Shown: positions 1-64,000 of the stretch, piece after piece | How the letters are laid out: each line of letters opens with the position of its first letter | How positions within the stretch are numbered: the first letter of the stretch is position 1 | NCBI RefSeq assembly: GCF_058153355.1 | Contig: NZ_CM177019.1 | Length of the DNA: 64,000 nucleotides | Direction: 5' to 3' (one strand) | The notes under the pieces: model-generated | The model's database searches: none | Told to the model about the DNA's origin: nothing | Seen by the model: the letters and a program-made list of their open reading frames with translations, nothing else | Made by a program: the position numbers and the translations under genes

Positions 1-672
1 AGCACTTTGTCGCCAACGGTGTCAATTGCCCCAGCCCAGAGTTGTTTTTCCAGAGGACGGGATTCGGCAAACTCATCGCGAGGGAGAATACGGCTGGCAC
101 CTAAACTTTTCAGATATTCATGGGTACTTTCGCGACCGGAAACGGCAACGACCTGATAACCCAACTTATGCAGCAGCGCCACGGCGGTACTGCCGACGCC
201 ACCACTGGCACCCGTTACGACAATCTCGCCGTCCTGCGGGCGAACACCGGCATCTTCCAGCGCCATCACACACAGCATGGCGGTAAAACCGGCAGTACCG
301 ATAATCATTGCTTTACGCGCGTCCAGCCCTTGCGGCATGGCAACCAGCCAGTCACCTTTCACTCGCGCCTGCTCCGCCAGCCCACCCCAGTGGTTTTCAC
401 CAACGCCCCAGCCAGTGAGTAACACGTCCTGACCGGCATGAAAACGCGGATCTTCGCTGGTGCGTACAGTTCCGGCAAAATCGATCCCAGGAATCATCGG
501 AAAATTACGGATGATTTTTCCCTTACCAGTAATCGCCAGCGCATCTTTGTAGTTCAGGCTCGACCAGTGAACATCGACCGTGACATCGCCCTCCGGAAGG
601 TGACTTTCGTCCAGAGTCTGTACCGATGCGAGAGTTTTGCCGTCCTGCTGTTCTAAAAGTAACGCCTGCATA
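1..672 (-). CDS. yhdH: Acrylyl-CoA reductase AcuI/YhdH (quinone oxidoreductase family), 3' end beyond window start
   Basis: Minus-strand frame starts ATG at 670-672 and translates MQALLLEQQDGKTLASVQTLDES...; recognised as YhdH N-terminus; frame runs off the window at position 1. Confidence 0.85.
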
Positions 673-822
673 AGTGGTCCTCATGTGCATGATGGATTGG
701 AAAATAATTTCTGAAGACTATACTCGCTAATGGAAAAGCAAAGCCGATGAAGCGCAATAAATTGCGAGATAAATCTGATTTGCTAGTATGCCCGCTTCCT
801 CACTATCGGAGTTAACACAAGG

Positions 823-2763
823 ATGAGATTAACGACGAAATTTTCGGCCTTTGTTACGCTGCTCACTGGGTTAACAATTTTTGTGACTTTGCTGGGCTGT
901 TCGCTAAGTTTCTACAATGCCATTCAGTATAAGTTTAGTCATCGCGTTCAGGCAGTGGCAACGGCGATTGATACCCACCTTGTGTCGAATGACTTCAGCG
1001 CATTAAGGCCACAAATTACCGAATTAATGATGTCAGCAGATATCGTTCGTGTAGACCTGCTGCACGGCGATAAACAGGTATACACACTGACCAGAAATGG
1101 TAGTTATCGTCCGGTTGGCACCAGCGATCTGTTTCGCGAACTGAGCGTTCCGTTGATAAAGCATCCGGGGATGTCGCTGCGTCTGGTTTATCAGGATCCG
1201 ATGGGCAACTATTTCCATTCGTTGATGACCACCGCGCCGCTCACGGGGGCGATTGGCTTTATCATTCTTATGCTCTTCCTGGCGGTACGCTGGTTACAAC
1301 GGCAACTTGCCGGGCAAGAATTGCTGGAAACCCGGGCTACTCGTATCTTAAACGGTGAGCGTGGCTCTAATGTGTTGGGAACCATCTATGAATGGCCGCC
1401 CAGAACCAGCAGTGCGCTGGATACGCTGCTTCGTGAAATTCAGAACGCACGCGAACAACACAGCCGTCTTGATACGCTGATCCGCTCTTATGCCGCCCAG
1501 GACATGAAAACCGGCCTCAATAACCGACTCTTCTTCGATAATCAGTTAGCAACGTTACTGGAAGATCAGGAAAAAGTAGGTACCCACGGGATCGTGATGA
1601 TGATTCGTCTACCGGATTTCAATATGTTGAGCGATACCTGGGGGCACAGCCAGGTTGAAGAACAGTTCTTCACTCTGACGAATCTGCTGTCGACATTTAT
1701 GATGCGCTACCCTGGCGCACTGCTGGCGCGTTACCACCGCAGTGATTTTGCTGCGCTGTTGCCGCACCGGACGTTAAAAGAGGCTGAGAGCATAGCCAGT
1801 CAGTTAATCAAAGCCGTCGATACCTTGCCGAACAATAAAATGCTCGATCGCGACGATATGATCCACATTGGTATCTGTGCCTGGCGTAGTGGTCAGGATA
1901 CCGAGCAGGTAATGGAACATGCAGAGTCTGCCACGCGTAATGCGGGATTGCAGGGCGGCAATAGCTGGGCTATTTACGATGACTCGTTGCCTGAAAAAGG
2001 ACGCGGTAATGTTCGCTGGCGTACGCTTATCGAGCAAATGCTGAGTCGCGGCGGCCCGCGCCTTTATCAAAAACCGGCGGTTACTCGCGAAGGTCAGGTT
2101 CATCATCGAGAACTCATGTGCCGCATCTTCGATGGTAATGAAGAGGTTAGCTCGGCGGAGTATATGCCGATGGTCTTGCAGTTTGGCTTATCGGAAGAGT
2201 ATGACCGCCTGCAAATCAGCCGTCTGATTCCACTATTGCGTTACTGGCCGGAGGAAAATCTGGCGATTCAGGTTACCGTTGAGTCGCTGATTCGCCCGCG
2301 TTTTCAGCGTTGGCTGCGCGATACGTTAATGCAATGTGAAAGATCGCAACGAAAACGCATAATTATTGAACTTGCAGAGGCCGATGTAGGTCAACATATC
2401 AGTCGTTTACAACCTGTTATTCGTTTAGTGAATGCTTTAGGGGTACGGGTAGCCGTCAACCAGGCTGGTTTGACGCTGGTAAGCACCAGTTGGATCAAAG
2501 AACTTAATGTTGAGTTACTCAAGCTCCATCCGGGGCTGGTCAGAAACATTGAGAAGCGAACGGAGAATCAGCTGCTGGTTCAAAGCCTGGTGGAAGCCTG
2601 CTCCGGGACCAGCACCCAGGTTTACGCCACCGGCGTGCGTTCGCGAAGCGAGTGGCAGACCCTGATTCAGCGCGGTGTTACAGGTGGGCAAGGGGATTTT
2701 TTCGCGTCCTCACAGCCACTTGATACTAACGTGAAAAAATATTCACAAAGATACTCGGTTTAA
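823..2763 (+). CDS. csrD: CsrD, regulator of CsrB/CsrC sRNA decay (degenerate GGDEF-EAL protein)
   Basis: 646-aa ORF MRLTTKFSAFVTLLTG...; length and position upstream of mreB match CsrD. Confidence 0.9.
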   Translation: MRLTTKFSAFVTLLTGLTIFVTLLGCSLSFYNAIQYKFSHRVQAVATAIDTHLVSNDFSALRPQITELMMSADIVRVDLLHGDKQVYTLTRNGSYRPVGTSDLFRELSVPLIKHPGMSLRLVYQDPMGNYFHSLMTTAPLTGAIGFIILMLFLAVRWLQRQLAGQELLETRATRILNGERGSNVLGTIYEWPPRTSSALDTLLREIQNAREQHSRLDTLIRSYAAQDMKTGLNNRLFFDNQLATLLEDQEKVGTHGIVMMIRLPDFNMLSDTWGHSQVEEQFFTLTNLLSTFMMRYPGALLARYHRSDFAALLPHRTLKEAESIASQLIKAVDTLPNNKMLDRDDMIHIGICAWRSGQDTEQVMEHAESATRNAGLQGGNSWAIYDDSLPEKGRGNVRWRTLIEQMLSRGGPRLYQKPAVTREGQVHHRELMCRIFDGNEEVSSAEYMPMVLQFGLSEEYDRLQISRLIPLLRYWPEENLAIQVTVESLIRPRFQRWLRDTLMQCERSQRKRIIIELAEADVGQHISRLQPVIRLVNALGVRVAVNQAGLTLVSTSWIKELNVELLKLHPGLVRNIEKRTENQLLVQSLVEACSGTSTQVYATGVRSRSEWQTLIQRGVTGGQGDFFASSQPLDTNVKKYSQRYSV

Positions 2764-2941
2764 CCTGCCGTTTAATCCGTTTTCACGTAGAATAACGCGC
2801 GCTGCGTCTCATGGGAGTGTGCTTGTCTGCTCGCCAGATTGTTGCAGCACATATGCAGATGAATGACCTTACGCGGTTGCAAACAGGCGAGGAATGCTGC
2901 TGATGCATTAAGCCTTTCTGGACTCAGGCAGAGATTTGTAA

Positions 2942-4111
<1,170 letters not shown>

Positions 4112-4176
4112 TCGGATACAGGCAGGGGAAGCGTCTGTTTACCCTGCTTGGTCTGATACGAGAATACGCATAACTT

Positions 4177-5768
<1,592 letters not shown>

Positions 5769-5776
5769 AGGTTTCT

Positions 5777-6370
5777 ATGACTTCTCTGTATTTAGCTTCC
5801 GGTTCTCCGCGTCGTCAGGAGTTACTTGCGCAACTTGGCGTGACCTTTGAACGTATTGTTACGGGCATTGAGGAGCAGCGTCAGCCGCAGGAGAGCGCGC
5901 AGCAATATGTTGTGCGTCTGGCGCGCGAGAAAGCACAGGCGGGTGTCACGCACACGGCGCAGGATCTCCCGGTGCTGGGTGCGGATACTATCGTTATCCT
6001 GAATGGAGAAGTGCTGGAGAAACCGCGCGACGCAGATCATGCGGCGCAGATGTTGCGCAAACTATCGGGTCAGACCCATCAGGTGATGACGGCAGTGGCG
6101 TTGGCCGACAGTCAGCACATTCTCGATTGCCTGGTGGTCACCGATGTGACGTTCAGAACGTTAACAGACGAAGACATCGCGGGCTATGTCGCCAGCGGAG
6201 AACCGTTAGATAAAGCAGGTGCATACGGTATTCAGGGGTTGGGTGGCTGTTTTGTCAGGAAGATAAATGGCAGCTATCACGCCGTAGTCGGCTTACCGCT
6301 GGTTGAAACGTATGAATTATTAAGTAATTTTAACGCACTGCGTGAGAAAAGGGATAAACATGACGGCTGA
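5777..6370 (+). CDS. yhdE: Maf-family nucleoside triphosphate pyrophosphatase YhdE
   Basis: 197-aa [24 protein letters not shown]... (Maf signature SGSPRR). Confidence 0.9.
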
Positions 6371-7829
6371 ATTGTTGGTAAACGTAACGCCTTCGGAAAC
6401 GCGAGTGGCGTATATTGATGGCGGTATTCTGCAGGAAATTCATATTGAACGTGAGGCGCGACGCGGAATAGTAGGCAATATCTACAAGGGTCGTGTAAGT
6501 CGTGTACTTCCGGGTATGCAGGCGGCTTTTGTAGATATTGGGCTGGATAAAGCCGCGTTTCTTCATGCATCCGACATCATGCCGCATACTGAGTGTGTGG
6601 CGGGTGAAGAGCAAAAGCAATTCACGGTGCGCGACATCTCGGAACTGGTCCGTCAGGGGCAAGATCTGATGGTGCAGGTGGTGAAAGATCCGCTTGGTAC
6701 TAAAGGTGCGCGCCTGACCACCGATATCACTCTGCCATCTCGCTATCTGGTTTTTATGCCAGGTGCTTCTCATGTTGGGGTTTCCCAACGTATCGAAAGC
6801 GAATCCGAACGTGAACGCCTGAAAAAAGTGGTCGCGGAGTATTGCGACGAGCAGGGCGGGTTTATCATCCGTACTGCAGCGGAAGGTGTTGGTGAGGCTG
6901 AACTGGCCTCCGATGCCGCTTATCTGAAACGTGTCTGGACCAAAGTCATGGAGCGTAAAAAGCGCCCGCAGACCCGTTATCAGCTATACGGCGAACTGGC
7001 GTTGGCGCAGCGTGTTCTGCGTGATTTCGCCGACGCCGAGCTGGACCGCATTCGCGTTGACTCGCGCCTGACTTACGAAGCATTGCTGGAGTTTACCTCG
7101 GAGTACATTCCCGAGATGACCAGCAAGCTGGAGCATTACACAGGCCGCCAACCGATTTTCGATCTCTTTGATGTTGAAAACGAAATCCAGCGGGCGCTGG
7201 AACGCAAAGTTGAACTAAAATCCGGTGGCTATCTGATTATCGACCAGACCGAAGCGATGACCACCGTGGACATCAATACCGGGGCGTTTGTCGGTCATCG
7301 CAATCTGGACGACACCATCTTCAATACCAATATTGAAGCGACGCAGGCTATTGCTCGCCAGTTACGGTTGCGTAACCTGGGCGGGATCATCATTATTGAT
7401 TTCATCGACATGAATAATGAAGATCACCGTCGCCGCGTGTTGCATTCGCTGGAGCAGGCGTTGAGCAAAGACCGGGTGAAAACCAGCGTTAATGGTTTTT
7501 CGGCGCTGGGGCTGGTGGAGATGACGCGTAAACGCACTCGCGAAAGCATTGAGCACGTACTATGTAACGAATGCCCAACCTGTCACGGTCGCGGAACGGT
7601 GAAAACCGTGGAAACGGTATGCTATGAAATCATGCGCGAGATTGTTCGTGTACACCATGCTTACGATTCCGACCGTTTCCTGGTCTATGCTTCTCCGGCA
7701 GTAGCCGAAGCCTTGAAAGGCGAAGAGTCACACTCGCTGGCGGAAGTGGAAATTTTCGTTGGCAAACAGGTTAAAGTACAAATTGAACCGCTCTATAACC
7801 AGGAGCAGTTTGACGTCGTAATGATGTAA
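6360..7829 (+). CDS. rng: Ribonuclease G
   Basis: ORF-track frame 6342-7829; canonical start [22 protein letters not shown] at 6360 gives 489 aa; S1 plus RNase E/G catalytic domain. Confidence 0.9.
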
Positions 7830-7896
7830 ACAGATGCTGGGCCGCCATCCGGCAAAGGGTTTTTGAGTCACATTTTTAGCAGACAAGGAGTGACGG

Positions 7897-10800
7897 GTGA
7901 GGCGATTGCCGGGGATTTTACTGCTTACTGGAGCCGCGCTCGTTGTGATCGCTGCCCTGCTGGTTAGCGGCCTGCGTATTGCTTTACCGCATCTTGACGC
8001 CTGGCGTCCGGAAATCCTCAACAAAATAGAATCCGCGACTGGCATGCCGGTAGAAGCCAGCCAGCTCTCAGCCAGCTGGCAGAATTTTGGCCCGACGCTT
8101 GAAGCGCGCGACATCCGTGCAGAGCTAAAAGATGGCGGCGAATTTTCGGTTAAACGCGTTACGCTGGCGCTGGATGTCTGGCAGAGCTTGTTACATATGC
8201 GCTGGCAGTTTCGTGACCTCACTTTCTGGCAGCTGCGCTTTCGCACCAACACTCCTATCACCAGCAGCGGTGGTAATGATAGCCTGGAAGCCAGTCACAT
8301 CAGCGATCTGTTTCTTCGTCAGTTCGACCATTTCGATCTCCGTGACAGCGAAGTCAGTTTCCTGACGCCATCCGGTCAGCGTGCTGAGCTGGCGATTCCA
8401 CAACTCACCTGGCTAAACGATCCACGTCGACACCGTGCGGAAGGCCAGGTAAGCCTCTCCAGCCTTACCGGTCAGCACGGCGTGATGCAGGTGCGCATGG
8501 ATTTGCGCGATGATGAGGGGTTGTTAAGCAATGGTCGAGTCTGGCTCCAGGCGGATGACATCGACCTGAAGCCGTGGCTCGGTAAATGGATGCAGGACAA
8601 TATTGCGCTGGAAACGGCACAGTTCTCCCTTGAAGGCTGGATGACGATCGACAAAGGCGATGTAACCGGCGGTGACGTCTGGCTGAAACAGGGCGGTGCC
8701 AGCTGGTTGGGCGAGAAGCAAACGCATACGCTGTCGGTGGATAATCTGACCGCGCATATTACGCGTGAAAACCCGGGCTGGCAGTTCTCTATTCCCGACA
8801 CACGGATCACGATGGACGGCAAACCCTGGCCGAGCGGAGCATTGACGCTGGCCTGGATACCGGAACAGAACGTTGGCGGCAAAGACAATAAACGCAGTGA
8901 CGAACTCCGGATTCGCGCCAGTAATCTGGAGCTGGCAGGCCTGGAGGGCGTACGCCCGCTGGCCGCGAAACTTTCACCTGCACTTGGTGATGTTTGGCGC
9001 TCCACACAACCGAGCGGCAAGATTAACACTCTGGCGCTGGATATCCCGCTTCAGGCGGCAGACAAGACCCGTTTTCAGGCATCGTGGAGCGATCTGGCCT
9101 GGAAGCAATGGAAATTATTACCGGGTGCGGAACACTTCTCCGGGACGCTTTCCGGCAGCGTAGAAAATGGTTTGCTTACCGCGTCGATGAAGCAGGCAAA
9201 GATGCCTTACGAAACGGTATTCCGTGCGCCACTGGAAATCGCAGACGGCCAGGCTACGATAAGCTGGCTGAACAATGACAAAGGTTTCCAGCTGGATGGG
9301 CGTAATATTGACGTTAAAGCCAAAGCCGTCCATGCGCGCGGCGGTTTTCGTTACCTGCAACCTGCTAACGATGAACCCTGGCTGGGTATTCTGGCTGGCA
9401 TCAGTACCGATGATGGTTCACAAGCCTGGCGCTATTTCCCGGAAAACTTGATGGGTAAAGACCTGGTTGATTACTTAAGTGGCGCGATTCAGGGCGGTGA
9501 AGCGGATAACGCGACGCTGGTTTATGGTGGTAATCCGCAACTCTTCCCCTATAAACACAATGAAGGTCAGTTTGAAGTGCTGGTGCCGCTGCGCAACGCG
9601 AAGTTTGCCTTCCAGCCGGACTGGCCTGCGTTAACGAACCTCGATATTGAACTGGACTTTATTAACGACGGTTTATGGATGAAAACCGATGGCGTTAATC
9701 TGGGCGGTGTGCGGGCCACTGATCTCACCGCAGTGATCCCTGACTACTCGAAAGAAAAACTGCTGATTGACGCTGACATTAAAGGTCCGGGTAAAGCCGT
9801 TGGCCCTTACTTTGATGAGACACCGTTGAAAGATTCTCTGGGTGCGACCCTGCAAGAACTCCAGCTCGACGGCGATGTGAATGCTCGCTTACATCTCGAT
9901 ATTCCGCTAAACGGCGAACTGGTTACCGCGAAAGGTGAAGTGACGCTGCGTAACAACAGTCTGTTTATCAAACCGCTTGATAGCACACTGAAAAATTTGA
10001 GCGGTAAATTCAGCTTTATCAATGGCGATCTGCAAAGCGAACCACTGACAGCAAGCTGGTTTAATCAGCCATTGAACGTGGATTTTTCCACCAAAGAAGG
10101 GACGAAAGCCTACCAGGTCGCGGTGAATCTCAACGGTAACTGGCAACCCGCGAAAACTGGCGTTCTGCCTGCAGCGGTGAACGAAGCATTGAGTGGCAGC
10201 GTGGCGTGGGATGGTAAAGTGGGCATTGAGCTGCCTTATCAAGCTGGCGCGACGTATAACGTAGAGCTAAACGGCGATTTGAAGAATGTGAGCAGTCACT
10301 TACCTTCACCGTTAGCCAAACCTGCGGGTGAACCACTGCCGGTAAACGTTAAGGTTGATGGCAATCTCAACAGTTTTGATTTAACCGGACAGGCTGGTGC
10401 GGATAACCATTTCAATAGCCGCTGGTTGCTTGGTCAAAAGCTGACGCTCGATCGTGCTATTTGGGCGGCAGACAGTAAAACGCTCCCGCCGTTGCCGGAA
10501 CAAAGTGGCGTTGAACTCAATATGCCGCCGATGAATGGTGCCGAGTGGCTGGCCCTGTTCCAGAAAGGTGCGGCGGAGAGTGTCGGTGGTGCAGCGAGTT
10601 TCCCACAACACATAACGTTACGTACGCCTATGTTGTCGCTGGGAAATCAGCAATGGAATAACCTGAGTATTGTTTCGCAACCGACGGCAAATGGCACCCA
10701 GGTTGAGGCGCAAGGGCGTGAAATCAACGCCACGCTGGCGATGCGTAATAACGCGCCGTGGCTGGCGAATATCAAATATCTTTATTACAACCCGAGCGAG

Positions 10801-11697
10801 GCGAAAACTCGTGGTGATTCAACGCCGTCATCACCTTTCCCGACAACGGAGCGCATTAACTTCCGTGGCTGGCCGGACGCACAAATACGATGCGCAGAGT
10901 GCTGGTTCTGGGGGCAAAAATTCGGTCGTATTGACAGTGATCTCACCATTTCTGGCGATACATTAACGCTGACCAATGGACTGATTGATACCGGTTTCTC
11001 GCGGCTCACTGCCGATGGTGAATGGGTTAATAATCCGGGGAATGAACGTACCTCGCTGAAAGGAAAACTGCGCGGGCAGAAAATTGATGCCGCCGCAGAA
11101 TTTTTTGGTGTCACGACGCCCATACGCCAGTCGTCATTTAATGTGGATTACGATTTACACTGGCGTAAAGCACCGTGGCAGCCAGATGAGGCGACGTTGA
11201 ATGGCATCATTCATACTCAACTGGGTAAAGGCGAAATTACCGAAATCAATACCGGACATGCCGGGCAATTGCTGCGCTTATTGAGCGTAGATGCCCTGAT
11301 GCGTAAGCTGCGTTTTGATTTCAGAGACACTTTTGGCGAAGGGTTCTATTTTGACTCCATTCGCAGCACCGCGTGGATTAAAGACGGCGTTATGCACACC
11401 GACGACACGCTGGTGGATGGCCTGGAGGCGGATATCGCCATGAAAGGGTCGGTAAATCTGGTACGTCGCGACCTGAATATGGAAGCGGTTGTCGCACCAG
11501 AGATTTCTGCGACGGTGGGCGTGGCTGCGGCTTTTGCGGTTAACCCCATTGTTGGAGCGGCAGTATTTGCAGCCAGTAAAGTGCTGGGGCCGCTGTGGAG
11601 CAAAGTCTCCATTTTGCGCTATCACATTTCGGGTCCGCTGGACGATCCGCAAATCAACGAAGTGTTGCGCCAACCGCGTAAAGAAAAAGCGCAATGA
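7897..11697 (+). CDS. yhdP: AsmA-family inner-membrane protein YhdP (envelope phospholipid transport)
   Basis: 1266-aa ORF with GTG start and N-terminal TM helix; length and position match YhdP. Confidence 0.9.
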   Translation: MRRLPGILLLTGAALVVIAALLVSGLRIALPHLDAWRPEILNKIESATGMPVEASQLSASWQNFGPTLEARDIRAELKDGGEFSVKRVTLALDVWQSLLHMRWQFRDLTFWQLRFRTNTPITSSGGNDSLEASHISDLFLRQFDHFDLRDSEVSFLTPSGQRAELAIPQLTWLNDPRRHRAEGQVSLSSLTGQHGVMQVRMDLRDDEGLLSNGRVWLQADDIDLKPWLGKWMQDNIALETAQFSLEGWMTIDKGDVTGGDVWLKQGGASWLGEKQTHTLSVDNLTAHITRENPGWQFSIPDTRITMDGKPWPSGALTLAWIPEQNVGGKDNKRSDELRIRASNLELAGLEGVRPLAAKLSPALGDVWRSTQPSGKINTLALDIPLQAADKTRFQASWSDLAWKQWKLLPGAEHFSGTLSGSVENGLLTASMKQAKMPYETVFRAPLEIADGQATISWLNNDKGFQLDGRNIDVKAKAVHARGGFRYLQPANDEPWLGILAGISTDDGSQAWRYFPENLMGKDLVDYLSGAIQGGEADNATLVYGGNPQLFPYKHNEGQFEVLVPLRNAKFAFQPDWPALTNLDIELDFINDGLWMKTDGVNLGGVRATDLTAVIPDYSKEKLLIDADIKGPGKAVGPYFDETPLKDSLGATLQELQLDGDVNARLHLDIPLNGELVTAKGEVTLRNNSLFIKPLDSTLKNLSGKFSFINGDLQSEPLTASWFNQPLNVDFSTKEGTKAYQVAVNLNGNWQPAKTGVLPAAVNEALSGSVAWDGKVGIELPYQAGATYNVELNGDLKNVSSHLPSPLAKPAGEPLPVNVKVDGNLNSFDLTGQAGADNHFNSRWLLGQKLTLDRAIWAADSKTLPPLPEQSGVELNMPPMNGAEWLALFQKGAAESVGGAASFPQHITLRTPMLSLGNQQWNNLSIVSQPTANGTQVEAQGREINATLAMRNNAPWLANIKYLYYNPSEAKTRGDSTPSSPFPTTERINFRGWPDAQIRCAECWFWGQKFGRIDSDLTISGDTLTLTNGLIDTGFSRLTADGEWVNNPGNERTSLKGKLRGQKIDAAAEFFGVTTPIRQSSFNVDYDLHWRKAPWQPDEATLNGIIHTQLGKGEITEINTGHAGQLLRLLSVDALMRKLRFDFRDTFGEGFYFDSIRSTAWIKDGVMHTDDTLVDGLEADIAMKGSVNLVRRDLNMEAVVAPEISATVGVAAAFAVNPIVGAAVFAASKVLGPLWSKVSILRYHISGPLDDPQINEVLRQPRKEKAQ

Positions 11698-11771
11698 TTT
11701 GACGAGGGCGCGTAATTGCCCCAATCTCATATGATAATCGTTGCCAAAGGCCAACGAGCCGGAACATAACC

Positions 11772-11807
11772 GTAGGCCGGATAGGGCGTTCACGCCGCAT
11801 CCGGCAG
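11772..11807. repeat. REP (repetitive extragenic palindromic) element
   Basis: gtaggccggatagggcgttcacgccgcatccggcag in the yhdP-tldD intergenic region; matches the canonical REP consensus. Confidence 0.6.
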
Positions 11808-11837
11808 CCGTAAAAAATCCTCTACTGCAGTAACTAA

Positions 11838-13298
<1,461 letters not shown>

Positions 13299-13425
13299 TA
13301 ATTTCAGTATTTTCAGAAGGATAATTAATCCTTCTCCGTGTACGAACGGTCCCCTTGCCCCTCTGTGGAGAAGGTTAGGGGAACCCGTTGGCACAGGTTT
13401 GTACAACGTAACAGTACAATATGAA

Positions 13426-14355
13426 TTACTTCTCTTTCCCGCGCCCGTGCATTTCCTGAAACAATTTACCGACCTCAACAAAATAATCCGTCAGTGAGTT
13501 GATCACGACCTGTACCTTCAGCGGCAGCTTATCTTTTTCGGTATACAACGCATAAACCGGGCGTGGATCTGACTGGTAACGTGGCAGCAGGATCTCGAGT
13601 TCCCCGCGATTGATCTCGTTGATCACCCACATCAGCGGCACGTAGGCGATCCCAGCGCCTGCAGTCAGCCAGCGCACCAGCGTCATCGGATCATTAGTCA
13701 CAAATCTCCCTTGCGGGATCAGGCGAGTCGAGATCCCTTCCGGTGCGATCAGTTCAAATTCATTGTCGGGCCGCACGCTGTATTCAAGCCATGAATGGCT
13801 ACTTAAATCGGCGGGTTTTTCCGGTATGCCGTATTGTGTGAGATAGCTTTTTGCGGCGCACACCACCATTGGCATCGCGCCCAGACGGCGGGAAAACAGG
13901 CTGGAATCTTGCAACGCGCCGACGCGGATCACCACATCCAGACCGTCGGCAATCAGGTCGGGGGCAGGAATTCCGGTAACCAGATTAACGCTCAAACCTG
14001 GGTATTCTTTCAGCATTTTGGCTGTTAGCCCGGCGAGAACATTTTGTGCCATAGTTGAAGAACAGCCAATGCGCAGCGTCCCGATGGGGGTGTTATTGAA
14101 GGCATACAGTTGCTCATGAACATCCTGCACTTCATGAAGCATCCGACGGCAGCCCTGGTAGTAAATTCTACCGGCTTCGGTCAGGCCAATGCTGCGTGTG
14201 CTACGGTTTAACAGCTTTACCTGCAACTCATCTTCCAGTTTTGACACCGTCTGACTGATGGACGAAACGCTCATCTGTAGCTGTCTGGCGGCGGCGGTAA
14301 AAGAGCCAAATTCAACTACTTTGGCAAACACCGACATGCGTTTTAGTCGTTCCAT
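13426..14355 (-). CDS. aaeR: LysR-family transcriptional activator AaeR
   Basis: 309-aa ORF with N-terminal HTH (MERLKRMSVFAKVVEFGSFTAAARQLQMSVSSISQTV); divergent from aaeXAB. Confidence 0.9.
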   Translation of the reverse strand: MERLKRMSVFAKVVEFGSFTAAARQLQMSVSSISQTVSKLEDELQVKLLNRSTRSIGLTEAGRIYYQGCRRMLHEVQDVHEQLYAFNNTPIGTLRIGCSSTMAQNVLAGLTAKMLKEYPGLSVNLVTGIPAPDLIADGLDVVIRVGALQDSSLFSRRLGAMPMVVCAAKSYLTQYGIPEKPADLSSHSWLEYSVRPDNEFELIAPEGISTRLIPQGRFVTNDPMTLVRWLTAGAGIAYVPLMWVINEINRGELEILLPRYQSDPRPVYALYTEKDKLPLKVQVVINSLTDYFVEVGKLFQEMHGRGKEK

Positions 14356-14536
14356 TATTCACTCTGACTTAAAAGTGATTTAGATCACATAATATAGATA
14401 ACAGCATAACAGTTACGTTAATATATTAAATATCAATCTACAGCAATGTGCTCTCGCCCGGCTTTCCATGCCCTTCTCTGCGGCGACAGATGCTGAAAAT
14501 AATAACGCCTGCTCTCTCTATACAACCAAGGTCAAC

Positions 14537-14740
14537 ATGAGTCTGTTTCCCGTTATCGTGGTGTTTGGGCTGTCCTTCCCACCGATATTTTTCGAATTGC
14601 TTTTATCACTGGCGATTTTCTGGCTGGTGCGCCGGGTACTTGTGCCAACAGGTATCTACGACTTTGTCTGGCATCCGGCGTTGTTCAACACCGCGCTCTA
14701 TTGCTGCTTGTTTTATTTGATATCGCGACTGTTCGTTTGA
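14537..14740 (+). CDS. aaeX: Small membrane protein AaeX
   Basis: Canonical start [22 protein letters not shown] inside ORF-track frame 14468-14740; 67 aa. Confidence 0.8.
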
Positions 14741-14747
14741 GGTTGAA

Positions 14748-15680
14748 GTGAAAACACTAATAAGAAAATTCTCCCGTACGGCCATCACGGTCGTATTAGT
14801 CATTCTGGCCTTCATCGCAATTTTTAATGCCTGGGTCTATTACACCGAATCCCCGTGGACGCGTGACGCGCGCTTTAGCGCTGACGTCGTTGCGATCGCG
14901 CCGGACGTTTCTGGACTCATTACCCAGGTGAATGTTCATGATAACCAGCTGGTGAAAAAAGGACAGGTACTGTTCACCATCGACCAGCCGCGTTATCAAA
15001 AGGCGCTTGAGGAAGCGCAAGCCGATGTTGCTTATTATCAGGTACTGGCACAGGAGAAACGCCAGGAGGCCGGACGTCGTAACCGTCTCGGTGTGCAGGC
15101 GATGTCTCGCGAAGAGATCGATCAGGCCAACAACGTACTACAAACGGTTCTGCATCAGTTAGCGAAAGCGCAGGCGACCCGCGATCTGGCAAAACTGGAT
15201 CTTGAACGCACGGTGATCCGCGCGCCAGCAGATGGCTGGGTGACCAACCTCAACGTCTATACCGGTGAGTTTATTACCCGTGGATCAACGGCGGTTGCGC
15301 TGGTGAAACAGAACTCCTTCTATGTACTGGCCTATATGGAAGAAACTAAGCTGGAAGGGGTGCGCCCTGGGTATCGTGCAGAGATCACGCCGCTTGGCAG
15401 TAACAAAGTGCTGAAAGGGACTGTTGATAGTGTTGCCGCTGGGGTCACCAACGCCAGCAGCACGCGTGACGACAAAGGGATGGCGACCATCGACTCTAAC
15501 CTTGAATGGGTGCGTTTGGCGCAACGTGTTCCGGTTCGTATTCGTCTCGACAACCAGCAAGAGAACATCTGGCCTGCGGGCACCACTGCTACAGTGGTGG
15601 TCACTGGCAAACAAGATCGCGACGAAAGCCAGGATTCGTTCTTCCGTAAAATGGCCCATCGCCTGCGTGAGTTTGGTTAA
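14748..15680 (+). CDS. aaeA: p-Hydroxybenzoic acid efflux pump subunit AaeA (membrane fusion protein)
   Basis: 310-aa ORF with GTG start; HlyD-like membrane fusion protein. Confidence 0.9.
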
Positions 15681-15685
15681 TCACG

Positions 15686-17653
15686 ATGGGTATTTTCTCC
15701 ATTGCTAACCAACATATTCGCTTTGCGGTAAAACTGGCGACCGCCATTGTACTGGCGCTGTTTGTTGGCTTTCACTTCCAGCTGGAAACGCCACGCTGGG
15801 CGGTACTGACAGCGGCGATTGTTGCCGCCGGTCCGGCCTTTGCTGCGGGAGGTGAACCGTATTCTGGCGCTATTCGCTATCGTGGCTTTTTGCGCATCAT
15901 CGGCACATTTATTGGCTGTATTGCCGGACTGGTGATCATCATTGCGATGATCCGCGCACCATTATTGATGATTCTGGTGTGCTGTATCTGGGCCGGTTTT
16001 TGTACCTGGATATCCTCGCTGGTACGAATAGAAAACTCGTATGCGTGGGGGCTGGCCGGTTATACCGCGCTGATCATTGTGATCACCATTCAGCCGGAAC
16101 CATTGCTTACGCCGCAGTTTGCCGTCGAACGTTGTAGCGAGATCGTTATCGGTATTGTGTGTGCAATTATGGCGGATTTGCTCTTTTCTCCGCGATCGAT
16201 CAAACAAGAAGTGGATCGAGAGCTGGAAAGTTTGCTGGTCGCGCAATATCAATTAATGCAACTCTGTATCAAGCATGGCGATGGTGAAGTTGTCGATAAA
16301 GCCTGGGGCGATCTGGTGCGACGCACCACGGCGTTACAAGGTATGCGCAGCAACCTGAATATGGAATCTTCCCGCTGGGCGCGGGCCAATCGACGTTTAA
16401 AAGCGATCAACACGCTATCGCTGACGCTGATTACCCAATCCTGCGAAACTTATCTTATTCAGAATACGCGCCCGGAATTGATCACTGATACTTTCCGCGA
16501 ATTTTTTGACACGCCGGTAGAAACCGCGCAGGACGTCCACAAGCAGCTCAAACGCCTGCGGAGAGTTATCGCCTGGACCGGGGAACGGGAAACGCCTGTC
16601 ACCATTTATAGCTGGGTCGCGGCGGCAACGCGTTATCAGCTTCTCAAGCGCGGCGTTATCAGTAACACAAAAATCAACGCTACTGAAGAAGAGATCCTGC
16701 AAGGCGAACCGGAAGTCAAAGTAGAGTCAGCCGAACGTCATCATGCGATGGTTAACTTCTGGCGAACCACACTTTCCTGCATTCTGGGGACGCTTTTCTG
16801 GCTGTGGACGGGCTGGACTTCCGGCAGTGGTGCAATGGTGATGATTGCGGTAGTGACGTCACTGGCAATGCGTTTGCCGAATCCACGCATGGTGGCGATC
16901 GACTTTATTTATGGGACGCTGGCGGCGCTGCCGTTAGGGCTACTCTACTTTTTGGTGATTATCCCTAATACCCAACAAAGCATGTTATTGCTGTGTATTA
17001 GCCTGGCAGTGCTGGGATTCTTCCTTGGCATTGAAGTACAGAAACGGCGATTGGGCTCGATGGGGGCGCTGGCCAGCACCATAAACATTATCGTGCTGGA
17101 TAACCCGATGACTTTCCATTTCAGTCAGTTTCTCGACAGCGCATTAGGGCAAATCGTCGGCTGTGTGCTCGCGTTCACCGTTATTTTGCTGGTGCGGGAT
17201 AAATCGCGCGACAGGACTGGACGTGTACTGCTTAATCAGTTTGTTTCTGCCGCTGTTTCCGCGATGACTACCAATGTGGCACGTCGTAAAGAGAATCACC
17301 TCCCGGCACTTTATCAGCAGCTGTTTTTGCTGATGAATAAGTTCCCAGGGGATTTGCCGAAATTTCGCCTGGCACTGACGATGATTATCGCGCACCAGCG
17401 CTTGCGTGATGCGCCGATCCCGGTCAACGAGGATTTATCGGCGTTTCACCGGCAAATGCGCCGCACAGCAGACCATGTGATATCTGCCCGTAGCGATGAT
17501 AAACGTCGTCGGTACTTTGGCCAGTTGCTGGAAGAACTGGAAATCTACCAGGAAAAGCTACGCATCTGGCAAGCACCACCGCAGGTGACGGAACCAGTAC
17601 ATCGGCTTACGGGTATGCTCCATAAGTATCAACATGCGTTGACCGATAGTTAA
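15686..17653 (+). CDS. aaeB: p-Hydroxybenzoic acid efflux pump subunit AaeB
   Basis: 655-aa polytopic membrane ORF immediately after aaeA. Confidence 0.9.
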
Positions 17654-17659
17654 GTCAAA

Positions 17660-17688
17660 ACCGACGCCAAAAGCGTCGGTTTTTTCAT
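17660..17688 (+). terminator. Putative intrinsic terminator after aaeB
   Basis: aaaaccgacgccaaaagcgtcggtttttt: GC stem followed by T-run, just after the aaeB stop. Confidence 0.6.
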
Positions 17689-17744
17689 GGCTATACTTAG
17701 CAATGAACGGCAGAACTCGCCGCGAAACGTGACGGTGGCAACAG

Positions 17745-18017
17745 ATGAATATTTATACCTTTGATTTTGATGAGATTGAGAGTCAGGAGGATTTTTATCG
17801 CGACTTTAGCCAAACCTTTGGTCTGGCAAAAGATAAAGTACGCGATCTCGACTCTCTATGGGATGTGTTAATGAACGATGTCCTGCCGCTACCACTTGAG
17901 ATTGAATTTGTTCATCTGGGAGAGAAAACGCGTCGCCGTTTTGGCGCATTAATATTGCTGTTTGATGAGGCAGAGGAAGAGCTGGAAGGGCATTTGCGTT
18001 TTAATGTTCGTCATTAG
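17745..18017 (+). CDS. yhcO: Barstar-like protein YhcO
   Basis: 90-aa [30 protein letters not shown]... Confidence 0.8.
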
Positions 18018-18019
18018 CG

Positions 18020-18046
18020 CAAAAAAAAGCCCCCGAACCGGGGGCA
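18020..18046. terminator. Putative bidirectional terminator between convergent yhcO and yhcN
   Basis: aaaaaaaagcccccgaaccgggggcaatat: perfect GC hairpin with an A-run on one side only. Confidence 0.5.
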
Positions 18047-18072
18047 ATATCGTCGGACAAGACGATGAGGGT

Positions 18073-18336
18073 TTATTTGTACAGTTCAGCCGTAGCGTGC
18101 CAGGTGTCACCGCTACGAGCTTCAGTAATCTGGTAGGCCGTTGCGCCTTTCTCTTCCGCTTTTTTGTTCAGCATTTCACGCATATCCATTGGCGAAGACG
18201 CCACACCACTTACGGATACGGTCCCGATTGCTTCACGATTTTGTGCTTGTGCAGCATCAATGGAGTCGGCAGCGAATGCACCGAAAGAGAGAACAGAAAG
18301 TACGCTTAATGCAGCAACAGTGGTTTTGATTTTCAT
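18073..18336 (-). CDS. yhcN: Stress-induced periplasmic protein YhcN (YdgH/BhsA/McbA family)
   Basis: Canonical start MKIKTTVAALSVLSVLSFGAFA (signal peptide) inside ORF-track frame 18073-18387; 87 aa. Confidence 0.8.
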   Translation of the reverse strand: MKIKTTVAALSVLSVLSFGAFAADSIDAAQAQNREAIGTVSVSGVASSPMDMREMLNKKAEEKGATAYQITEARSGDTWHATAELYK

Positions 18337-18700
18337 GATTTTTACCTCGACATAATCTTTTAGCTGGGCCTTTGTTTCGTGACCCATATCACAAAATCAA
18401 GTATACACTAATTATTGAACTAATTAATACCACGCTAACTGTTTCAGTTGATACTAAGTGTTAAAAGTGTGAGTTTTAATAACAAAAAAGAATTAAAAAC
18501 ACGGTTATTTATTATTAATTCTATTATTTTCAATTAGATAATGAATTTTGCATAATGTGCTTTTTTTAACTCATGTATTCATTATGTGAATGATGTGTCG
18601 CGCTAAAACGCACTATCCGTTAAATTAATCGTAGGAGAAAGCAGGGGGATGAGAGGGAAAAGCAACATTTTCCCCGCCGCCAGAAGCGACGGGGCAGAGA

Positions 18701-19174
<474 letters not shown>

Positions 19175-19196
19175 TCACCCGATATGGTGGTTGATA

Positions 19197-19235
19197 CAAC
19201 ATTATTGTGCATACAGATGAATTTTTATGCAAACA
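19197..19235. promoter_or_regulatory. Probable ARG-box operator pair in the argR promoter region (autoregulation)
   Basis: atgaatttttatgca approximates the TGAAT-N4-ATTCA ARG box, with a weaker adjacent half-match; lies just upstream of argR. Confidence 0.4.
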
Positions 19236-19530
19236 GTCAGCCCTGAAGAAGGCTGAAATAATGTTATGAAAGAGCGGGATTTTATCAAATTTCGTTATTG
19301 AGAAACATGCCTGCGTCACGGCATGCAAATTCTGCTTAAAAGTAAATTAATTGTTATCAAATTGATGTTGTTTTGGCTGAACGGTAGGGTATATTGTCAC
19401 CACCTGTTGGAATGTTGCGCTAATGCATAAGCGACTGTTAATTACGTAAGTTAGGTTCCTGATTACGGCAATTAAATGCATAAACGCTAAACTTGCGTGA
19501 CTACACATTCTTGAGATGTGGTCATTGTAA

Positions 19531-20544
<1,014 letters not shown>

Positions 20545-20569
20545 TTGATTAGCGGATAATAAAAAACCG

Positions 20570-20581
20570 GAGCACAGACTC
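20570..20581. repeat. Target-site duplication (left) of the IS4 insertion
   Basis: gagcacagactc directly abuts the IS4 left end; identical 12-mer at 22008-22019. Confidence 0.7.
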
Positions 20582-22007
20582 TAATGCCAGTCAGTTAAGC
20601 AACTGACTGGCTCTTTTTCGGGGCTGTGGGGTATTTCCAGGGCCTCTCCTTTACCACTCTCGGGAAGGCCCTTTCCCTTCTTGTCGGTAATTTCACAAGT
20701 TGTCCCATACTTGCAAGATCGCGCATCAGCTCCGGTATACGTCCCGGTGAAGCGCCCTGCAATGTCATCAGCATTCTCATCACCATTCCGCATGATTCTG
20801 AGAAACTCAGTTGATTCGGCCAGTAACCTTTCAGATGTTCCGCCATTTTAATCATCTGATATCTCACCAGATTATAAGCCAGTAAGACACCCCACAGCTC
20901 TTGCTCCACAAGCTCCGGCTTTTTACTTCTCAGCGTCAGCCTGCTCAGTTGCATCGTCTGTTTTATCTCCCTGTATCCCAGTTCGATTTCCCAGCGATGA
21001 CTGTACAGATCCGCCATTTCTCCTCCGGGGAAGCGCATGGCGTCCGTCATCGACGTCAGCAGATGGCAGACTTTTCCTTTGCGCGTCACGGTCAGCAGGC
21101 GGGCTGTCACTTCATTTCCCAGTCCCGGCCACTTTTTTCGTGCCTGCGGGCTGGTTTTCAGCTTCACCAGATGATCGCCTTTACCCAGTTTTCTGATCTC
21201 TTCATATTGCGCTCCCTTTCTGAGAGGTATCATCCAGTGGCGGTGTTCTCCCGCCAGGCTCCAGGCATTTAACAGTCCCAGTGAGTAATAACCTTTATCC
21301 ATTAACGTCAGAGTGTTATCGCCGGTTTGTTCTATAAGTTGCTCAGCAAGCTCATTTTCGCTGTTCTTCATCGTGCCGAAGGCTGCAGCCGTCAGCAGAT
21401 GGCTGGTCAGTTCCATCTGGCAGACCATTTTGACCTGCGGGTAGAGCGCCGGGTTCCCGGCATGTGTCTGGCGGGGGAAGGCTGCATCGTTCTCTGGTGT
21501 ATCCGGTGTGCGCCAGAACACACCATCGATGGCCAGCAGGGTCAGGCCGCACCAGTGCGGATGCGGCGTGGCGTTATGCCAGAGCTGCGCTGTTTTCGTG
21601 AACACGCGGCGGACAGCCTCACTTCCCAGGCGCTGGCGGGCCTGAATAACGGCACTGGGGGCAACGAAGGGGCGATTGCCCGGCAGCATGATGTCCAGGC
21701 GATTCACAATCTGGTGAAGAGGTTCTTTACGCTCAAGCGCCATGCCAACAATACACCAGACCATCATTTCGAGGGGAAGACGGCGCTTGCGTAGCGTTAC
21801 AGTACCTGATTCGGCAAGGCAACGAGAGATGAGTTCGGGGTCGAGGTAATCCCCCAGAGAAGTCAGTGGGTTACGCAGAGAATCGTAACGGGATACCAGA
21901 TCAAGAGCCTGTCCAATGTGCATAAAAAAATCCGGAAACAAGTGAGCGTTTCCGGATTCTTACACAGCCACTGGATCGGTCAACTGATCCTTAACTGATC
22001 GGCATTA
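20582..22007 (-). mobile_element. IS4 insertion sequence, complete (1426 bp)
   Basis: Imperfect terminal inverted repeats taatgccagtcagttaagc (left) and ccttaactgatcggcatta (right); single transposase ORF; flanked by a 12-bp direct repeat; length matches IS4. Confidence 0.9.
20595..21923 (-). CDS. insG: IS4 transposase (InsG-like, DDE family)
   Basis: Canonical start [32 protein letters not shown] inside ORF-track frame 20595-21941; 442 aa. Confidence 0.9.
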
Positions 22008-22019
22008 GAGCACAGACTC
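22008..22019. repeat. Target-site duplication (right) of the IS4 insertion
   Basis: gagcacagactc directly abuts the IS4 right end; identical to 20570-20581. Confidence 0.7.
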
Positions 22020-22044
22020 CGGTTTTTTGTTTTGAGCGCACGAC

Positions 22045-23112
22045 TTAATTGGTTGCCGGATATTCCTGAATGGTGACCTGCAGCGTTAACTGCTTATCAT
22101 CACGCATCACGACAACCGGGATCACCGAGCCAGGGCGAATTTCCGCCACCTGATCCATCGTCTCCAGAGCAGAGATGGCCGGTTTGTTATCCACCGAAAT
22201 AATCAAATCATTGACCTGTATACCCGCATTCGCCGCCGGGCCGTCAGGTGACACTTCATTAACCACGATCCCTTGCAGTTGATCTATACCACCGCCCTGC
22301 GCGTGCAGTGGTGCGATCTCACGTCCGCCGATACCAATGTAGCCGCGGATCACGCGACCATCGCGGATCAGCTTATCCATAATTTTGGTTGCTAACTGGA
22401 AAGGAATCGCAAAGCCGATGCCTTCCGGCGTTTCGCCATCGTTACTCTTATCAAACGACAGCGTGTTAATGCCCATCAGTTCGCCCAGCGAGTTCACCAG
22501 TGCGCCGCCAGAGTTACCGTGGTTAATGGAAGCATCGGTTTGCAGGAAGTTTTGCCGCCCGGTCGGGTTCAGACCAATTCGACCCGTGGCACTAATAATC
22601 CCCTGGGTAATGGTCTGCCCGAGGTTGTACGGGTTACCGATCGCCAGTACCACGTCACCAATGTGCGGTACGCGACGTGCATTGATTGGAATGGTAGGTA
22701 AACCGCCAGTGGCATTAATTTTAAGTACCGCCAGATCGGTTAGAGAGTCAGATCCCACCAGCAATGCTTCAAATACACGTCCATCTTGTAAGGCGACGAT
22801 GATCTGATCGGCGTCGTTGATGACGTGTTTATTGGTGATGATATAACCGCGTTGATCCATGATTACACCGGATCCCAGGGTGCGGATCTCAAGCTGGTTG
22901 TGAGAGTTGGTGTTCAAACCACGGTTGTAAACGTTAACCACCGCTGGCGCGGCGCGGCGAACCGCCAGATTATAGCTGGCAGGCGTCTCATCGGTACTGT
23001 CAAATTGCGGAGTGGAAAGCGGGTTAAGGCTGCGCAGTGAAGGCATGGCAACCAGCAGAATAGCGCCGACAATTAATCCAATCGCAACGGAACGTAAGAG
23101 CTTCACAAACAT
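22045..23112 (-). CDS. degS: Serine endoprotease DegS (sigma-E pathway site-1 protease)
   Basis: 355-aa ORF MFVKLLRSVAIGLIVGAILLVAMP... with trypsin-like and PDZ domains. Confidence 0.95.
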   Translation of the reverse strand: MFVKLLRSVAIGLIVGAILLVAMPSLRSLNPLSTPQFDSTDETPASYNLAVRRAAPAVVNVYNRGLNTNSHNQLEIRTLGSGVIMDQRGYIITNKHVINDADQIIVALQDGRVFEALLVGSDSLTDLAVLKINATGGLPTIPINARRVPHIGDVVLAIGNPYNLGQTITQGIISATGRIGLNPTGRQNFLQTDASINHGNSGGALVNSLGELMGINTLSFDKSNDGETPEGIGFAIPFQLATKIMDKLIRDGRVIRGYIGIGGREIAPLHAQGGGIDQLQGIVVNEVSPDGPAANAGIQVNDLIISVDNKPAISALETMDQVAEIRPGSVIPVVVMRDDKQLTLQVTIQEYPATN

Positions 23113-23201
23113 GATGGAGGCGTCATTAAAAAAGGGAACGGCAGCAGCATACCACGAGTTAACCGGACATCACACGTCAGCCTGATGCCCGGTTTACGAC
23201 A

Positions 23202-24569
23202 TTAACGCATCAGCAAATAGATGCTTTCATTGCCGCGTACAATTTGCAGGGCGATGATGGCCGGTTTTGCCGCCAGCACTTTACGCATTTCAGCAATCGA
23301 GTTCACCCGATCGCGGTTGACGCCAATGATCACATCGTCTTTTTGCAAGCCTGCCTGAGCAGCTGGGCTTCCTTTGACAACCTCATCGATCTTAATACCT
23401 TTGCCGCCATCTTTTAGCTGACCATCGCTCAACGTTGCACCTTCCAGCGCTGGCGTGATCATTTCAGCGCTGGCCGACGAAGAGGTGCTGGTATCGAGCG
23501 TCACTTCTACTTCCAGTGGTTTGCCGTTACGCAGCAGGCCAAGCTTCACTTTCGTGCCCGGCTCGGTGGTTGCGATACGAGAGCGCAACTCAGCAAAGCT
23601 ATTCAGCGGTTTGCCGTTGAGGCTGGTAATAATATCGCCCGCTTTGATGCCCGCTTTTGCCGAGCCAGAACCTGGCAACACTTCGCTGACAAACGCGCCA
23701 CGCTGCACGTCAAGGTTGAAGGCTTTGGCGATATCGGCACTCATCTCGGTGCCTTTGATGCCTAACAGACCGCGTTTGATTTCACCAAAGTCGATAAGCT
23801 GCTGCGCCAGTGTTCGCGCCATATTACTGGGGATGGCAAATCCAATCCCGACGCTCCCACCGCCAGGCGCAAGGATTGCAGTGTTGATGCCAATTAACTC
23901 ACCGTTAAGGTTTAACAGTGCACCGCCGGAGTTACCGCGGTTAATGGAAGCATCTGTCTGGATAAAGTTTTCAAGACCTTCAAGATTCAACCCGCTGCGG
24001 CCTAATGCGGAAACAATGCCAGAGGTGGCGGTTTGCCCAAGGCCAAATGGGTTACCGACTGCCACGGCAAAATCACCGACGCGCAGTTTGTCTGAGTCGG
24101 CAATGGCGATTTGCGTTAATTTACTCGGGTTTTGAATTTGCAAAAGGGCGATATCGCTTTGGTCATCGCTACCAATCAGTTTTGCATCAAACTCGCGCCC
24201 ATCATTGAGTTGAATACTGATTTTCTGTGCCTGTTTAATTACATGGTTGTTGGTCAGAACATAGCCTTTACTGGCGTTGATGATGACACCGGAGCCTAAA
24301 CCTTCGAAAGGTTGTGCAGGTTGATCCGGTAAATCATCACCAAAAAACTTTTTGAATTCTTCCGGGATTTTCTGTCCCTGACTGGCCGTTCCTTCCACTC
24401 GTACGCTCACCACTGCCGGAAGCACTTTTTCCAGCATTGGGGCCAGACTGGGGAGAGGGGCCTGATCGGCAACCTGGCCTGGAATCGACGCAACGGCCTG
24501 AAATGACGCCGAGAGAGTTAACCCGACACTTAACGCTAATGCACTCAACAGCTGGGTTTGTTTTTTCAT
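23202..24569 (-). CDS. degQ: Periplasmic serine endoprotease DegQ
   Basis: Canonical start MKKQTQLLSALALSVGLTLSASFQAVA inside ORF-track frame 23202-24611; 455 aa. Confidence 0.9.
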   Translation of the reverse strand: MKKQTQLLSALALSVGLTLSASFQAVASIPGQVADQAPLPSLAPMLEKVLPAVVSVRVEGTASQGQKIPEEFKKFFGDDLPDQPAQPFEGLGSGVIINASKGYVLTNNHVIKQAQKISIQLNDGREFDAKLIGSDDQSDIALLQIQNPSKLTQIAIADSDKLRVGDFAVAVGNPFGLGQTATSGIVSALGRSGLNLEGLENFIQTDASINRGNSGGALLNLNGELIGINTAILAPGGGSVGIGFAIPSNMARTLAQQLIDFGEIKRGLLGIKGTEMSADIAKAFNLDVQRGAFVSEVLPGSGSAKAGIKAGDIITSLNGKPLNSFAELRSRIATTEPGTKVKLGLLRNGKPLEVEVTLDTSTSSSASAEMITPALEGATLSDGQLKDGGKGIKIDEVVKGSPAAQAGLQKDDVIIGVNRDRVNSIAEMRKVLAAKPAIIALQIVRGNESIYLLMR

Positions 24570-24722
24570 TATTCCTGCTCTCGTACCTGAATGATAAGAA
24601 AAGAGATTCAAAACAGTTTGATGTTATTGAATTTTCAGACGGCTAACAATGAGACACCAGATTAAATGATAGTCGGGGAGGGAAAGAAGAGGAGGGCGCA
24701 ATGGCTGCGCCCGAAAAATAAA

Positions 24723-25121
24723 TTAGTCGCGCTTCGCGCCAGTACGCAGCAGGCCTGACGCGCCTTCAGAATAGTCGCGTGGCATTTGCACCGGTGCCTG
24801 ATCGTTGCTGGCTTCGGACTCTGCCAGACGATTACGGAACGGGTTTGCTTCAGCAGACAGTTCCGGCAGCAGGCTGCTGGAGCTTTTCGCCATGTGTTGA
24901 TACAGCTGGCGATAGTCGTGCGCCATGGTATCCAGTAATTCCGCGCTGCGGGCAAAGTGGCTAACCAGCTCTTCGCGATACTCGTCCAGTTCAGCTTTAT
25001 TCTTTTCCAGTTCGTACTGCAACGCCTGTTGCTGGCGTAGTTTACGATTACCAAAACGCATGGCCACAGCACCAATAATGATGCCGACGACTAACCCAAT
25101 TAGCGCATATTCCCAGGTCAT
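24723..25121 (-). CDS. yhcB: Inner-membrane protein YhcB/ZapG (DUF1043)
   Basis: Canonical start MTWEYALIGLVVGIIIGAVAMRFGN inside ORF-track frame 24723-25127; 132 aa. Confidence 0.85.
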   Translation of the reverse strand: MTWEYALIGLVVGIIIGAVAMRFGNRKLRQQQALQYELEKNKAELDEYREELVSHFARSAELLDTMAHDYRQLYQHMAKSSSSLLPELSAEANPFRNRLAESEASNDQAPVQMPRDYSEGASGLLRTGAKRD

Positions 25122-25314
25122 GAACATCTCCCGTTGTCTTTTGTTTCCGTAGGGTGTTGGCTTCAGGCTCCATGCCTGCGGCTGATTATGCCACTATAAC
25201 CGTTAATTCCACAGAAGTGGAATCCCGACTGCATATCGCGTAGTGTAGAACGGCCTTTTTTTCGTCAACCGTGAACAACGGCGCACCGATTATTCAAGGA
25301 ATAACAATAAGATC

Positions 25315-26442
25315 ATGCAAAGCGTTACCCCAACATCGCAATACCTGAAGGCGCTCAATGAAGGCAGCCATCAACCCGACGACGTTCAAAAAGAGGCCGT
25401 CAGCCGCCTGGAAATTATTTATCAGGAACTCATCAATAGCACGCCTCCAGCCCCCAGGACGAGTGGGCTAATGGCGCGGGTCGGTAAGCTGTGGGGTAAA
25501 CGCGAAGACACACAGCATACGCCAGTGCGTGGCTTATATATGTGGGGCGGGGTAGGACGCGGGAAAACCTGGCTGATGGACCTTTTCTATCAAAGCCTGC
25601 CGGGAGAGCGGAAACAGCGTCTGCACTTTCACCGTTTTATGCTGCGGGTACATGAAGAGCTAACTGCTTTGCAGGGGCAGACCGATCCGCTGGAAATTAT
25701 TGCCGATCGCTTTAAAGCAGAAACTGACGTGCTCTGTTTTGACGAATTTTTTGTTTCTGATATTACCGATGCCATGCTACTTGGCGGCCTGATGAAAGCC
25801 CTGTTCGCCCGCGGTATTACCCTGGTAGCGACGTCAAATATTCCGCCGGACGAACTTTATCGAAATGGCCTGCAACGTGCGCGTTTTTTGCCTGCAATCG
25901 ATGCCATTAAACAGAATTGTGATGTAATGAACGTGGACGCCGGTGTTGATTATCGACTGCGTACGCTCACTCAGGCGCACCTGTGGCTTTCGCCACTCAA
26001 CGATGAAACCCGGACGCAAATGGACAAACTATGGTTGGCGCTGGCGGGGGCGAAACGAGAAAATTCACCGACGTTAGAAATCAACCATCGGCCATTGGCG
26101 ACAATGGGCGTCGAGAACCAGACGCTGGCGGTCTCTTTTACTACGCTGTGCGTCGACGCCCGCAGTCAGCATGACTATATTGCGCTCTCACGCCTCTTTC
26201 ACACGGTCATGTTGTTTGATGTACCAGTTATGACGCGGTTGATGGAGAGCGAAGCGCGGCGCTTTATTGCGCTGGTGGATGAGTTTTACGAGCGCCATGT
26301 CAAATTAGTGGTGAGTGCAGAAGTGCCGCTGTATGAAATTTATCAGGGCGATCGGCTGAAGTTTGAGTTCCAGCGTTGCCTGTCACGTCTGCAAGAGATG
26401 CAAAGCGAAGAGTATCTGAAGCGCGAGCATTTAGCGGGTTAA
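25315..26442 (+). CDS. zapE: Cell-division ATPase ZapE (YhcM, AFG1-like)
   Basis: 375-aa ORF with Walker A motif GGVGRGKT. Confidence 0.9.
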   Translation: MQSVTPTSQYLKALNEGSHQPDDVQKEAVSRLEIIYQELINSTPPAPRTSGLMARVGKLWGKREDTQHTPVRGLYMWGGVGRGKTWLMDLFYQSLPGERKQRLHFHRFMLRVHEELTALQGQTDPLEIIADRFKAETDVLCFDEFFVSDITDAMLLGGLMKALFARGITLVATSNIPPDELYRNGLQRARFLPAIDAIKQNCDVMNVDAGVDYRLRTLTQAHLWLSPLNDETRTQMDKLWLALAGAKRENSPTLEINHRPLATMGVENQTLAVSFTTLCVDARSQHDYIALSRLFHTVMLFDVPVMTRLMESEARRFIALVDEFYERHVKLVVSAEVPLYEIYQGDRLKFEFQRCLSRLQEMQSEEYLKREHLAG

Positions 26443-26573
26443 AACCTGCCACAAATCACAAAAAGGGGTCGATCTTTGACCCCGACTTCTCTATAATCCT
26501 GCGACCCCACGTTACAAGAAAGTTTTTTTCCCAAAACTTTTTGTGTGCTGGCATAGGCTATTCGAAGGGGTAG

Positions 26574-27089
<516 letters not shown>

Positions 27090-27101
27090 TCGGGATTATA
27101 G

Positions 27102-27497
<396 letters not shown>

Positions 27498-27529
27498 TTG
27501 GTTTCTGCTCCGGCAGAAAACAATTTGCG

Positions 27530-27557
27530 AAAAAAACCCGCTTCGGCGGGTTTTTTT
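27530..27557 (+). terminator. Intrinsic terminator after rplM-rpsI
   Basis: aaaaaaacccgcttcggcgggttttttt: GC stem with GNRA-type loop and T-run. Confidence 0.7.
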
Positions 27558-27890
27558 ATGGCTAAAATCTGAATCAGCGTAAAAAAAGGAATGTTGATTT
27601 TTGCTGTCGCCTGACAGACAGAAAACAAAAACCACATCGCCGATAAGGGACTAAGTCAACCATTTCAGACTAAAGCGCATCTCTTTTTCCCCATTTCCGG
27701 CATCGACTCACCACAAAGGTCACAAAATCTGGTAAACTATCATCCAATTTTCTGCCCAAATGTCGGGTATTGCTCATTTTTTGTTTGATTTTCGAACAAA
27801 GAGAGTCGTTCCTTACTGGGTAACACAACTTCTGACTGGCCACCTGGTGGCTGGTAGCAGTAAAAATTCTGACTATACCTGGAGGTTTTC

Positions 27891-28529
27891 ATGGCTGTCG
27901 CTGCCAACAAACGTTCGGTAATGACGCTGTTTTCCGGTCCTACTGACATCTATAGCCATCAGGTCCGCATTGTGCTGGCTGAGAAAGGTGTAAGTTTCGA
28001 GATCGAACACGTGGAAAAGGACAATCCGCCTCAGGATCTGATTGACCTCAACCCGAATCAGAGCGTTCCGACCCTGGTGGATCGTGAGCTGACCCTGTGG
28101 GAATCTCGCATCATTATGGAATATCTGGATGAGCGTTTCCCGCATCCGCCACTGATGCCTGTTTACCCGGTAGCTCGCGGTGAAAGCCGTCTGTACATGC
28201 ATCGCATCGAAAAAGACTGGTACACGCTGATGAACACCATCATCAACGGTTCAGCTTCTGAAGCAGATGCCGCACGTAAGCAACTGCGCGAAGAACTGCT
28301 GGCGATTGCGCCGGTCTTCGGTCAGAAGCCGTACTTCCTGAGCGATGAGTTCAGCCTGGTCGATTGCTACCTTGCTCCGCTGCTGTGGCGTCTGCCGCAA
28401 CTGGGTATCGAGTTCAGCGGTCCGGGTGCGAAAGAGCTGAAAGGCTATATGACCCGCGTCTTTGAACGTGACTCTTTCCTTGCTTCTTTAACTGAAGCAG
28501 AACGTGAAATGCGTCTGGGCCGGAGTTAA
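27891..28529 (+). CDS. sspA: Stringent starvation protein A
   Basis: 212-aa GST-fold ORF MAVAANKRSVMTLFSGPTDIYSHQVRIVLAEKG... Confidence 0.95.
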   Translation: MAVAANKRSVMTLFSGPTDIYSHQVRIVLAEKGVSFEIEHVEKDNPPQDLIDLNPNQSVPTLVDRELTLWESRIIMEYLDERFPHPPLMPVYPVARGESRLYMHRIEKDWYTLMNTIINGSASEADAARKQLREELLAIAPVFGQKPYFLSDEFSLVDCYLAPLLWRLPQLGIEFSGPGAKELKGYMTRVFERDSFLASLTEAEREMRLGRS

Positions 28530-28534
28530 TCTGT

Positions 28535-29032
28535 ATGGATTTGTCACAGCTAACACCACGTCGTCCCTATCTGCTGCGTGCATTCTATGAGTGGTTGCTG
28601 GATAACCAGCTCACGCCGCACCTGGTGGTGGATGTGACGCTCCCTGGCGTGCAGGTTCCTATGGAATATGCGCGTGACGGGCAAATCGTACTCAACATTG
28701 CGCCGCGTGCTGTCGGCAATCTGGAACTGGCGAATGATGAGGTGCGCTTTAACGCGCGCTTTGGTGGCATTCCGCGTCAGGTTTCTGTGCCGCTGGCTGC
28801 CGTGCTGGCTATCTACGCCCGTGAAAATGGCGCAGGCACGATGTTTGAACCTGAAGCTGCCTACGATGAAGATGCCAGCATCATGAATGATGAAGAGGCA
28901 TCGGCAGACAACGAAACCGTTATGTCGGTTATTGATGGCGACAAGCCAGATCACGATGATGACACTCATCCTGACGATGAACCACCGCAGCCACCACGCG
29001 GTGGTCGACCGGCATTACGCGTTGTGAAGTAA
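28535..29032 (+). CDS. sspB: ClpXP adaptor SspB
   Basis: 165-aa ORF MDLSQLTPRRPYLLRAFYEWLLDNQLTPHLVV... ending ...RGGRPALRVVK. Confidence 0.95.
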   Translation: MDLSQLTPRRPYLLRAFYEWLLDNQLTPHLVVDVTLPGVQVPMEYARDGQIVLNIAPRAVGNLELANDEVRFNARFGGIPRQVSVPLAAVLAIYARENGAGTMFEPEAAYDEDASIMNDEEASADNETVMSVIDGDKPDHDDDTHPDDEPPQPPRGGRPALRVVK

Positions 29033-29034
29033 AA

Positions 29035-29062
29035 GGAAAACAGGCCCTGGCGGCCTGTTTTG
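29035..29062. terminator. Putative bidirectional terminator between convergent sspB and dcuD
   Basis: aaaacaggccctggcggcctgtttt: perfect hairpin flanked by A-run and T-run. Confidence 0.55.
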
Positions 29063-29075
29063 TCTTCTTTATCGC

Positions 29076-30443
29076 TTAATAAAATAGCGTGATTGTGGCA
29101 ATCATATTCACCACGAAACCGACTGCCATGGGGATCGCTGTCCGCTTCACCACTGCAAAAGGCGAAACACCTGCAATTCCTGATGTAACGACCACCACCG
29201 CAGTAATCGGCGAAACAGCGCGCGCTAGCGTCGTGGCAAAATGCATCGGCATAATCATTACAACCGCTGGTACATGTAGTCCGGCTGCGATATTCGGAAT
29301 AAGACTGGCAAATGACATAAATGGCGCATTGCCTGAGCCCATCACAATGGCACAAATGGCAATGACCAGCGCCATAATAATCATCACGCCAATACCGCCC
29401 AGACCAGAATGCTCCGCACCCCTGATAACCGCATCGACAGTGCCAATCGTCGTTAAGCCTTTCGCAAATATTTCACCCGCGACCACCAGCGTTACCACGT
29501 TGGCAAACTGCGTACCCATGCCGTCAAAAAACGCCTGCACATCGTCCATTGTTTCGCGCAAGTTATGCTTGCGGAAGAACTCAACAAACATCGTCACCGT
29601 CAAACTCAGTAACATCACCACCACCAGATGCAGTTCTGACTGCATCAGCCCGACGTGGGCGAGGAACAGCGAGCCGAGCATCAGGATTAACGGCATCACC
29701 GGTAAAATGGCGTAATAGAGCGGCGGGACATTATCGAGAGCTTTTTGCTCTGCCTGTTCGTGATTGATATTTTTATCTTTTTTGTCGAAAGCGCGTTGCA
29801 CGAAAAAGTGAGAGATCGCTACCGAGATAATGACGCAAGAGGCGACCGGAAGCTGGTAGTGGAAGAAGTAAGTGGCAATTTTCATTCCTGCCACCTGGGC
29901 CGCAAAAATAGAGTTCGTTTCCAGAATCCCCCACTCAATGGACATCGTGGTTGCGATAACTGCCACCGCAGAGAGTCGACTTACTCCCAGACTCACTAGT
30001 GTTGGAAATAAGGTGACCATCAGCAACATACCCAGACCGGAGGCGCTGGTAATAAACTGCGCCATGATTTGGCCGATAACGTAAGTTGCCGACAGAATAA
30101 GATACGGCGAGCGAATGAGTTTTAACGGGCGGCTTAACAAGCTCACCATCGCCCGACTGGCTCCTATGCGCTCCATGTAGCGGGCATACCCGCCCACCGC
30201 CATAATCGACAACCCTAACCCGGCAATGCGGTTGGACAGCATGCGCAGGATTTCATTATAAATATCGACGATCAAGTAGCCGCTGCTTTTGGCGGGATCG
30301 AGCACACCACCGAACCCTAACCAGACACCGCACATCATCAGGAAGATACCTGCGGCAGCCAGCACCACCTGAGGTTTGTAGTTTTTCAGGATCAAATAGC
30401 CCATCGTAATTAATACGATGACAGATATAATTATGCCGAACAT
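29076..30443 (-). CDS. dcuD: Anaerobic C4-dicarboxylate transporter DcuD (DcuC family)
   Basis: Canonical start [25 protein letters not shown] inside ORF-track frame 29076-30461; 455 aa. Confidence 0.9.
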
Positions 30444-30823
30444 TGTTGAACTCCGTGTCAAAAGAAAACGGTCAATCCCATAAACGGCAGATTGAAAACA
30501 GTGATGTTATATTTTTTGCAAGGCTATTTATGGTGTTGGTGTCGTATTTTTTAATTCTGGATGAGGCAATTTTTCATTATAAAATATGCATTTATGATTA
30601 TTTTGTAAGAACATGTTCGTAATATTCATAATGCTTGTGAATAGTCTTATGAATAATTCATTCAGGATGTTTTTATCTGCGTTACACTAATTTTTCGCAA
30701 TAGTTAATTATTCAGTTAATTATAGTAATGATGAGGCACAAAGAGAAAATCCCGCCATTTCCCCCTACTTTCAATCCTGTGATAGGATGTCACTGATGAT
30801 GTTAATCACACTGACCTTACAGA

Positions 30824-31615
30824 ATGGGCCTTATGAACGCATTTGATTCGCAAACCGAAGATTCTTCACCTGCAATTGGTCGCAACTTGCGCAGCCGCCC
30901 GCTGGCGCGTAAAAAACTCTCCGAAATGGTGGAAGAAGAGCTGGAACAGATGATCCGCCGTCGTGAATTTGGCGAAGGTGAACAATTACCGTCTGAACGC
31001 GAACTGATGGCGTTCTTTAACGTCGGGCGTCCTTCGGTGCGTGAAGCGCTGGCAGCGTTAAAACGCAAAGGTCTGGTGCAAATAAACAACGGCGAACGCG
31101 CCCGCGTCTCACGTCCTTCTGCGGACACCATCATCGGCGAGCTTTCCGGCATGGCGAAAGATTTCCTTTCTCATCCTGGCGGGATTGCCCATTTCGAACA
31201 ATTACGTCTGTTCTTTGAATCCAGCCTGGTGCGCTATGCGGCTGAACACGCCACCGATGAGCAAATCGATTTGCTGGCAAAAGCACTGGAAATCAACAGT
31301 CAGTCGCTTGATAACAACGCGGCATTCATTCGTTCAGACGTTGATTTCCACCGCGTGCTGGCGGAGATCCCCGGTAACCCAATCTTCATGGCGATCCACG
31401 TTGCCCTGCTCGACTGGCTGATCGCCGCACGTCCAACCGTGGCTGATCAGGCTCTGCACGAGCATAACAACGTTAGCTATCAACAGCATATTGCGATCGT
31501 TGATGCGATCCGCCGCCACGATCCCGATGAAGCCGATCGCGCGTTGCAATCGCATCTCAACAGCGTCTCTGCTACCTGGCACGCCTTCGGTCAGACCACC
31601 AACAAAAAGAAATAA
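30824..31615 (+). CDS. nanR: GntR/FadR-family repressor of sialic acid catabolism NanR
   Basis: 263-aa [47 protein letters not shown]... Confidence 0.9.
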
Positions 31616-31678
31616 TGCCACTTTAGTGAAGCAGATCGCATTATAAGCTTTCTGTATGGGGTGTTGCTTAATTGATCT

Positions 31679-31701
31679 GGTATAACAGGTATAAAGGTAT
31701 A
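31679..31701. promoter_or_regulatory. NanR operator: three direct GGTATA repeats in the nanA promoter
   Basis: ggtataacaggtataaaggtata about 35 bp upstream of the nanA start; matches the published Nan-box GGTATA repeat. Confidence 0.7.
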
Positions 31702-31736
31702 TCGTTTATCAGACAAGCATCACTTCAGAGGTATTT

Positions 31737-32630
31737 ATGGCAACGAATTTACGTGGCGTAATGGCCGCACTCCTGACTCCTTTTGATCAACAACAAGCAC
31801 TGGATAAAGCGAGTCTGCGTCGCCTGGTTCAGTTCAATATTCAGCAGGGCATCGACGGTTTATACGTGGGTGGTTCTACCGGCGAAGCCTTTGTACAAAG
31901 CCTTTCCGAGCGTGAACAGGTACTGGAAATCGTCGCCGAAGAGGCGAAAGGCAAGATTAAACTCATCGCTCATGTAGGTTGCGTCAGCACTGCTGAAAGC
32001 CAACAGCTTGCATCTTCAGCCAAACGTTATGGCTTCGATGCCGTCTCCGCCGTCACGCCGTTCTACTACCCTTTCAGCTTTGAAGAACACTGCGATCACT
32101 ATCGGGCAATTATTGATTCGGCGGATGGGTTGCCGATGGTGGTGTACAACATTCCGGCGTTAAGCGGCGTTAAACTGACCCTGGATCAGATTAACACTCT
32201 GGTTACGTTGCCTGGTGTCGGCGCGCTGAAACAGACCTCTGGCGATCTCTATCAGATGGAGCAGATCCGTCGTGAACATCCGGATCTGGTGCTCTATAAC
32301 GGTTACGACGAAATCTTTGCTTCTGGTTTGTTGGCGGGCGCTGATGGTGGTATCGGTAGTACTTACAACATTATGGGCTGGCGTTATCAGGGTATCGTGA
32401 AGGCGCTGAAAGAAGGCGATATCCAGACCGCGCAGAAGCTGCAAACCGAATGTAATAAAGTCATTGATTTACTGATCAAAACGGGCGTATTCCGCGGCCT
32501 GAAAACGGTCCTGCACTATATGGATGTCGTTTCTGTGCCGCTGTGCCGCAAACCGTTTGGTCCGGTCGATGAAAAATATCTGCCAGAACTGAAGGCGCTA
32601 GCCCAGCAGTTGATGCAAGAGCGCGGGTGA
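31737..32630 (+). CDS. nanA: N-acetylneuraminate lyase
   Basis: 297-aa [53 protein letters not shown]... Confidence 0.95.
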
Positions 32631-32738
32631 GTTGTTTCCCCTCGCTCGCCCCTACCGGGTGAGGGGAAATAAACGCATCTGTACCCTACAATTTTTATAC
32701 CAAAGCGTGTGGGCATCGCCCACCGCGGGAGACTCACA

Positions 32739-34229
32739 ATGAGTACTACAACCCAGAATATCCCGTGGTATCGCCATCTCAACCGCGCACAATGGCGCGC
32801 ATTTTCCGCTGCCTGGTTGGGATATCTGCTTGACGGTTTTGATTTCGTTTTAATCGCCCTGGTACTCACCGAAGTACAAGGTGAATTCGGGCTGACGACG
32901 GTACAGGCGGCAAGTCTGATCTCCGCAGCCTTTATCTCTCGCTGGTTCGGCGGCCTGATGCTTGGCGCTATGGGCGACCGCTACGGGCGTCGTCTGGCAA
33001 TGGTTACCAGTATCGTTCTCTTCTCGGCCGGGACGCTGGCCTGCGGCTTTGCGCCAGGCTACATCACCATGTTTATTGCTCGTCTGGTCATCGGCATGGG
33101 GATGGCGGGAGAATACGGCTCCAGCGCCACCTATGTCATTGAACGCTGGCCAAAACATCTGCGTAACAAAGCCAGTGGCTTTCTGATTTCCGGCTTCTCG
33201 GTGGGTGCCGTCGTTGCCGCTCAGGTCTACAGCCTGGTGGTTCCGGTCTGGGGCTGGCGAGCGCTGTTCTTTATCGGCATTTTGCCAATCATCTTTGCTC
33301 TCTGGCTGCGTAAAAACATTCCGGAAGCGGAAGACTGGAAAGAGAAACACGCAGGTAAAGCACCAGTACGCACGATGGTAGACATTCTTTACCGTGGTGA
33401 ACATCGCATTGCCAATATCGTAATGACGCTGGCGGCGGCTACTGCGCTGTGGTTCTGCTTCGCTGGTAACCTGCAAAATGCCGCAATCGTCGCTGTTCTC
33501 GGGCTGTTATGTGCCGCAATCTTTATCAGCTTTATGGTTCAGAGTACGGGCAAACGCTGGCCAACGGGCGTAATGCTGATGGTGGTTGTGTTATTTGCTT
33601 TCCTCTACTCATGGCCGATTCAGGCACTGCTGCCAACGTATCTGAAAACCGATCTTGCTTATGACCCGCATACTGTTGCCAATGTGCTGTTCTTTAGTGG
33701 CTTTGGTGCGGCGGTGGGGTGCTGCGTCGGTGGCTTCCTCGGTGACTGGCTGGGAACCCGCAAAGCGTACGTTTGCAGTCTGCTGGCCTCACAGCTGCTG
33801 ATTATTCCGGTATTTGCGATTGGTGGCGCAAACGTCTGGGTGCTCGGTCTGTTACTGTTCTTCCAGCAAATGCTTGGACAAGGGATCGCCGGGATCTTAC
33901 CGAAACTGATTGGCGGTTATTTCGATACCGACCAGCGTGCAGCGGGCCTGGGCTTTACCTACAACGTTGGCGCATTGGGCGGCGCACTGGCCCCAATCAT
34001 CGGCGCGTTGATCGCTCAACGCCTGGATCTGGGTACTGCGCTGGCATCGCTTTCGTTTAGCCTGACGTTCGTGGTGATCCTGCTGATTGGGCTGGATATG
34101 CCTTCTCGCGTTCAGCGTTGGTTGCGCCCGGAAGCGTTGCGTACTCATGACGCTATCGACGGCAAACCATTTAGCGGTGCCGTGCCGTTTGGCAGCGCTA
34201 AAAACGATTTAGTCAAAACCAAAAGTTAA
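32739..34229 (+). CDS. nanT: Sialic acid:H+ symporter NanT (MFS)
   Basis: Canonical start [22 protein letters not shown] inside ORF-track frame 32709-34229; 496 aa. Confidence 0.9.
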
Positions 34230-34275
34230 TCCTGTTGCCCGGTCTTCTACCGGGCCTTTCGCTAAGGGAAGATGT

Positions 34276-34961
34276 ATGTCGTTACTTGCACAACTGGATC
34301 AAAAAATCGCTGCTAACGGTGGCCTGATTGTCTCCTGCCAGCCGGTTCCGGACAGCCCACTCGATAAACCTGAAATCGTCGCCGCCATGGCATTAGCGGC
34401 AGAGCAGGCGGGAGCGGTTGCCATTCGTATTGAAGGTGTGACAAATCTGCAAGCCACGCGTGCGGTGGTGAGTGTGCCGATTATCGGGATTGTGAAACGC
34501 GATCTAGAGGATTCTCCGGTACGCATCACGGCATATATTGAAGATGTCGATGCGCTGGCGCAGGCAGGCGCGGATATCATCGCGATTGACGGCACCGACC
34601 GACCGCGTCCGGTGCCTGTTGAAACGCTACTGGCACGTATCCACCATCACGGTTTACTGGCGATGACCGACTGCTCAACGCCGGAAGACGGCCTGGCATG
34701 CCAAAAGCTGGGAGCCGAAATTATTGGCACTACGCTTTCTGGCTATACCACACCTGAAACGCCAGAAGAGCCGGATCTGGCGCTGGTGAAAACGTTGAGC
34801 GACGCCGGATGTCGGGTGATTGCCGAAGGGCGTTACAACTCGCCTGCTCAGGCGGCGGATGCGATGCGCCACGGTGCATGGGCGGTAACGGTCGGTTCTG
34901 CTATCACGCGTCTTGAACACATTTGTCAGTGGTACAACACAGCGATGAAAAAGGCGGTGCT

Positions 34962-34965
<4 letters not shown>
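34276..34965 (+). CDS. nanE: N-acetylmannosamine-6-phosphate 2-epimerase
   Basis: 229-aa [32 protein letters not shown]... Confidence 0.9.
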
Positions 34966-36298
<1,333 letters not shown>

Positions 36299-36318
36299 AA
36301 CTTAGTTCGTTTTAAAGA

Positions 36319-36346
36319 TTCTGCAGACACTGTCTGCAGAATTCGA
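36319..36346. repeat. Palindrome of the CAGAC-N3-GTCTG family (copy A), just 3' of yhcH
   Basis: ttctgcagacactgtctgcagaattc; related to the three palindromes inside yhcG. Confidence 0.6.
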
Positions 36347-36367
36347 AACCGCTGAAATTAACGGCGT

Positions 36368-37234
36368 CTATAGCCTTCCTCTAGCACCGCCTGTGTTCGA
36401 ACGAGTTCGGCGGTGGAAAAACAGCAGATCGACACGAAACCAGTTGTCATCAATGCGTAACCTTCGCTGCCGACCAACAAAGGCAAAATCATCCCCAAGT
36501 TCCAGCATTAAATCCATCAGGTGATTGATCAGCGCCTCCTCAAAATCGGATTCTGAGTATTCATCTTTCAATTCCAGAAATTCGAGCACAAAGGGATCGC
36601 GTATCGCCTGTTGCGGAAGAATATGCGTCTCGGCAGGAGCGTGTTGTTGCAGCATGGCTGATTTGTCATGTGACAGTAGTGTTCGCTCATAAAATTGGGT
36701 CGCAATTTGCCGCTCTAGCTGGCGGACAGACCAACCACAGCGGAGCGCCTCTTTTTCATAAAAGCTGCGGGCGTCAGCGTTTTTAACGGAAAGTAGACGG
36801 ACGTAGGTGGACCAAGGCAGGGGGAACGATTTGGCAGACAGCGTCTGCCAAATCTTTGCCGATGGGAATTCTGCAGACGGTGTCTGCGGAATTCCCAATG
36901 GTGTTAATTCGCCAGACACTGTCTGGCGAATTTCAACATGTTGAAAAAAGAGGTAAAAAAGCCTCATTTGGCGTAAGTTTTTTGCAGAGAACCCACGCTT
37001 ATACCTTAGACTTAAATCCTTTGATAGTCGCTTGATTAGCTGCGCACCATACGCAGCTCTGGCCTCGCCACCTTGTTCAAATTCGACAATTCGTCGGCCA
37101 ATTTCCCAGTACGTCGCGGTCATCAGCGCGTTAACGCTACGTACCGTTTCCGTTCGGGCGCTATCGACCAGATGAATAATGCCGTCGTGGATTTGCTGGT
37201 AGCCTGCTGTGGTTCCTTCTGAGAGCGATTCCAT
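36368..37234 (-). pseudogene. yhcG: yhcG-like DUF1016 / PD-(D/E)XK nuclease-family gene, apparently truncated near the 3' end
   Basis: 288-aa ORF MESLSEGTTAGYQQIHDGIIHLVDSARTE... runs to ...RIDDNWFRVDLLFFHRR then gives 12 unrelated residues and a stop; the following ExK nuclease motif is absent; K-12 YhcG recalled as about 375 aa. Confidence 0.5.
36830..36932. repeat. Three tandem perfect palindromes (CAGAC-N3-GTCTG cores) inside the yhcG coding sequence
   Basis: tttggcagacagcgtctgccaaa (36830-36852), gaattctgcagacggtgtctgcggaattc (36866-36894), aattcgccagacactgtctggcgaatt (36906-36932); each encodes I-x-Q-T-x-S-x-E/K on the minus strand. Confidence 0.7.
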
Positions 37235-37417
37235 TATCTTTCCCTTTATATGGCGCAGTGTTGAATAATGGAATCAGCTATACGCCGGGCATCTGCCGGT
37301 AACAATCCAGATGTGCGTATTACATTGGTTTTCTTCAGATTATGCGAGGCGCTTTCCAGAACGAAAGGAGAATTTCAGCGCCGACTCTTTTCTGAGGAGG
37401 CGGCGCTGGGACAGAGC

Positions 37418-38848
<1,431 letters not shown>

Positions 38849-41800
38849 TTACTGCGCCTGCACGCGCAACTCTGCTGCGCTACGACTACGGTGACCCAGC
38901 AGTGCTTTTACATCACTGGACTTCGGTTTAACCAGCGCGAATTTCGTGGCGAAGGTTGACCAGTTCGCCAGAATCTCTTCACCGCGCTGGGAACCGGTAT
39001 GCTGCACATGCTCGGTGATAAGACCACGCAGATGCTCTTCATGGATCGCCAAATCGTCAACGCTTAAGACCTCGACCAGTTCCGGGTTAACGCGTTTGCG
39101 GAAATCGCCGCTTTCATCGAGAACGTAAGCGAAGCCGCCGGTCATGCCCGCGCCGAAGTTAACGCCGGTTTTACCCAGAATACAGACAATACCGCCCGTC
39201 ATATATTCACAGCCGTTGTCGCCAATGCCTTCTACCACGGTGATAGCACCGGAGTTCCGCACGCCGAAACGTTCACCCGCGCGGCCTGCGGCATACAGAC
39301 GACCACCGGTCGCGCCATACAGGCAGGTGTTGCCGATAATGCTTGCTTCATGGCTGCGGAAGGCGGAACCAACCGGAGGACGAATGGCGATTAAGCCGCC
39401 CGCCATGCCTTTACCGACATAGTCGTTGGCATCACCGGTCAGGTACAGTTCCACGCCGCCCGCGTTCCACACACCGAAGCTCTGGCCTGCGGTGCCGTTG
39501 AAGTACGCTTTGATCGGATCGGCTGCCAGACCCTGATCGCCGTGCGTCTGAGCGATATAGCCTGAAAGCGACGCGCCGACAGAACGGTCGGTGTTGCGAA
39601 TATCGAACCAGAAGGTTTTGCTCTGACGCTCATCGACAAACGGTTTTGCCTGTTGCAGCAACTGCGCGTTCAGCAGGCCATTATCAAACGGCGGGTTGTT
39701 TTCGGTACAGTAGAGCGCCTTACCTGGATGCGGCTCGGCAGTCTCCAGCAGCTTCGACAGCGCCAGTTTCTGCTGTTTGGCGGTGAAACCGTCCAGCTCT
39801 TTGAGCAGGTCGGTACGGCCAATCAGATCCACCAGGCGCGTTACGCCCAGTTGCGCCATCAGCTCGCGGGTTTCACGGGCGATAAACTCAAAGTAATTGG
39901 TCACTTTGAACGGCAGGCCGTGATAGTGATTCTTACGCAGCTTGTCATCCTGAGTTGCTACACCGGTGGCGCAGTTGTTCAGATGGCAGATTCGCAGGTA
40001 TTTACAGCCGAGCGCCACCATCGGGCCAGTGCCGAAGCCGAAGCTTTCTGCGCCGAGAATCGCCGCTTTGATGATATCGACACCTGTTTTCAGGCCGCCA
40101 TCGACCTGCAAACGGATCTTATGACGCAAGCCGTTGGCAACCAGCGCCTGTTGTGTTTCAACAAGCCCCAGTTCCCACGGGCAGCCTGCGTATTTCACCG
40201 ATGAAAGCGGACTTGCGCCGGTGCCGCCGTCATAGCCTGCGATGGTGATCAAGTCCGCATAAGCTTTCGCCACGCCAGTCGCGATGGTGCCAACGCCCGG
40301 TTCAGAAACCAGCTTCACGGAGATCATCGCTTTCGGGTTAACCTGCTTGAGGTCGAAAATGAGCTGCGCTAAGTCCTCGATAGAGTAGATATCATGGTGC
40401 GGCGGCGGAGAGATCAGCGTCACTCCGGGCACCGAATAGCGCAGTTTGGCGATGTAAGGAGTGACTTTATCGCCCGGCAACTGACCGCCTTCGCCCGGTT
40501 TCGCGCCCTGGGCGACTTTAATCTGAATGACGTCAGCATTGACCAGGTACGCCGGAGTAACGCCGAAGCGACCAGAAGCCACCTGCTTGATGCGCGACAC
40601 TTTGTTAGTGCCGTAGCGCGCCGGATCTTCACCACCTTCACCGGAGTTCGAGTTACCGCCGATGCTATTCATCGCTTCCGCCAGCGCCTCGTGGGCTTCC
40701 GGGCTTAACGCGCCGATAGACATCGCAGCGGTATCGAAGCGTTTAAACAGTTCGCTTGCCGGTTCAACATCGGCAATGTTGACTGCGTTTTCACCCGGCG
40801 TAATTGCCAGCAGATCGCGCAGCGTGGTTGCCGGACGCTCATTAACCAGCTTCGCGTATTCCTGATAGTCGCTGTACTCGCCGCTTTGTACCGCCTGTTG
40901 CAGTGTGCGCACGACGTCCGGGTTGTAGGCGTGGTATTCGCCACCGTGCACGTATTTCAGCAAGCCGCCCTGGCTGATGGGCTTACGCGCCAGCCAGGCA
41001 CGTTTCGACAGATTCAGCAGATCCTGCTGGAAGTCTTCAAAGCTTGCCCCACCAATGCGGCTAACCGCGCCCTGGAAGCACAGGCCCACTACATCATCGT
41101 GCAGACCGACCGCTTCAAACAGTTTCGAGCCGCGGTAAGACGCGATGGTGGAGATGCCCATTTTGGACATGATTTTGTACAAGCCTTTGTTGATGCCGTT
41201 ACGGTAGTTGAGCATCACGGTACGATAATCTTTGGCAATCGCGTGGGTGTCTACCAGGCGGCCCAGCGTTTCATAGGCCAGGTACGGATAAATAGCCGTC
41301 GCGCCGAAGCCCAGCAACACGGCGAAGTGGTGCGGGTCGCGGGCGCTGGCGGTTTCGACGATGATATTGGCATCGCAACGCAGGCTTTGATCGACCAGAC
41401 GAGTCTGGATCGCGCCAACCGCCATCAGAGCCGGAACCGGCAGGCGATCTTTAGCGATATTCCGGTCAGAAAGCACCAGCAGCACGGTGCCGCTACGCAC
41501 CATCTGCTCTGCTTTGTCGCACAGCTCTTTGACCGTCGCTTCGAGCGTGGTTTTAGTGACGTCAAAGGTGATATCCAGCGTATTTGCGCGGTAGTGCTCC
41601 TCTTTCATCGTCGTGAGCTGTTTGAAATCGGAGTAGAGCAGAATCGGCGATTTAAAGCTTAAACGGTGCGCCTGGCCTTCTGCTTCACAGAAGACGTTCA
41701 TTTCACGCCCGATGCTGGTGGCGAGCGACATAACATGCGCTTCACGTAGCGGGTCGATTGGCGGGTTAGTGACCTGCGCAAACTGCTGGCGGAAGTAGTC

Positions 41801-43402
41801 GTAAATAATGCGCGGCTGGCTGGAGAGCACGGCGAATGGGGTATCATCGCCCATCGAACCGACGGCTTCCTGACCGTTTTCACCCAGTACGCGAATTACG
41901 GAGTCCAGCTCTTCCGCGCTGTAGTTAAACTGTTTCTGGTAGCTGGCAAGTGTGTCGTCGTCCAGTTCGCGGCTACCCACTTCTTCATCGGGCAGATCTT
42001 CAAACGGTACCAGACGGCGGACGTTTTTCTCCATCCACTCTTTATATGGATGGCGGCTTTTCAGATCGTCATCGGTTTCTGCCGAGTGCAGAATACGCCC
42101 ACTGCGGGTGTCGATAACCATTAGTTCGCCTGGCCCCACGCGGCCTTTTTCGACTACTTCGTCAGGCTGATAATCCCAGATACCGACTTCAGAGGCGCAG
42201 GTGATGAGCTTATCTTTGGTGATGACGTAGCGCGCCGGACGCAGACCGTTACGGTCGAGGTTACAGGCAGCAAAACGACCATCGGACATTACGATGCCCG
42301 CCGGGCCATCCCACGGCTCCATATGCATGGAGTTAAAGTCGAAGAACGCGCGCAGCTCCGGGTCCATATCCGGGTTGTTCTGCCAGGCGGGTGGCACTAA
42401 CAGACGCATGGCGCGGATGATATCCATCCCGCCCGCCAGCAGCAGTTCCAGCATGTTATCCATGGAACTGGAGTCAGAGCCGGTTTCGTTGACGAACGGC
42501 GCGGCGTCGTGCAGGTCAGGGATCAGCGGTGTCTGGAATTTATAGGTACGCGCTCGCGCCCATTGGCGGTTACCGGTGATGGTGTTGATTTCACCGTTAT
42601 GCGCCAGGTAGCGGAACGGCTGCGCCAGCGGCCAGCGCGGTACGGTATTAGTGGAGAAGCGCTGGTGGAACAGGCAGATGGCCGATTCCAGACGCAGGTC
42701 CGCGAGGTCCAGGTAGAAGCGCGGCAGATCCGCCGGCATACACAGACCTTTATAGATGTTCACCAGATTCGACAGGCTACAGACGTAGAAGTCTTTGTCA
42801 GCTTCGAGACGCTTTTCAATACGGCGGCGGGCGATAAACAGACGGCGCTCCATATCGCGCGGACGCCAACCTGCCGGGGCGTTCACAAAAATTTGCTCAA
42901 TGCGTGGCAGAGAGGAGAGGGCGATTTCACCCAGCACGCCTTCGTTAGTGGGGACATCACGCCAGCCGACAATCGACAACGTTTCGCGTTGCAGCTCTTC
43001 TTCAACGATGCGGCGTGCGGTCGCGGCGAGTTCAGGATCTTTATTCAGGAAAAGCATCCCGACGGCGTAGTTTTTCGCTAAACGCCAGCCTCGCTCCTGC
43101 GCAACAATGCGAAAAAAGCGATCCGGTTTTTGTAACAGCAAGCCGCAACCGTCACCGGTTTTACCATCGGCGAGAATCGCGCCACGGTGCTGCATGCGGG
43201 CCAGTGCGTGTATTGCAGTACGCACTACCTTGTGGCTAGGTTCGCCTTCTATGTGGGCGATCAGGCCGAAACCACAGTTATCCCTCTCAAGGGATTTATC
43301 GTACAACATATCGTGAACCTCCCCCAGGCTCTGCGGGAACCCCACTTCCGAACCGCTGCGCACGGGCACAGAAAGAGCGTGGCGACGGGGTTTGCGTTTC
43401 AT
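38849..43402 (-). CDS. gltB: Glutamate synthase (NADPH) large subunit
   Basis: ORF-track frame 38849-43417; start taken at [17 protein letters not shown] (1517 aa); propeptide precedes the [11 protein letters not shown] amidotransferase N-terminus. Confidence 0.93.
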
Positions 43403-43984
43403 ACGCGCGCCTCGCATTCGCCCCCTTGTTGTCCTTTTCGCATCGATTAATACGGTGAAGAGGGGATCTCAATTACTGCATAAATATGATGAGCAGGCTG
43501 CTCATCCAGAAAGCTTCCAGCGGATTTCCAACTTATCGGGAAAGCTGATACAGGTCAAATGGCAAGCTTATTGGTACAGAAATGTGCTTTAGCGCAAAAT
43601 TCTTTATTAATTTATTGAAATTAAAAAGGATTTGTTAATTAAGTTGAAAAGAGGCGTCGTTAGGGAAACAGTCAATTCCTGACTGTCATAAAGGCGTGTT
43701 AACCCTTATCCTGCCTTGAACTGACGAGAAAGGCAGTATTTTATACTGCATTAATTGGTAATGACGTTTCATGCTACTGTTTTTTGCCTAAAATCCATAA
43801 GGAGATAAAAAAATCTGACACAAGATAAGCAAAAGTGATTTATGTGATTATGCATGAAATTTCGGTAATTTTGATTGATTATGCAATTGATAAAAGCAGG
43901 CTGGGACGATTGATCCAGGTCATCGCCGAATTGAGCTAAAAATGGCAGGCTTTGGCCTCTTTTCAAGGCGCGGTCTATCAGATT

Positions 43985-44914
43985 ATGCAGTTACAGAAAT
44001 TAGTCAATATGTTTGGTGGTGATCTCACCCGTCGTTATGGGCAAAAGGTGCATAAGCTGACGCTGCACGGCGGTTTTAGCTGCCCTAACCGTGACGGTAC
44101 CATCGGGCGTGGTGGCTGCACATTCTGTAATGTTGCCTCGTTTGCCGATGAAGCGCAGCAGCATCATTCCATTGCCGAGCAACTGGCGCACCAGGCGAAT
44201 TTAGTTAACCGCGCTAAACGCTATCTGGCCTACTTTCAGGCGTATACCAGCACCTTTGCGGAAGTTCAGGTGCTGCGTTCTATGTATCAGCAGGCGGTGA
44301 GCCAGGCCAATATTGTCGGTTTGTGTGTTGGTACCCGCCCGGACTGCGTGCCGGATGCGGTGCTGGATCTGCTTTGCGAATATAAGGACCAGGGCTACGA
44401 AGTGTGGCTGGAGCTGGGGCTACAAACCGCCCACGACAAAACGCTGCATCGCATCAATCGCGGTCATGATTTTGCCTGCTATCAGCGCACGACGCAGCTG
44501 GCGCGTGAGCGCGGGCTGAAGGTGTGTTCTCACTTAATTGTCGGCCTGCCTGGCGAAGGGCAGGCTGAATGTTTGCAAACGCTGGAGCGAGTGGTTGAAA
44601 CCGGCGTGGACGGCATAAAGCTGCATCCGCTACATATAGTAAAAGGCAGCATTATGGCGAAAGCCTGGGAAGCGGGGCGTTTGAACGGTATTGAACTGGA
44701 CGATTACACGCTCACTGCCGGAGAAATGATTCGCCATACGCCACCGGAAGTGATCTACCACCGCATTTCCGCCAGCGCCCGTCGCCCGACGCTGCTTGCT
44801 CCGCTGTGGTGCGAAAATCGATGGACGGGAATGGTCGAGCTGGATCGCTATCTGAATGAACATGGCGTACAGGGATCGGCGCTGGGACGTCCGTGGCTAC
44901 CTCCAACGGCGTAG
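43985..44914 (+). CDS. yhcC: Radical SAM protein YhcC
   Basis: Canonical start MQLQKLVNMFGGDLTRRYGQKVHKLTLHGGFSCPNRDGT inside ORF-track frame 43952-44914; CxxxCxxC-type cluster motif. Confidence 0.85.
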   Translation: MQLQKLVNMFGGDLTRRYGQKVHKLTLHGGFSCPNRDGTIGRGGCTFCNVASFADEAQQHHSIAEQLAHQANLVNRAKRYLAYFQAYTSTFAEVQVLRSMYQQAVSQANIVGLCVGTRPDCVPDAVLDLLCEYKDQGYEVWLELGLQTAHDKTLHRINRGHDFACYQRTTQLARERGLKVCSHLIVGLPGEGQAECLQTLERVVETGVDGIKLHPLHIVKGSIMAKAWEAGRLNGIELDDYTLTAGEMIRHTPPEVIYHRISASARRPTLLAPLWCENRWTGMVELDRYLNEHGVQGSALGRPWLPPTA

Positions 44915-45009
44915 GCCATTGAGGGGAATTCCGCATTTCTCACACAATTTATAACGTAACTGTCAGAATTGGGTATTATTGGGGCAGGTTGTCGTGAAGG
45001 AATTCCCTA

Positions 45010-47346
45010 ATGAAGCAAATTCGTCTGCTGGCGCAGTATTATGTTGACCTGATGATGAAGTTAGGTCTGGTGCGCTTCTCAATGTTGCTGGCGCTGGCCC
45101 TCGTCGTTCTTGCCATTGTGGTACAAATGGCAGTGACCATGGTGCTGCATGGTCAGGTCGAAAGCATTGATGTTATTCGTTCTATCTTCTTTGGTTTGCT
45201 GATTACGCCGTGGGCGGTCTACTTTCTATCGGTGGTCGTTGAGCAATTGGAGGAGTCACGACAACGTCTGTCACGGCTGGTGCAAAAACTGGAGGAGATG
45301 CGCGAGCGCGATTTGAGCCTCAACGTTCAGTTAAAAGATAATATTGCCCAGCTAAATCAGGAAATTGCCGTTCGTGAAAAAGCGGAAGCAGAACTGCAGG
45401 AAACCTTCGGCCAACTGAAAATTGAAATTAAAGAGCGCGAAGAGACACAAATTCAGCTCGAGCAGCAATCCTCATTCTTACGTTCCTTCCTTGATGCTTC
45501 ACCCGACCTGGTTTTTTATCGTAACGAAGATAAAGAGTTTTCCGGCTGTAACCGCGCGATGGAGCTGCTGACCGGAAAAAGCGAAAAACAACTGGTTCAT
45601 TTAAAACCTGCTGATGTTTACTCGCCGGAAGCTGCCGCGAAAGTTATTGAAACCGATGAAAAAGTATTTCGTCATAATGTGTCTCTGACCTATGAACAGT
45701 GGTTGGATTATCCCGACGGACGCAAAGCCTGCTTTGAAATCCGTAAAGTGCCGTACTATGACCGCGTGGGTAAACGTCACGGTTTAATGGGTTTTGGTCG
45801 CGACATTACCGAGCGTAAGCGGTATCAGGATGCGCTTGAACGCGCCAGCCGCGACAAAACGACGTTTATCTCCACCATCAGTCACGAATTGCGTACACCG
45901 CTGAACGGTATCGTCGGCCTGAGCCGCATTTTGCTGGATACTGAACTTACCGCTGAGCAGGAAAAATATCTCAAAACAATCCATGTTTCGGCCGTCACGC
46001 TGGGGAATATCTTCAACGATATTATTGACATGGATAAGATGGAGCGGCGCAAGGTCCAGCTTGATAATCAGCCAGTTGATTTCACCAGCTTCCTTGCCGA
46101 TCTGGAAAATCTCTCCGCATTGCAGGCGCAACAGAAAGGGTTGCGCTTTAATCTGGAACCGACGCTGCCATTACCGCATCAGGTCATTACTGATGGGACG
46201 CGTTTACGGCAGATCCTGTGGAACCTCATCAGTAACGCCGTCAAATTTACCCAGCAGGGCCAGGTTACCGTGCGCGTGCGCTACGATGAAGGCGATATGC
46301 TGCATTTTGAAGTGGAAGACTCTGGTATCGGCATTCCGCAGGATGAGCTGGATAAAATCTTCGCCATGTATTACCAGGTGAAAGACAGTCATGGCGGTAA
46401 ACCTGCCACTGGCACCGGTATTGGTCTGGCCGTTTCTCGTCGTCTGGCGAAAAATATGGGCGGCGATATTACGGTTACCAGCGAACAGGGCAAAGGTTCA
46501 ACCTTTACGTTGACGATCCACGCACCGTCGGTAGCAGAAGAGGTTGATGATGCGTTTGATGAAGACGATATGCCTTTACCGGCGCTGAATGTGCTGCTGG
46601 TGGAAGACATTGAACTGAACGTGATTGTCGCACGCTCTGTGCTGGAAAAATTAGGTAACAGCGTTGATGTCGCCATGACCGGCAAGGCGGCGCTGGAGAT
46701 GTTTAAACCGGGCGAATACGACCTGGTGTTGCTGGATATTCAGTTGCCAGATATGACCGGGCTGGATATCTCTCGTGAACTGACGAAGCGTTATCCGCGC
46801 GAGGATTTACCGCCGCTGGTGGCCTTAACCGCTAACGTGCTGAAAGACAAACAAGAGTACCTCAATGCTGGAATGGATGATGTGCTGAGTAAGCCGCTTT
46901 CTGTTCCGGCGCTAACCGCGATGATCAAGAAATTCTGGGATACCCAGGATGATGAGGAGAGTACGGTGACGACAGAAGAGAACAGTAAATCAGAAGCATT
47001 GCTCGATATTCCCATGCTGGAACAGTATCTCGAACTTGTAGGACCGAAGCTGATCACCGATGGGTTAGCGGTGTTTGAGAAGATGATGCCGGGATATGTC
47101 AGCGTGCTGGAGTCGAATCTGACGGCGCAGGATAAAAAAGGCATTGTTGAGGAAGGACATAAAATTAAAGGTGCGGCGGGGTCAGTGGGGTTACGCCATC
47201 TGCAACAGCTGGGTCAGCAAATTCAGTCTCCTGACCTTCCAGCCTGGGAAGATAACGTCGGTGAATGGATTGAAGAGATGAAAGAAGAGTGGCGTCACGA
47301 CGTAGAAGTACTGAAAGCGTGGGTGGCAAAAGCTACTAAAAAATGA
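45010..47346 (+). CDS. arcB: Aerobic respiration control sensor kinase ArcB (tripartite hybrid kinase)
   Basis: 778-aa ORF with two TM helices, PAS, HisKA (SHELRTPLNGI), receiver and HPt domains. Confidence 0.95.
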   Translation: MKQIRLLAQYYVDLMMKLGLVRFSMLLALALVVLAIVVQMAVTMVLHGQVESIDVIRSIFFGLLITPWAVYFLSVVVEQLEESRQRLSRLVQKLEEMRERDLSLNVQLKDNIAQLNQEIAVREKAEAELQETFGQLKIEIKEREETQIQLEQQSSFLRSFLDASPDLVFYRNEDKEFSGCNRAMELLTGKSEKQLVHLKPADVYSPEAAAKVIETDEKVFRHNVSLTYEQWLDYPDGRKACFEIRKVPYYDRVGKRHGLMGFGRDITERKRYQDALERASRDKTTFISTISHELRTPLNGIVGLSRILLDTELTAEQEKYLKTIHVSAVTLGNIFNDIIDMDKMERRKVQLDNQPVDFTSFLADLENLSALQAQQKGLRFNLEPTLPLPHQVITDGTRLRQILWNLISNAVKFTQQGQVTVRVRYDEGDMLHFEVEDSGIGIPQDELDKIFAMYYQVKDSHGGKPATGTGIGLAVSRRLAKNMGGDITVTSEQGKGSTFTLTIHAPSVAEEVDDAFDEDDMPLPALNVLLVEDIELNVIVARSVLEKLGNSVDVAMTGKAALEMFKPGEYDLVLLDIQLPDMTGLDISRELTKRYPREDLPPLVALTANVLKDKQEYLNAGMDDVLSKPLSVPALTAMIKKFWDTQDDEESTVTTEENSKSEALLDIPMLEQYLELVGPKLITDGLAVFEKMMPGYVSVLESNLTAQDKKGIVEEGHKIKGAAGSVGLRHLQQLGQQIQSPDLPAWEDNVGEWIEEMKEEWRHDVEVLKAWVAKATKK

Positions 47347-47458
47347 CCCCGGCTAGACCGGGGTGCGCGAATACTGCGCCAACACCAGGGAAATCTTGGC
47401 TGCGCCGTAAATTATTATGATGAGTTACAAGGGCACAGCACTGTTTTTCAGGCCGCAC
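47338..47458 (-). ncRNA. arcZ: ArcZ small RNA (RyhA/SraH), Hfq-dependent
   Basis: Minus strand reads gtgcggcctgaaaaacagtgctgtgcccttgtaactcatcataataatttacggcgcagccaagatttccctggtgttggcgcagtattcgcgcaccccggtctagccggggtcatttttt, matching the ArcZ sequence as recalled; terminator hairpin and U-run overlap the last arcB codons. Confidence 0.85.
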
Positions 47459-47575
47459 GCAGTTAAGATAGCAAAACTTAAATGATTTGTTACATGAATC
47501 AGTTAAATGTGTGATGCGTAGCATTTTTATTAAAAAAATTAATGTGTTTCAGTCAATTGCGAAAGGATGATCACA

Positions 47576-48229
47576 ATGAAGAAAATTGGCGTAATTCTGA
47601 GCGGATGCGGCGTCTATGACGGTTCTGAAATTCATGAAGCGGTGTTGACGTTGTTAGCTATTTCACGCAGCGGTGCGCAGGCGGTCTGCTTTGCACCGGA
47701 TAAGCAGCAGGTTGATGTTATCAACCATTTAACTGGCGAAGCGATGACGGAAACGCGCAATGTGCTGATTGAAGCGGCACGAATAACGCGCGGTGAAATC
47801 CGTCCTCTGGCTCAGGCCGATGCCGCTGAACTGGATGCGTTGATTGTGCCGGGGGGGTTTGGCGCGGCGAAGAATTTAAGCAATTTTGCCAGTCTTGGTA
47901 GCGAATGCACCGTTGACCGTGAATTAAAGGCGCTGGCACAAGCGATGCATCAGGCCGGAAAACCGCTTGGTTTTATGTGTATTGCCCCGGCGATGCTGCC
48001 GAAAATTTTCGATTTCCCGCTGCGTTTGACCATCGGTACTGATATCGATACCGCAGAAGTGCTGGAAGAGATGGGCGCGGAGCATGTGCCGTGTCCTGTC
48101 GATGATATCGTGGTTGATGAAGACAATAAGATTGTCACCACCCCGGCATATATGCTTGCGCAGAACATTGCAGAAGCGGCGAGCGGCATTGATAAGCTGG
48201 TTTCCCGCGTGCTGGTTCTGACTGAATGA
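47576..48229 (+). CDS. elbB: DJ-1/PfpI-family protein ElbB (YhbL)
   Basis: Canonical start [26 protein letters not shown] inside ORF-track frame 47567-48229; 217 aa. Confidence 0.85.
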
Positions 48230-48954
48230 GTAAAAGCCGCTTAACGGTGTTTAGTTTCGTTCGCCGTTTTCTTCTACGGTTAATGGTTGTCCTCGCCATT
48301 TTCTGGGGCGGGGGCATCGCGTTGTTTAGCGTTGCGCCTGTTCCTTTCTCAGCGGTAATGGCCGAGCGACAAGTCAGCGCCTGGCTGCATGGCAATTTTC
48401 GTTACGTGGCACATTCTGACTGGGTCAGTATGGATCAAATCTCGCCGTGGATGGGACTGGCGGTGATTGCCGCAGAAGATCAGAAGTTTCCTGAGCACTG
48501 GGGCTTTGATGTCGCTTCCATTGAGCAAGCCCTGGCGCACAACGAGCGCAATGAAAACCGTATTCGCGGCGCATCAACGATTTCTCAGCAAACAGCCAAA
48601 AATCTCTTTTTATGGGATGGACGTAGCTGGGTACGAAAAGGGTTGGAAGCCGGATTAACGCTGGGGATAGAAACAGTCTGGAGCAAAAAGCGTATCCTGA
48701 CGGTTTACCTGAATATCGCCGAATTTGGCGACGGTGTGTTTGGCGTCGAAGCTGCGGCACAACGTTATTTCCACAAACCCGCGAGCAAACTTACCCGGTC
48801 GGAAGCTGCGTTACTGGCTGCCGTATTACCTAATCCACTGCGTTTCAAAGTCTCCGCGCCATCGGGCTATGTGCGTAGCCGTCAGGCGTGGATTTTACGG
48901 CAGATGTATCAGTTAGGCGGTGAGTCGTTTATGCAACAACACCAGCTGAATTAA
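48226..48954 (+). CDS. mtgA: Monofunctional peptidoglycan glycosyltransferase MtgA
   Basis: 242-aa ORF with transglycosylase motifs ([21 protein letters not shown]); start overlaps elbB stop. Confidence 0.9.
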
Positions 48955-49583
48955 GCTTCGCGCGAAGTGAGGGCCAGCGTTTTGCTCTCACGTGGTTGCA
49001 GATCTTTCTGTAGGGCAATAGCCAGTGCCGGCTGGGCGATAAACCGTTTCCATAACCGCTCTTGCTTTCGCTGACAACACCACTTTGACCAGGTCGCCAG
49101 TGGAATCAACGTGCTTTCACCAATGTTGTCGCAGACGACGGGGATAACCTCTGACTCACTGATGCGGTGACAGAGGATATTCTGCGGCTTCAACGACATC
49201 GTCACGATATGGTTATCCTGCAAATAACGTTTCAGCTGTTTCAGTAACTGGCGCAGCTGTGCAACGTCTTCTTCGTAACGGCATTGTTCTGCAAATTCGG
49301 TCAGCGTAACGGAGGGCTTACCGTCGAAATCGGCAATCACATCGTAGACATAACCCGTTCCGCAATCCGTCTCCACGGTACCGTGATAGCGCGGTATTCC
49401 ACTCCAGTCTTTTAACCGGCGACCAAGATGCGCGTAATACTTTAACTCACGGCGGATCTCTTTATCACCACCATCACCACGGTGGTAGACAATCTTGATA
49501 CAGCGTTGGGCATCTTCCGGATGCGCATAACATTTCCGATGTCTTCCGGTGCCCAAGGGATTTTGTTCAGATAAGCGAATCAT
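48951..49583 (-). CDS. yrbL: PhoP-regulated protein YrbL
   Basis: Canonical start [33 protein letters not shown] inside ORF-track frame 48951-49640; 210 aa; the longer frame would swallow the PhoP box. Confidence 0.8.
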
Positions 49584-49632
49584 ACCATCTCTTGGAAATA
49601 TTTTCTGACGATCTCCAGTATGGTCGAATAAC

Positions 49633-49650
49633 TTAAACAAAACCTAAACA
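49633..49650 (-). promoter_or_regulatory. PhoP box (direct repeat TGTTTA-N5-TGTTTA) in the yrbL promoter
   Basis: Minus strand reads tgtttaggttttgtttaa about 50 bp upstream of the yrbL start; matches the PhoP-box consensus. Confidence 0.55.
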
Positions 49651-49795
49651 ATGCCTCTTAAGGTTTTCTTAAGGTTCTTCTGAAAGTGAAAAGCGCACAA
49701 AATGTACAATTTCCGTCATTAATAACGATTTCAGTACGCGCTTTTTTTATTGTCGGGGGGAGCTTGAAGGGATTTGTATGTCAAAGTGATGAAAA

Positions 49796-50068
49796 TTAAT
49801 CTTCATCAAAACCAGAGTTAAAGAGGGCGATAACGGCGGCCAGTGCTTCCTCTTCCTGTGGACCGGTCGCTTCGACTTCAATCTGCCGTCCTTTGGCAGA
49901 ATCCAGCATCAGCAGCGCAATAACGCTGTTGGCTTCAGCTTCAGTGCCTTCATCGTTACGTAACAGCACTTCAGCGTCAAAACCCTGCATTAATTCAAAC
50001 AGCTTCATTGCAGGCCGGGCATGCATGCCCAGCTTGTTTGTGATTTCAACAGTTTGCTTGACGGTCAT
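49796..50068 (-). CDS. ptsO: Phosphocarrier protein NPr (PTS-Ntr)
   Basis: 90-aa HPr-like [33 protein letters not shown]... Confidence 0.9.
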
Positions 50069-50919
50069 GGTTTACGTTTTTCCAGCGTACGATGGCGTGA
50101 CTGGACGTTTTTACCGCGTGAACGGAAGTAGTCTGCCAACTGCTCTGCAATATACACCGAACGGTGCTTCCCGCCAGTACAACCAATGGCGACCGTCAGG
50201 TAGCTACGGTTGTTGGTTTCCAGCATAGGTAACCATAGCTCAAGATAGCTTCGCGTCTGGTAAATAAAATTGTGTACTTCTGTGTGGCGGTCGAGGAACG
50301 CGGCGACAGGCTTATCAAGACCTGTCATCGGACGCAGTTTTGGATCCCAGTGCGGGTTCGGCAAGAAGCGCACGTCAAAGACGTAATCTGCATCGATAGG
50401 GATACCGTGTTTGAAGCCGAAAGACTCAAAGACCATGGTCAGTTCGCGTTCACGTTTACCCAGTAAACGGGTACGCAACATTTCTGCCAGCTCGTGAACG
50501 GACATTTCTGAGGTATCGACAATCAGATCCGCTCGCGAACGCAGTGGTTCCAGTAGATCGCTTTCTTTGTCGATAGCACTTTCCAGCGACAGGTTTTTGC
50601 TGGAAAGGGGATGCAGGCGGCGCGTGTCACTGTAACGACGAATTAAGGTATTACGGTCGGCATCCAGGAACAGGAGTTGCGGTGAGAAAGCGTCAGGTAG
50701 GTTACTCATCGCCTGTTCGAATATTTCTGGTGACTCCGGCATATTACGAACATCAATGCTGACGGCGGCAGAAATCTCGCGATCGGCCAGAGTTCGAGCC
50801 AGATCGGGTAACAACACTACGGGGAGGTTATCCACGCAGTAAAAACCCATATCTTCCAGCGCACGAAGGGCGACAGATTTACCTGAACCTGAACGTCCGC
50901 TGACGATCATCAGTACCAT
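50065..50919 (-). CDS. rapZ: RNase adaptor protein RapZ (YhbJ)
   Basis: 284-aa ORF with P-loop [26 protein letters not shown]. Confidence 0.9.
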
Positions 50920-50964
50920 GTACTGTTTCTCCTCACAACGTCTAAAAGAGACATTACCGAATAA

Positions 50965-51456
50965 CTACGCTTCATCCGGAGTACCTTCGGTATCCGTAAT
51001 GATTTGATACAGCTCTTCATCGCTCTGGGCTGCGCGTAAACGGCGGCAGATGGTTTTATCCGCCAGACGTTTCGCCACCAGCGACAGAGTATGCAGGTGC
51101 GTTTTGGTTTGGTCAGCCGGAACCAGCAACGCAAACAGTAAATCTACCGGTTGGTTGTCAATGGCATCGAAAGCTATGGGCGTTTCGAGCTGAACGAAAA
51201 CGCCAACGGCGCGCAGAGTATCTTCTTCCAGTTTGCCATGCGGAATGGCTATACCATTGCCGATACCGGTACTGCCCATTTTTTCCCGCGTCAGGATAGC
51301 TTCAAAAACCACCTGAGGCGGCAGGCTAAGTTGTTTCGCCGCCAGCTCGCTGATGATTTCCAGGGCGCGTTTTTTGCTCTGACAGTGGACGCGGCTTCGC
51401 GTACATTCCCTGTTAAGAACAGTGCTAAGCTGTAGAGTTGTATCATTATTTGTCAT
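50965..51456 (-). CDS. ptsN: Nitrogen-regulatory PTS protein EIIA-Ntr
   Basis: Canonical start MTNNDTTLQLSTVLNRECTRSRVH inside ORF-track frame 50965-51480; 163 aa. Confidence 0.9.
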   Translation of the reverse strand: MTNNDTTLQLSTVLNRECTRSRVHCQSKKRALEIISELAAKQLSLPPQVVFEAILTREKMGSTGIGNGIAIPHGKLEEDTLRAVGVFVQLETPIAFDAIDNQPVDLLFALLVPADQTKTHLHTLSLVAKRLADKTICRRLRAAQSDEELYQIITDTEGTPDEA

Positions 51457-51573
51457 AATTTCACCTAAGAACCTGCTCACTCAAACGGTGGAACAGGTTC
51501 GGAGCATTAACTGTACAAATGGCCCGTTGTGCCGCACAACAGGCCGCCATGCACATGCTAATTGCCCGGACAA

Positions 51574-51861
51574 TTAGTGTTGTTTCAGTTTATCTTTATG
51601 TTTGGTCAACTGGCGTGCCAGCTTATCAATTAAGCCATCAATGGCAGCGTACATGTCCTGACCTTCCGCGCTGGCATGAATTTCACCACCGTTTACATGC
51701 AGTGTTGCATCTGAGGTATGGGTGACTTTCTCCACTTTCAGAACAACATAGACCTGGTTGATTCGGTCAAAATATTGCTCAAGTTTGGCAAATTTAGCAG
51801 TAACAAATTCGCGCAGTGCCTCGGTGATCTCGACGTTATTTCCGGTAATGTTGAGCTGCAT
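51574..51861 (-). CDS. hpf: Ribosome hibernation promoting factor
   Basis: Canonical start MQLNITGNNVEITEALREFVTAKF inside ORF-track frame 51574-51945; 95 aa. Confidence 0.9.
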   Translation of the reverse strand: MQLNITGNNVEITEALREFVTAKFAKLEQYFDRINQVYVVLKVEKVTHTSDATLHVNGGEIHASAEGQDMYAAIDGLIDKLARQLTKHKDKLKQH

Positions 51862-51883
51862 AGTGTCTTCCTTATCGGTTGGG

Positions 51884-53317
51884 TCAAACGAGCTGTTTAC
51901 GCTGGTTTGACGGCGGAATGGATAAAGACTCTCGGTACTTCGCAACAGTGCGGCGTGCCACCATGATACCTTGTTCCGACAGCAAAGAGGTTAACTTGCT
52001 GTCGCTCAACGGTTTCGCTGGGTTTTCCGCCGCGATTAATTTCTTCACCAGCGCACGAATTGCCGTTGAGGAAGCTTCGCCGCCGCCCTCGGTATTGACG
52101 TGACTGGAAAAGAAATACTTCAGTTCAAAAATGCCTCGTGGACTATGCAGGTATTTTTGCGTGGTCACGCGAGATATCGTCGATTCATGCATTTCGACAG
52201 CCTGGGCGATATCGGCCAGTACCATCGGTTTCATATATTCTTCGCCTTGCTCAAAGAAGGCTTGCTGCTGTTCAACGATACAGCGACTCACGCGTAGTAG
52301 CGTATCGTTACGGCTTTCCAGACTCTTGATCAACCATTTGGCATCCTGCAGATTGCTGCGGATAAACTGGCTGTCACCGTCGTTGCGCGCGTTATTGCAC
52401 ATCGAGGCGTAGTGCTGGTTGATTTGCAGACGCGGAATGCTGTCGCTATTGAGTTCTACCGTCCAGTGACCGTTATGCTTACGTACCAGTACATCTGGAA
52501 TGACATACTCCGGTTCGCCAGTCTGGATCGACTGTCCGGGGCGTGGATCGAGCGACTGGATCAGATTGACGGCTTCTTTCAGCACATCTTCTTTCAGTCG
52601 CGTGACGCGCATTAAGGTACGGAAGTCGTGATTGGCTAACAGATCGAGATGATCGCTAATGATCAGTCTCGCCTCTTCCAGCCACGGCGTAGTTTTATCG
52701 AATTGGGAGAGTTGGATCAGCAGGCAGTCACGCAGATCTTTCGCCGCTACGCCGACCGGATCAAACCGTTGGATCCGCTTCAGGACGGCTTCAACTTCAT
52801 CGATGTCGATTTCTTCATCGCCCATACTTTCGAGAATATCTTCCAGCGGAACAGTCAGATAACCGGTGTCATCAACGGCATCGACGATAGAGGTAGCAAT
52901 AGCGCGGTCAGTGTCGGAAAACGGTGTCAGCTCGACTTGCCACATCAGGTAATCTTGCAAGGTCTGCGTTGTTTCGCCCTGATAGACCGGCAGCTCGTCG
53001 TCAATGTAGTCACCGCTGGTGCCGGAGGGTGTACCAGCGGTGTAAATGGTGTCCCAACTGGCATCGAGCGGCAGCTCTTCCGGCATCTCTTTTTGTTCGA
53101 GTGCGTCGGCGGTGTCCAGTGTTTCACTGTCTTGCGTTTCGCGGGTGTCGATTTCTTCATGAGTGTCGATTTGCTCAAGCAGCGGATTACTCTCCAGCGC
53201 CTGCTGTAGCTCCTGCTGAAGTTCCAGCGTCGACAACTGCAACAGACGAATAGCCTGTTGGAGCTGTGGCGTCATCGCCAGTTGTTGGCTAAGCCTGAGT
53301 TGCAAACCTTGCTTCAT
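51884..53317 (-). CDS. rpoN: RNA polymerase sigma-54 factor
   Basis: 477-aa [42 protein letters not shown]... with C-terminal RpoN box [10 protein letters not shown]. Confidence 0.95.
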
Positions 53318-53364
53318 GTTCAGAATCGTACTCTCCTGATAAAACGTCGCAAACTTCTACCCTA

Positions 53365-54090
53365 TCAGAGTCTGAAGTCTTCCCCAAGGTATACACGCTT
53401 AACATGTTCGTCTTGTAAGATTTCTGTAGGCGTGCCGTGGGCGATCAAATGCCCCTGACTGACGATATAAGCGCGTTCACAAACCGCCAGCGTTTCACGC
53501 ACGTTATGGTCGGTGATCAGCACGCCCAGGCCGCTGTCGCGCAAGTGCTCAATGATGCGTTTGATGTCGATAACCGAGATCGGGTCAACCCCGGCAAACG
53601 GTTCATCAAGCAGAATAAATTTCGGATTCGCAGCCAGTGCACGGGCAATTTCTACACGGCGACGTTCACCCCCGGAGAGTGACTGCCCCATGCTGTCACG
53701 CAGGTGTTCGATGTGAAACTCTTCCATCAGCTCGTTCGCGCGGTCTTCACGTTGTTCAGCAGACAAGTCGTCACGAATTTGCAGTACCGCCATCAGGTTA
53801 TCGTAAACGCTGAGGCGACGAAAAATGGAGGCTTCCTGCGGCAGATAGCCGATACCGCGGCGCGCGCGCGCATGCAGAGGCAGCAGACTGATATCGTCAT
53901 CATCAATAATGATATTGCCCGCATCGCGCGGCACAATGCCAACAACCATGTAGAAAGTGGTGGTCTTACCGGCACCGTTTGGCCCCAGCAGACCGACAAT
54001 TTCCCCGGAGTTGACGGTCAGGCTGACGTCTTCTACCACGCGGCGGCCTTTATAGGCTTTTGCAAGGTTCTTTGCAGTTAATGTTGCCAT
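53365..54090 (-). CDS. lptB: LPS export ABC transporter ATPase LptB
   Basis: 241-aa ORF with Walker [10 protein letters not shown] and ABC signature LSGGERRR. Confidence 0.95.
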
Positions 54091-54096
54091 AACGAA

Positions 54097-54654
54097 TTAA
54101 TTACCCTTCTTCTGTGCCGGGGTCTGGCCTTTGTTGTTTTTGTCCTGCAGCTGCGACGGCACCAGAACGGTGGTTACGCGCTTGCCTTTGTCGCTGAACG
54201 CCTGCATTTTCTGCTCTTTCACCAGGTAAGTGATCTTATCACCCTTAATGTTGCTATCGACCTGCTGCAGATAAGCATTACCCGTCAGAACGACAAAATC
54301 TTTTGCCAGTTCGTAGTGCATCTGGGAAGCGTGACCTTCAACGGGTTTACCGTTGTCCTGCATCTGGTAGAACGTTGCCGGTTTACCGTAGCCGTCAATC
54401 ACTTCTTTACCTTGTTCGCCGCCCGGACGGGTAACGACCACTTTGTCGGCATTAATTTTGATGGTGCCCTGGGTGACGATGACATTACCGGTAAAGGTAA
54501 CCACGTTGCCTTGCATATCAAGAGATTGCTGGTCCGATTCAATGTGGATCGGCTGATCAGTGTCTCCGGTTACGGCAAATGCCGGAATGCTGGCGGCCAG
54601 AAGTGAGCTGGCAAGCACAAGATTAAGGCTGAGTTTGTTTGTTTTGAATTTCAT
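54097..54654 (-). CDS. lptA: Periplasmic LPS transport protein LptA
   Basis: Canonical start MKFKTNKLSLNLVLASSLLAASIPAFA inside ORF-track frame 54097-54675; 185 aa. Confidence 0.9.
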   Translation of the reverse strand: MKFKTNKLSLNLVLASSLLAASIPAFAVTGDTDQPIHIESDQQSLDMQGNVVTFTGNVIVTQGTIKINADKVVVTRPGGEQGKEVIDGYGKPATFYQMQDNGKPVEGHASQMHYELAKDFVVLTGNAYLQQVDSNIKGDKITYLVKEQKMQAFSDKGKRVTTVLVPSQLQDKNNKGQTPAQKKGN

Positions 54655-55198
54655 AGGATGTTCTAACCTTTTCAATCAGCTCGGCGTTCTTGCTGCGTAA
54701 GTTGCCGCGCATTTTCAGACCGCTGGAGTTAAATGTTGTTCCGTATAACGTGACAAGGTCTTCAGAGGTAACATCCTGCGTCACCAGATTGATCTGCGCG
54801 TTATCCGTCGTGATTCTGCGAAGTTGAGAGTCCGGCACGAGTGCGTTGACTTCAACGTGTCCATATAAATAGAGCATCCGGTCATTGGTCAGCTTGGCTT
54901 TATCTGCTTTTACGGACCATGTCGGGATTTTATCCTTATCAAACGTGGTAAGTACCGGCTGCGTAAACCACGAAACGGCCTGATCGGAATAATATTCAAC
55001 GTGTTGAGCAATCAATCGATAGCTTAGTGCCCCTTCTGGGTTATAGACGAGCGTGTCCGTATGCTCGCTTTTATAGGTGGGATCATTGTTGTTGACGACC
55101 ACCTGGGCGGTATCGTCTTTTTCGGCCATATTAATGCCGATCATCACCAGAACCGCCAGTGATAGCACAATGATAACCCAACGTCTGGCTTTACTCAT
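54623..55198 (-). CDS. lptC: LPS transport protein LptC
   Basis: 191-aa ORF MSKARRWVIIVLSLAVLVMIGINMAEKDD...; 3' end overlaps the lptA start by about 32 bp. Confidence 0.9.
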   Translation of the reverse strand: MSKARRWVIIVLSLAVLVMIGINMAEKDDTAQVVVNNNDPTYKSEHTDTLVYNPEGALSYRLIAQHVEYYSDQAVSWFTQPVLTTFDKDKIPTWSVKADKAKLTNDRMLYLYGHVEVNALVPDSQLRRITTDNAQINLVTQDVTSEDLVTLYGTTFNSSGLKMRGNLRSKNAELIEKVRTSYEIQNKQTQP

Positions 55199-55761
55199 AT
55201 CGATTGCCCTTTGGCTTCATCCAGTTTGCCCTGCGCCAGGAGTAATAAGTCGCAAACTTCTCGCACTGCGCCACGACCGCCAGCAATGCGCGTCACGTAA
55301 TCGGCGCGCGGGAGCAACAGTGGATGCGCATCGGCCACGGCGATGCTTAAACCCACTTTTTCCATTACCGGCCAGTCAATGAGATCATCGCCGACATAAG
55401 CCACATTTTCCGGGGCAATTGCCAGTTTTTCCAGCAGATCGCTAAAGGCGATCAGTTTGTTTGACTGCCCCTGATACAAGTGAGTGATCCCCAATGTGGC
55501 ACAACGATCTTCTACCAGTTTAGCCTTTCGCCCGGTAATGATAGCGACTTCAATATCAGAGGTGAGCGCACAACGAATGCCATAACCGTCACGAACATTG
55601 AACGCTTTCAGCTCTTCGCCATTATTGCCCATATAAATCAGGCCATCTGACAGTACGCCATCGACATCGAGGATCAGCAGACGAATGTTCTCTGCTTTTG
55701 CCATAACGTCGGCGCTGACAGGGCCGTAACAGGTCGCAAGCGACGCACCTGCTTTGCTCAT
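55195..55761 (-). CDS. kdsC: 3-deoxy-D-manno-octulosonate 8-phosphate phosphatase KdsC
   Basis: 188-aa HAD-family ORF with DVDGVLSDG motif. Confidence 0.9.
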   Translation of the reverse strand: MSKAGASLATCYGPVSADVMAKAENIRLLILDVDGVLSDGLIYMGNNGEELKAFNVRDGYGIRCALTSDIEVAIITGRKAKLVEDRCATLGITHLYQGQSNKLIAFSDLLEKLAIAPENVAYVGDDLIDWPVMEKVGLSIAVADAHPLLLPRADYVTRIAGGRGAVREVCDLLLLAQGKLDEAKGQSI

Positions 55762-55781
55762 TGTTGTTTATCCTTGAATCT

Positions 55782-56768
55782 TTACACTACGCCTGCACGC
55801 AGTAAATCATGCATATGTAACACACCGAGTAAATGGTCGCCATCGGCAACCATCACGGAGGTGATATGGCGGGACTGCATTAAGTTCAGTGCCTCAACGG
55901 CCAGAATGCCAGGGCGTACACGTATTCCCCCCGGCGTCATCACATCGGCAATACTTAACTGACGAACATCCACACCCATATCGAAGACACGGCGTAAATC
56001 ACCGTCGGTAAAGATGCCTTCAATCATCATATTGTCATCGCAAATGACCGTCATACCAAGATTTTTGCGGGTAACTTCCAGCAACGCGTCGCGCAGGCTG
56101 GCCGTTTTCTTAACATGCGGGATCTCATCGCCCGTATGCATAATATCGTTTACGCGCAGCAGAAGTTTACGACCCAGTGCGCCGCCGGGGTGTGAGAGCG
56201 CAAAATCTTCAGCAGTAAAGCCGCGTGCTTTTAACAGCGCGACAGCGAGCGCATCGCCCATAACCAGCGTGGCGGTCGTGCTGCTGGTCGGTGCCAGCCC
56301 TAACGGACAGGCTTCTTTCGCTACTTTAACACACAGATGCACATCTGCGGCGCGCGCCATGCTGCTCTCCGGGCGACCGGTGATGCAGATTAACGGCACG
56401 TGAAGACGCTTAAGCACTGGAATTAAGGCCGTGATTTCGCTGGATTCACCGGAGTTAGAGATAGCAATCACCACGTCCTGCGGGGTGACCATACCCAAAT
56501 CACCATGAGCAGCTTCACCTGGATGGACGAAAAATGAAGGTGTACCAGTGCTGGCAAACGTTGCCGCCATTTTGCGCCCAATATGCCCCGATTTCCCCAT
56601 CCCCATGACGACAACTTTCCCTTTACACCAGAACATCTTTTCACAGGCAAGCGTGAAATTCTGATTGATGTATTGATCAAGCTCCGCCAGGCATTCACGT
56701 TCAATCGCCAGGACTTCTTTACCTGCTTGCTGAAAGTCAAAACCCGGTTGTAACTCTACGTGCGACAT
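55782..56768 (-). CDS. kdsD: D-arabinose 5-phosphate isomerase KdsD
   Basis: Canonical start MSHVELQPGFDFQQAGKEVLAIEREC inside ORF-track frame 55782-56789; 328 aa; SIS plus CBS domains. Confidence 0.9.
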   Translation of the reverse strand: MSHVELQPGFDFQQAGKEVLAIERECLAELDQYINQNFTLACEKMFWCKGKVVVMGMGKSGHIGRKMAATFASTGTPSFFVHPGEAAHGDLGMVTPQDVVIAISNSGESSEITALIPVLKRLHVPLICITGRPESSMARAADVHLCVKVAKEACPLGLAPTSSTTATLVMGDALAVALLKARGFTAEDFALSHPGGALGRKLLLRVNDIMHTGDEIPHVKKTASLRDALLEVTRKNLGMTVICDDNMMIEGIFTDGDLRRVFDMGVDVRQLSIADVMTPGGIRVRPGILAVEALNLMQSRHITSVMVADGDHLLGVLHMHDLLRAGVV

Positions 56769-56781
56769 AATACGTTTCCAG

Positions 56782-57759
56782 TTATTCAACGAGTATTGGC
56801 GATAACCAGTACAACATCGCCAGCCATACGATAAATCCGCCAGTTAATAATACCCCTACACCACGGCCTGGTTGCGGGGAGCGCCGCCAGCACAGCAACG
56901 CAAAAATAATGCTCACCAGCAACATCACGCTGTAGTCACGACTGTACGCCAGTGGATCAATCTCTCCAGGCGTTATCAGCGCGGGTAAACCCAACACGAT
57001 GACAATATTAAAAATGTTTGCGCCAATGATATTCCCGACAGCAATGTCGTTTTCACCTTTGCGAACCCCCGCGATTGCGGTTGCCAGTTCTGGCAGACTG
57101 GTTCCGATAGCGATTGCCGTCAGACCCATCGTCAACTCGCTGATGGCAAAGTAATTCGCCAGCACCGTGGCGTTATCAACCACCATCCGCGTGGCCACTG
57201 GCATGATGATCAGCGCAATGCCGAGCCATAAAAACGCGACGGGCAATCCGCCTTCACGCGGCAGCTCTGCAAGCTGCTCTCTGGTCAGGCTGTCAGTCCC
57301 CTGACATTCAGCCAGACGTGCAAGTTTAACAATGAACAGCAGCCATAGCACAGCCAGAAAGAGGAGAAAGATACCATCGCTGCGACTAAGTTGTCCGTCA
57401 TAGAGTACGGAACCGGCCACTACACTGACCAACAACATTAAGGGTAATTCGCGGCGCAGAACATCGGAATGGACGGTAAAAGGACGTACCAGCGCAGCCA
57501 GACCGAGGATCAGCAAAATATTGATAATGTTTGATCCGAGGGCTACACCAACGGCTAAATCGCGTTGTTCGTGCAGTGATGCGGCAAGCGAAACGATGAT
57601 TTCTGGTAACGATGTGCCAATACTGACCACCGTCATGCCGATGATCAGTGGCGGTATGCCAAAGGATCGGCAAAGAATGGACGCGGCAAATACCAGGCGG
57701 TCGGCACTGTAAACGACCAAAAGTAAACCAACAATTAACAGTGCCGTAGCTAAAAGCAT
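56782..57759 (-). CDS. yrbG: Na+/Ca2+ exchanger-family inner-membrane protein YrbG
   Basis: 325-aa polytopic membrane ORF with duplicated GTSLPE motifs. Confidence 0.85.
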   Translation of the reverse strand: MLLATALLIVGLLLVVYSADRLVFAASILCRSFGIPPLIIGMTVVSIGTSLPEIIVSLAASLHEQRDLAVGVALGSNIINILLILGLAALVRPFTVHSDVLRRELPLMLLVSVVAGSVLYDGQLSRSDGIFLLFLAVLWLLFIVKLARLAECQGTDSLTREQLAELPREGGLPVAFLWLGIALIIMPVATRMVVDNATVLANYFAISELTMGLTAIAIGTSLPELATAIAGVRKGENDIAVGNIIGANIFNIVIVLGLPALITPGEIDPLAYSRDYSVMLLVSIIFALLCWRRSPQPGRGVGVLLTGGFIVWLAMLYWLSPILVE

Positions 57760-57968
57760 CTAACGTCCTTTCTTCAGGTATACTCGCCGGTCCGCTGAAG
57801 ATTTTCAGAAAGCCGTAACGGATTCTTAATTTTGACTTTATGCGGCTAAAAAGTAAAACAAATGCCAGCTTTCGCTAACCACGGCGGGTAATATTCTGTA
57901 AATATGTTGGGTTCAAGGTTAAATTGAGCGCCATGCTTAGAAAATCAACGCAAGACGAAGGGTGAATT

Positions 57969-59568
<1,600 letters not shown>

Positions 59569-59572
59569 GTTC

Positions 59573-60124
59573 ATGCAAACGAAAAAAAATGAAATTTGGG
59601 TGGGTATCTTTTTATTAGCAGCACTGCTGGCGGCGCTGTTTGTTTGCCTGAAGGCGGCGAACGTGACGTCCATACGTACTGAACCGACCTATACGCTTTA
59701 TGCGACGTTCGATAACATTGGCGGCCTGAAAGCGCGCTCTCCGGTCAGCATTGGTGGCGTTGTTGTGGGCCGGGTGGCGGATATTACGCTGGACCCGAAA
59801 ACCTATCTGCCACGCGTAACGCTGGAAATTGAACAACGTTATAACCACATTCCTGATACCAGTTCGCTGAGCATCCGTACTTCCGGCCTGCTGGGGGAAC
59901 AATATCTGGCATTAAACGTCGGTTTTGAAGACCCGGAACTGGGGACTGCTATCCTGAAGGATGGCGATACAATCCAGGACACTAAGTCTGCGATGGTGCT
60001 GGAAGATCTCATTGGTCAGTTCCTTTACGGTAGTAAAGGCGATGACAATAAGAATAGTGGCGATGCGCCAGCTGCTGCGCCAGGTAATAATGAAACCACT
60101 GAACCTGTGGGTACAACGAAATAA
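59573..60124 (+). CDS. mlaD: MCE-domain phospholipid-binding protein MlaD
   Basis: Canonical start MQTKKNEIWVGIFLLAALLAALFV inside ORF-track frame 59558-60124; 183 aa. Confidence 0.9.
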   Translation: MQTKKNEIWVGIFLLAALLAALFVCLKAANVTSIRTEPTYTLYATFDNIGGLKARSPVSIGGVVVGRVADITLDPKTYLPRVTLEIEQRYNHIPDTSSLSIRTSGLLGEQYLALNVGFEDPELGTAILKDGDTIQDTKSAMVLEDLIGQFLYGSKGDDNKNSGDAPAAAPGNNETTEPVGTTK

Positions 60125-60777
<653 letters not shown>

Positions 60778-60778
<1 letters not shown>

Positions 60779-61071
60779 TGAGCGAGTCACTGAGCTGGAT
60801 GCAGACGGGTGACACGCTGGCGTTATCCGGAGAGCTGGATCAGGACGTTCTGCTACCGCTTTGGGAAATGCGTGAGGAGGCGGTGAAGGGGATTACCTGC
60901 ATCGATCTTAGCCGTGTATCCCGCGTTGATACAGGTGGACTGGCGCTGCTGCTCCATCTTATCGATCTGGCGAAAAAGCAGGGCAACAATGTGACGCTTC
61001 AGGGGGTAAACGACAAAGTGTATACCCTGGCGAAATTGTATAATTTGCCTGCTGATGTTCTGCCTCGTTAA
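60778..61071 (+). CDS. mlaB: STAS-domain protein MlaB
   Basis: Canonical start MSESLSWMQTGDTLALSGELD inside ORF-track frame 60682-61071; 97 aa; ATG overlaps the mlaC stop. Confidence 0.85.
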
Positions 61072-61230
61072 ATTTTTTCAGGCCGGATAAGGCGTTAACC
61101 GCCTGTCCGGCAAACCTGCCTGCAAGTTGAGCCTTGTCTGATTTATCAGCGAGGCTTTTTGCTTATTTATGCCAGCGCAACTTTGCTCTAAGATGTTTCG
61201 CTGGTTTATTAACTGATGATTGAAGATCCC

Positions 61231-61485
61231 ATGGAAAATAATGAAATTCAGAGCGTGTTGATGAACGCTCTCTCCCTCCAGGAAGTCCACGTTTCCGGCG
61301 ATGGCAGCCACTTTCAGGTTATTGCCGTGGGTGAGTTGTTTGACGGCATGAGTCGGGTTAAAAAACAGCAGACGGTCTATGGTCCGCTGATGGAATATAT
61401 TGCGGATAACCGCATACATGCTGTGTCGATTAAAGCGTATACCCCTGCGGAGTGGGCGCGCGATCGCAAACTGAACGGCTTTTGA
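61231..61485 (+). CDS. ibaG: BolA-family acid-stress protein IbaG (YrbA)
   Basis: ORF-track frame 61216-61485 (89 aa); start taken at [28 protein letters not shown] (84 aa); the upstream in-frame ATG at 61216 is an alternative. Confidence 0.8.
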
Positions 61486-61539
61486 GCTATGGGCGATTCG
61501 CCGGTAGCGGATATGAATTGTTAACTGAGAACAAACTAA

Positions 61540-62799
<1,260 letters not shown>

Positions 62800-62814
62800 T
62801 CGTCCGAGAGCTGG

Positions 62815-62846
62815 CAGCCCCGTTCGCGGGGCTACCGCCAGACCAC
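62815..62846. terminator. Putative bidirectional terminator between convergent murA and sfsB
   Basis: agccccgttcgcggggct hairpin followed by cattttttcgg. Confidence 0.5.
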
Positions 62847-63125
62847 TCATTTTTTCGGTTTAGTGTAGCTACGCATCAACTGCGTTCTGTCGATAAACTC
62901 ATGGGTCTGCGGATCATGGTAGCGTGATGGCCAGATAACCCAGGGGTCAGTTCCCAGGGCTTTCGCAATAATCATCTCTCCTTTCGGCCATGGGCGCGAT
63001 AATGCGTTCGCCAGCGTTGAGGAACTCAAACCATTTCTACGAGATTCCGCCGCCATTGACGTTCCTTTCTTGCGTAAACCCGCAATGATGTCAGCGGGAT
63101 GCCAGTCAATGAAATTACTTTCCAT
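62847..63125 (-). CDS. sfsB: Ner-like DNA-binding regulator SfsB (Nlp)
   Basis: 92-aa ORF MESNFIDWHPADIIAGLRKKGTSMAAESRRNGLSSSTLANALSRPWPKGE... Confidence 0.85.
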   Translation of the reverse strand: MESNFIDWHPADIIAGLRKKGTSMAAESRRNGLSSSTLANALSRPWPKGEMIIAKALGTDPWVIWPSRYHDPQTHEFIDRTQLMRSYTKPKK

Positions 63126-63319
63126 CTTTCCTCACTCCTTAAGTTAGTCGCTTTCATTCAGAACACTTCTTCTGTCGAGCATCACTATACTCCTGATGGC
63201 CTATTGCTCTAAAAAGTTCCTGTAAAGAGTGTGAATATTCAGAATATATAAAGATACATACACTGGTTTTTCAGGCGTTATTACGCTGAATAAGTGTTTT
63301 TATGGAACTTATTGGAATC

Positions 63320-63340
63320 ATCCCGCGCACTGCGCGGGAT
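63320..63340 (-). terminator. Possible terminator or structured element just 3' of ispB
   Basis: Perfect palindrome atcccgcgcactgcgcgggat about 14 bp past the ispB stop; no clear U-run, so function is uncertain. Confidence 0.3.
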
Positions 63341-63353
63341 GAGGGGGAGGGGA

Positions 63354-64000
63354 TTAACGATCGCGTTGAACAGCGATGTGCGCGAGGCCGATGAGTGCTT
63401 CTCGCCACGGGGTGTCCGGGAGCACCTGTAACGCTGCGATGGCTTTGTCTGCTTCTTCCTCGGCACGCTGACGCGTCCATTCAAGAGAGCCACAAGCGTT
63501 CATTGCTTCCAGAACCGGTTCCAGAAGATGACGACCGTTACCCTGTTCGATGGCGGTACGAATCATCTGTGCCTGTTCTGGTGTGCCATGATGCATTGCA
63601 TGCAGCAGCGGCAGCGTCGGTTTACCTTCGTTCAGATCGTCGCCGACGTTTTTACCTAACTGTTCGCCATCGGCATTGTAATCGAGTAAATCGTCAATCA
63701 ACTGGAAAGCGGTGCCGAGATAACGCCCATAATCCTGCAGGCCTTTCTCCTCCTCCGGCGTACAGCCAGCCAGAATCCCGGAACACTGCGCGGCAGCCTC
63801 AAACAGACGCGCGGTTTTGCTATAGATAACGCGCATGTAGTTTTCTTCGGTGATGTCCGGATCGTTAACGTTCATCAGTTGCAGAACTTCACCTTCTGCG
63901 ATGACGTTTACGGCTTCTGACATGACTTCCAGCACTTTGAGCGAACCGAGGCTGGTCATCATCTGGAACGCGCGGGTATAAATAAAATCGCCTACCAGCA
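63354..64000 (-). CDS. ispB: Octaprenyl diphosphate synthase IspB, C-terminal part (5' end beyond window)
   Basis: Minus-strand frame open to the window edge, ending ...LIGLAHIAVQRDR; contains the polyprenyl synthase motif FQLIDDLLDY. Confidence 0.9.
   Translation of the reverse strand, partial: LVGDFIYTRAFQMMTSLGSLKVLEVMSEAVNVIAEGEVLQLMNVNDPDITEENYMRVIYSKTARLFEAAAQCSGILAGCTPEEEKGLQDYGRYLGTAFQLIDDLLDYNADGEQLGKNVGDDLNEGKPTLPLLHAMHHGTPEQAQMIRTAIEQGNGRHLLEPVLEAMNACGSLEWTRQRAEEEADKAIAALQVLPDTPWREALIGLAHIAVQRDR

Follow-up and report, generated by a model that had tools for sequence, protein, structure and literature searches.

The closest described system for the locus analysed here is IS4 of E. 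coli K-12 (insG), reportedly described by Klaer et al. in 1981. The classic IS4 insertions are those in galT and in the pheST attenuator, and the latter is said to have been reported by Mayaux et al. in 1984 as an insertion that also went into a terminator structure. The IS4 target consensus, the pseudo-palindrome AAA-N20-TTT, reportedly comes from the same work. Other mobile elements are also selective in their sites (IS1397 and ISKpn1 target REP/BIME, and Tn7 inserts downstream of glmS), and self-protection against outside transcription is exemplified by the fold-back inhibition of IS10/Tn10 and the left-end terminator of IS200. Insertion in REP has been described for ISPpu9, ISPa11 and ISRm22 (PMC1525189), and 5' terminators of IS elements keep outside transcription from driving expression (Naville & Gautheret 2010, PMC2965389).

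Within the whole stretch of DNA analysed (64 kb, hereafter the window), we found a complete IS4 at 20582-22007, exactly 1426 bp long and with its transposase sense on the minus strand. IS4 is defined by a length of ~1426 bp and by 18-bp imperfect inverted repeats of the form TAATGCC(G/A)(A/G)TCAGTTAAG, and both features are present. The element starts at 20582 with TAATGCCAGTCAGTTAAG and ends at 22007 with the reverse complement of TAATGCCGATCAGTTAAG, the two repeats matching at 16 of 18 positions. The right repeat (IRR, 20582-20599, located by terminal-repeat comparison) adjoins mdh, and the left repeat (IRL, 21990-22007, reading TAATGCCGATCAGTTAAG on the minus strand and located from invariant alignment columns) adjoins degS. 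Three GATC sites lie within the first 35 nt of the IRL end. Downstream of this end there is also a promoter-like site on the minus strand (21956-21983, TTGACC-16 nt-AAGAAT, with TG), a putative assignment from its match to the consensus.

The transposase gene (20595-21923, minus strand) is a single long and uninterrupted ORF of 442 amino acids, with its ATG at 21923 and its stop codon at 20597-20595. Its product matches the NCBIfam model NF033592, 'IS4 family transposase', with 304.5 bits (E = 8.7e-91, cut-off 115), and contains the Pfam domains PF13006 (Nterm_IS4) and PF01609 (DDE_Tnp_1). Across its 1426 bp the element is 99.9% identical to E. coli copies annotated as IS4, and it has 1 to 9 nucleotide differences from 21 copies located at the same site in other genomes. 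The element is IS4 itself and not a relative, showing all the defining features that could be tested. The ORF and both ends of this copy are intact.

The element is flanked by two copies of GAGCACAGACTC, located by a repeat search at 20570-20581 (left) and 22008-22019 (right), with no further copy on either strand of the window. The probability of a match to a given 12-mer by chance is ~6e-8. The duplication is perfect and its 12 bp correspond to about one helical turn, as is characteristic of IS4 (11-13 bp). Deleting the element together with one copy of the repeat leaves the empty site AAAAAACCGGAGCACAGACTCCGGTTTTTT, whose context reads ...ATAATAAAAAACCGGAGCACAGACTCCGGTTTTTTGTTTT... and folds into a hairpin of -19.2 kcal/mol on the plus strand and -17.4 on the minus strand (z = -6.7 and -6.3), a stability that none of 200 shuffled sequences reached. 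This ancestral site, A6-CCGGAG-CACAGA-CTCCGG-T6, is a GC-rich stem-loop that is followed by a U-run whichever strand is read, and it separates the 3' ends of the convergent genes mdh (malate dehydrogenase, 312 amino acids, 19606-20544, plus strand) and degS (355 amino acids, 22045-23112, minus strand). Both genes were identified by comparison with the annotation of homologous loci, together with the translation of mdh and the ORF of degS. The stop codon of each lies 37 nt from the element, and degQ follows degS as in annotated E. coli loci. The hairpin thus looks like a bidirectional intrinsic terminator common to mdh and degQ-degS, a description that follows from its modelled fold and its position.

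The duplicated GAGCACAGACTC comprises 3 bp of stem, the 6-nt loop and 3 bp of stem, centred on the dyad of the hairpin. The geometry of the cuts leaves two outer remnants of the terminator, the A6 run (20561-20566) with the stem segment CCG at 20561-20569 on the left, and the stem segment CGG with the T6 run (22023-22028) at 22020-22028 on the right. After the insertion, each remnant of the hairpin retains a 3-bp stem and folds at only -0.2 kcal/mol. An earlier sequence-only reading of this DNA had described a complete 1426-bp IS4 between 12-bp repeats whose removal would rebuild a hairpin shared by mdh and degS, and coordinates, inverted repeats, transposase and the split stem-loop all agree with that description. 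So does its remark that mdh, on the plus strand, is transcribed antisense to the minus-strand transposase gene. The same reading had proposed a probably strain-specific insertion with transcripts reading into the element from both sides. Taken to its full extent, this proposal amounts to a one-off event that abolished termination, with far read-through, altered expression of mdh and degS, and antisense RNA to the transposase. The split hairpin and its nearly unstructured remnants speak in favour of it, and the distribution of the insertion among genomes and the structure of the element's ends bear on its other parts.

In agreement with the sequence-only reading, K-12 has no IS4 here; the mdh-degS intergenic region of MG1655 is 62 bp long and without IS. 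We searched complete E. coli genomes with the reconstructed 800-bp empty site, counting a genome when at least 80% of the query length matched in one place, and found the site empty in 5404 of 5426 (99.6%), a rarity that would also be expected of a one-off event. The insertion is therefore absent from most reference genomes, and the 12-mer is indeed duplicated around it, as that reading would have it. However, a query spanning the mdh/IS junction was fully covered in nine genomes carrying IS4 in the same orientation as the window (E4, GN25, AR_0013, N32, NCTC10973, VR50, CE10, IAI39 and AF57), and a chimeric query for the opposite orientation was fully covered in another 12. Together with the empty sites these add up to 5425, every complete genome that has the locus. 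All 21 carrier loci contain a 1426-bp IS4 with a 12-bp duplication at the identical base-pair position, and RefSeq labels the element there 'IS4-like element IS4 family transposase'. Hence, the insertion site is already known, since public genomes, IAI39 and CE10 among them, contain it in annotated form; a literature search returned no publication connecting IS4 with mdh and degS. With 21 other complete genomes and close relatives of the window's strain carrying the same insertion, "strain-specific" proved too narrow a term.

The host lineage of the window is not that of the carriers, and in 2500 positions its flanks have at least 25 differences from each of them. It shares 97.2-97.8% identity with K-12 and, over 12 kb, 99.2% with the best-matching complete E. 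coli genome. Its close relatives were found through an exact match of the YhdP protein, which retrieved five short-read assemblies. The two of these that we examined (SRR8656992 and SRR28786219) have 3 to 5 differences from the window over 20.6 kb, and their contigs stop 27 nt inside the IRR at the junction seen in the window. IS copies often cause misassembly and the relatives' contigs do break at this junction, so a repeat misplaced between mdh and degS by the assembler has to be considered. We regard such an artefact as hardly conceivable, given the perfect 12-bp duplication, the completeness of both IS4 ends, the same left junction in independent SRA assemblies and the same architecture in the 21 complete genomes, which come from different laboratories. 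The shared junction indicates instead that members of this lineage have the insertion in common and that it did not arise in assembly.

The carriers also bear on how often the site has been hit. Combining orientation, 2.5 kb of flank and 20 variable positions of the IS, we distinguished ~12 different combinations among the 21 carriers, with the window counted separately; as a number of independent insertions this figure rests on flank variants and not on a genome phylogeny, so recombination could inflate it. Some genomes share identical flanks and carry IS4 in opposite orientations (VR50 versus DLI.6n/SW070919, and E4 versus G5), and NCTC10973 and VR50 share identical flanks with IS copies that are 11 sites apart. 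Both orientations and divergent IS copies on identical flanks point to repeated independent insertion. In AST215, the loop variant GAGCATAGACTC is duplicated on both sides of the element, which indicates that IS4 entered an allele already carrying the change, and E4, G5 and ECamp52 have a T5 instead of a T6 run directly beside the duplication.

These same data weigh on another explanation, in which IS4 entered the site once long ago, or once in each orientation, and was then carried from one E. coli lineage to another through homologous recombination across mdh-degS. In its favour, mdh lies within a recombining region of the core genome, and both flanks and IS copies are identical within a group of five genomes that includes IAI39 and CE10 and within another five-genome group, that of Ecol_881. 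A single origin is nonetheless very improbable considering the identical duplication in both orientations, the differences directly beside the element in AST215 and in the T5 alleles, and the 2.5-kb flanks that are identical around divergent or inverted IS copies. It is further opposed by the target motif itself, which other taxa have at over 150 unrelated sites (see below), so that repeated hits are to be expected. Comparison of these sequences suggests that the mdh/degS terminator is a recurrent IS4 hot spot, hit independently many times and in both orientations. Altogether, 2686 of the 5426 genomes contain IS4, with 5468 places in total, of which the mdh/degS copies make up ~0.4%.

The hot spot would be a consequence of the target preference of IS4. 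The mdh/degS site fits the AAA-N20-TTT consensus exactly (AAA-accg-[12 bp]-cggt-TTT). Scanning species-representative genomes with the 24-mer of the IRL yielded 34 ends, distributed over seven genera (Photorhabdus, Photobacterium, Kosakonia, Rosenbergiella, Rahnella, Pectobacterium and Buttiauxella), and none of the matches was an Escherichia record; the two complete elements recovered are ~79-80% identical to IS4, and relatives at this distance served in the covariation analysis below. The outer flanks of these 34 ends have A at positions -20 to -16 in 68-88% of cases, followed by a GC-rich segment, a loop and a G-rich return, and AAA occurs at -23 to -15 in 29 of the 34, compared with 11.6% at random positions of the same loci. 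The same pattern appeared in metagenomes, where a scan with the 18-mer of the IRR provided 117 distinct flanks, with A in 74-78% at -19 to -16 and AAA in 84 of the 117 against a background of 11%.

Ten further IS4 sites in E. coli were examined, eight of them with a duplication of 12-14 bp. The A-run/hairpin/T-run motif is clear at five of these eight: tdk/adhE, the glmS terminator (L064), a site downstream of eno, one inside a prophage, and the 3' side of a gene of the glycogen phosphorylase family. The remaining three (L061, L062 and L063) have only weak palindromes, and the two sites without duplication (L066 and L067) have exchanged flanks. Weak or duplication-less sites like these indicate that IS4 strongly prefers such targets but does not absolutely require them. 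At complete sites, 3 bp (occasionally 4) separate each cut from the A-run or the T-run on its outer side, and the duplications, at 12-14 bp, are 6-7 bp shorter than the distance from one run to the other (18-20 bp). By this pattern, the mdh/degS hairpin (A6-CCG, GAGCACAGACTC, CGG-T6) appears to be a near-ideal IS4 target, and the nearly equal use of both orientations fits a target that is itself symmetric.

The element carries hairpins of its own near both ends. At the end adjoining mdh, the terminator scan identified a hairpin followed by TCTTTTT on the plus strand (20586-20618, -17.5 kcal/mol). Its perfect 11-bp stem (20586-20596/20601-20611, loop AAGC) starts 5 nt inside the element, and the 5' arm is formed by the IRR itself. 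The same fold-back of the IRR, again with a T-rich tail, was found in 35 out of 103 distinct metagenomic ends that are otherwise unrelated in their downstream sequence, and the Photorhabdus and Rosenbergiella relatives have it as well. The hairpin is invariant in three full-length relatives and the search pattern fixed its 5' arm, so that these sequences are uninformative for compensatory changes. Modelled in this way, the structure is terminator-like for transcripts entering from mdh. The same hairpin also lies just downstream of the stop codon of the transposase. A separate candidate, a terminator for IS4 transcripts leaving toward mdh (minus strand, 20600-20556), was rejected, with a fold of -8 kcal/mol and z = -0.8.

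At the end adjoining degS, the minus strand contains the hairpin AAUCCGGAAAC-N8-GUUUCCGGAUU followed by U7 (21924-21958, with the stem-loop at 21958-21929 and a fold of -15.5 kcal/mol), and the U7 runs directly up to the AUG of the transposase. The terminator scan skipped this structure because the extension of the stem consumed part of the U-run, and it was therefore assessed by folding and covariation. When ten variants from eight genera were aligned, 99.1% of the cells were paired, and compensatory changes were seen at four of the 11 pairs (GC to AU, GC to UA, AU to UA and CG to UA). None of 500 shuffles gave a covariation as high, and shifting the pairing partners by one column lowered pairing to 51-59%. 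We consider this hairpin a predicted terminator and occluder of the ribosome-binding site for transcripts entering from degS. The promoter-like -10 sits in its 5' arm, so that the transcript of IS4 itself, from a start site placed by that match, would lack the arm. An Rfam search of 19400-23300 found no family, save for a chance match to an lncRNA at E = 0.7.

The hairpins at the two ends are stronger than the stem that the host lost (-17.5 and -15.5 kcal/mol versus -9.2 and -10.4), and with a hairpin and U-run facing inward at each end long read-through is not to be expected. The two parts of the read-through proposed by the sequence-only reading consequently fare differently, with the loss of the host hairpin borne out and extensive transcription into the element opposed by the predicted terminators. 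Lost termination is further opposed by the covariation that supports one of the two hairpins (that of the IRL). Besides, degS is an essential gene and mdh a highly expressed one, and the similar frequency of both orientations beside them suggests little cost either way. A one-off insertion with loss of termination thus seems unlikely to us, though less so than either recombinational spread or misassembly.

We consider it highly likely that an intact IS4 transposed into the mdh/degS terminator, a preferred and recurrent target, and that hairpins of its own at both ends probably stop incoming transcripts. Staggered cuts made ~3 bp inward of the A-run and of the T-run, at equal distances from the hairpin centre, would have produced the 12-bp duplication. 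The host hairpin is lost, with only a 3-bp stem left per duplicated copy. The mdh mRNA would then stop ~30-37 nt inside IS4, where the IRR hairpin predicts a 3' end, and the degS mRNA ~78-84 nt inside it, at the U7 of the IRL hairpin. Termination at these end hairpins is probable, as far as the folding models go, and the insertion appears to be close to neutral for the host. For the element, the end structures would keep host transcription from either driving or opposing transposase expression. Its own transcript would start within the stem and escape the structure that transcripts from outside would form.

A broader idea, put forward tentatively and with slightly less than even confidence, is that elements of the IS4 subgroup may be dedicated 'terminator-swapping' transposons, which seek bidirectional terminators and bring replacements at both ends. 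Recognition would then consist of measuring ~3 bp inward from each of the two runs (A and T), and the dependence of duplication length (12-14 bp) on hairpin size would be accounted for in this way. If this were true, swapping terminators would make insertion near-neutral in either orientation, which in turn would explain repeated and retained insertions at sites like mdh/degS, beside an essential gene, and would define predictable safe-harbour sites in enterobacterial genomes.

The window itself holds a known element at a typical site, where its influence on mdh and degS is probably small. The wider interest lies in the prediction of sites, which becomes feasible if insertions of the IS4 group are nearly confined to A-run/hairpin/T-run terminators and carry terminators of their own. 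Parallel IS4 insertions could also be mistaken for shared ancestry, and a shared site would be poor evidence of common descent. This caution matters, given that mdh serves as an MLST locus and that lineages are sometimes marked by the presence of an IS. In addition, the way in which a DDE transposase reads a palindromic target could be tested in the simple system that IS4 targeting offers.

Compared with IS4 of K-12, the copy in the window has the same 1426 bp, the 18-bp imperfect inverted repeats, the 442-amino-acid DDE transposase and a duplication within the 11-13 bp range, but it is located at a chromosomal site different from those of the K-12 insertions. It differs from the common E. coli variants of IS4 by 1 to 9 nucleotides. 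With IAI39, CE10, VR50 and the 18 other complete genomes it shares the insertion point and the 12-bp duplication, in a different host lineage and with 12 of the 21 carriers in the opposite orientation. Like the REP-targeting IS and Tn7, IS4 picks structured intergenic DNA at the 3' ends of genes, a choice of site that limits damage to the host. Unlike them, its target is the generic A-run/hairpin/T-run motif, with neither a repeat family nor a protein as guide. As for protection from outside transcription, IS4 resembles IS10, IS200 and the 5' terminators of other IS elements in having a hairpin between its left end and the start of the transposase that would form only in transcripts coming from outside. 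In the IS4 version, for which this role is predicted from structure and covariation, the hairpin is followed by U7 and includes the likely ribosome-binding region. In contrast to the IS10 and IS200 cases, IS4 has a second terminator-like hairpin, built from the IRR.

The window shares 97.2-97.8% identity with K-12, and over 12 kb of it the closest complete RefSeq E. coli genome reaches 99.2% at most; near-identical matches, among the sequences found, come only from SRA assemblies. The window represents a poorly represented lineage of Escherichia or Shigella. Alignment to K-12 also showed that ~7 kb of that genome (3360618-3367699), comprising gltF and the yhcA-yhcD-yhcE-yhcF fimbrial cluster with its IS5, is absent from the window at 37361-37416, beside a segment (36408-37361) with an identity to K-12 of only 94.4%. 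The alignment breaks again in the tldD/yhdP interval (window 11748-11811), where a short overlapping repeat takes the place of ~210 bp of K-12 (3392133-3392344); the two sequences probably differ here in the number of REP/BIME copies.

Among the further E. coli IS4 sites, one copy lies within the terminator immediately 3' of glmS (GCA_000714895.1, JMIZ01000008.1 2745423-2749769), with a 13-bp duplication; the site reads, in order, AAAAAAGGGC, CACCGGTCGGCAG and CCCTTTTTT. This downstream region is where Tn7 has its attachment site. In another genome (GCA_052122925.1, CM125673.1 ~1879-1905 kb), two IS4 copies, L066 and L067, have no duplications and their flanks are swapped, each bearing one half of the mukB/ldtD terminator site, an arrangement that indicates a ~22-kb chromosomal inversion via recombination between the two copies. 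A 265-bp contig labeled Methylobacterium mesophilicum (L025, NZ_BPQU01000128.1) also bears an IS4 IRL end (the degS-side terminal inverted repeat in the window) of the E. coli type. Since this end and an E. coli IS4 site (L062, in which ACAAACACCAGAACCAAGAT precedes the element) have identical flanking sequence, the contig is probably E. coli contamination in that assembly.

Matches to the 18-mer of the opposite terminal repeat, IRR, occurred as inverted pairs spaced only ~150-240 bp apart in three metagenomic contigs (L099, 1277-1472; L111, 1615-1853; L131, 2974-3139). These pairs resemble MITE-like elements: short, non-autonomous derivatives of the IS4 group. The short copy in L099 has an A-run/hairpin/T-run target, with a duplication of 11 bp.

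The first 35 nt of the IRL end contain three GATC (Dam) sites (window 21973-22000), located on either side of a -35-like TTGACC. Because all three are invariant in the 10 aligned IS4-group variants, their conservation suggests control by Dam methylation, of the kind that IS10 and IS50 show.

Follow-up and report, generated by a model that had tools for sequence, protein, structure and literature searches.

A strand-specific hairpin beside a Spot 42 complementarity site in the nanA-nanT spacer of Escherichia

What does a stable palindrome do when it stands inside an operon, between the gene for a lyase and the gene for the matching transporter? The 64,000-nucleotide stretch of DNA analysed here (the window; contig NZ_CM177019.1 of RefSeq assembly GCF_058153355.1) raises this question at the nanA-nanT junction of the nanATEK operon. 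A first-pass annotation had described a stem-loop there and offered three readings of it: a partial attenuator, a processing or stability element affecting nanA relative to nanTEK, or a degenerate REP unit. The element is most likely a repeat-derived intercistronic hairpin of an ordinary operon-internal kind, with a presumed protective function, lying beside a probable site of a known sRNA.

A hairpin at the 5' border of the nanA-nanT spacer

The nanA-nanT spacer is 108 nt long, the same length as in K-12 (3372575-3372682, minus strand). From 5' to 3' it comprises hairpin 1, a 12-nt Spot 42 seed site, a single-stranded linker, a second hairpin and the nanT ribosome-binding site (RBS), with hairpin 1 at the 5' edge of what is probably an intercistronic region responsive to an sRNA. 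The features, all on the + strand, are as follows.

31737-32630, +: nanA ORF (ORF list)
32628-32630, +: nanA stop codon TGA (ORF, sequence and fold), its U and G lying in the outermost hairpin stem
32625-32680, +: extended hairpin (hairpin 1), about 23 bp made up of an outer 5 bp, 3 bp and the 15-bp core (folding)
32634-32648, +: core 5' arm, GUUUCCCCUCGCUCG; the site of all natural core variation, with 5/15 sites variable among Escherichia species
32649-32655, +: loop CCCCUAC (sequence; Spot 42-hairpin duplex calculation); 0/7 sites variable
32656-32670, +: core 3' arm, CGGGUGAGGGGAAAU, in which GGGTGAGGGG is the BoxC/PIT third block; 1/15 sites variable
32678-32689, +: Spot 42 complementarity site, UCUGUACCCUAC; perfect complement of Spot 42 nt 1-12 (spf from K-12)
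32690-32704, +: A/U-rich linker, AAUUUUUAUACCAAA; unpaired in the minimum free energy (MFE) fold, a candidate RNase E or Hfq contact
32705-32726, +: hairpin 2, GCG-U-GUGGGC-AUC-GCCCAC-CGC (fold), directly adjoining the nanT Shine-Dalgarno sequence
32727-32741, +: nanT translation start, with Shine-Dalgarno sequence GGGAGA (32727-32732) and ATG (32739-32741); 0/12 sites variable

The arms originally described, tttcccctc (32635-32643) and gaggggaaa (32661-32669), are exact complements, and they do lie between the nanA stop codon and the nanT RBS, 4 nt past the TGA at 32628-32630 and 58 nt ahead of the Shine-Dalgarno sequence. RNA folding, proposed at the time as a check, returned a real stem-loop that is larger than the 9-bp stem and 17-nt loop first described; the arms were retained but the loop was not, as its GCUCG pairs with CGGGU, including two G·U pairs. 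The core has 15 contiguous base pairs (32634-32648 with 32656-32670) and a 7-nt loop, CCCCUAC, and an outer extension of 3 + 5 bp, in which U/A pairs lengthen the stem, takes in the UG of the nanA stop codon. Neither this full extent of the stem nor the Spot 42 context had been part of the first-pass annotation.

The extended hairpin has an MFE of -31.6 kcal/mol, compared with -16.6 ± 2.8 kcal/mol for shuffled sequences (z = -5.35), and none of 200 shuffles was as stable. The antisense strand of the same segment reached -19.1 kcal/mol (z = -1.33), no better than its shuffles, because the G·U pairs of the sense strand become C·A mismatches; the two z-scores therefore assign the structure to the sense mRNA. 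At the DNA level the element is an inverted repeat with 17-nt arms, 82% Watson-Crick complementary and 7 nt apart, ninth by length among the window's 70 repeats of this short-range kind. No Rfam family matched the hairpin, the best E-values (2.1 and 3.7) belonging to irrelevant families. That the spacer element is a strand-specific and very stable hairpin in nanATEK mRNA is well supported.

The hairpin had been described as lacking a U-run and hence as no classic terminator, and this was borne out: its 3' tail is AAAUAAACG, and a terminator scan of both strands gave no call at the hairpin, where the tail reads AAAUAAACGCAUC. It has the GC-rich stem-loop of an intrinsic terminator (the 15-bp core, and -31.6 kcal/mol when extended) without the U-run 3' of the stem, and the scan and the missing U-run exclude an intrinsic terminator for both strands. 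Adams 2021 lists none of its curated Term-seq 3' ends or Rho regions at K-12 33726xx, in LB/glucose media in which the nan operon is poorly expressed; the Term-seq check suggested for the junction thus yielded no mapped 3' end in published data, from media that do not induce nan. The SMRT-Cappable-seq supplements have no entry for nanA or nanT, and none of the papers searched mentioned nanA and nanT together with a hairpin or attenuator. A partial transcriptional attenuator, intrinsic or factor-assisted, would suit a hairpin that is rich in GC and stands at a cistron junction with a membrane-protein gene downstream, and internal terminators that set stoichiometry occur in other bacteria (PMC9045158). 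Against this stand the missing U-run and the empty terminator calls on both strands, the lack of a reported Term-seq 3' end or Rho region in the spacer, the reported lack of terminator activity in PIT/BoxC elements (PMC4666352) and the occurrence of a U-run after 0 of 80 orthologous hairpins. With nothing in these data in its favour, the attenuator appears on sequence grounds largely refuted, and we regard it as highly improbable. Read-through of the hairpin by RNA polymerase is well supported.

Other candidates in the spacer were also discarded. A gSELEX RpoN peak has been reported for nanT/nanA; the + strand of the spacer contains no match to TGGCAC-N5-TTGCW at up to three mismatches, and a sigma-54 promoter was rejected there. 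Matches to the sigma-54 motif over the whole window are at chance level (314, with 337 expected). A small ORF of 27 codons (GTG 32659 to TGA 32740-32742) overlaps the nanT ATG, has no RBS and starts inside the stem; in the alignment with E. albertii it carries four non-synonymous changes and one synonymous change.

Conservation and descent of the hairpin

Substitutions were compared among representatives of seven Escherichia species, with the four-fold degenerate sites of nanA and nanT as reference (p values are against these sites).

Four-fold degenerate sites of nanA and nanT (reference): 231/394 variable, 58.6%
nanA-nanT spacer: 15/108 variable, 13.9% (p = 1e-17)
Core stem: 6/30 variable (p = 3.6e-5)
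Core 3' arm: 1/15 variable (p = 5.5e-5)
Loop: 0/7 variable (p = 0.0023)
nanR-nanA promoter/operator region: 14.6% variable
nanT-nanE spacer: 31.9% variable

The nanA-nanT spacer is thus as conserved as the nanR-nanA promoter region and more so than the nanT-nanE spacer. Within it the linker segment 32681-32704 has 4/24 variable sites, and the loop is unchanged across Escherichia except for one additional C in E. albertii. The linker motif AUUCAUACCAAAGCG is kept in several genera in the alignment, as is hairpin 2 in many, with a covariation score over 38 species of 0.280 against a shuffled mean of 0.190, a value that none of 500 shuffles reached.

Ten distinct natural variants of hairpin 1, drawn from the species loci and 70 metagenome contigs, were scored on the 23-pair structure. 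Across them 96.5% of cells are paired, 17 pairs are invariant and five vary on one side only; a two-sided change occurs at a single pair, in a position that is unpaired in seven of the ten. The four variable core positions (C to U, C to U, G to A and U to C) are all transitions, all in the 5' arm, and each keeps a standard pair. We estimate the chance of four such pair-preserving, one-sided transitions at about 0.02-0.1. In the search for compensatory changes proposed at the outset, pairing is kept and compensatory double changes are almost absent; a shuffle control for covariation in hairpin 1 is uninformative because its variation is one-sided.

The window is E. coli DNA: the 410 nt around the site match in 5409 of 5426 complete genomes, with nanA and nanT annotated beneath the match, and a 61-nt query of the hairpin finds a median of one place per E. 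coli genome (E <= 10). Purifying selection on the hairpin is well supported, and so is its occurrence once per genome, 0-4 nt past the nanA stop codon and restricted to the genus Escherichia.

The same site was compared at nanA loci of Enterobacteriaceae and relatives, 80 species in total. nanT lies downstream of nanA in every one, with a gap of 32-403 nt, and the strongest hairpin begins no more than 16 nt past the nanA stop codon in 63, with a U-run following in none. These hairpins are non-homologous across genera, being REP/BIME, BoxC or other. The Escherichia type was confined to that genus, where it was seen in E. coli lineages, E. albertii, E. whittamii and the cryptic clades. REP/BIME-like palindromes occupy the same place in 47 species, among them Salmonella, Citrobacter, Enterobacter and Lelliottia, and the spacers of Pseudocitrobacter, Kluyvera and Enterobacter sp. 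kpr-6 hold CCCCTCACCC-TAA-CCCTCTCCC...GGGAGAGGG units, that is, BoxC. No hairpin follows nanA in two Trabulsiella loci (L046, L047) and one Enterobacter locus (L029). This distribution fits a generic role for a hairpin after nanA and also fits tolerance of palindromic insertions. Unrelated repeats (REP/BIME, intact BoxC) in the same slot of other enteric genera make it a small and tractable example of repeated palindrome recruitment.

The degenerate REP unit of the first-pass annotation was not upheld. The REP consensus (GCCGGATG...CATCCGGC / TAGGCCGGATAAGGCG type), present at this site in 47 other species, is missing from the Escherichia spacer, the hairpin is single-copy, and the K-12 RefSeq annotation has no repeat feature in the nanA-nanT spacer, which together rule out REP membership. 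A better candidate is BoxC, also called PIT or TMECO, an enterobacterial intergenic repeat with 23 copies in K-12 (Holder et al. 2015, PMC4666352), none of which lies near the nanA-nanT spacer in Table 1 of that paper. The canonical unit is CCCTCKCCC - GGGAGAGGG - GGGTGAGGG with linkers of 3-4 nt. With an nhmmer profile made of these 23 copies, the spacers at loci L009, L010 and L048 (E = 2.6e-9 to 4.9e-5) and those of Kluyvera (E = 4.5e-4 and 0.015) were recognised, while the E. coli hairpin reached an E-value of about 9.7 (6 bits, profile positions 3-23 only) and is therefore not a canonical member; the three-block unit is likewise absent from it. The flanks of BoxC copies (TGAGTT..., ...GAAACGCATC, TTCATACCAAAGCG) and their T-run/A-run borders nevertheless align to the E. 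coli hairpin, and an affine-gap alignment placed the hairpin arms, borders and flanks (TGAGTT..., ...AAACGCATC, TTCATACCAAAGCG) onto the BoxC blocks of L009 and L048, with two rearrangement histories fitting equally well. Judged by these alignments, the hairpin probably derives by rearrangement from a palindromic repeat of the BoxC/PIT type, which would make the idea of a degenerate repeat right in spirit but wrong as to the family named. If this is true and the hairpin does protect nanA mRNA, a decayed BoxC-type repeat would have been retained by selection as an mRNA element.

Such a descent raises the possibility that the hairpin is a functionless relic that landed in a tolerant spacer. The different mobile palindromes found at this site from genus to genus, and none in a few, would suit this, as would the alignment of arms and flanks to the BoxC blocks of L009 and L048 and the report that BoxC/TMECO loci are prone to rearrangement and have no promoter or terminator activity (Holder et al. 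2015, PMC4666352). It is made improbable by the low substitution rate: the spacer, hairpin included, is four-fold less variable than synonymous sites and in this resembles the operon promoter, and 4418 of 5412 E. coli genomes share a 61-nt stretch with 100% identity. The changes in the core stem, moreover, all preserve pairing, and do so on the sense strand only.

A Spot 42 complementarity site next to the hairpin and possible roles of the element

Because the spacer is conserved as a whole, partners acting in trans were sought. nanT has been published as a target of the sRNA Spot 42, by Beisel and Storz in 2011 and by Beisel et al. in 2012, according to PMC12612679 and PMC3295665. Nucleotides 1-12 of Spot 42 (GUAGGGUACAGA) are perfectly complementary to 32678-32689, a 12-mer that occurs once in the window and is invariant in the seven Escherichia species; the region I duplex has a calculated energy of -23.7 kcal/mol (z about -5). 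The site begins 8 nt past the core hairpin, lies 48-59 nt past the nanA stop codon and overlaps the last three outer-stem pairs of hairpin 1. Its end is 49 nt before the nanT AUG, and it is therefore too distant for simple occlusion of the RBS. If the seed is assumed to be the same there, Leclercia, Silvania and L079 (deposited as Enterobacter pulveris) also have strong Spot 42 sites behind unrelated hairpins, and the spacers of Salmonella and Citrobacter have none. Opening the site costs 3.0 kcal/mol with the hairpin in place and 2.0-3.1 kcal/mol after its deletion or scrambling in silico, and the hairpin was rejected as an insulator controlling access to it.

RIL-seq-derived tables of Hfq-associated RNA (Bar et al. 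2021, built on Melamed 2016) were consulted, in which the identities of interactors were decoded from summary statistics and not read directly. In these tables nanA has 106 fragments and one interactor, whose statistics (49 interactions, SIC 0.734214) are those of spf. The spacer entry nanT.nanA.IGT has 322 chimeric fragments and two interactors, and its medians of 26.5 and 0.281393 solve exactly to spf and nagE.5UTR. The tables thus appear to link spf to the nanA-nanT spacer.

Among the roles that the first-pass annotation had offered, an effect on the stability or processing of nanA relative to nanTEK is the best-supported reading, and it agrees with an analogy to galETKM. By this analogy we tentatively favour the hairpin as an exonuclease barrier that would spare a nanA-only mRNA once nanTEK has been silenced. 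In the gal operon, pairing of Spot 42 at galT-galK yields a galET mRNA through Rho and RNase E, and hairpins or duplexes at 3' ends stop 3'-to-5' exonucleases (Jeon et al. 2021, PMC8577784). In the nan operon the nanTEK segment might be lost through routine cutting of the linker by RNase E, through cleavage triggered by Spot 42/Hfq, or through Rho termination of the galT-galK kind. Exonucleases working 3' to 5' would then chew back to hairpin 1 and halt there, leaving a stable, translatable nanA-only mRNA. Lyase and transporter would thereby be expressed discoordinately, with the transporter switched off first under catabolite repression. The element has what is expected of the barrier class, namely a stable hairpin on the mRNA strand that is read through, lies 3' of the upstream cistron and is under selection for its structure. 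The loop and the 3' arm are conserved in sequence, however, and a pure exonuclease barrier needs only pairing, so an additional sequence-specific role is possible. Two further points speak against the barrier: published Term-seq, from media in which nan is poorly expressed, has no 3' end at the hairpin base, and the species of L029, L046 and L047 do without a hairpin.

Such a role might be docking: the hairpin, its A-rich 3' flank and the CCCUAC of its loop could recruit Hfq or offer Spot 42 a second, kissing seed contact, serving the regulation of nanT and not the protection of nanA. The loop, CCCCUAC, is invariant in Escherichia and includes a hexamer, CCCUAC, identical to the core of the Spot 42 site; duplex calculation shows nucleotides 1-6 of Spot 42 able to pair with it, AAUAAA stands between the hairpin and the Spot 42 site, the spacer is Hfq-associated in the RIL-seq-derived tables, and the sequence of the 3' arm and loop is conserved beyond the needs of pairing. 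We nonetheless consider docking unlikely. The hairpin has two ARN triplets only, both paired in the outer stem, and, as noted above, its removal or scrambling leaves the accessibility of the Spot 42 site the same. Leclercia, Silvania and L079 combine strong Spot 42 sites with unrelated hairpins that lack CCCUAC loops, and a hairpin is present too in genera that have no Spot 42 site. Closer to the nanA gene, the hairpin could act as a brake on translation termination, the ribosome at the stop codon having to unwind the stem, with slower release lowering NanA or leading to cleavage or trans-translation. The outer stem does include the stop codon, the core starts 4 nt past it, a comparable position is seen in 63 of the 80 species, and REPs near stop codons have been reported to stall ribosomes (Liang, Rudd and Deutscher 2015, in the summary given by PMC12306157). 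This geometry does not discriminate, because REPs generally cluster near stop codons. Stalling is reported for REPs that lie within about 15 nt of a stop codon. A literature search found no tmRNA-tagging or stalling data for nanA, and NanA is a catabolic enzyme expected in excess of the transporter, for which braking is not obviously useful; we think a brake quite unlikely.

The RIL-seq tables also bear on whether the spacer itself gives rise to a trans-acting RNA, a stable, processed and Hfq-bound fragment, capped by the hairpin, that would sequester Spot 42 or base-pair with the nagE 5' UTR. nanT.nanA.IGT always takes second place in its chimeras (SIC 0.5, k = 2, giving S = 1), as sRNAs typically do; nagE.5UTR is the solution for its second interactor, and the C-rich loop and the 5' arm are complementary to GUAGGGGGAA in the Shine-Dalgarno region of nagE. 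Yet these identities are themselves decoded from summary statistics, the sRNA score is 0.014, there is no U-tract, and Term-seq gives no discrete 3' end. Specific pairing with the nagE 5' UTR was not supported, as the duplex (-29.0 kcal/mol) is no better than shuffles (-26.1 ± 3.7 kcal/mol, 19% of them as good), and a sponge RNA seems very improbable. A broader proposal joins the hairpin and Spot 42 site in a gal-like, sRNA-operated switch at the cistron junction, with the spacer fragment as a stable Hfq-bound RNA that sponges Spot 42 or contacts the nagE 5' UTR. We give this combination little credence; if true, it would couple the uptake of sialic acid and N-acetylglucosamine at the RNA level.

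The presumed protective hairpin leaves knowledge of the kinds of element found within operons unaltered, and the finding is a useful annotation and not a surprise.

Comparison with known systems

The nan hairpin resembles REPs that stall ribosomes close to stop codons in being a strong hairpin 0-4 nt past the stop codon; it differs in not being a REP, and stalling at nanA is a proposal. Its likeness to BoxC/PIT/TMECO is closer. GGGTGAGGGG in the 3' arm is the third block of that family and is complemented by the 5' arm; both hairpin and family are palindromic and rich in C/G, neither is a terminator, and the orthologous site in Pseudocitrobacter and Enterobacter sp. kpr-6 holds canonical copies. 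In contrast to the Y-R-R three-block unit, the hairpin consists of two complementary blocks and a degenerate CCCCUAC, and it is single-copy and far more conserved than rearrangement-prone loci would be.

With REP/BIME stabilisers of the malE-malF type (Newbury et al. 1987), the element shares a stable hairpin free of a U-run, located after a promoter-proximal gene and before a transporter gene. By analogy, it would be expected to block 3'-to-5' exonucleases and so to favour expression upstream of it over expression downstream. Genuine REP/BIMEs stand at exactly this position in Salmonella, Citrobacter, Enterobacter and Lelliottia, whereas the Escherichia hairpin lacks the REP consensus, is single-copy and carries no repeat annotation in K-12.

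In galETKM, as predicted for nan, region I of Spot 42 pairs within a polycistronic mRNA at a cistron junction. The gal pairing extends over about 75 nt and covers the galK RBS, whereas the 12-nt nan site ends 49 nt before the AUG; the truncated gal mRNA is documented, whereas the nanA-only mRNA is proposed; and nan differs in having a pre-existing hairpin upstream of the sRNA site, to which we ascribe a putative protective role. If this reading is true, nanATEK would be the second natural case, after galETKM, of Spot 42 acting inside a polycistronic mRNA, and one in which a pre-installed hairpin picks the part of the message that survives, which would explain how E. coli keeps the lyase while the sialic-acid transporter is off.

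Hairpins of the nanA-nanT and nanT-nanE spacers

The 108-nt nanA-nanT spacer contains a second hairpin, and a further one lies in the nanT-nanE spacer:

32705-32726, second hairpin of the nanA-nanT spacer, GCG-U-GUGGGC-AUC-GCCCAC-CGC, directly abutting the nanT Shine-Dalgarno sequence
34237-34255, hairpin of the nanT-nanE spacer, GCCCGGU-CUUCU-ACCGGGC, 8 nt past the stop codon

The hairpin ahead of nanT is kept well outside Escherichia, being found in Raoultella, Leclercia, Siccibacter and Phytobacter and, at an offset, in Buttiauxella, with compensatory changes across these genera. Its covariation score was 0.280, whereas shuffles averaged 0.190 and none of 500 reached the observed value. The nanT-nanE hairpin carries a compensatory change of U-A to C-G in two of the compared genomes (loci L006 and L043). 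Because the nanT-nanE spacer has a hairpin too, such structures follow the stop codons of nanA and nanT alike.

A genomic SELEX study reported an RpoN (sigma-54) holoenzyme peak in the nanA-nanT spacer, at old K-12 coordinate 3,370,654, and proposed a promoter for nanTEK-yhcH. A search of the spacer for the sigma-54 consensus on the plus strand found none.

RNA ends and candidate RNA contacts of nanA and nanT

Two published RNA datasets place features near the 5' end of nanA:

approximately 31782 (K-12 3373531, minus strand), ORF-internal RNA 3' end, at a CCUUUU run
approximately 31725-31750, 5' end of nanA, region found in a CpxQ chimera

The 3' end, which is strong in the Term-seq of Adams et al. 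(2021) and falls 45 nt into nanA, may be where the nan operon is attenuated or processed close to its 5' end when it is not induced. Iosub et al. (2020) list, in the supplement to their Hfq CLASH study, the chimera that joins the cpxP 3'UTR (CpxQ) to the nanA translation-initiation region, TCAGAGGTATTTATGGCAACGAATT.

For K-12, values decoded from the summary figures in the RIL-seq-derived tables of Bar et al. (2021) suggest that nagE.5UTR forms chimeras with the nanA-nanT intergenic RNA (nanT.nanA.IGT), and that CyaR and the uhpT 3'UTR RNA are interactors of the nanT CDS. RNA crosstalk between nan and nag is possible; the predicted pairing of nagE with the nanA-nanT spacer was no better than that of shuffles.

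Possible recombination, and a deletion, in the nan operon

The 3' half of the Escherichia nanA-nanT spacer (32690-32738) was compared with the spacers of six other nanA loci (L008-L011, L028 and L048). Together with the NanT N-terminus it is nearer to Kluyvera, Pseudocitrobacter and a Klebsiella MAG than to Salmonella, whereas the NanA C-terminus is nearer to Citrobacter. These mixed affinities suggest past recombination inside the operon.

Separately, in E. coli 01G17CRGN001 (NZ_CM148329.1; locus L002) a deletion spans the entire spacer, beginning in the 3' end of nanA and reaching into the 5' part of nanT; both genes are annotated as pseudogenes.

Other palindromes and repeats

Five further elements were located in the window:

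36318-36342, palindrome of about 25 bp, downstream of yhcH
36829-36851, second copy
36867-36893, third copy
36906-36932, fourth copy
13352-13383, degenerate, truncated BoxC/PIT unit, CCCTTGCCCC-TCTG-TGGAGAAGG-TTA-GGGGAA

The four palindromes, all downstream of yhcH, share the form (A)ATTCTGCAGACA-N2-TGTCTGCAGAAT(T), and a minus-strand ORF (36368-37234) has three of them clustered ahead of it or within its 5' part. All four look like operator sites for a regulator. The BoxC/PIT unit matched a profile of the 23 K-12 copies listed by Holder et al. (2015) with an E value of 0.03.

Follow-up and report, generated by a model that had tools for sequence, protein, structure and literature searches.

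YhcG-type genes carry a DNA palindrome at one spot of their coding sequence, and this is a feature of the whole family, in many bacterial phyla and in some archaeal genomes. The protein sequence gives way so that the palindrome stays symmetrical, and in E. coli the palindrome is a hotspot of rearrangement. The copies described here lie in a 64-kb stretch of DNA, below called the window, which covers the E. coli nan-yhcG-glt region. A sequence-only reading of this DNA had pointed out four palindromes; what it observed is partly confirmed and its interpretation partly supported, as described below.

The yhcG locus and its palindromes

On the plus strand of the window the order is nanE, nanK and nanQ (yhcH, 35834-36298). 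They are followed by yhcG on the minus strand (36358-37234), convergent with nanQ, and then by gltD and gltB. The yhcG gene codes for a YhcG/DUF1016 nuclease of the PD-(D/E)xK type, PADLOC candidate PDC-S02. It starts at 37234, the frameshifted open reading frame ends at 36368, and the ancestral stop codon is found at 36358-36360. In the window the gene is a pseudogene, because a frameshifting internal deletion of 251 bp takes out the core of the nuclease domain. The joint of the deletion is at 36407-36408, as seen when the window is aligned to two full-length E. coli alleles. The sequence-only reading did not contain this deletion.

A full-length E. coli allele matches the Pfam profiles DUF1016_N (PF17761) with 146 bits and YhcG_C (PF06250) with 191 bits, the cut-offs being about 33. 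The YhcG of the window matches YhcG_C at profile positions 1-71 of 157 only, and its DUF1016_N match takes 166 residues for a profile of 137 positions. With a match of 2.5e-135 to PDC-S02, YhcG belongs to the YhcG/DUF1016 nucleases. A sequence search of the PDB with YhcG gave no match, and in a fold search the nuclease domain shows a likeness to NucS/EndoMS. For this nuclease domain Kosinski et al. reported archaeal Holliday-junction-resolvase and YraN-like folds (PMC1189080).

The sequence CAGACNNNGTCTG has four exact matches in the window, at 36324, 36835, 36874 and 36913, and all four copies of CAGAC-N3-GTCTG in these 64 kb are at the yhcG locus. By shuffling 0.03 copies are expected, and none of 100 shuffles reaches four. 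One copy, palA (36318-36342, ATTCTGCAGACA-c-TGTCTGCAGAAT), is solitary and perfect, with 12-bp arms and a centre of 1 nt. The other three are inside yhcG and are read on the minus strand. The pal1 copy (36828-36854, GATTTGGCAGAC-agc-GTCTGCCAAATC) is perfect with 12-bp arms, 15 bp in other E. coli strains, and codes for (K)IWQTLSAK(S), while pal3 (36906-36932, AATTCGCCAGACA-c-TGTCTGGCGAATT) is perfect with 13-bp arms and codes for EIRQTVSGEL. Between them, pal2 (36864-36896, GGGAATTCTGCAGAC-ggt-GTCTGCGGAATTCCC) codes for GIPQTPSAEFP and has 15-bp arms with one mismatch. The mismatch, T.G on the plus strand, is at the seventh pair outward from the 3-nt loop, and the perfect pairing beside the loop is only 6 bp. 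All four copies had been called perfect; they are real and three of them are perfect, but the second is not.

The starts of pal1, pal2 and pal3 are spaced by exactly 39 bp, so the intragenic copies are a tandem repeat of 13 residues. The array of three 39-bp units (36825-36941, minus strand) contains one palindrome per unit and is located in the loop that interrupts the DUF1016_N match. Both the spacing and the minus-strand peptides, IRQTVSGE, IPQTPSAE and IWQTLSAK, agree with the earlier description of three tandem copies in yhcG coding for I-x-Q-T-x-S-x-E/K. The same is true for the fourth copy, said to be outside the reading frame past yhcH and to share arms with the second: ATTCTGCAGAC is present in both. 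Adjoining pal3 there is a spacerless palindrome of 16 bp, TTTCAACATGTTGAAA (36931-36946, minus strand), coding for FQHVE. Its TTTCAA..TTGAAA arms recur in the other orthologues compared, Salmonella, Citrobacter and the second E. coli allele among them. The whole window contains eight perfect hairpins with arms of at least 10 bp, three of them at the yhcG locus; most of the remaining ones have the A-run/T-run flanks typical of terminators.

A convergent spacer of 59 bp separates the nanQ stop from the ancestral yhcG stop, and palA lies in it, 20 nt after the former and 12 nt past the latter. This copy is conserved in E. coli and folds into a stable hairpin on either strand. On the nan strand it is followed by the tail UUCGAAAC without a U-tract, and on the yhcG strand by CUUUAAAAC. 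A terminator scan at palA gave no call; its position still fits a bidirectional terminator for the convergent 3' ends. As there is no U-tract on the nan strand, palA is unconfirmed as the 3' end of the nan transcript.

Conservation of the palindrome across the YhcG family

Among close relatives the palindrome is kept at the same spot with differing arms, in other E. coli alleles and in Salmonella, Citrobacter, Kluyvera, Pseudocitrobacter and one further enteric bacterium. The arms are ATTCTCCAGAC/GTCTGGAGAAT and AATTGTGCAGAC/GTCTGCACAATT in the E. coli allele of 370 residues, and ATTCCGCAGAC/GTCTGCGGAAT in Salmonella. The compensating arm changes are non-synonymous, and the residue before the glutamine covaries with the residues after the serine (P..AE, R..GE, W..AK, L..GE, V..AQ); E..R is a further such pair in the family. 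A G.G mismatch in IQQTLSGES is common to Citrobacter, Kluyvera and a third genus.

Scanning viral contigs with an exact pattern of 16 bases gave 38 loci. About 25 of the 38 have a tblastn match to YhcG, which spans the palindrome in about 23, and these homologues are 30-50% identical to the E. coli protein. The arm positions left unspecified are mostly complementary, though the pattern did not demand it. Others resemble ordinary terminators or DUF1016 relics.

An unbiased sample of 80 DUF1016/YhcG loci was obtained with the help of two peptide patterns from the C-terminal nuclease domain. The sampled proteins are 37-66% identical to E. coli YhcG and come from Proteobacteria, Bacteroidota, Firmicutes, Cyanobacteria, Acidobacteria and DPANN archaeal MAGs. 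The linker was defined as the approximately 200 bp before the (L/P)(S/P)W(S/T)HY motif, and a perfect hairpin by arms of at least 8 bp and a loop of at most 7 nt. In the 80 loci such hairpins are found at 4.26 per kb in the linker, 0.24 per kb in the rest of the gene and 0.36 per kb in the flanks; with arms of at least 12 bp the density is 1.9 per kb in the linker versus 0.03 per kb. The linker is hence 18-63 times denser in hairpins than the rest of the gene. It contains 65 hairpins in total, compared with 2.3 in codon-shuffled linkers. When mismatches are allowed a hairpin is present in 60 of the 80 loci, the regular expression missed four more (one with 20-bp arms), and most of the remaining loci have palindrome remnants of 6-7 bp.

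The consensus of the family is (A)ATT-nnn-CAGAC-N1-3-GTCTG-nnn-AAT(T), normally read as I-x-Q-T-x-S-x-E/K. The inner CAGAC/GTCTG is present in 47 of 81 cases, and the outer ATT has AAT opposite in 49 of the 59 arms of at least 11 bp. Conservation of this kind calls for selection of the peptide coded by one arm, or else for a sequence-specific reader. E. coli and homologues that are about 36% identical to the E. coli protein share the arm ATTCGCCAGAC unchanged, and the 39-bp tandem spacing is found in 8 of the 13 distant homologues with multiple copies. Alternative cores (GAGAC, GAATC, CACGC, AACGC, TACCC) each have a matching partner arm, their peptides being ISETVSRK, ISESLIRK, HALRD, IVNAARS and IRYPMGSE. 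A restriction site, GACNNNGTC within the core, was rejected as the reason for the palindrome, since many lineages have other cores and are still palindromic. Solitary family-like copies are found near only about four of the 80 loci.

The codons point to a constraint on the nucleic acid. The serine of the (Q/E)-T-x-S motif is coded by TCT in 75 of 78 motifs (96%), compared with 14% in the same genes, and the threonine by ACA in 72% against a background of 23%. In 79 aligned hairpins 83.8% of the cells are paired and 237 cells have double changes versus 91 in shuffles, in a table that was built on hairpins selected for pairing and is hence partly circular, so that the unbiased densities given above weigh most. 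In the most variable pairs, columns 8-10, GC, CG, UA and AU replace one another, and only 1-3 of the 79 sequences are unpaired at each. The centre of the palindrome is at codon position 1 in 80 of 81 cases. Out-of-frame readings are EFARQCLTN in loci L036 and L026 and PAEFATQCVANSAG in L083, and L111 also has one.

In the AlphaFold model the repeats are in coil between two helices, with a pLDDT of about 48-62 for the residue blocks 101-130, and residues 97 to 125 are without helix or strand. The loop coding for the palindromes is therefore predicted to be disordered. Together, the TCT lock, the covarying arms, the changes of frame and the disordered loop show that the constraint is on base pairing or symmetry and not on the protein. 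This supports the earlier claim that the symmetry is more than codon usage needs, for which a comparison of synonymous codons across homologues had been proposed; the serine codons above are the outcome of that comparison, and the non-synonymous arm covariation and the readings in other frames agree with it.

Rearrangement at the palindromes in E. coli

The number of repeat units differs between E. coli strains. Alleles of 349, 362 and 375 residues have one, two and three units, with several different junctions; in one of them pal3 has recombined with pal1 at the core. With in-frame, head-to-tail units that are polymorphic in copy number between strains, the array is a coding tandem repeat (VNTR). 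The LSPA-6 yhcG marker comes from the same gene region, and its classical second allele is reportedly 78 bp longer; here the alleles with one and three copies differ by 78 bp. In the typing of E. coli O157:H7, yhcG amplicon-length alleles of 394 and 392 bases are reported for LSPA-6 (PMC8733641, PMC3514354). These papers treat it as a length marker only, and describe neither the palindromic unit nor its conservation across the family (PMC8733641, PMC3514354).

Larger rearrangements also have their ends at palindromes. In the BL21-type allele, present in 726 of 5426 genomes, 471 bp of unrelated DNA take the place of all the sequence that begins directly behind nanQ and extends as far as the outer edge of pal1, and the joint of the replacement is exactly at this edge. 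A 'transposase' open reading frame in the BL21-type segment was considered as a palindrome-targeting mobile element and rejected, since neither Pfam nor NCBIfam has a match for it and the segment occurs only once, at this locus.

A fifth member of the family, palG, is found in K-12 14 nt after the gltD stop (ATTCGCCAGAC-aca-GTCTGGCGAAT). It is followed by a barely recognisable linker relic with stop codons, and the arms of palG are still perfect. Strains lacking yhcG have the order nanQ-67 bp-gltD with a single palindrome, whose left flank is that of palA and whose right flank is that of palG. All the DNA from one to the other went missing in an event at the palindromes. The minus-strand reading of palA, FQRFRILQTVSAES, is similar to the linker found in the other yhcG allele. 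Beyond the palindrome the similarity is weak for both palA and palG (best tblastn E-value 0.031, for palG), and these sequence comparisons suggest that both may be relics of the yhcG linker. They would then be solitary copies left at rearrangement joints. The palA hairpin is just past the nanQ and yhcG stops and the palG hairpin just past the gltD stop. At both places terminator-like hairpins could be selected, so the two are not clean neutral controls.

The two classes of E. coli alleles are 96-100% identical outside a patch of about 300 bp centred on the palindromes, where the identity is 53-86%. In the 370-residue class this patch is 90-96% identical to Pseudocitrobacter and therefore looks like an imported conversion tract. 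The hybrid palindrome has CGG in cryptic Escherichia clades and CGC in the recent E. coli hybrid, a synonymous difference. CGG removes one of two mismatches, and the other persists in the Escherichia clades. The copy-number variants, the deletion and replacement joints at palindrome edges and the centred conversion patch bear out the earlier suggestion of a recombination hotspot.

A genome-wide search for the motif had also been proposed. Using blastn with palA in 5426 E. coli genomes, we found at most six places per genome and none on plasmids, which does not agree with a motif family spread over the genome. With all four matches of the window at one locus as well, a dispersed repeat family was rejected. 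The same holds for REP/BIME elements: three of the four copies are intragenic, and the neighbours are nanQ, yhcG and gltD, with no RAYT (Y1 transposase).

Origin and meaning of the palindrome

The explanation that we favour, and to which we give about an even chance, is a hairpin- or cruciform-prone DNA palindrome in the disordered loop of YhcG whose symmetry is kept by templated correction from arm to arm. During replication or repair the two arms would pair with each other in a single DNA strand, and a template switch would then either revert a mutation or copy it to the other arm. Where the tolerant loop allows it, this correction would keep the palindrome near-perfect while it drifts. The same arm pairing would promote slippage and breakage, and so make the site recombinogenic. 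The 39-bp coding unit itself would be a long resident of the gene family that was duplicated in tandem. Template switching at quasipalindromes is an established mutational mechanism in E. coli (PMC7202029). Outside the coding frame of yhcG, the perfect arms of palG beside a relic with stop codons and the CGC/CGG difference in the hybrid are signs of self-maintenance. Among the points against templated correction are that CAGAC/GTCTG and ATT/AAT are conserved in sequence and not just in pairing, and that imperfect versions are long-lived, i.e. the G.G mismatch of IQQTLSGES and the hybrid mismatch of the Escherichia clades. It is possible that the structure of the palindrome has a selected function in addition to its self-maintenance. 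More tentatively, and with a clearly smaller chance of being right, the palindrome might be a functional cis element tied to the host nuclease, either a putative structure that YhcG recognises or cuts or a regulatory hairpin gating expression.

If the pairing acts in RNA, the hairpins of the yhcG mRNA would hold back the translation or processing of a nuclease that may be toxic, or bind an autoregulatory protein, possibly YhcG. The element is within the transcribed gene in nearly every family member, its position and frame are fixed family-wide (80 of 81) with strong covariation, and a 136-nt segment of the mRNA folds into three hairpins with -65 kcal/mol (z = -9.75). We still consider this rather unlikely, as sense-strand mismatches have no excess of the G.U-compatible type (G.T in 8 cases versus A.C in 11), an RNA helix would be expected to contain far more G.U pairs, palA and palG are perfect outside the yhcG frame, and the Rfam covariance models give no family, with a best score of 19.6 bits versus a gathering score of 100 and all E-values above 0.7. 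The absence of a G.U-type excess and the perfect out-of-frame solitary copies rather favour a strand-symmetric process at the DNA level. A wobble signal from RNA could be masked by DNA-level correction. Complementarity at the innermost positions is no more than base composition predicts and does not discriminate between the models. A described structured RNA family was rejected, there being no Rfam match above the gathering score. At the DNA level, the palindrome as a cruciform or hairpin could be the putative structure that YhcG recognises or takes as its cognate substrate, with breaks in the yhcG gene or close to it driving gene conversion, cassette exchange or homing-like spread, and with the variable arm triplet as a putative allele-specific determinant. 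The likeness to NucS/EndoMS in the fold search and the resolvase and YraN-like folds (PMC1189080) would suit such a role, as would the conversion patch centred on the palindromes, the joints exactly at their edges, the empty site that retains one palindrome, and a triplet that is hypervariable yet always paired. The nuclease would cut its own gene copies too, ordinary palindrome fragility explains the same joints, and with family-like solitary copies near only about four of 80 loci flanking sites are not general, which makes this reading improbable. On the same count a RAYT-like model, with flanking cognate sites as a general rule, was rejected.

Repeated insertion of a short palindromic unit had been suggested before. 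A small mobile element (RPE-, PARCEL- or MITE-like), inserted repeatedly and in frame into YhcG genes and nearby DNA, could account for the variable copy number, the solitary copies outside genes, the few copies in other frames, and the arm ATTCGCCAGAC shared with distant homologues. It is even harder to accept, given the confinement to one position, one frame and one gene family, the few places per E. coli genome, all of them compatible with this locus, and the lack of target-site duplications and of a transposase partner, while the exact 39-bp spacing fits duplication by slippage. What had been read as repeated insertion is better described as a tandem duplication of a 39-bp coding unit. An RPE- or PARCEL-like mobile coding palindrome was rejected, the frame being fixed in 80 of 81 cases and there being no spread to many unrelated genes. 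We give hardly any credence to operators for a dimeric regulator, or to a repeat kept at the protein level with the DNA symmetry as a by-product. The conserved outer ATT/AAT and inner CAGAC/GTCTG do resemble two half-sites, and the I-x-Q-T-x-S motif is widespread. The sites are in coding DNA and occur across phyla without a common regulator, a spread that makes a host regulator unlikely. The three base pairs between ATT and CAGAC differ among the tandem copies yet stay complementary, which a dimer reading the duplex does not need and which indicates arm pairing, in place of the protein binding sites proposed earlier. Selection on the peptide can neither fix TCT among six serine codons nor survive a change of frame, and the loop is predicted to be disordered. 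To our knowledge none of the operator consensus sequences of E. coli (LexA, MetJ, CRP and others) fits the palindrome. Judging binding from the sequence, we rejected a transcription-factor operator on the coding location, the covarying triplet and the presence across phyla.

Several known systems share traits with the palindrome. Like REP/BIME elements with their RAYT, it consists of hairpin-forming palindromic units with solitary copies just past stop codons, and in K-12 the order palG...yhcG...palA puts cognate palindromes on both sides of a nuclease-type gene, as in REP/RAYT. REPs lie outside genes, in hundreds of imperfect and GC-rich copies, whereas the yhcG palindromes number at most about five, all at one locus, are mostly intragenic and have no RAYT. 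The quasipalindromes that are hotspots of template switching (Ripley, Lovett laboratory; PMC7202029) are also short, hairpin-capable inverted repeats with arms that are made or kept complementary, and they offer a mechanism for coupled changes in both arms. Possible and indirect signs of such copying here are the compensatory changes across alleles and the CGC/CGG difference that removes a hybrid mismatch. The hotspots were seen in the laboratory in arbitrary genes, in contrast to one homologous position across phyla (PMC7202029). RPE and PARCEL elements are likewise translated, dyad-symmetric DNA with an intact reading frame, variable or tandem copies and a tolerant host protein (PMC2996958). 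RPEs are 100-150 bp long and occur in many unrelated genes, compared with 25-33 bp in a 39-bp repeat, and PARCELs are amphipathic repeats of 25 residues in membrane proteins, while the yhcG unit is in one DUF1016_N loop with no sign of dispersal (PMC2996958). The mitochondrial coding palindromes of Nematomorpha, finally, are perfect inverted repeats in coding sequence that keep both structure and reading frame (PMC6649704). They are up to 284 bp long, with both arms coding for conserved protein, in the mtDNA of one animal lineage; the yhcG palindromes are short and lie in a disordered loop, where the protein sequence yields to DNA symmetry (PMC6649704). What is new compared with these phenomena is a short palindrome in one family, at a fixed position and spread across phyla. 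A full-text search of the literature on YhcG, DUF1016 or PDC-S02 and coding palindromes gave no description of it, and the palindrome is apparently undescribed before.

The palindromes explain the diversity of the nan-yhcG-glt region, i.e. the O157 length marker, the BL21-type truncation and the joint without yhcG. The abundance of YhcG database and HMM fragments that end at residues of about 100-110 may have the same cause. If a form of the palindrome is recognised or cut by YhcG, YhcG genes would be self-targeting, conversion-driving and homing-like cassettes with a hypervariable paired triplet; if it is regulatory, a conserved hairpin would gate a widespread candidate anti-phage nuclease. 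The yhcG palindrome also lends itself to asking how long templated correction alone can preserve a palindrome of this small size. The uncharacterised YhcG/DUF1016 nucleases form a very large family, with 24,608 representatives of clusters at 50% identity, and are listed as a candidate phage-defence system; a paired DNA element in nearly all sampled members gives a testable handle on this family.

Deletion and replacement of yhcG sequence

The yhcG pseudogene of the window carries a frameshifting internal deletion of 251 bp (at 36407-36408), by which the PD-(D/E)xK core is lost. Each of the top E. coli matches, the 99.0% hit among them, has the additional 251 bp. Of 5426 E. coli genomes, 726 have a 471-bp segment in place of palA, the solitary palindrome of the nanQ-yhcG spacer, and of two-thirds of yhcG on its 3' side. 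The segment is present in BL21 and in strain D7 (L006 1549-2019) and is single-copy. It contains a 101-aa ORF annotated as 'transposase', for which neither Pfam nor NCBIfam gave a match.

On the other side of the gene only 183 bp separate yhcG from gltD in the window (37235-37417). The fimbrial cluster gltF-yhcA-yhcD-yhcE-yhcF of K-12 (L132, strain MC4100, 1495-8704) is missing here, as it is in strain EC42405. In K-12 a fifth palindrome of the yhcG family, palG, lies 14 nt past the gltD stop codon (L132 8665-8689), and the stretch of roughly 90 nt that follows it bears a weak likeness to a yhcG linker in decay (tblastn E = 0.031). The 64-kb window does not contain palG.

Inverted repeats and the antisense strand

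The antisense strand over pal2 and pal3, the palindromes of two of the 39-bp tandem units inside yhcG, is open (36856-37035, plus strand). Due to the symmetry of the palindromes it encodes a peptide of the same kind as the yhcG sense repeats, GILQTVSAEF...IRQTLSGEF. An inversion from one palindrome centre to another would keep the reading frame where the two centres lie a multiple of three apart.

Directly adjoining pal3 is TTTCAACATGTTGAAA, a perfect 16-bp palindrome with no spacer (36931-36946), which encodes FQHVE and whose TTTCAA...TTGAAA arms are retained in the other orthologues examined. At the start of yhcG, an 11-nt inverted repeat (37227-37237 and 37265-37275) pairs the 5' UTR with the region of the AUG and the purine-rich stretch upstream of it. 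This repeat is conserved in K-12, its folding energy is -16.8 kcal/mol (z = -1.9), and it may block the start of translation. The yhcG 5' UTR is also overlapped by an antisense transcript from the literature, G0-10703 (PMC7967276).

Two Bacteroidota MAGs that are unrelated to each other have near-identical 27-bp hairpins, CAGTTATTAAGRATTACTTAATAACTG, downstream of their DUF1016 genes (L082 3222-3282; L126 3625-3651). These hairpins may represent a separate repeat family.

Possible breaks and exchange at the palindromes

Many PADLOC HMMs of PDC-S02, the candidate defence gene that yhcG matches, are fragments, either N-terminal, with matches ending at YhcG residues ~101-111, or C-terminal, with matches starting at ~122-141. 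Therefore, PDC-S02 genes or gene calls often break at the palindrome region, and these breaks may be real or may be sequencing or assembly artefacts.

Nearly all differences between the 370-aa and 375-aa alleles of E. coli fall within a patch of ~300 bp around the palindromes (gene positions ~211-540, window ~36695-37024). In its 370-aa version the patch shares 90-96% identity with Pseudocitrobacter, which suggests that it arose by inter-genus gene conversion.

Follow-up and report, generated by a model that had tools for sequence, protein, structure and literature searches.

The window, the whole 64-kb stretch of DNA analyzed here, is an E. coli-type chromosome segment. Its genes run in the order tldD, aaeRXAB, argR, mdh, degQS, zapE, rplM-rpsI, sspAB and dcuC, continuing with nanRATEK-nanQ, yhcG, gltDB, yhcC, arcB, rpoN, lptABC and kdsCD, up to mlaFEDC. 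The closest complete genome in our collection is 98.9% identical across 24 kb. A BLAST comparison of window positions 11.8–60.8 kb with this nearest genome found all 46 of the other genes compared to be full length and free of gaps, which rules out general genome decay. The yhcG open reading frame (36368..37234, minus strand; 288 codons plus a TAG stop in the ORF list) sits between gltD and nanQ, downstream of the former and convergent with the latter. Orthology by position is clear, the gene lying downstream of gltBD and adjoining the nan operon with the same neighbors as in E. coli; in Salmonella salamae and Citrobacter freundii, too, yhcG follows gltBD. K-12 YhcG (b3220; DUF1016_N PF17761 plus YhcG_C PF06250; COG4804) is encoded at the same locus, upstream of convergent nanQ, although gltF-yhcADEF intervene there and yhcG directly follows gltD in the window. 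As nanQ is convergent and no same-strand gene lies downstream of yhcG, loss of the gene is expected to have no polar effect.

That this gene belongs to the YhcG/DUF1016 family had been proposed from the sequence, and both its identity and its position held. The DUF1016_N domain is complete (aa 19–184; 36683..37180, minus strand; Pfam PF17761, E 7e-44), scoring 149.7 bits where the cut-off is 32.8 and matching over the same span, aa 19–184, in the full-length orthologue. A search for the C-terminal domain, a check that the original prediction had suggested, matched only positions 1–71 of the 157 in the YhcG_C model (Pfam PF06250) within the ORF, a remnant covering aa 208–276 (36407..36613, minus strand); full-length E. 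coli YhcG (375 aa) covers positions 1–155 of 157. The NCBIfam search returned no model match.

The gene also carries short palindromes. Across its 64 kb, the window has four occurrences of the motif CAGAC-N3-GTCTG, where 0.03 would be expected, and all four are at yhcG. Three are in frame within the gene: r1 (AATTCGCCAGACAGTGTCTGGCGAATT; 36906..36932, encoding IRQTVSGEL), r2 (AATTCCGCAGACACCGTCTGCAGAATT; 36867..36893, encoding IPQTPSAEF, 39 bp from r1) and r3 (GATTTGGCAGACGCTGTCTGCCAAATC; 36828..36854, encoding IWQTLSAKS, 39 bp from r2), a spacing of exactly 39 bp or 13 codons. The fourth, Pd (ATTCTGCAGACAGTGTCTGCAGAAT; 36318..36342), is intergenic between the convergent yhcG and nanQ, lies 16 nt past the true yhcG stop and is kept in all yhcG-positive alleles examined. 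None of the four has an assigned strand, and each is the center of a near-perfect dyad of 25–27 bp. All four palindromes, the three in frame and the downstream one, are shared by K-12 yhcG. The in-frame copies encode a peptide inserted into the DUF1016_N linker, which AlphaFold2 (AF2) predicts to be unstructured (pLDDT ~51 at residues 97–125). Tandem Repeats Finder, run on the window, missed the 3 × 39-bp array, and the promoter/terminator scan did not call Pd a terminator, as it has no T-run. The Rfam matches at the palindromes were confined to sub-threshold noise from miRNA models, none of it credible.

A 251-bp deletion in the nuclease domain

Across residues 1–276, the window ORF shares 98% identity with E. 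coli YhcG and 96% amino acid identity with K-12 YhcG, and it has the same N-terminal domain as the latter. The full-length yhcG genes of strain 2020CK-00188, the best match, and of K-12 are both 1,128 bp long and encode 375 aa. A three-way DNA alignment of the window with these two alleles showed one indel only, a gap of exactly 251 columns. BLAST placed gene nt 1–827 at window positions 37234–36408 and nt 1078–1128 at 36408–36358. Alignment, BLAST coordinates and breakpoint context thus agree on a deletion junction at 36409|36408 (36407..36409, minus strand), where the G at 36408 is common to both sides, a microhomology of 1 nt. Gene nt 828–1078, encoding residues 277–359, are missing from the window. 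Because 251 equals 83 × 3 + 2, that is, 83 codons plus 2 nt, the frame shifts and residues 277–359 are lost.

Beyond the junction, the ORF ends in ...RIDDNWFRVDLLFFHRR followed by TRSNTGGARGRL and a stop. This frameshifted tail of 12 unrelated residues plus TAG occupies 36368..36406 (minus strand) according to the ORF list and the alignment. The true C-terminus persists out of frame: translation of 36358..36408 (minus strand) gives ELVRTQAVLEEGYRRR plus TAA, and this peptide is identical to residues 360–375 of full-length YhcG. The original prediction had described about 276 YhcG residues followed by 12 unrelated ones and a stop, had attributed them to an out-of-frame internal deletion of roughly 250 bp, and had taken the peptide in the other frame for a genuine C-terminus. 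Each of these readings was borne out, with pairwise alignment and BLAST fixing the length at exactly 251 bp and ELVRTQAVLEEGYRRR matching YhcG exactly. It had also named orthologues of about 288 aa with the same C-terminus as evidence that would count against a deletion. The near-identical full-length homologues are 349–375 aa long, and none of them shows the 288-aa form or ends in its tail; the few homologue entries that are shorter are partial or damaged in other ways.

What the deletion removed was assessed with two family alignments, one of 24 and one of 55 sequences (35–98% identity), and an AlphaFold2 model of the full-length YhcG orthologue (mean pLDDT 83). In the alignments, E228, E232, F242, E245, D269, L285, K286, G296, Q297 and Y301 are invariant or nearly so, in agreement with the motif E-D-E(I/L/V)K published for COG4804/pfam06250 (PMC1189080). 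The catalytic motif E...D...(D/E)-x-K with its Q...Y helix is incomplete in the window product: E232 and D269 are kept, and D284-L-K286, Q297 and Y301 are deleted. The difference from K-12 YhcG is the same, the window product being frameshifted and without residues 277–359 and so without D284-L-K286, Q297 and Y301. The missing motif had been anticipated as ExK; it is indeed gone, but in E. coli YhcG it reads D284-L-K286 and is therefore DxK rather than ExK.

In the AF2 model, the nuclease core comprises helix 228–246, strands 250–261, 264–274 and 279–287, helix 292–309, and strands 318–325 and 328–334, forming a whole alpha-beta-beta-beta-alpha-beta PD-(D/E)XK core. The window product keeps helix 1 and strands 1–2 of it, and the YhcG_C remnant accordingly retains helix 1 with E232 and strands 1–2 with D269. 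The deletion takes out strand 279–287 (strand 3, bearing the DxK that positions metal and water), helix 292–309 (Q297/Y301) and strands 318–325 and 328–334, together with helix 341–350 and the first residues of helix 354–374. The best PDB fold matches of the full-length model are all PD-(D/E)XK nucleases (MGME1, Cas4-family, NucS, AdnAB and RecE); Cas4, MGME1 and NucS match with probabilities of 0.99–1.0 and E about 2e-3 to 1e-2, albeit with low TM-scores of 0.2–0.37. We found no sequence-level PDB relative of YhcG, and its N-terminal helical domain (~200 aa) is without a solved counterpart.

A protein that has lost the DxK strand, the Q/Y helix and further core strands cannot be an active PD-(D/E)XK nuclease. 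From motif and predicted fold, and from what is established about nucleases of this fold, we infer that the 288-aa product would be without nuclease activity; it is probably unstable, and its intact N-terminal domain (aa 1–207) could retain some activity of its own. With the (D/E)xK motif and all of the later nuclease core absent, the proposal of an inactivated nuclease gene stands. The allele carries, in addition, a private F242L substitution (TTA, 36509..36511, minus strand) at a residue invariant in the 55-sequence family alignment; residue 242 is F in 212 of the 213 fetched homologues with a recognizable motif and L in none. This substitution is weak but consistent evidence for what may be relaxed constraint on the window allele. 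Judged by its sequence, the gene is a truncated member of the YhcG/DUF1016 family by descent, a pseudogene rather than a functional member. We therefore regard it as very probable that window yhcG is a loss-of-function allele, produced by a single frameshifting 251-bp deletion in the C-terminal nuclease domain.

Origin and distribution of the deletion allele

The most likely course of events is that one spontaneous 251-bp deletion fused codon 276 to a point midway through codon 360. Since the ends share only 1 nt, the deletion may have arisen by illegitimate recombination of the microhomology or slippage type. No direct repeats of ≥6 nt were found at or near the deletion ends, and a 7-nt inverted repeat, CACCGCC/GGCGGTG, brackets the junction. 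By its breakpoints, the deletion looks like a one-off illegitimate event.

We searched for the junction in other genomes. A 40-mer centered on it, either half of which alone is too short to seed a match, had no match in 5,426 complete E. coli genomes. The junction 38-mer CTGCTGTTTTTCCACCGCCGAACTCGTTCGAACACAGG was absent from JGI metagenome contigs and from one genome per GTDB species, a scan that says little about Shigella, which GTDB folds into E. coli. The exact 288-aa protein was absent among ~15 billion proteins. On these searches, the 251-bp-deletion allele would be private to a strain or lineage, or an artefact.

An assembly, sequencing or editing artefact, with an intact 375-codon yhcG in the true genome, would account for a junction that is found in none of the 5,426 E. 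coli genomes, the species-representative genomes or the metagenome contigs, and for a 288-aa protein that is in no collection searched. We nonetheless consider an artefact unlikely. The ends and their vicinity lack any direct repeat of ≥6 nt that an assembler could have collapsed; on either side of the junction, the sequence is perfectly colinear with the reference alleles; and the absence of indels from the other 46 genes of the region indicates that errors are not common in this part of the assembly. The private F242L at an invariant residue, moreover, fits a gene already free of selection.

The short form might instead be a functional variant in which the N-terminal domain and the nuclease stub keep a nuclease-independent role, such as DNA binding at the palindromes, and are maintained for it. 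The complete DUF1016_N domain and the four intact palindromes in and after the gene are in keeping with such a role, as are the N-terminal-only fragments annotated in other E. coli, but the latter are annotated pseudogenes beside a transposase. The architecture and tail occur in no natural family member among ~8,000 scored homologues and 150 cluster representatives, the frameshifted tail is unrelated sequence, and F242L strikes an invariant residue. The stub, with helix 1 and strands 1–2 and without strands 3–5, is unlikely to fold, as judged from the model. A maintained function for the short form is thus very unlikely. A recurrent or programmed deletion, with the palindromes or phase variation as its driver, is scarcely credible: the family does show palindrome-associated length variation (375-, 362- and 349-aa alleles), palindromes do bound a larger presence/absence polymorphism in E. 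coli and the 7-nt inverted repeat does surround the junction, but the microhomology is just 1 nt, the junction occurs in 0 of 5,426 genomes and neither breakpoint lies in or beside a palindrome. With the nearest palindromes 66 bp and 420 bp from the breakpoints, palindrome-mediated deletion was rejected.

A single private deletion accords with what is seen of yhcG in E. coli as a whole. This part of the gene is present in 3,711 of 5,426 complete E. coli genomes, and about a third of E. coli are without yhcG. Whole-gene absence is represented by 947 genomes with a "solo palindrome" allele. Other lesions include a transposase insertion, an IS2 insertion (H14), in-frame internal deletions (P0017 and P0090) and a frameshift (P0049). 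These lesions, in E. coli and Salmonella, are likewise independent inactivations of the same dispensable gene; their breakpoints differ, and the 251-bp junction is in none of them. Many E. coli lack yhcG or carry a damaged copy; it is a dispensable accessory gene, and the window allele is an ordinary strain-private pseudogene, a new allele of a familiar kind. From the population distribution, the deletion looks neutral or nearly so.

Full-length YhcG matches the PADLOC PDC-S02 models at E 9e-136 (positions 10–344 of 351) and the window product at E 3e-95 (positions 10–252 of 351); PDC-S02 itself is a bioinformatic phage-defense candidate only. The sole PDC-S02 phage test in the literature searched is an assay of a representative in E. 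coli B; four of the eight candidates protected against T4, T5 or T7, and the PDC-S02 representative was not one of them (bioRxiv 10.1101/2024.09.26.614923). The YhcG family is enriched beside type I restriction–modification and other phase-variable defense genes (PMC9881135) and is carried on ICEs and other mobile elements (PMC4316617), and K-12 yhcG is transcribed (PMC7967276). We found no functional study of yhcG, DUF1016, PDC-S02 or COG4804 in the literature searched. The family counts 24,659 cluster representatives at E ≤ 1e-3, making YhcG/DUF1016 a very large uncharacterized nuclease family that is routinely scored as a "defense candidate". For annotation, window yhcG should be marked as a pseudogene and left out of PDC-S02 defense gene counts, and the deletion allele possibly also serves as a lineage marker. 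The deletion itself, as one more strain-private pseudogene, matters little. The palindrome system is more interesting and merits separate follow-up.

Palindromes in and around YhcG genes

The typical dyad of YhcG genes is 27 bp long, AATT-N3-CAGAC-N3-GTCTG-N3-AATT, and lies in frame in the disordered linker of the N-terminal domain, often with a 39-bp period. Its copy number within the gene varies: at the DNA level, the 375-aa Escherichia allele has three copies and the 349-aa allele one, and the 362-aa Escherichia allele has an intermediate number of peptide repeats. In a read-through yhcG variant, the downstream palindrome is translated as ...ILQTLSGES. A 48-nt BLAST query around one copy matched a median of three places per E. 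coli genome. Palindromes also bound the yhcG-containing segment that is missing in some E. coli. The K-12-type order is gltD-P0-gltF-yhcADEF-yhcG-Pd-nanQ, and the 947 genomes with whole-gene absence read gltD-[one palindrome]-nanQ, in which the single copy has the left flank of P0 and the right flank of Pd.

We analyzed the conservation of the palindrome beyond Escherichia. Distant homologues (36–57% identity, GC 33–61%) retain a dyad at the same place in the DNA, and it is conserved with compensatory changes in bacterial and archaeal YhcG genes. Changes in one N3 triplet are matched by changes in its partner (CGC/GCG, GGT/ACC, TGC/GCA and CAA/TTG), quite different cores occur in some homologues (such as CACGC/GCGTG, CACAC/GTGTG and CACCC/GGGCG), and in one homologue the same palindrome DNA is translated in another frame (DRQCLS). 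These three observations indicate that it is the DNA that is conserved and not the peptide. Over 23 homologue sites, 85% of cells were paired compared with 72 ± 1.4% after shuffling, a value reached by none of 500 shuffles. Double-change cells at the same sites numbered 43 compared with 14 ± 3 after shuffling (again 0/500), and slid controls gave at most 12.

The association is phylogenetically broad. With one genome per species, AATT-N3-CAGAC-N3-GTCTG-N3-AATT was found at no fewer than 120 loci in many bacterial phyla and several archaea. The matches listed comprise 131 occurrences, 89 of them inside YhcG-HMM ORFs (85 of these in one frame) and a further 7 within 300 bp of such an ORF. Among these matches, the unconstrained triplets of the 89 in-ORF copies are fully complementary in 57, compared with 1.6% by chance, and 31 different triplets occur. 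As an unbiased sample, we used genes on viral contigs that were found by peptide motifs distant from the linker, taken from an 8-sequence alignment. A linker dyad of at least 10 pairs was present in 29 of the 40 distinct near-full-length genes in this sample; the remaining ~146 kb held about 10 such dyads. Copies also lie immediately upstream or downstream of YhcG genes, and one gene (L088) adjoins a 37-copy tandem array of the palindrome with a 78-bp unit. Solitary copies exist as well, with no YhcG remnant within 1.2 kb, their count being approximate.

The form of the dyad bears on how it could be read. Among the matches listed, 60 of the 89 in-ORF copies pair perfectly on either side of one central base, and the center has no strand preference (AGT in 37, ACT in 23). 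Both features are easier to reconcile with a cruciform, or with a duplex site for a symmetric dimer, than with an mRNA hairpin, and an RNA-hairpin reading is accordingly not favored. We also observed, among the matches listed, an excess of C·A over G·T mismatches on the coding strand of the dyads.

In the literature searched for yhcG, DUF1016, PDC-S02 and COG4804, there is no description of these palindromes, and the YhcG-associated palindrome seems undescribed. The sole paper found that combines yhcG with a palindrome concerns an antisense ncRNA at the 5′ end of K-12 yhcG. We tentatively propose, as a possibility rather than the expected answer, that the YhcG nuclease has this dyad as its cognate site for recognition or recombination. 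If this were true, YhcG genes would be self-marked nuclease cassettes, mobile or self-regulating, whose palindromes mediate gene gain and loss, as at E. coli gltD-nanQ, and changes in repeat number. In that case, the window allele would be a natural variant with a dead nuclease and all four sites intact. The presence of a conserved, covarying palindrome both within YhcG genes and next to them is a testable lead to the substrate and biology of the family.

Two known kinds of element invite comparison. REP elements with their RAYT partners are high-copy intergenic palindromes served by a Y1 (IS200-like) HUH transposase, and Rickettsia palindromic elements (RPEs) are palindromic DNA lying in frame within coding sequence. 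The YhcG palindrome resembles the REP/RAYT system in that it is short and accompanies a single nuclease-type gene family, lying in and around its genes, and resembles RPEs in lying in frame within coding sequence. It differs from REP/RAYT in that its partner is a PD-(D/E)XK nuclease and not a Y1 HUH transposase, and in the absence of high-copy dispersal, all four matches in the window being at yhcG and the 48-nt query matching a median of 3 places per E. coli genome. Unlike both REPs and RPEs, it sits, across phyla, at the homologous place in the linker of a single protein family. The YhcG palindrome is a member of neither the REP/RAYT nor the RPE class.

Palindromes within and beside yhcG

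Four near-perfect palindromes of 25–27 bp were identified in the window, sharing the consensus AATTC-NN-CAGAC-N3-GTCTG-NN-GAATT. Three of them lie in frame inside yhcG at a spacing of 39 bp (r1, 36906-36932; r2, 36867-36893; r3, 36828-36854), and the fourth, Pd, is intergenic and follows the yhcG stop (36318-36342). The core CAGAC-N3-GTCTG was found four times in the window against an expectation of 0.03, with all four copies at yhcG. Translation of the in-frame palindromes yields a 13-aa repeat (..QTxS..), and the linker carrying this repeat is predicted to be unstructured in the AF2 model.

Alignment of YhcG proteins (A3; P0008, P0033, P0012 and others) revealed that the number of palindrome repeats varies between Escherichia alleles. 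At the DNA level, the 375-aa allele contains three in-gene palindromes and the 349-aa allele one. The peptide repeats of a 362-aa allele are intermediate in number. A 391-aa variant, in which the stop is read through, extends its translation into the downstream palindrome. Directly upstream of the repeats lies a divergence hot spot of Escherichia yhcG, and in the E. coli genomes H24 and H20 the match to the window begins only at about 36850 or 37000.

yhcG lesions and the background of the window allele

The window allele carries a private substitution, F242L (codon 242; 36509-36511). Phenylalanine occupies this position in 212 of 213 fetched homologues and in every member of a 55-sequence alignment of the family; the change fits a relaxation of selection on the inactivated gene. 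Natural E. coli and members of related genera carry further independent yhcG lesions: in-frame deletions of residues 236-281 and 105-172 (P0017, P0090), a late frameshift (P0049), a protein truncated to 265 aa (P0003), a transposase insertion (locus L004) and an IS2 insertion (H14). The strain of the window was absent from a collection of 5,426 E. coli genomes, in which the best match reached 98.9% over 24 kb. Comparison of window positions 11853-60778 with the nearest complete genome (L005) gave per-gene identities ranging from 96.7% (arcB) to 100% with zero indels, and this gene-by-gene variation is a recombination mosaic.

Haplotypes of the gltD–nanQ region

In E. coli, three haplotypes of the gltD–nanQ region were distinguished: gltD-yhcG-Pd-nanQ, as in the window; gltD-P0-gltF-yhcADEF-yhcG-Pd-nanQ, as in K-12, where P0 is the copy following gltD; and a yhcG-less arrangement, found in 947 of 5,426 genomes, with exactly one palindrome in a 67-nt gltD–nanQ spacer. 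Palindromes were mapped in this region at 697-723 of L003 (E. coli Ecol_732), 1827-1851 of L137 (strain KFu023) and 2072-2096 of L002 (K-12). Because the left flank of the lone palindrome is that of P0 and its right flank that of Pd, the segment that is present or absent is bounded by the palindromes.

Reading L003 by eye, we also noted a possible 19-codon mini-ORF (693-752) that encloses the lone palindrome of this yhcG-less locus, with GAGG and then 7 nt ahead of the ATG (MNSPDSVWRIYKTSYPTKF). The location of the palindrome inside it may be a coincidence.

The palindrome across the YhcG/DUF1016 family

We compared family loci from L006, L007, L009-L013 and L134-L136, genome contigs (L014-L133) and viral contigs (L138-L193). 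The linker palindrome was present in 29 of the 40 family genes of an unbiased sample from viral contigs, and among the matches listed from species-representative genomes, 89 of 131 lay inside YhcG ORFs. No Rfam entry for the palindrome, and no description in the literature searched, was found. Some family members have palindromes with different cores, and one homologue reads the palindrome DNA in another frame.

Among the matches listed, in-gene palindromes of L014-L133 had coding-strand stem mismatches that were mostly C.A or A.C (24/37) and rarely G.T (3/37), so that wobble pairs would form on the template strand only. A preference in codon use (Lys over Glu) may account for this excess, as may repeated counting of related sequences.

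In a Rhodothermales MAG (L088), a tandem array at 2472-5348 adjoins a yhcG-family gene (1201-2373), beginning ~150 bp upstream of it. Its 78-bp unit (2 × 39), which holds the palindrome, is repeated ~37 times, and the array constitutes an open 1,013-codon ORF on the same strand as the gene. Across homologues, the palindrome keeps a constant position in the linker, and its stem shows compensatory changes; it is a DNA feature of the YhcG/DUF1016 gene family as a whole, occurring in many phyla of bacteria and in some archaea.

What the first reader, a model, noticed from the sequence alone, without database searches (positions are those of the whole stretch)
37235..37417. gltD lies directly next to yhcG: gltF and the yhcADEF fimbrial genes are absent
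Only 183 bp separate the gltD stop (37418) from the yhcG start (37234). In K-12 as I recall it, gltF and the yhcA-yhcD-yhcE-yhcF chaperone-usher cluster (with an IS5 in yhcE) sit between them. No remnant of gltF or fimbrial genes is visible here, so this looks like a strain-variable boundary or deletion at the end of the gltBD operon.
Basis: partly seen in the sequence, partly recalled or inferred. Interest (0 to 1): 0.4.

Follow-up and report, generated by a model that had tools for sequence, protein, structure and literature searches.

The report
Ancestral gltD–yhcG junction, not a deletion
The 183-base gap between gltD and yhcG is the original arrangement shared by most E. coli and related species, and it is strain K-12 that carries an inserted fimbrial gene island there, so the finding is ordinary.

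Summary
gltD (37418-38836, minus strand) and yhcG (start 37234, minus strand) are 183 bp apart, and no GltF, YhcA, YhcD, YhcE or YhcF coding sequence exists anywhere in the 64-kb window.

The "deletion" reading is wrong. The same junction occurs in 3139 of 5426 complete E. coli genomes. Only 1148 carry gltF-yhcA.

The whole 183-bp spacer, including the hairpin next to gltD, is conserved in four other Escherichia lineages and recognisably in Pseudocitrobacter. gltD-yhcG adjacency also holds in Citrobacter, Kluyvera, Superficieibacter and Salmonella arizonae. K-12's 7.1-kb gltF-yhcADEF block is AT-rich (44.8% GC against 53-57% in the flanks) and replaces 61 nt of that spacer. It is therefore an insertion. 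Its sporadic distribution is already published.

- The window's yhcG is a pseudogene. A private 251-bp deletion removes the second half of its nuclease domain.
- yhcG carries 27-29-nt hairpin-forming palindromes inside its coding sequence. They are conserved with compensatory changes across bacterial phyla.

Extra non-coding copies of these palindromes sit at the end points of other E. coli structural variants of this locus. I found no published description of the hairpins in the sources I could search.

The parts
38849..43417 (-). gltB, glutamate synthase large subunit (ORF from the first ATG; the annotated start in relatives is internal)
37418..38836 (-). gltD, glutamate synthase small subunit, intact at 472 aa; stop codon at 37418-37420
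37235..37417 (.). Complete ancestral gltD-yhcG intergenic spacer, 183 bp
   Evidence: Identical to E. coli 2020CK-00188. Conserved in Escherichia sp. E1V33, E. whittamii, and strains E69 and SCPM-O-B-8794, and recognisable in Pseudocitrobacter. The same junction is found in 3139 of 5426 E. coli genomes.
37376..37408 (-). GC-rich hairpin CAGCGCCG...CGGCGCUG, 12 nt after the gltD stop; inferred gltBD terminator. It lies in the 61 nt that K-12 has lost to the island.
   Evidence: RNA fold -23.2 kcal/mol, z -2.95. Conserved across Escherichia. Not called by the simple terminator scan because the U tract is weak.
37235..37362 (-). yhcG-proximal part of the spacer, inferred to be the yhcG promoter and 5' UTR. 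This is the only part that K-12 retains, in a diverged form.
   Evidence: Alignments; blastn. A transcription start for yhcG and a divergent ncRNA are reported for K-12 (PMC7967276). No consensus sigma-70 match.
36358..37234 (-). yhcG pseudogene (DUF1016 / PD-(D/E)XK nuclease; PADLOC candidate defence gene PDC-S02). A 251-bp deletion lies between 36407 and 36408, with a frameshift and a new stop at 36368-36370.
   Evidence: The deletion junction is absent from all 5426 complete E. coli genomes.
36829..36932 (-). Three tandem hairpin-forming palindromes inside the yhcG coding sequence, 39 bp apart, with cores at 36835-36847, 36874-36886 and 36913-36925. They encode WQTLSAKS, PQTPSAEF and RQTVSGEL.
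   Evidence: 8 strand matches against 0.04 expected.: -64.3 kcal/mol, z -9.96; conservation and covariation across phyla.
36317..36343 (.). Fourth, non-coding copy of the palindrome, between the convergent nanQ and yhcG
   Evidence: -16.9 kcal/mol, z -5.78. Present in the other Escherichia species loci.
35834..36298 (+). nanQ (yhcH), last gene of the nan operon and the other flank of the variable locus

Best explanation
The 183-bp interval is the intact, ancestral intergenic spacer between the end of the gltBD operon and the candidate defence nuclease gene yhcG. Nothing has been deleted there.

Shown:
- The spacer is conserved end to end in other Escherichia species.
- gltD-yhcG adjacency holds across several enterobacterial genera.
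- K-12's gltF-yhcA-yhcD-yhcE-yhcF block is a 7086-bp low-GC insertion that starts immediately after the gltD stop codon and replaces the 61 nt of spacer next to gltD.
- That block is present in about one fifth of complete E. coli genomes.

Inferred:
- The gltD-proximal hairpin (37376-37408) terminates gltBD transcription.
- The conserved 128 bp next to yhcG carries the yhcG promoter.
- The "gltBDF operon" is therefore a feature of island-bearing strains only.

The only lesion at this locus in the window is a private 251-bp deletion inside yhcG. It removes the (D/E)xK half of the nuclease domain, so the nuclease is inferred to be inactive.
For: - Junction counts: the ancestral spacer plus gltD end occurs in one piece in 3139 of 5426 genomes. 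The full gltD-spacer-yhcG arrangement occurs in 2419. gltF-yhcA occurs in 1148, of which 1146 are >=99% identical.
- Outgroups with gltB-gltD-yhcG(-nanQ): E. whittamii, Escherichia sp. E1V33, two ~92%-identical Escherichia lineages, Pseudocitrobacter, three Citrobacter species, two Kluyvera, Superficieibacter and Salmonella arizonae.
- The spacer alignment is conserved, including the hairpin K-12 lacks.
- Island GC is 44.8% against 53-57% in the flanks, and the gltD-gltF intergenic region is 32%.
- K-12 and BL21 gltD are 99.7% identical up to the stop codon. They then diverge completely, K-12 into the island and BL21 into the ancestral spacer.
- tblastn for the five island proteins is negative in the window.
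- Literature: the yhc locus is sporadic and was found only in phylogroup A (PMC3559732; PMC5216030).
Against: - Only 64 kb of the source genome is visible, so a copy of the cluster elsewhere cannot be excluded.
- The counts come from RefSeq complete genomes, which over-represent laboratory and clinical lineages.
- E. albertii and E. fergusonii were not among the 80 loci returned.
- The terminator and promoter roles of the spacer are inferred. The consensus scans found neither.
- A divergent chaperone-usher cluster sits at the same site in another enterobacterium (L008). The site may therefore have a longer history of gain and loss than a single insertion.
Confidence: 0.9

Rival explanations
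1. Secondary loss. The window's lineage once carried the gltF-yhcADEF island and lost it when homologous recombination replaced the region with an island-free allele. That would restore a perfect ancestral spacer and leave no scar.
For: The region is mosaic. The window is 99.6% identical to strain 2020CK-00188 on the nan side but 97.9% on the yhcG/glt side, so recombination has acted here. About 947 genomes lack both the island and yhcG yet keep the K-12-type 14 bp plus palindrome next to gltD. One reading is that the island was lost from those genomes.
Against: There is no positive trace of the island. The spacer matches the outgroup state over all 183 bp. The island is a minority state of near-zero diversity (1146 of 1148 at >=99%) and is reported only from phylogroup A (PMC5216030).
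Confidence: 0.06
2. Relocation. The fimbrial cluster is present in this genome but at another chromosomal site.
For: Nothing positive. It simply cannot be excluded with a 64-kb window.
Against: In the 1148 genomes that have gltF-yhcA, the median is one place per genome and every listed hit lies at the gltF/yhcA annotation of this locus. The number of genomes with the K-12-type gltD junction but no gltD-nanQ adjacency (about 1292) matches the number with the island.
Confidence: 0.02
3. Assembly artefact. The island was collapsed or dropped during assembly.
For: None.
Against: The identical junction exists in thousands of independently finished genomes and in other species.
Confidence: 0.01

Closest known systems
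Yhc (beta-class) chaperone-usher fimbrial locus gltF-yhcADEF of E. coli K-12, described as a sporadic locus (Wurpel et al. 2013, PMC3559732; Del Canto et al. 2017, PMC5216030)
   Same: This is the same presence/absence polymorphism at the same chromosomal position. The window is an island-free genome, like most E. coli.
   Different: Wurpel et al. left open whether Yhc is an ancient cluster lost by most strains or a recent gain. The outgroup spacer conservation and the low island GC found here argue for gain.
The gltBDF operon concept for E. coli K-12 (from my own knowledge: Castano et al. 1992; Goss et al. 2001 found gltF dispensable and absent from Klebsiella aerogenes)
   Same: gltB and gltD are intact and adjacent, as in K-12.
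   Different: No gltF follows gltD. Instead a conserved hairpin follows the stop codon, and then the yhcG promoter region.
yhcG marker of the LSPA-6 lineage typing scheme for E. coli O157:H7 (PMC3514354)
   Same: It is a length polymorphism inside yhcG.
   Different: In O157:H7 strain Z903 the difference is an in-frame loss of exactly two 39-bp hairpin units, 78 bp in all. The window has a different, frame-shifting 251-bp deletion in the nuclease domain. That the LSPA-6 amplicon covers the hairpin repeats is my inference, not checked against the primers.
Structured palindromic elements recognised as hairpins by proteins: REP elements and their RAYT transposases, integron attC sites, IS200/IS605 ends, and in-frame Rickettsia palindromic elements
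   Same: The yhcG palindromes combine conserved stem positions (ATT...CAGAC) with covarying positions, occur in tandem, sit in frame inside a coding sequence, and coincide with rearrangement end points.
   Different: They are confined to yhcG and its immediate flanks: four copies in 64 kb, all at yhcG. They do not match any Rfam family. No dedicated recombinase is evident. The neighbouring protein is a PD-(D/E)XK nuclease, not an HUH or tyrosine enzyme.

Membership tests
Yhc beta-class chaperone-usher fimbrial cluster (gltF-yhcADEF) | Usher YhcD and chaperone YhcA genes between gltD and yhcG | tested here: not met
   tblastn of K-12 YhcA and YhcD against the whole window gives no hit at E<=1e-3. 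Only 183 bp separate gltD and yhcG.
Yhc beta-class chaperone-usher fimbrial cluster (gltF-yhcADEF) | DUF1120 subunit genes gltF and yhcF | tested here: not met
   No tblastn hit in the window.
gltBD glutamate synthase operon | Intact adjacent gltB and gltD | tested here: met
   ORFs at 38849-43417 and 37418-38836. GltD is 99-99.6% identical to other Escherichia GltD proteins.
gltBDF operon (K-12 sense) | gltF transcribed after gltD | tested here: not met
   gltF is absent. A conserved hairpin follows the gltD stop.
Horizontally acquired island (applied to the K-12 block, to decide polarity) | Absent from the orthologous site in sister species | tested here: met
   Four other Escherichia lineages and seven other enterobacterial species have gltD next to yhcG.
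Horizontally acquired island (applied to the K-12 block, to decide polarity) | Base composition deviating from the flanks | tested here: met
   44.8% GC against 53-57% in the flanks; the intergenic region next to gltD is 32%.
Horizontally acquired island (applied to the K-12 block, to decide polarity) | Integrase, tRNA target or flanking direct repeats | tested here: not met
   No integrase gene is annotated in the block. No second copy of the spacer was found in K-12 by blastn with word size 7. In the unrelated locus L008, by contrast, a spacer segment (roughly 90 bp, judged by eye from the two printed flanks) recurs on both sides of a divergent CU island.
YhcG / DUF1016 PD-(D/E)XK nuclease (Pfam PF17761 + PF06250; PADLOC PDC-S02) | DUF1016_N domain | tested here: met
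   E 7e-44, in two stretches split by the hairpin-encoded repeats.
YhcG / DUF1016 PD-(D/E)XK nuclease (Pfam PF17761 + PF06250; PADLOC PDC-S02) | Complete YhcG_C nuclease domain with the (D/E)xK motif | tested here: not met
   Only profile positions 1-71 of 157 remain. The reading frame is lost after FRVDLLFFHRR, before the VDLK motif. The intact relative matches positions 1-155.
Intrinsic (rho-independent) terminator, for the hairpin at 37376-37408 | GC-rich stem-loop followed by a U tract | tested here: inconclusive
   The stem-loop is stable and conserved. The tail AAAUUCUCCUUUCGUU is only moderately U-rich and the pattern scan did not call it.
Rfam RNA families, for the yhcG hairpins | Match to a curated covariance model | tested here: not met
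   Best hits have E 0.8-8 to unrelated miRNA models, far below their gathering scores.

The most novel reading that the evidence does not exclude
The 27-29-nt palindromes embedded one to four times in the coding sequence of YhcG (PDC-S02) nuclease genes may be a previously undescribed structured nucleic-acid element, conserved from Enterobacteriaceae to Acidobacteria, Cyanobacteria and Planctomycetes. They may do more than encode a linker peptide.

They could be hairpin or cruciform sites that the Holliday-junction-resolvase-like YhcG nuclease, or host recombination, acts on. Two possible roles are control of the gene's own expression and promotion of its exchange.

In E. coli, non-coding copies and the in-gene copies mark the end points of the other structural variants between gltD and nanQ:
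- loss of island plus yhcG, leaving one palindrome;
- replacement of the yhcG 3' part in the BL21 type;
- the palindrome at the gltD end of the K-12 island;
- loss of two repeat units in O157.

Selection on base pairing is well supported. The functional link to rearrangement or regulation is speculative.
Probability: 0.3. Interest if true: 0.7.

Novelty: already known. Interest (0 to 1): 0.2.

Why it matters
For the finding itself, not much. It reminds annotators that K-12 is the exception at this locus. The "gltBDF operon" and the Yhc fimbrial cluster belong to a minority of E. coli, so their absence should not be scored as gene loss. The analysis also addresses a polarity question that the 2013 fimbrial survey left open: the cluster was gained, not lost.

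The by-product may matter more. A hairpin that covaries across phyla sits inside the coding sequence of a widespread, uncharacterised candidate anti-phage nuclease, and it coincides with rearrangement end points. That gives a concrete handle for experiments on what YhcG / PDC-S02 does.

Tried and rejected
- Deletion scars in the 183-bp spacer: none. It is colinear with and identical to strain 2020CK-00188 and conserved in other species.
- Any complete E. coli genome sharing the 251-bp yhcG deletion: a 40-nt junction query found nothing. The first attempt with a 161-nt query could not discriminate, because two-piece hits ranked equally.
- Consensus promoter and terminator scans of 36250-37480: no promoter-like site, and one terminator-like site inside yhcG that is no better than the shuffles.
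- Rfam scan of the locus: only chance-level miRNA hits.
- REP/BIME-like dispersed repeat as an explanation for the palindromes: rejected, because all four copies in 64 kb are at yhcG.
- A peptide motif alone as the explanation for the palindromes: rejected for three reasons. Ser is TCT in 111 of 115 QTxS motifs against 15% background in the same genes. Synonymous changes in codon 2 are matched by Ala/Gly changes five codons later. Variant cores such as GAGAC/GTCTC and TCGAC/GTCGA stay complementary.
- RNA versus DNA hairpin: G-U pairs are not clearly favoured over other mismatches. Left undecided.
- The 101-aa "transposase" ORF of the BL21-type variant: no Pfam, NCBIfam, PADLOC or PHROG match. 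It is single copy per genome, so it is not an active IS.
- A second copy of spacer sequence at the gltD end of the K-12 island, as seen in L008: not found.
- Identity of the source strain: no complete E. coli genome exceeds 98.5% over 10 kb. Left unresolved.

Full report
**Observation**

The window runs in the opposite orientation to the K-12 map. From left to right it carries nanR, nanA, nanT, nanE, nanK and nanQ on the plus strand (30824-36298). It then carries yhcG, gltD and gltB on the minus strand.

gltD is the 472-codon ORF at 37418-38836, and yhcG starts at 37234. The interval 37235-37417 is exactly 183 bp. In a K-12 record the order is gltD, gltF, yhcA, yhcD, yhcE split by IS5, yhcF, yhcG. 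tblastn with those five K-12 proteins finds nothing in the whole 64-kb window.

**What differs from K-12**

Aligning the window, its closest E. coli relative and K-12, together with blastn of the K-12 block, gives three results:
- Homology to K-12 on the gltD side stops at the stop codon.
- Homology on the yhcG side resumes 61 nt into the ancestral spacer.
- K-12 therefore has 7086 bp (L002 13311-20396) where the window has 61 nt, reckoned on the ancestral-spacer alignment (alone places the boundary at about 55 bp).

The spacer part that K-12 retains next to yhcG is unusually diverged. It is about 74-82% identical to other Enterobacteriaceae spacers over 211 bp.

**Frequencies**

All counts are from 5426 complete RefSeq E. 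coli genomes.

| State | Genomes |
|---|---|
| Ancestral-type spacer joined to the end of gltD | 3139 |
| - of these, gltD-spacer-yhcG contiguous as in the window | 2419 |
| - of these, yhcG 3' part replaced by a 476-bp single-copy segment (BL21 type) | about 717 |
| K-12-type sequence next to gltD (14 bp, then a 29-bp palindrome) | 2239 |
| - of these, gltD and nanQ only 67 bp apart, with neither island nor yhcG | 947 |
| gltF-yhcA present (1146 of them >=99% identical to K-12) | 1148 |

The reference layout is therefore the minority state. These figures describe a biased collection, not natural frequencies.

**Polarity**

A scan of one genome per species with intact YhcG, followed by tblastn mapping, shows gltB-gltD-yhcG in 12 outgroup loci:
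- E. whittamii;
- Escherichia sp. E1V33;
- two lineages labelled E. coli that are only about 92% identical to the window;
- Pseudocitrobacter vendiensis;
- Citrobacter koseri, C. amalonaticus and C. gillenii;
- two Kluyvera;
- Superficieibacter;
- Salmonella enterica subsp. arizonae.

nanQ follows yhcG, immediately or after about 2.8 kb, in all of these except the two Kluyvera loci, where it was not detected.

The spacer alignment shows all 183 bp conserved among the Escherichia lineages and recognisably in Pseudocitrobacter. That includes the hairpin next to gltD, which K-12 lacks.

The K-12 block has 44.8% GC, against 53-57% for its flanks, and its gltD-proximal intergenic region has 32%. 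K-12 and BL21 have gltD alleles 99.7% identical up to the stop codon. Beyond it they diverge entirely, one into the island and the other into the ancestral spacer.

Together these results make the window's state ancestral and K-12's an insertion.

The literature already calls Yhc a sporadic, under-represented fimbrial type and left the polarity open (PMC3559732). A later survey found the locus only in phylogroup A strains (PMC5216030). A residual possibility is that the window's lineage had the island and lost it by allelic replacement. It cannot be excluded, but nothing supports it.

**How the spacer probably works (inferred)**

Twelve nucleotides after the gltD stop lies a conserved stem-loop at 37376-37408. 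It folds at -23.2 kcal/mol with z -2.95, and it is the likely gltBD terminator. Its U tract is weak, and the pattern scan did not call it.

The remaining 128 bp, conserved as far as Pseudocitrobacter and partly Citrobacter, should hold the yhcG promoter and leader. In K-12, transcription starts for yhcG and a divergent ncRNA have been mapped in the corresponding region (PMC7967276).

**What is actually broken here**

The window's yhcG lacks 251 bp that both K-12 and the closest relative have. The junction lies between 36407 and 36408. The ORF shifts frame after residue 276-279 and ends at 36368.

Pfam still finds DUF1016_N, but only positions 1-71 of 157 of the YhcG_C PD-(D/E)XK domain. The VDLK motif is gone. 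No complete E. coli genome shares this junction. At most one base of microhomology flanks it.

Intact YhcG matches the PADLOC candidate single-gene defence family PDC-S02 at E 9e-136. It was predicted long ago to be a Holliday-junction-resolvase-like nuclease (PMC1189080). I found no experimental characterisation.

**Palindromes**

Inspecting the locus for scars turned up four palindromes of the form ATTnnnCAGAC-N3-GTCTGnnnAAT. All are at yhcG. Three lie inside the coding sequence, 39 bp apart, with cores at 36835, 36874 and 36913. One lies between nanQ and yhcG at 36317-36343. That is eight strand matches where 0.04 are expected. The three in-gene units fold at -64.3 kcal/mol, z -9.96.

They coincide with variant end points elsewhere in E. 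coli:
- The 67-bp gltD-nanQ junction consists of the nanQ-proximal flank, one palindrome and the 14 bp that K-12 has next to gltD.
- K-12 has such a palindrome 14 bp after gltD, at the end of its island.
- The BL21-type replacement ends exactly at the base of an in-gene hairpin.
- O157:H7 strain Z903 lacks exactly two 39-bp units, in frame.

**Conservation of the palindromes across phyla**

YhcG homologues 55-67% identical to the E. coli protein occur in Beta- and Deltaproteobacteria, Acidobacteria, Cyanobacteria, Planctomycetes and others. About 70 of the 80 loci have the exact CAGAC-N3-GTCTG core at the same place in the gene, in one to four copies. Stems are mostly 11-13 bp.

Four loci that lack this core have complementary variants there, such as GAGAC/GTCTC and TCGAC/GTCGA.

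On 97 distinct units, 91.7% of cells pair. The covariation score is 0.301 against 0.096 +/- 0.009 in shuffles, with 0 of 500 shuffles reaching it. Three pairs each show three to six pair types.

When the units are defined by the peptide QTxS, independently of the DNA, two codon biases appear:
- Ser is TCT in 111 of 115 motifs, against 15% of other Ser codons in the same genes.
- Gln is CAG in 112 of 115, against 58%.

Base pairing is therefore under selection. Whether the hairpin acts in RNA or in DNA is undecided. No Rfam family matches. I found no description of the element in the papers I searched.

**Verdict**

The finding is real but ordinary. The window shows the ancestral, majority arrangement, and the variable presence of the Yhc island is already documented.

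The deletion interpretation is rejected. The overlooked yhcG pseudogene and the conserved in-gene hairpins are the more interesting content of this locus. The hairpins deserve an independent follow-up.

Noticed in passing
window 36358-37234, junction between 36407 and 36408: yhcG is a pseudogene. A 251-bp deletion, private with respect to 5426 complete E. coli genomes, removes the second half of the PD-(D/E)XK domain and shifts the frame.
   Followed up: yes
window 36829-36932 and 36317-36343; loci L005-L084: Hairpin-forming palindromes (ATTnnnCAGAC-N3-GTCTGnnnAAT) sit inside the yhcG coding sequence in 1-4 tandem 39-bp units. They are conserved across phyla, with compensatory changes and strongly biased synonymous codons. 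Escherichia species also have a non-coding copy just downstream of the gene.
   Followed up: partly
L004 11936-12002; L003 8530-9010; L002 about 20345-20375; L085 about 960-1000: Other E. coli structural variants of the gltD-nanQ locus have end points at these palindromes. They are gltD-nanQ adjacency with one palindrome (947 genomes), BL21-type replacement of the yhcG 3' part (about 717-726 genomes), the gltD end of the K-12 island, and loss of two repeat units in O157:H7.
   Followed up: partly
window about 20545-22044 (ORF 20595-21941, minus strand): An IS4-family transposase gene (Nterm_IS4 plus DDE_Tnp_1) lies between mdh and degS. From my own knowledge, these two genes are adjacent in K-12.
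   Followed up: partly
L008 3997-10000 (Enterobacteriaceae bacterium MGYG-HGUT-00110): A divergent chaperone-usher cluster lies between gltD and yhcG in another genus (YhcA 44%, YhcD 38%, and two DUF1120 subunits at 24-29% identity). A segment of the spacer (roughly 90 bp, judged by eye from the printed sequence) recurs on both sides of it. The same spacer has therefore received fimbrial islands more than once, or has held one for a long time.
   Followed up: partly
L010 9660-9770 and 11059-11168 (Citrobacter gillenii): Spacer plus yhcG is flanked by a 111-bp direct repeat of the gltD 3' end (94% identical). This is the pattern expected after single-crossover integration of a circular gltD'-spacer-yhcG fragment.
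   Followed up: partly
window 33300-41000 compared with L001: Identity to the closest strain (2020CK-00188) is 99.6% on the nan side and drops to 97.9% from yhcG into gltBD, which suggests a recombination boundary near yhcG. No complete E. coli genome exceeds 98.5% over 37235-47234, so the source lineage is not represented in that collection.
   Followed up: partly
L001 3059-4186 (intact YhcG): YhcG matches the PADLOC candidate defence family PDC-S02 (E 9e-136) and PHROG 22762. Homologues about 60% identical are spread across distant phyla, which implies frequent horizontal transfer.
   Followed up: partly

Follow-up and report, generated by a model that had tools for sequence, protein, structure and literature searches.

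A shared regulatory region of fixed geometry between gltBDF and yhcC, with a transcribed gltB leader as a candidate RNA element

Analysis of a 64,000-nucleotide stretch of DNA (hereafter the window; contig NZ_CM177019.1 of RefSeq assembly GCF_058153355.1) indicates that the AT-rich gap separating gltB from yhcC is, very probably, the regulatory region that the divergent gltBDF and yhcC units share and that is organized as a nucleoprotein scaffold of fixed geometry. The sites, their conservation and their spacing can be read directly in the window, and they would be expected from their sequence to act in this strain as they do in K-12 and O157 DNA, where others have demonstrated binding and regulatory effects experimentally. 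The region is already known and ranks with the most thoroughly characterised promoters of E. coli, and its confirmation adds nothing new; the only element of the gap for which we found no prior description is the transcribed leader of gltB, which is a modest lead and not a result.

Two genes that point away from each other flank the gap, an arrangement that had been proposed in a first-pass annotation and that agrees with both the open reading frames and the RefSeq annotation; arcB lies downstream of yhcC. The boundaries are as follows:

38849-43309, minus strand: gltB coding region, starting at ATG 43309 and encoding 1486 aa (RefSeq annotation for K-12 and for the closest strain)
43310-43526, minus strand: gltB 5' leader, about 216 nt, its start taken from the primers and numbering of PMC1784095
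43985-44914, plus strand: yhcC (mnmL), radical SAM tRNA-modification enzyme (RefSeq annotation; function from PMC13228596)

The extent of about 580 bp (43403-43984) given in the first-pass annotation is exact at its right edge, where yhcC opens with the ATG at 43985, but its left edge was set by an obsolete gltB start codon at 43402, from which a 1517-aa GltB would be read. In a comparison that covered about 30 enterobacterial genera with 74 distinct sequences, 10 keep this ATG and 48 carry an in-frame stop inside the 31 extra codons. Moreover, the distance between a conserved anchor and ATG 43309 falls in all three frames across relatives, showing that the two ATGs do not stay in frame with each other. 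The GltB N-terminus MLYDKSLE[RK]DNCGFG was found in 77 loci, and a GGGGAGG Shine-Dalgarno sequence 8 nt upstream of it is universal. Because ATG 43402 is unconserved and the MLYDKSLE start is universal, the non-coding gap proper runs from 43310 to 43984 (675 bp), with the leader occupying 43310-43526.

At the opposite edge, YhcC has been described in a 2026 preprint (PMC13228596) as taking over MnmC oxidase activity in mnm5s2U tRNA modification under anaerobiosis. Newer PGAP records name the gene mnmL (tRNA modification radical SAM protein MnmL/YtqA), and older records still label its product an uncharacterised TIGR01212 protein. Further along the same side of the window, the ArcZ small RNA is encoded at 47351-47458 on the minus strand, just downstream of arcB as in K-12 (RF00081, 120.8 bits, E = 3e-28).

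The composition of the gap is as unusual as had been claimed: the 582 bp of 43403-43984 have a G+C fraction of 0.395, compared with 0.519 across the full 64-kb window, and contain 13 A/T tracts of 4 bases or more, compared with 6.6 +/- 2.3 in shuffled sequences. Only 1.2% of equal-size windows are at least as AT-rich, and the core of the region (43560-43900) falls to 0.328. Islands of this kind number three in the 64 kb, the other two lying at about 18.2 kb and about 30.4 kb. These two (about 18100-18450 and 30250-30600) have 400-bp G+C minima of 0.325 and 0.312, and are at least as AT-rich as the gltB-yhcC gap. The leftmost stretch of the original interval, about 120 bp at 43403-43526, is not AT-rich (G+C about 0.47-0.55); it is transcribed gltB leader. 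The window is E. coli DNA: of 5426 complete genomes of this species, 5416 contain the segment 43350-44050 and the other 10 have no match, and one E. coli record carries a second copy on a plasmid.

The gltBDF promoter has been dissected by Ernsting, Wiese, Paul, Blumenthal and Matthews, and by Paul et al. (2007; PMC1784095) in K-12 and O157. The 2007 study placed an IHF footprint at -75 to -113, three Lrp sites centred at -152, -215 and -246, a repressing Crp site at -76 to -55 (centre -65.5; footprint and mutagenesis) and an ArgR footprint at -361 to -318. Its gltP1 and gltP2 primers match the window at 43852-43824 and 43519-43538, respectively; combined with the Crp centre and with fragments named -325 to +8, these matches fix +1 at 43526 +/- 1 on the minus strand. 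With this reference point, every published element maps onto the gap, the IHF site as a putative one (sites without a strand are given as unstranded):

43531-43559, minus strand: gltBDF sigma-70 core, with -35 TTGACC at 43554-43559, a 17-bp spacer and -10 TAAGTT at 43531-43536; start at about 43526
43580-43601, unstranded: Crp-cAMP site, 16/22 to consensus, about -75 to -54, identical to K-12
43601-43639, unstranded: putative IHF footprint, -75 to -113, range from PMC1784095
43611-43664, unstranded: hypervariable patch, -85 to -138, covering the distal IHF footprint and spacer
43668-43686, unstranded: Lrp site 1, palindrome ACAGTCAATTCCTGACTGT, published centre -152, a strongly conserved block
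43734-43748, unstranded: Lrp site 2, CAGTATTTTATACTG, 14/15 to YAGHAWATTWTDCTR, -222 to -208, centred exactly on -215
43762-43786, unstranded, borders approximate: Lrp site 3 region, published centre -246 (about 43772), with a conserved CTGTTTTTTG run
43824-43840, unstranded: conserved block GATAAGCAAAAGTGAT, with no assigned regulator
43849-43866 and 43870-43887, unstranded: two ARG boxes for ArgR, with 4 and 3 mismatches, -361 to -323, 21 bp apart

Consensus scans for Lrp, IHF, Crp and ArgR were made independently of the published numbers, and their best matches fell on the published positions. This outcome upholds the earlier proposal of a multi-regulator gltBD promoter (Lrp, IHF and others), but not the accompanying statement that no specific sites could be called by eye: the sites are callable from sequence, Lrp site 2 matching at 14 of 15 positions. 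The best IHF consensus match in the window, TTTCAATAAATTA (43608-43620, minus strand, -94 to -82), has one mismatch, compared with two at the same position in K-12 on inspection of the sequences. The sigma-70 core is identical to that of K-12 and its spacing is invariant in 79 aligned sequences, yet a generic promoter scan missed this real promoter, its sole promoter-like match being a chance-level one inside the variable patch. We attribute the miss to the weak -10 element, which fits an activator-dependent promoter.

For other regulators, consensus scans for a Crp core, Fis and NtrC gave matches at or below chance level, and the scan for Nac gave none. The GATAAGCAAAAGTGAT block does contain ATA-N9-GAT, one mismatch away from ATA-N9-TAT, which we take to be the Nac consensus. 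Separately, ChIP-seq of MarA in S. Typhimurium has been reported to give a peak in the yhcC<>gltB gap, at the site GCAAACGCTGAAAAA; the equivalent E. coli segment (about 43797-43812) is not conserved.

The organization of these sites extends well beyond E. coli. Retrieval of yhcC loci from one genome per species yielded 80, in 77 of which gltB is the divergent neighbor, and 79 sequences were aligned for comparison. Across the 77 loci, from about 30 genera, the gap measures 656-688 bp and its blocks occur in the same order. The conserved blocks are the leader, the core promoter, the promoter-proximal half of the Crp site (the only half of that site conserved across genera), Lrp site 1, parts of Lrp sites 2 and 3, the ARG boxes, the FNR site discussed below and the GATAAGCAAAAGTGAT block. 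Several spacings are the same in all 79 sequences: 29 bp from the -35 element to the Crp half, 61 bp from Lrp site 1 to Lrp site 2, 27 bp from GATAAGCAAAAGTGAT to ARG box 1 and 21 bp from one ARG box to the other. The Crp half and Lrp site 1 are separated by 94-96 bp of sequence whose conservation is only about 0.4-0.6, indicating that the IHF/spacer segment is constrained in length and free in sequence. Paul et al. found that a 5-bp insertion cuts gltBDF activation 3-7-fold and that a 10-bp insertion does not (PMC1784095); the fixed Crp-Lrp1 length agrees with these data and supports a bending and looping model.

This comparison also bears on whether the AT-rich stretch might be an inert or horizontally acquired spacer, silenced by an H-NS-type protein and devoid of specific sites. 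Its low G+C content, its excess of A/T tracts and the freely evolving sequence of -85 to -138 are all what such a spacer might display. A gap that measures 656-688 bp and keeps its order of blocks throughout about 30 genera, spacings fixed to within 1 bp and sites that have been footprinted in the literature are not, and we regard the idea as scarcely credible. The lineage-restricted presence expected of an H-NS-silenced island is likewise not what was found, since the gap is present in 77 of 77 loci and its blocks are conserved. Among the sequences collected, CACSKA010000008.1 (L071), titled Chryseobacterium sp. 18061, has an Enterobacteriaceae-type yhcC-gltB locus with 90% YhcC identity and the same leader; this assembly is probably mislabelled or contaminated.

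Returning to the shared regulatory region, we find that the window differs from K-12 in a sharply localized manner. Overall, the region is 98% identical to that of E. coli K-12 MG1655, and the locus, the core promoter and the relative positions of the Crp, Lrp and ARG-box sites are the same as in K-12 PgltB (PMC1784095). The only ARG-box substitution (43886) sits on an N position of the consensus. Differences from K-12 affect 15 of 71 positions in 43600-43670, compared with 2 of 320 in the stretch to its left, and the distal half of the IHF footprint is among the sequences that differ. The window carries a rare haplotype at -85 to -138, together with a few changes in Lrp site 2 and a 1-bp insertion in the T-run at 43780. 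The patch (43611-43664), together with 43733-43750, is a hot spot of polymorphism within the species: among eight E. coli, 19 of 54 sites vary in the patch, whereas the opening 67 nt of the leader are invariant and the 84 sites of the core promoter and Crp site include a single variable one. Identity to the window over 43560-43800 is at least 99% in 10 E. coli genomes, 95-99% in 6 and 90-95% in 5346, and the haplotype itself (43611-43664 and 43733-43750) occurs in about 10-16 of 5416 complete genomes. A search for its donor gave no match in E. albertii, E. whittamii, Escherichia sp. E1V33 or the divergent E. coli E69. Judged by sequence, the divergent IHF footprint and spacer could alter the quantitative behavior of the promoter relative to K-12.

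The yhcC half of the gap carries elements of its own. The earlier description of a divergent control region was right about the regulators of gltBDF, and overlooked both the FNR site on this side and the transcribed gltB leader. The features here are:

43905-43928, unstranded: FNR site, core TTGATCCAGGTCAT at 43910-43923, centre 43916.5, about 70 bp upstream of yhcC
43937-43958, plus strand: conserved TAAAAATGGCAGGC block, putative yhcC -10 region, with TG at 43943-43944 and the hexamer at 43946-43951

Read on the opposite strand, the segment 43905-43928 is identical to the 24-mer CGGCGATGACCTGGATCAATCGTC, which has 2 mismatches to an FNR core (TTGAT-N4-ATCAA-like) and was identified as the in vivo FNR target 'yhcC/gltB' by ChIP-chip (Grainger et al., 2007). 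Using ChIP-seq and RNA-seq, Myers et al. (2013) classified yhcC as directly activated by FNR, its start point not being known. Consistent with these reports, the 24-bp site is unchanged in the window, with yhcC adjacent, and it is among the best conserved blocks of the 79-sequence alignment and the best one near yhcC. Measured from the gltB start at 43526, the site lies at -390.5, whereas Grainger et al. give -399.5; this discrepancy of 9-10 bp probably reflects different reference start points in the Grainger and Paul papers. All 79 sequences place the TAAAAATGGCAGGC block at the same distance, 24 bp, from the FNR centre. If a class II FNR geometry (-41.5) is assumed, yhcC transcription would start near 43958 and the TG would fall at -15/-14; this geometry and start are proposals of the present analysis, in distinction to the published FNR activation. 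Two other promoter assignments for yhcC were discarded: a sigma-54 reading of TGGCAGGCTTTGGCC, whose -24/-12 spacing does not fit on inspection, and a sigma-70 reading with -35 TTGATC and -10 TAAAAT, whose spacer would be 21 bp.

We turn now to the gltB leader, in which the segment from +1 to +70 and a block adjoining the Shine-Dalgarno sequence (GGGGGAGG, about 43318-43325) are nearly invariant in Enterobacteriaceae across about 30 genera. RNAalifold predicts two hairpins:

43488-43506, minus strand: leader hairpin H1, GAUGAGCAGCCUGCUCAUC, +21 to +39
43369-43430, minus strand: leader hairpin P2, with basal stems AAGRG/CUCUU, GGCG/CGCC and GCG.GGY/RCC.CGU and a variable apical stem

In H1, 4 of 8 pairs change on both sides with pairing kept. 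P2 has the same predicted fold in 55 distinct sequences, its apical stem being GCGU/ACGC, GGCA/UGCC or GGUC/GACC in different sequences, or deleted; the obsolete ATG at 43402 sits in the apical loop. In a MAFFT alignment of the leader, 98.8% of cells pair and 11 pairs covary, compared with 2.4 +/- 1.0 in shuffled alignments and 1-5 in slid controls. A second alignment, built with a covariance model and biased towards the structure to which it was fitted, gives 7 covarying pairs (39 cells) in P2, compared with 3.7 +/- 0.9 (9.4 +/- 2.3 cells) in shuffles and 0-3 pairs in slid controls. The minimum free energy of the leader is no better than that of shuffled sequences (z = +0.66; 147 of 200 fold at least as well). 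A long-range helix is also predicted between the 5' end and the Shine-Dalgarno-proximal block; it displays zero covariation, both of its sides being invariant, and the modeled structure suggests that the Shine-Dalgarno-adjoining block may pair with the 5' end of the leader.

Conservation past the start site could also arise from DNA operators, such as an ARG-box-like element at +35 to +52, rather than from RNA structure. There is an ARG-box-like match at 43475-43492 with 4 mismatches, the amplicon that Cho et al. used for ArgR ChIP qPCR covers 43433-43571, and within the invariant +1 to +70 segment constraint on RNA and constraint on DNA look alike. ARG-box matches of this quality are, however, common in AT-rich DNA (36 found compared with 12.7 expected). 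The compensatory changes in H1 and P2 preserve pairing and not base identity, to the extent that the sequence of the P2 apical stem is fully replaced between genera and still pairs. We therefore consider operators an unlikely source of the leader's conservation.

Nor does the gap appear to hide an unannotated small protein gene, for which there were two candidates, both open in the window and in K-12. The first, a 65-aa frame at 43769-43966 on the minus strand, would start at a TTG that lacks a Shine-Dalgarno sequence. Of 79 sequences, 3 keep this frame intact and 60 are without its start codon, and stops interrupt it at codon 34-35 in E. albertii, E. whittamii and Escherichia sp. On these grounds it was rejected as a gene, much as the first-pass annotation, which called it probably spurious, had surmised. 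The second is a 10-codon upstream frame in the leader, MSSLLIIFMQ (43504-43472, minus strand), which sits where the leader is nearly invariant and whose ATG is preceded, at 8 nt, by GGAAG. In four lineages, this ATG has become ATA, each time with a compensating change that preserves the hairpin; codons 2-5 undergo non-conservative changes that keep base pairing, and codons 6-10 have zero synonymous variation. Because changes keep the hairpin and synonymous variation is lacking, the conservation of this frame has the pattern expected of constraint on RNA or DNA and not of coding, and it was set aside as an attenuation peptide. Overall, we judge a hidden small protein gene to be highly improbable.

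An independent, Hfq-dependent small RNA has a somewhat better claim. As relayed by a citing paper, Raghavan et al. (2011) observed by RNA-seq a 'yhcC-gltB' intergenic RNA that falls in an hfq mutant and is without a Rho-independent terminator. The leader itself contains a hairpin followed by an AU-rich stretch; this hairpin, H1, was flagged as terminator-like by a simple scan. However, no separate promoter is evident, the K-12 RefSeq record annotates no ncRNA here, and an Rfam 15 scan of 42900-47800 at E-values up to 1 returned only ArcZ and one chance match, with nothing in the leader. The simplest view is that the gltB leader could be the source of the reported RNA, as a fragment that is either stable or ended prematurely, and a separate small RNA gene seems to us doubtful.

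As for what might act on the leader, searches of the literature for the gltB leader, the gltB 5'UTR or Rho-dependent control returned nothing relevant. Ribosome profiling has listed gltB as a candidate translational target of RyhB, and overproduction of OmrA/B lowers GltB and GltD protein, an effect that may be indirect. Leader positions +7 to +14 (CUGGAAGC) are complementary to RyhB 53-60 (GCUUCCAG), about 0.26 such 8-mers being expected by chance; when whole molecules were compared with RNAduplex, shuffled sequences paired as well as RyhB and the leader did. A small RNA such as RyhB might be a partner of the leader, and Hfq is another possibility. Compared with structured enterobacterial leaders such as that of rpoS, the gltB leader is likewise long (about 216 nt) and has hairpins supported by covariation; unlike them, it belongs to no Rfam family, any ligand, small RNA or protein partner is at most a candidate, and its free-energy z-score is unremarkable. 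Taken together, these features permit a tentative suggestion, possible rather than probable as judged from sequence, that the leader is an uncharacterised post-transcriptional control element common to Enterobacteriaceae, whose hairpins and invariant blocks could gate translation or stability of the glutamate synthase mRNA.

In the mechanism that we favor for the region as a whole, the weak sigma-70 promoter (TTGACC-17-TAAGTT, start at about 43526, minus strand) would be switched on more than 30-fold. Activation of gltBDF would need Lrp at three sites 150-250 bp upstream, and a bend induced by IHF at -75 to -113 would bring Lrp to RNA polymerase. Crp-cAMP (-65.5) and ArgR (two ARG boxes, -318 to -361) would trim the promoter down. 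On the opposite side of the gap, FNR bound about 70 bp upstream of yhcC would activate that gene under anaerobiosis, and the leader of about 216 nt, with its conserved hairpins, may provide post-transcriptional control.

Like gltBDF, ilvPG and the pap and fim switches rely on distant activation through DNA bending, AT-rich DNA and helical phasing. The gltBDF promoter differs from them in that Lrp acts from unusually far away (more than 150 bp) and is leucine-insensitive (PMC1784095). The product of the operon contributes to GlnA/GltBD, one of two main routes of ammonia assimilation; by one estimate, this pathway takes about 15% of the ATP turned over in glucose minimal medium (PMC1784095).

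The gltBDF control region is a classic example of a single promoter on which several global regulators converge, and its phylogenetic footprint indicates that between the Crp and Lrp sites it is geometry, and not sequence, that enterobacteria have conserved. The rare natural haplotype of the window falls exactly in the IHF/spacer segment and thus constitutes ready-made material for allele swaps, and the long gltB leader bears signs of both purifying selection and RNA structure.

Follow-up and report, generated by a model that had tools for sequence, protein, structure and literature searches.

The minus strand at 47338..47458 of the analyzed stretch of DNA almost certainly carries arcZ of Escherichia coli (formerly sraH or ryhA; probability of approximately 97%), the gene of a small regulatory RNA that is convergent with arcB and overlaps its 3' end. 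The stretch, referred to here as the window, comprises 64,000 nucleotides of contig NZ_CM177019.1 in RefSeq assembly GCF_058153355.1. ArcZ is one of three sRNA activators of RpoS and ties ArcB/ArcA oxygen sensing to the general stress response, motility, mutagenesis and biofilm formation. As far as the sequence tells, both the gene and its arrangement with arcB are already known and the copy in the window does not depart from the reference.

Identity of arcZ and its genomic context

The preliminary description of this DNA reported an ArcZ-matching sequence on the minus strand and named a covariance-model scan as one way of checking it. When the entire 64-kb window was scanned against all 4227 Rfam families, ArcZ (RF00081) was the sole family above its gathering score; its match scored 120.8 bits (E = 4.1e-27), well above the cut-off of 66. 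The match is located at 47351..47458 on the minus strand and covers model positions 1-106 of 106, i.e., it is full-length and not truncated. The complete 121-nt minus-strand sequence, GTGCGGCCTGAAAAACAGTGCTGTGCCCTTGTAACTCATCATAATAATTTACGGCGCAGCCAAGATTTCCCTGGTGTTGGCGCAGTATTCGCGCACCCCGGTCTAGCCGGGGTCATTTTTT, starts with GTGCGGCCTG and ends with GGGGTCATTTTTT, and its alignment with the curated arcZ gene (b4450) of E. coli K-12 MG1655 revealed identity at 121 of 121 nucleotides. The K-12 record lists b4450 as 'small regulatory RNA ArcZ' at 3350577..3350697, to which the interval delineated in the preliminary description corresponds exactly. Collectively, the full-length match to RF00081 and the 121/121 identity to K-12 confirm the ArcZ sequence on the minus strand, and the defining features of the ArcZ family that can be read from sequence (covariance-model score, identity to the type member, core next to an RNase E motif, terminator with a U-tail, position relative to arcB) were found in the window copy.

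By sequence comparison, the window is a segment of the E. coli chromosome. With a 301-bp query centered on this locus, matches were obtained in 5416 of the 5426 complete E. coli genomes, with at least 99% identity in 4871 of these. The gene is placed between arcB, encoded on the plus strand, and elbB, with the same arcB-arcZ-elbB synteny as in K-12. The window aligns collinearly with K-12 in the opposite orientation, with ~97% identity. Elsewhere in the window, three differences from K-12 stand out: mdh and degS are separated by an IS4-type insertion of 1426 bp (20582..22007), ~7.1 kb of K-12 sequence (gltF, yhcA, yhcD, yhcE::IS5 and yhcF) is absent, with the junction at 37362..37415, and yhcG is truncated (36368..37234).

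The preliminary description also held that arcZ is worth annotating because a track of open reading frames (ORFs) cannot show it, and this is borne out by RefSeq genomes annotated with PGAP (e.g., SMS-3-5), which give only arcB and elbB at this locus. The curated K-12 record does list arcZ, which is missing from the annotation produced automatically in RefSeq for other strains of E. coli; hence, the gene track of the window strain would miss it as well. Recognizing arcZ here is of value for annotation rather than discovery, and the regulator missed by such a track overlaps the arcB stop codon.

Upstream of arcZ, the promoter scan called no consensus sigma-70 promoter. The probable promoter recognized by eye (Table 1) matches the consensus at 8 of 12 positions, which is below the scan threshold, and is identical to its counterpart in K-12. 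Across the entire arcB-elbB spacer, there is a single difference from K-12, at window position 47521 (-63 from the transcription start), where the window and SMS-3-5 have C and K-12 has G; out to -62, the sequence is identical to that of K-12. Two silent or near-silent differences from K-12 are found in the arcB tail region and none inside the ArcZ RNA. In published work, arcZ is repressed by phosphorylated ArcA (PMC11331407, PMC4152358). A 16-mer search allowing up to 3 mismatches yielded no match to an ArcA box near arcZ. The direct repeat TGTTA-N6-TGTTA has four 3-mismatch matches in the AT-rich promoter region (-76..-19), against an expectation of about one per 150 bp, and no match with 2 or fewer mismatches in this region.

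The terminator, the overlap with arcB and the predicted processing of the transcript

Table 1. Coordinates of the features assigned to the arcB-arcZ locus, numbered from the first nucleotide of the window.
Feature	Coordinates	Strand	Basis
arcB, sensor histidine kinase, 778 aa, convergent partner	45010..47346	+	ORF list; RefSeq annotation of identical DNA
arcZ primary transcript, 121 nt, from start G (47458) to end of U-run (47338)	47338..47458	-	RF00081 match and K-12 identity
Probable sigma-70 promoter: -35 GTAACA (47493..47488), -10 TATCTT (47470..47465), 17-nt spacer	47465..47493	-	By eye
Precursor 5' stem-loop (GCUGUGCC ... GGCGCAGC; RNA positions 20-27 with 53-60)	47399..47439	-	Rfam consensus structure
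RNase E cleavage motif, AG↓AUU and GA↓UUU	47391..47396	-	Motif by sequence; exact cut inferred
Predicted processed, active 56-nt 3' species (UUUCCCUGGUGUUGG...UCAUUUUUU)	47338..47393	-	Last 56 nt mapped; 56-nt product from PMC11331407
Conserved target-pairing core, CCCUGGUGUUGGCGCA	47375..47390	-	Sequence; named as conserved sequence in PMC11331407
Rho-independent terminator hairpin	47346..47364	-	Terminator scan, MFE fold, pairing in 12 genera
U6 tail of the terminator	47338..47343	-	Plus strand: last two arcB Lys codons (AAA AAA); Hfq binding from literature (PMC11331407)
Overlap of arcZ 3' end and arcB ORF, 9 nt, Lys-Lys-stop, AAAAAATGA	47338..47346	Both	K-12 equivalent 3350689..3350697

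The arcZ terminator is the only terminator-like site in the region 47200..47700, where shuffled sequences average 0.5, and it was called on the minus strand only, with 8 pairs, 6 of them G-C. The MFE fold of arcZ also forms the terminator hairpin (z = -2.7 versus shuffles). A terminator of this kind with a U-tail at the 3' end is characteristic of sRNAs that depend on Hfq. The stem, CCCCGG/CCGGGG, consists of six G+C pairs at 47347..47363, directly 3' of the arcB stop, and an optional outer A-U pair (47364/47346) would take in one base of the stop codon. The hairpin string quoted in the preliminary description, ccccggtctagccggggtc, is present on the minus strand at 47363..47345, followed by T6 at 47343..47338. 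The arcB gene ends with ...KATKK-TGA, the stop codon occupying 47344..47346. Accordingly, of the earlier statement that the hairpin and the U-run both overlap the final arcB codons, the part concerning the U-run and the 'UCA' preceding it stands, whereas the body of the hairpin does not lie over these codons, its stem being situated just outside the ORF.

The arrangement of arcB and arcZ, which had been described as a known one in which the 2 genes regulate each other, is that of K-12: the genes are convergent and their 3' ends overlap by 9 nt. The K-12 arcB coding sequence begins at 3350689 on the strand opposite to arcZ, giving the identical 9-nt overlap, and the reciprocal regulation has been described in the literature (PMC11331407, PMC4152358, PMC4281340). 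According to the literature, arcZ is situated downstream of arcB on the opposite strand, with an overlap of usually about ten bases and with exceptions, e.g., in Pectobacterium (PMC11331407), and the pairing between ArcZ and arcB involves the 3' untranslated region (UTR) and, in addition, 6 coding nucleotides upstream of the stop codon of arcB (PMC4281340). The overlap matters for the engineering of either gene; owing to it, a mutation of the arcZ -10 promoter element has been used in place of a deletion (PMC3937726).

Given that the hairpin is palindromic and located directly after the arcB stop codon, it could alternatively represent a terminator of arcB only, with the similarity to ArcZ being that of a decayed or inactive copy in the window strain; naturally inactive ArcZ alleles do occur in some species, e.g., in Dickeya solani IPO2222 (PMC11331407). 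We consider this explanation highly improbable, because the T run follows the hairpin on the minus strand only, the plus strand having GCGCGAATAC with no terminator called, and because the arcZ sequence in the window is identical, at 121 of 121 nucleotides, to the experimentally active K-12 allele, has the same probable -35 and -10 elements and matches the covariance model over its full length. The possibility that the terminator is bidirectional and acts on arcB in addition to arcZ was also rejected, the plus strand being devoid of a U-run.

On the plus strand, the sequence after the hairpin is GCGCGAAUAC rather than a U-run, and the terminator scan called no terminator on this strand between arcB and elbB. 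Lacking an intrinsic terminator, arcB probably gives rise to transcripts that run antisense through arcZ. If true, such read-through would result in complementarity to ArcZ extending far beyond the 9 shared coding nucleotides, in agreement with the published speculation that the arcB mRNA serves as an antisense RNA against ArcZ (PMC11331407).

In K-12, the primary ArcZ transcript is 121 nt long and its RNase E-processed form, which is Hfq dependent, is 56 nt long (PMC11331407). The last 56 nt of the window copy begin at GA↓UUU, fitting the RNase E consensus R-N↓W-U-U, which, along with the cleavage, was described by Chao et al. 2017 as summarized in PMC11331407. The target-pairing core, CCCUGGUGUUGGCGCA, stands immediately after the RNase E motifs AGAUU and GAUUU at 47396..47391. 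The precursor 5' stem-loop would be lost on processing and is variable between genera.

Conservation of arcZ across Enterobacterales and the C-terminus of ArcB

One genome per prokaryotic species was scanned for the exact core plus the GCGC stem, which yielded 13 loci. The loci in Chloroflexi and Hymenobacter are chance matches, without arcB or a terminator nearby. In all 11 of the other Enterobacterales loci (Enterobacter, Leclercia, Buttiauxella, Serratia, Providencia, Proteus, Pantoea, Tatumella, Brenneria and two further Enterobacterales), which were retrieved by the core itself, an arcB homologue adjoins the core in convergent orientation; in 8 of the 11, the opposite flank carries a clear homologue of elbB, with 57-83% identity. 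The 3' halves of ArcZ align at 87% mean column identity and the terminator stem is 100% paired in 12 genera, including the window; in Providencia and Proteus, two of the stem pairs are A-U instead of G-C, with both bases of the pair altered, and G-U variants are found at others. The 5' halves of the orthologues could not be aligned, and the Rfam gathering score is reached by only 3 of the 11, in agreement with published descriptions of ArcZ as conserved in its processed 3' portion and variable in its 5' portion (PMC11331407).

The possibility that the interval encodes a small protein is extremely improbable: a 62-aa minus-strand ORF spanning arcZ (47336..47524) is present in the mechanical ORF list, but transcription of arcZ starts 66 nt downstream of the ATG of this ORF (47524), no Pfam family matches the ORF, which is also unannotated in K-12 and SMS-3-5, loop indels of 1-3 nt across genera would shift any of its frames, and the conserved part is invariant at every position, third codon positions included, which argues for constraint at the RNA rather than the protein level, so that the ORF was ruled out as a coding gene.

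Nine of the 12 sequences, that of the window among them, have an overlap of 9-11 nt between arcZ and arcB; in these, the stop codon of arcB directly adjoins the hairpin and the last two residues of ArcB are Lys-Lys, encoded by AAA AAA. In Pantoea and Tatumella, the arcB stop is located 8-13 nt beyond the U-run and there is no overlap, and in Brenneria the overlap is 2 nt; these exceptions agree with the published exception of Pectobacterium (PMC11331407). The C-termini of ArcB in the sequences where the overlap is absent or near-absent are DK, KR and GE (Pantoea, Tatumella, Brenneria).

The strand opposite to the ArcB Lys-Lys-stop (9-11 nt) corresponds to the ArcZ terminator and its Hfq-binding U-tail. 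Among the 12 sequences, ArcB ends in Lys-Lys, opposite the ArcZ U-tail, where the genes overlap and has a different C-terminus elsewhere, which suggests a possible dual constraint on this stretch. Tentatively, and with somewhat less than even confidence, it may be the small RNA, and not the protein, that dictates the last two residues of ArcB. If true, a convergent sRNA terminator would constrain both the C-terminal dipeptide of a protein and its codon choice, and the extent of the overlap might tune the mutual repression of ArcZ and arcB. The coincidence of Lys-Lys with the U-tail is only a mildly new angle at the arcZ locus.

Regulation by ArcZ and comparison with known systems

The mechanism outlined here is that of published work on the identical sequence in K-12 and Salmonella (PMC11331407, PMC4152358, PMC3937726, PMC4281340), to which the present analysis adds the identity, coordinates, structure elements and arrangement of the window copy. 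The gene would be transcribed from a weak sigma-70 promoter located a short distance upstream, on which phosphorylated ArcA would act as a repressor at low oxygen, and would give rise to the 121-nt primary RNA ending at the G+C hairpin and U-run. Transcription of arcZ has been reported to peak in the aerobic stationary phase. Hfq would bind ArcZ, and a single RNase E cut beside the conserved core would yield the stable 56-nt 3' fragment, the exposed CCCUGGUGUUGGCGCA of which would pair with target mRNAs. ArcZ would open the inhibitory hairpin in the rpoS leader, leading to activation of translation, and would repress targets such as mutS, flhDC and tpx.

Given the convergent orientation of arcZ and the final 9 nt that it has in common with the arcB ORF, ArcZ would also act in cis as an antisense RNA against the 3' end and 3' UTR of the arcB mRNA and lower the amount of this mRNA, so that ArcB/ArcA and ArcZ would form a mutual-repression loop. 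According to the accounts given in PMC11331407, PMC4152358 and PMC4281340, ArcA-P represses arcZ while ArcZ lowers arcB mRNA; for the arcB loop, these accounts are reviews citing Mandin and Gottesman 2010.

Pairing between ArcZ and the rpoS leader has been established experimentally in K-12 (PMC4152358). With RNAduplex, which ignores intramolecular structure and Hfq, the duplex of the ArcZ seed with the K-12 rpoS leader has an energy of -20.0 kcal/mol, compared to a shuffle mean of -20.2, and the energy obtained for the 56-nt ArcZ with the same crude method is no better than that of shuffles.

The closest counterpart of the window copy is the K-12 ArcZ (SraH/RyhA, b4450, RF00081), with which it has in common the 121 nt, the flanks, the 9-nt overlap, the terminator, the RNase E motif and the core. 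With the ArcZ orthologues of other Enterobacterales (Salmonella, Klebsiella, Erwinia, Dickeya, Photorhabdus and others), it shares the 3' half, the core, the terminator with the U-run and the position convergent with arcB. In Klebsiella, ArcZ has been reported to be regulated by CRP rather than by ArcAB (PMC11322559). Outside of the family, the pairs GadY/gadX and McaS/abgR resemble ArcZ/arcB in that the small RNA is convergent with its neighbor and complementary to the 3' end or 3' UTR of the latter (PMC4281340). The outcomes are different, with GadY stabilizing the partner mRNA and McaS being without effect on abgR (PMC4281340), whereas ArcZ lowers arcB mRNA. ArcZ also acts mainly in trans through Hfq (PMC4281340, PMC4152358).

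The 3′ end of arcB and the ArcZ U-tail

Where the convergent sRNA gene arcZ overlaps arcB, in 9 of 12 genera (loci L006-L018 of our cross-species scan and window positions 47338..47346), ArcB terminates in Lys-Lys, the AAA AAA codons of which, read on the opposite strand, are the U-tail of ArcZ. ArcB ends in DK in Pantoea, KR in Tatumella and GE in Brenneria, and in these genera arcZ overlaps arcB little or not at all. No intrinsic terminator was called on the plus strand between the arcB stop codon and elbB (47347..47576), and the U-run of the ArcZ terminator hairpin is present on the minus strand only. Therefore, arcB transcripts may read across arcZ in the antisense direction, possibly continuing into elbB-mtgA.

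A search of complete E. coli genomes recovered 5,472 places matching the arcZ region, one of them on a plasmid record; some genomes contain two such places, and no match was found in 10 of the 5,426 genomes.

Gene content differences from E. coli K-12

Comparison with K-12 MG1655 revealed a stretch of 1,426 bp between mdh and degS (20582..22007) that is absent from K-12 and is classified as an IS4-type insertion sequence because it contains an ORF with Nterm_IS4 and DDE_Tnp_1 domains (see table). Conversely, approximately 7.1 kb of K-12 (3360618..3367699), containing gltF, yhcA, yhcD, yhcE::IS5 and yhcF, has no counterpart in the window, where yhcG comes almost straight after gltD. The yhcG gene itself lacks, at position 36408, approximately 250 bp of K-12 sequence (3368653..3368904), and the match to the YhcG_C PDDEXK nuclease domain ends at profile position 71 of 157; the yhcG of this strain is likely to be a pseudogene.

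Window features at the sites of difference from K-12
Feature	Window position	Strand	Remarks
448-aa ORF	20595..21941	-	Pfam Nterm_IS4 and DDE_Tnp_1; inside the 1,426-bp stretch
yhcG	36368..37234	-	288 aa only
Junction of the ~7.1-kb absence	37362..37415		Beside the gltD stop

The region upstream of arcZ

In the alignment, a single base sets the arcB-elbB spacer apart from that of K-12: position 47521, which precedes the arcZ start by 63 nt, is C in the window and in strain SMS-3-5 and G in K-12. A possible CRP site has its TCACA half at -56 to -52, and its left half, which is weak, includes this position; activation of arcZ by CRP has been shown in Klebsiella only (PMC11322559).
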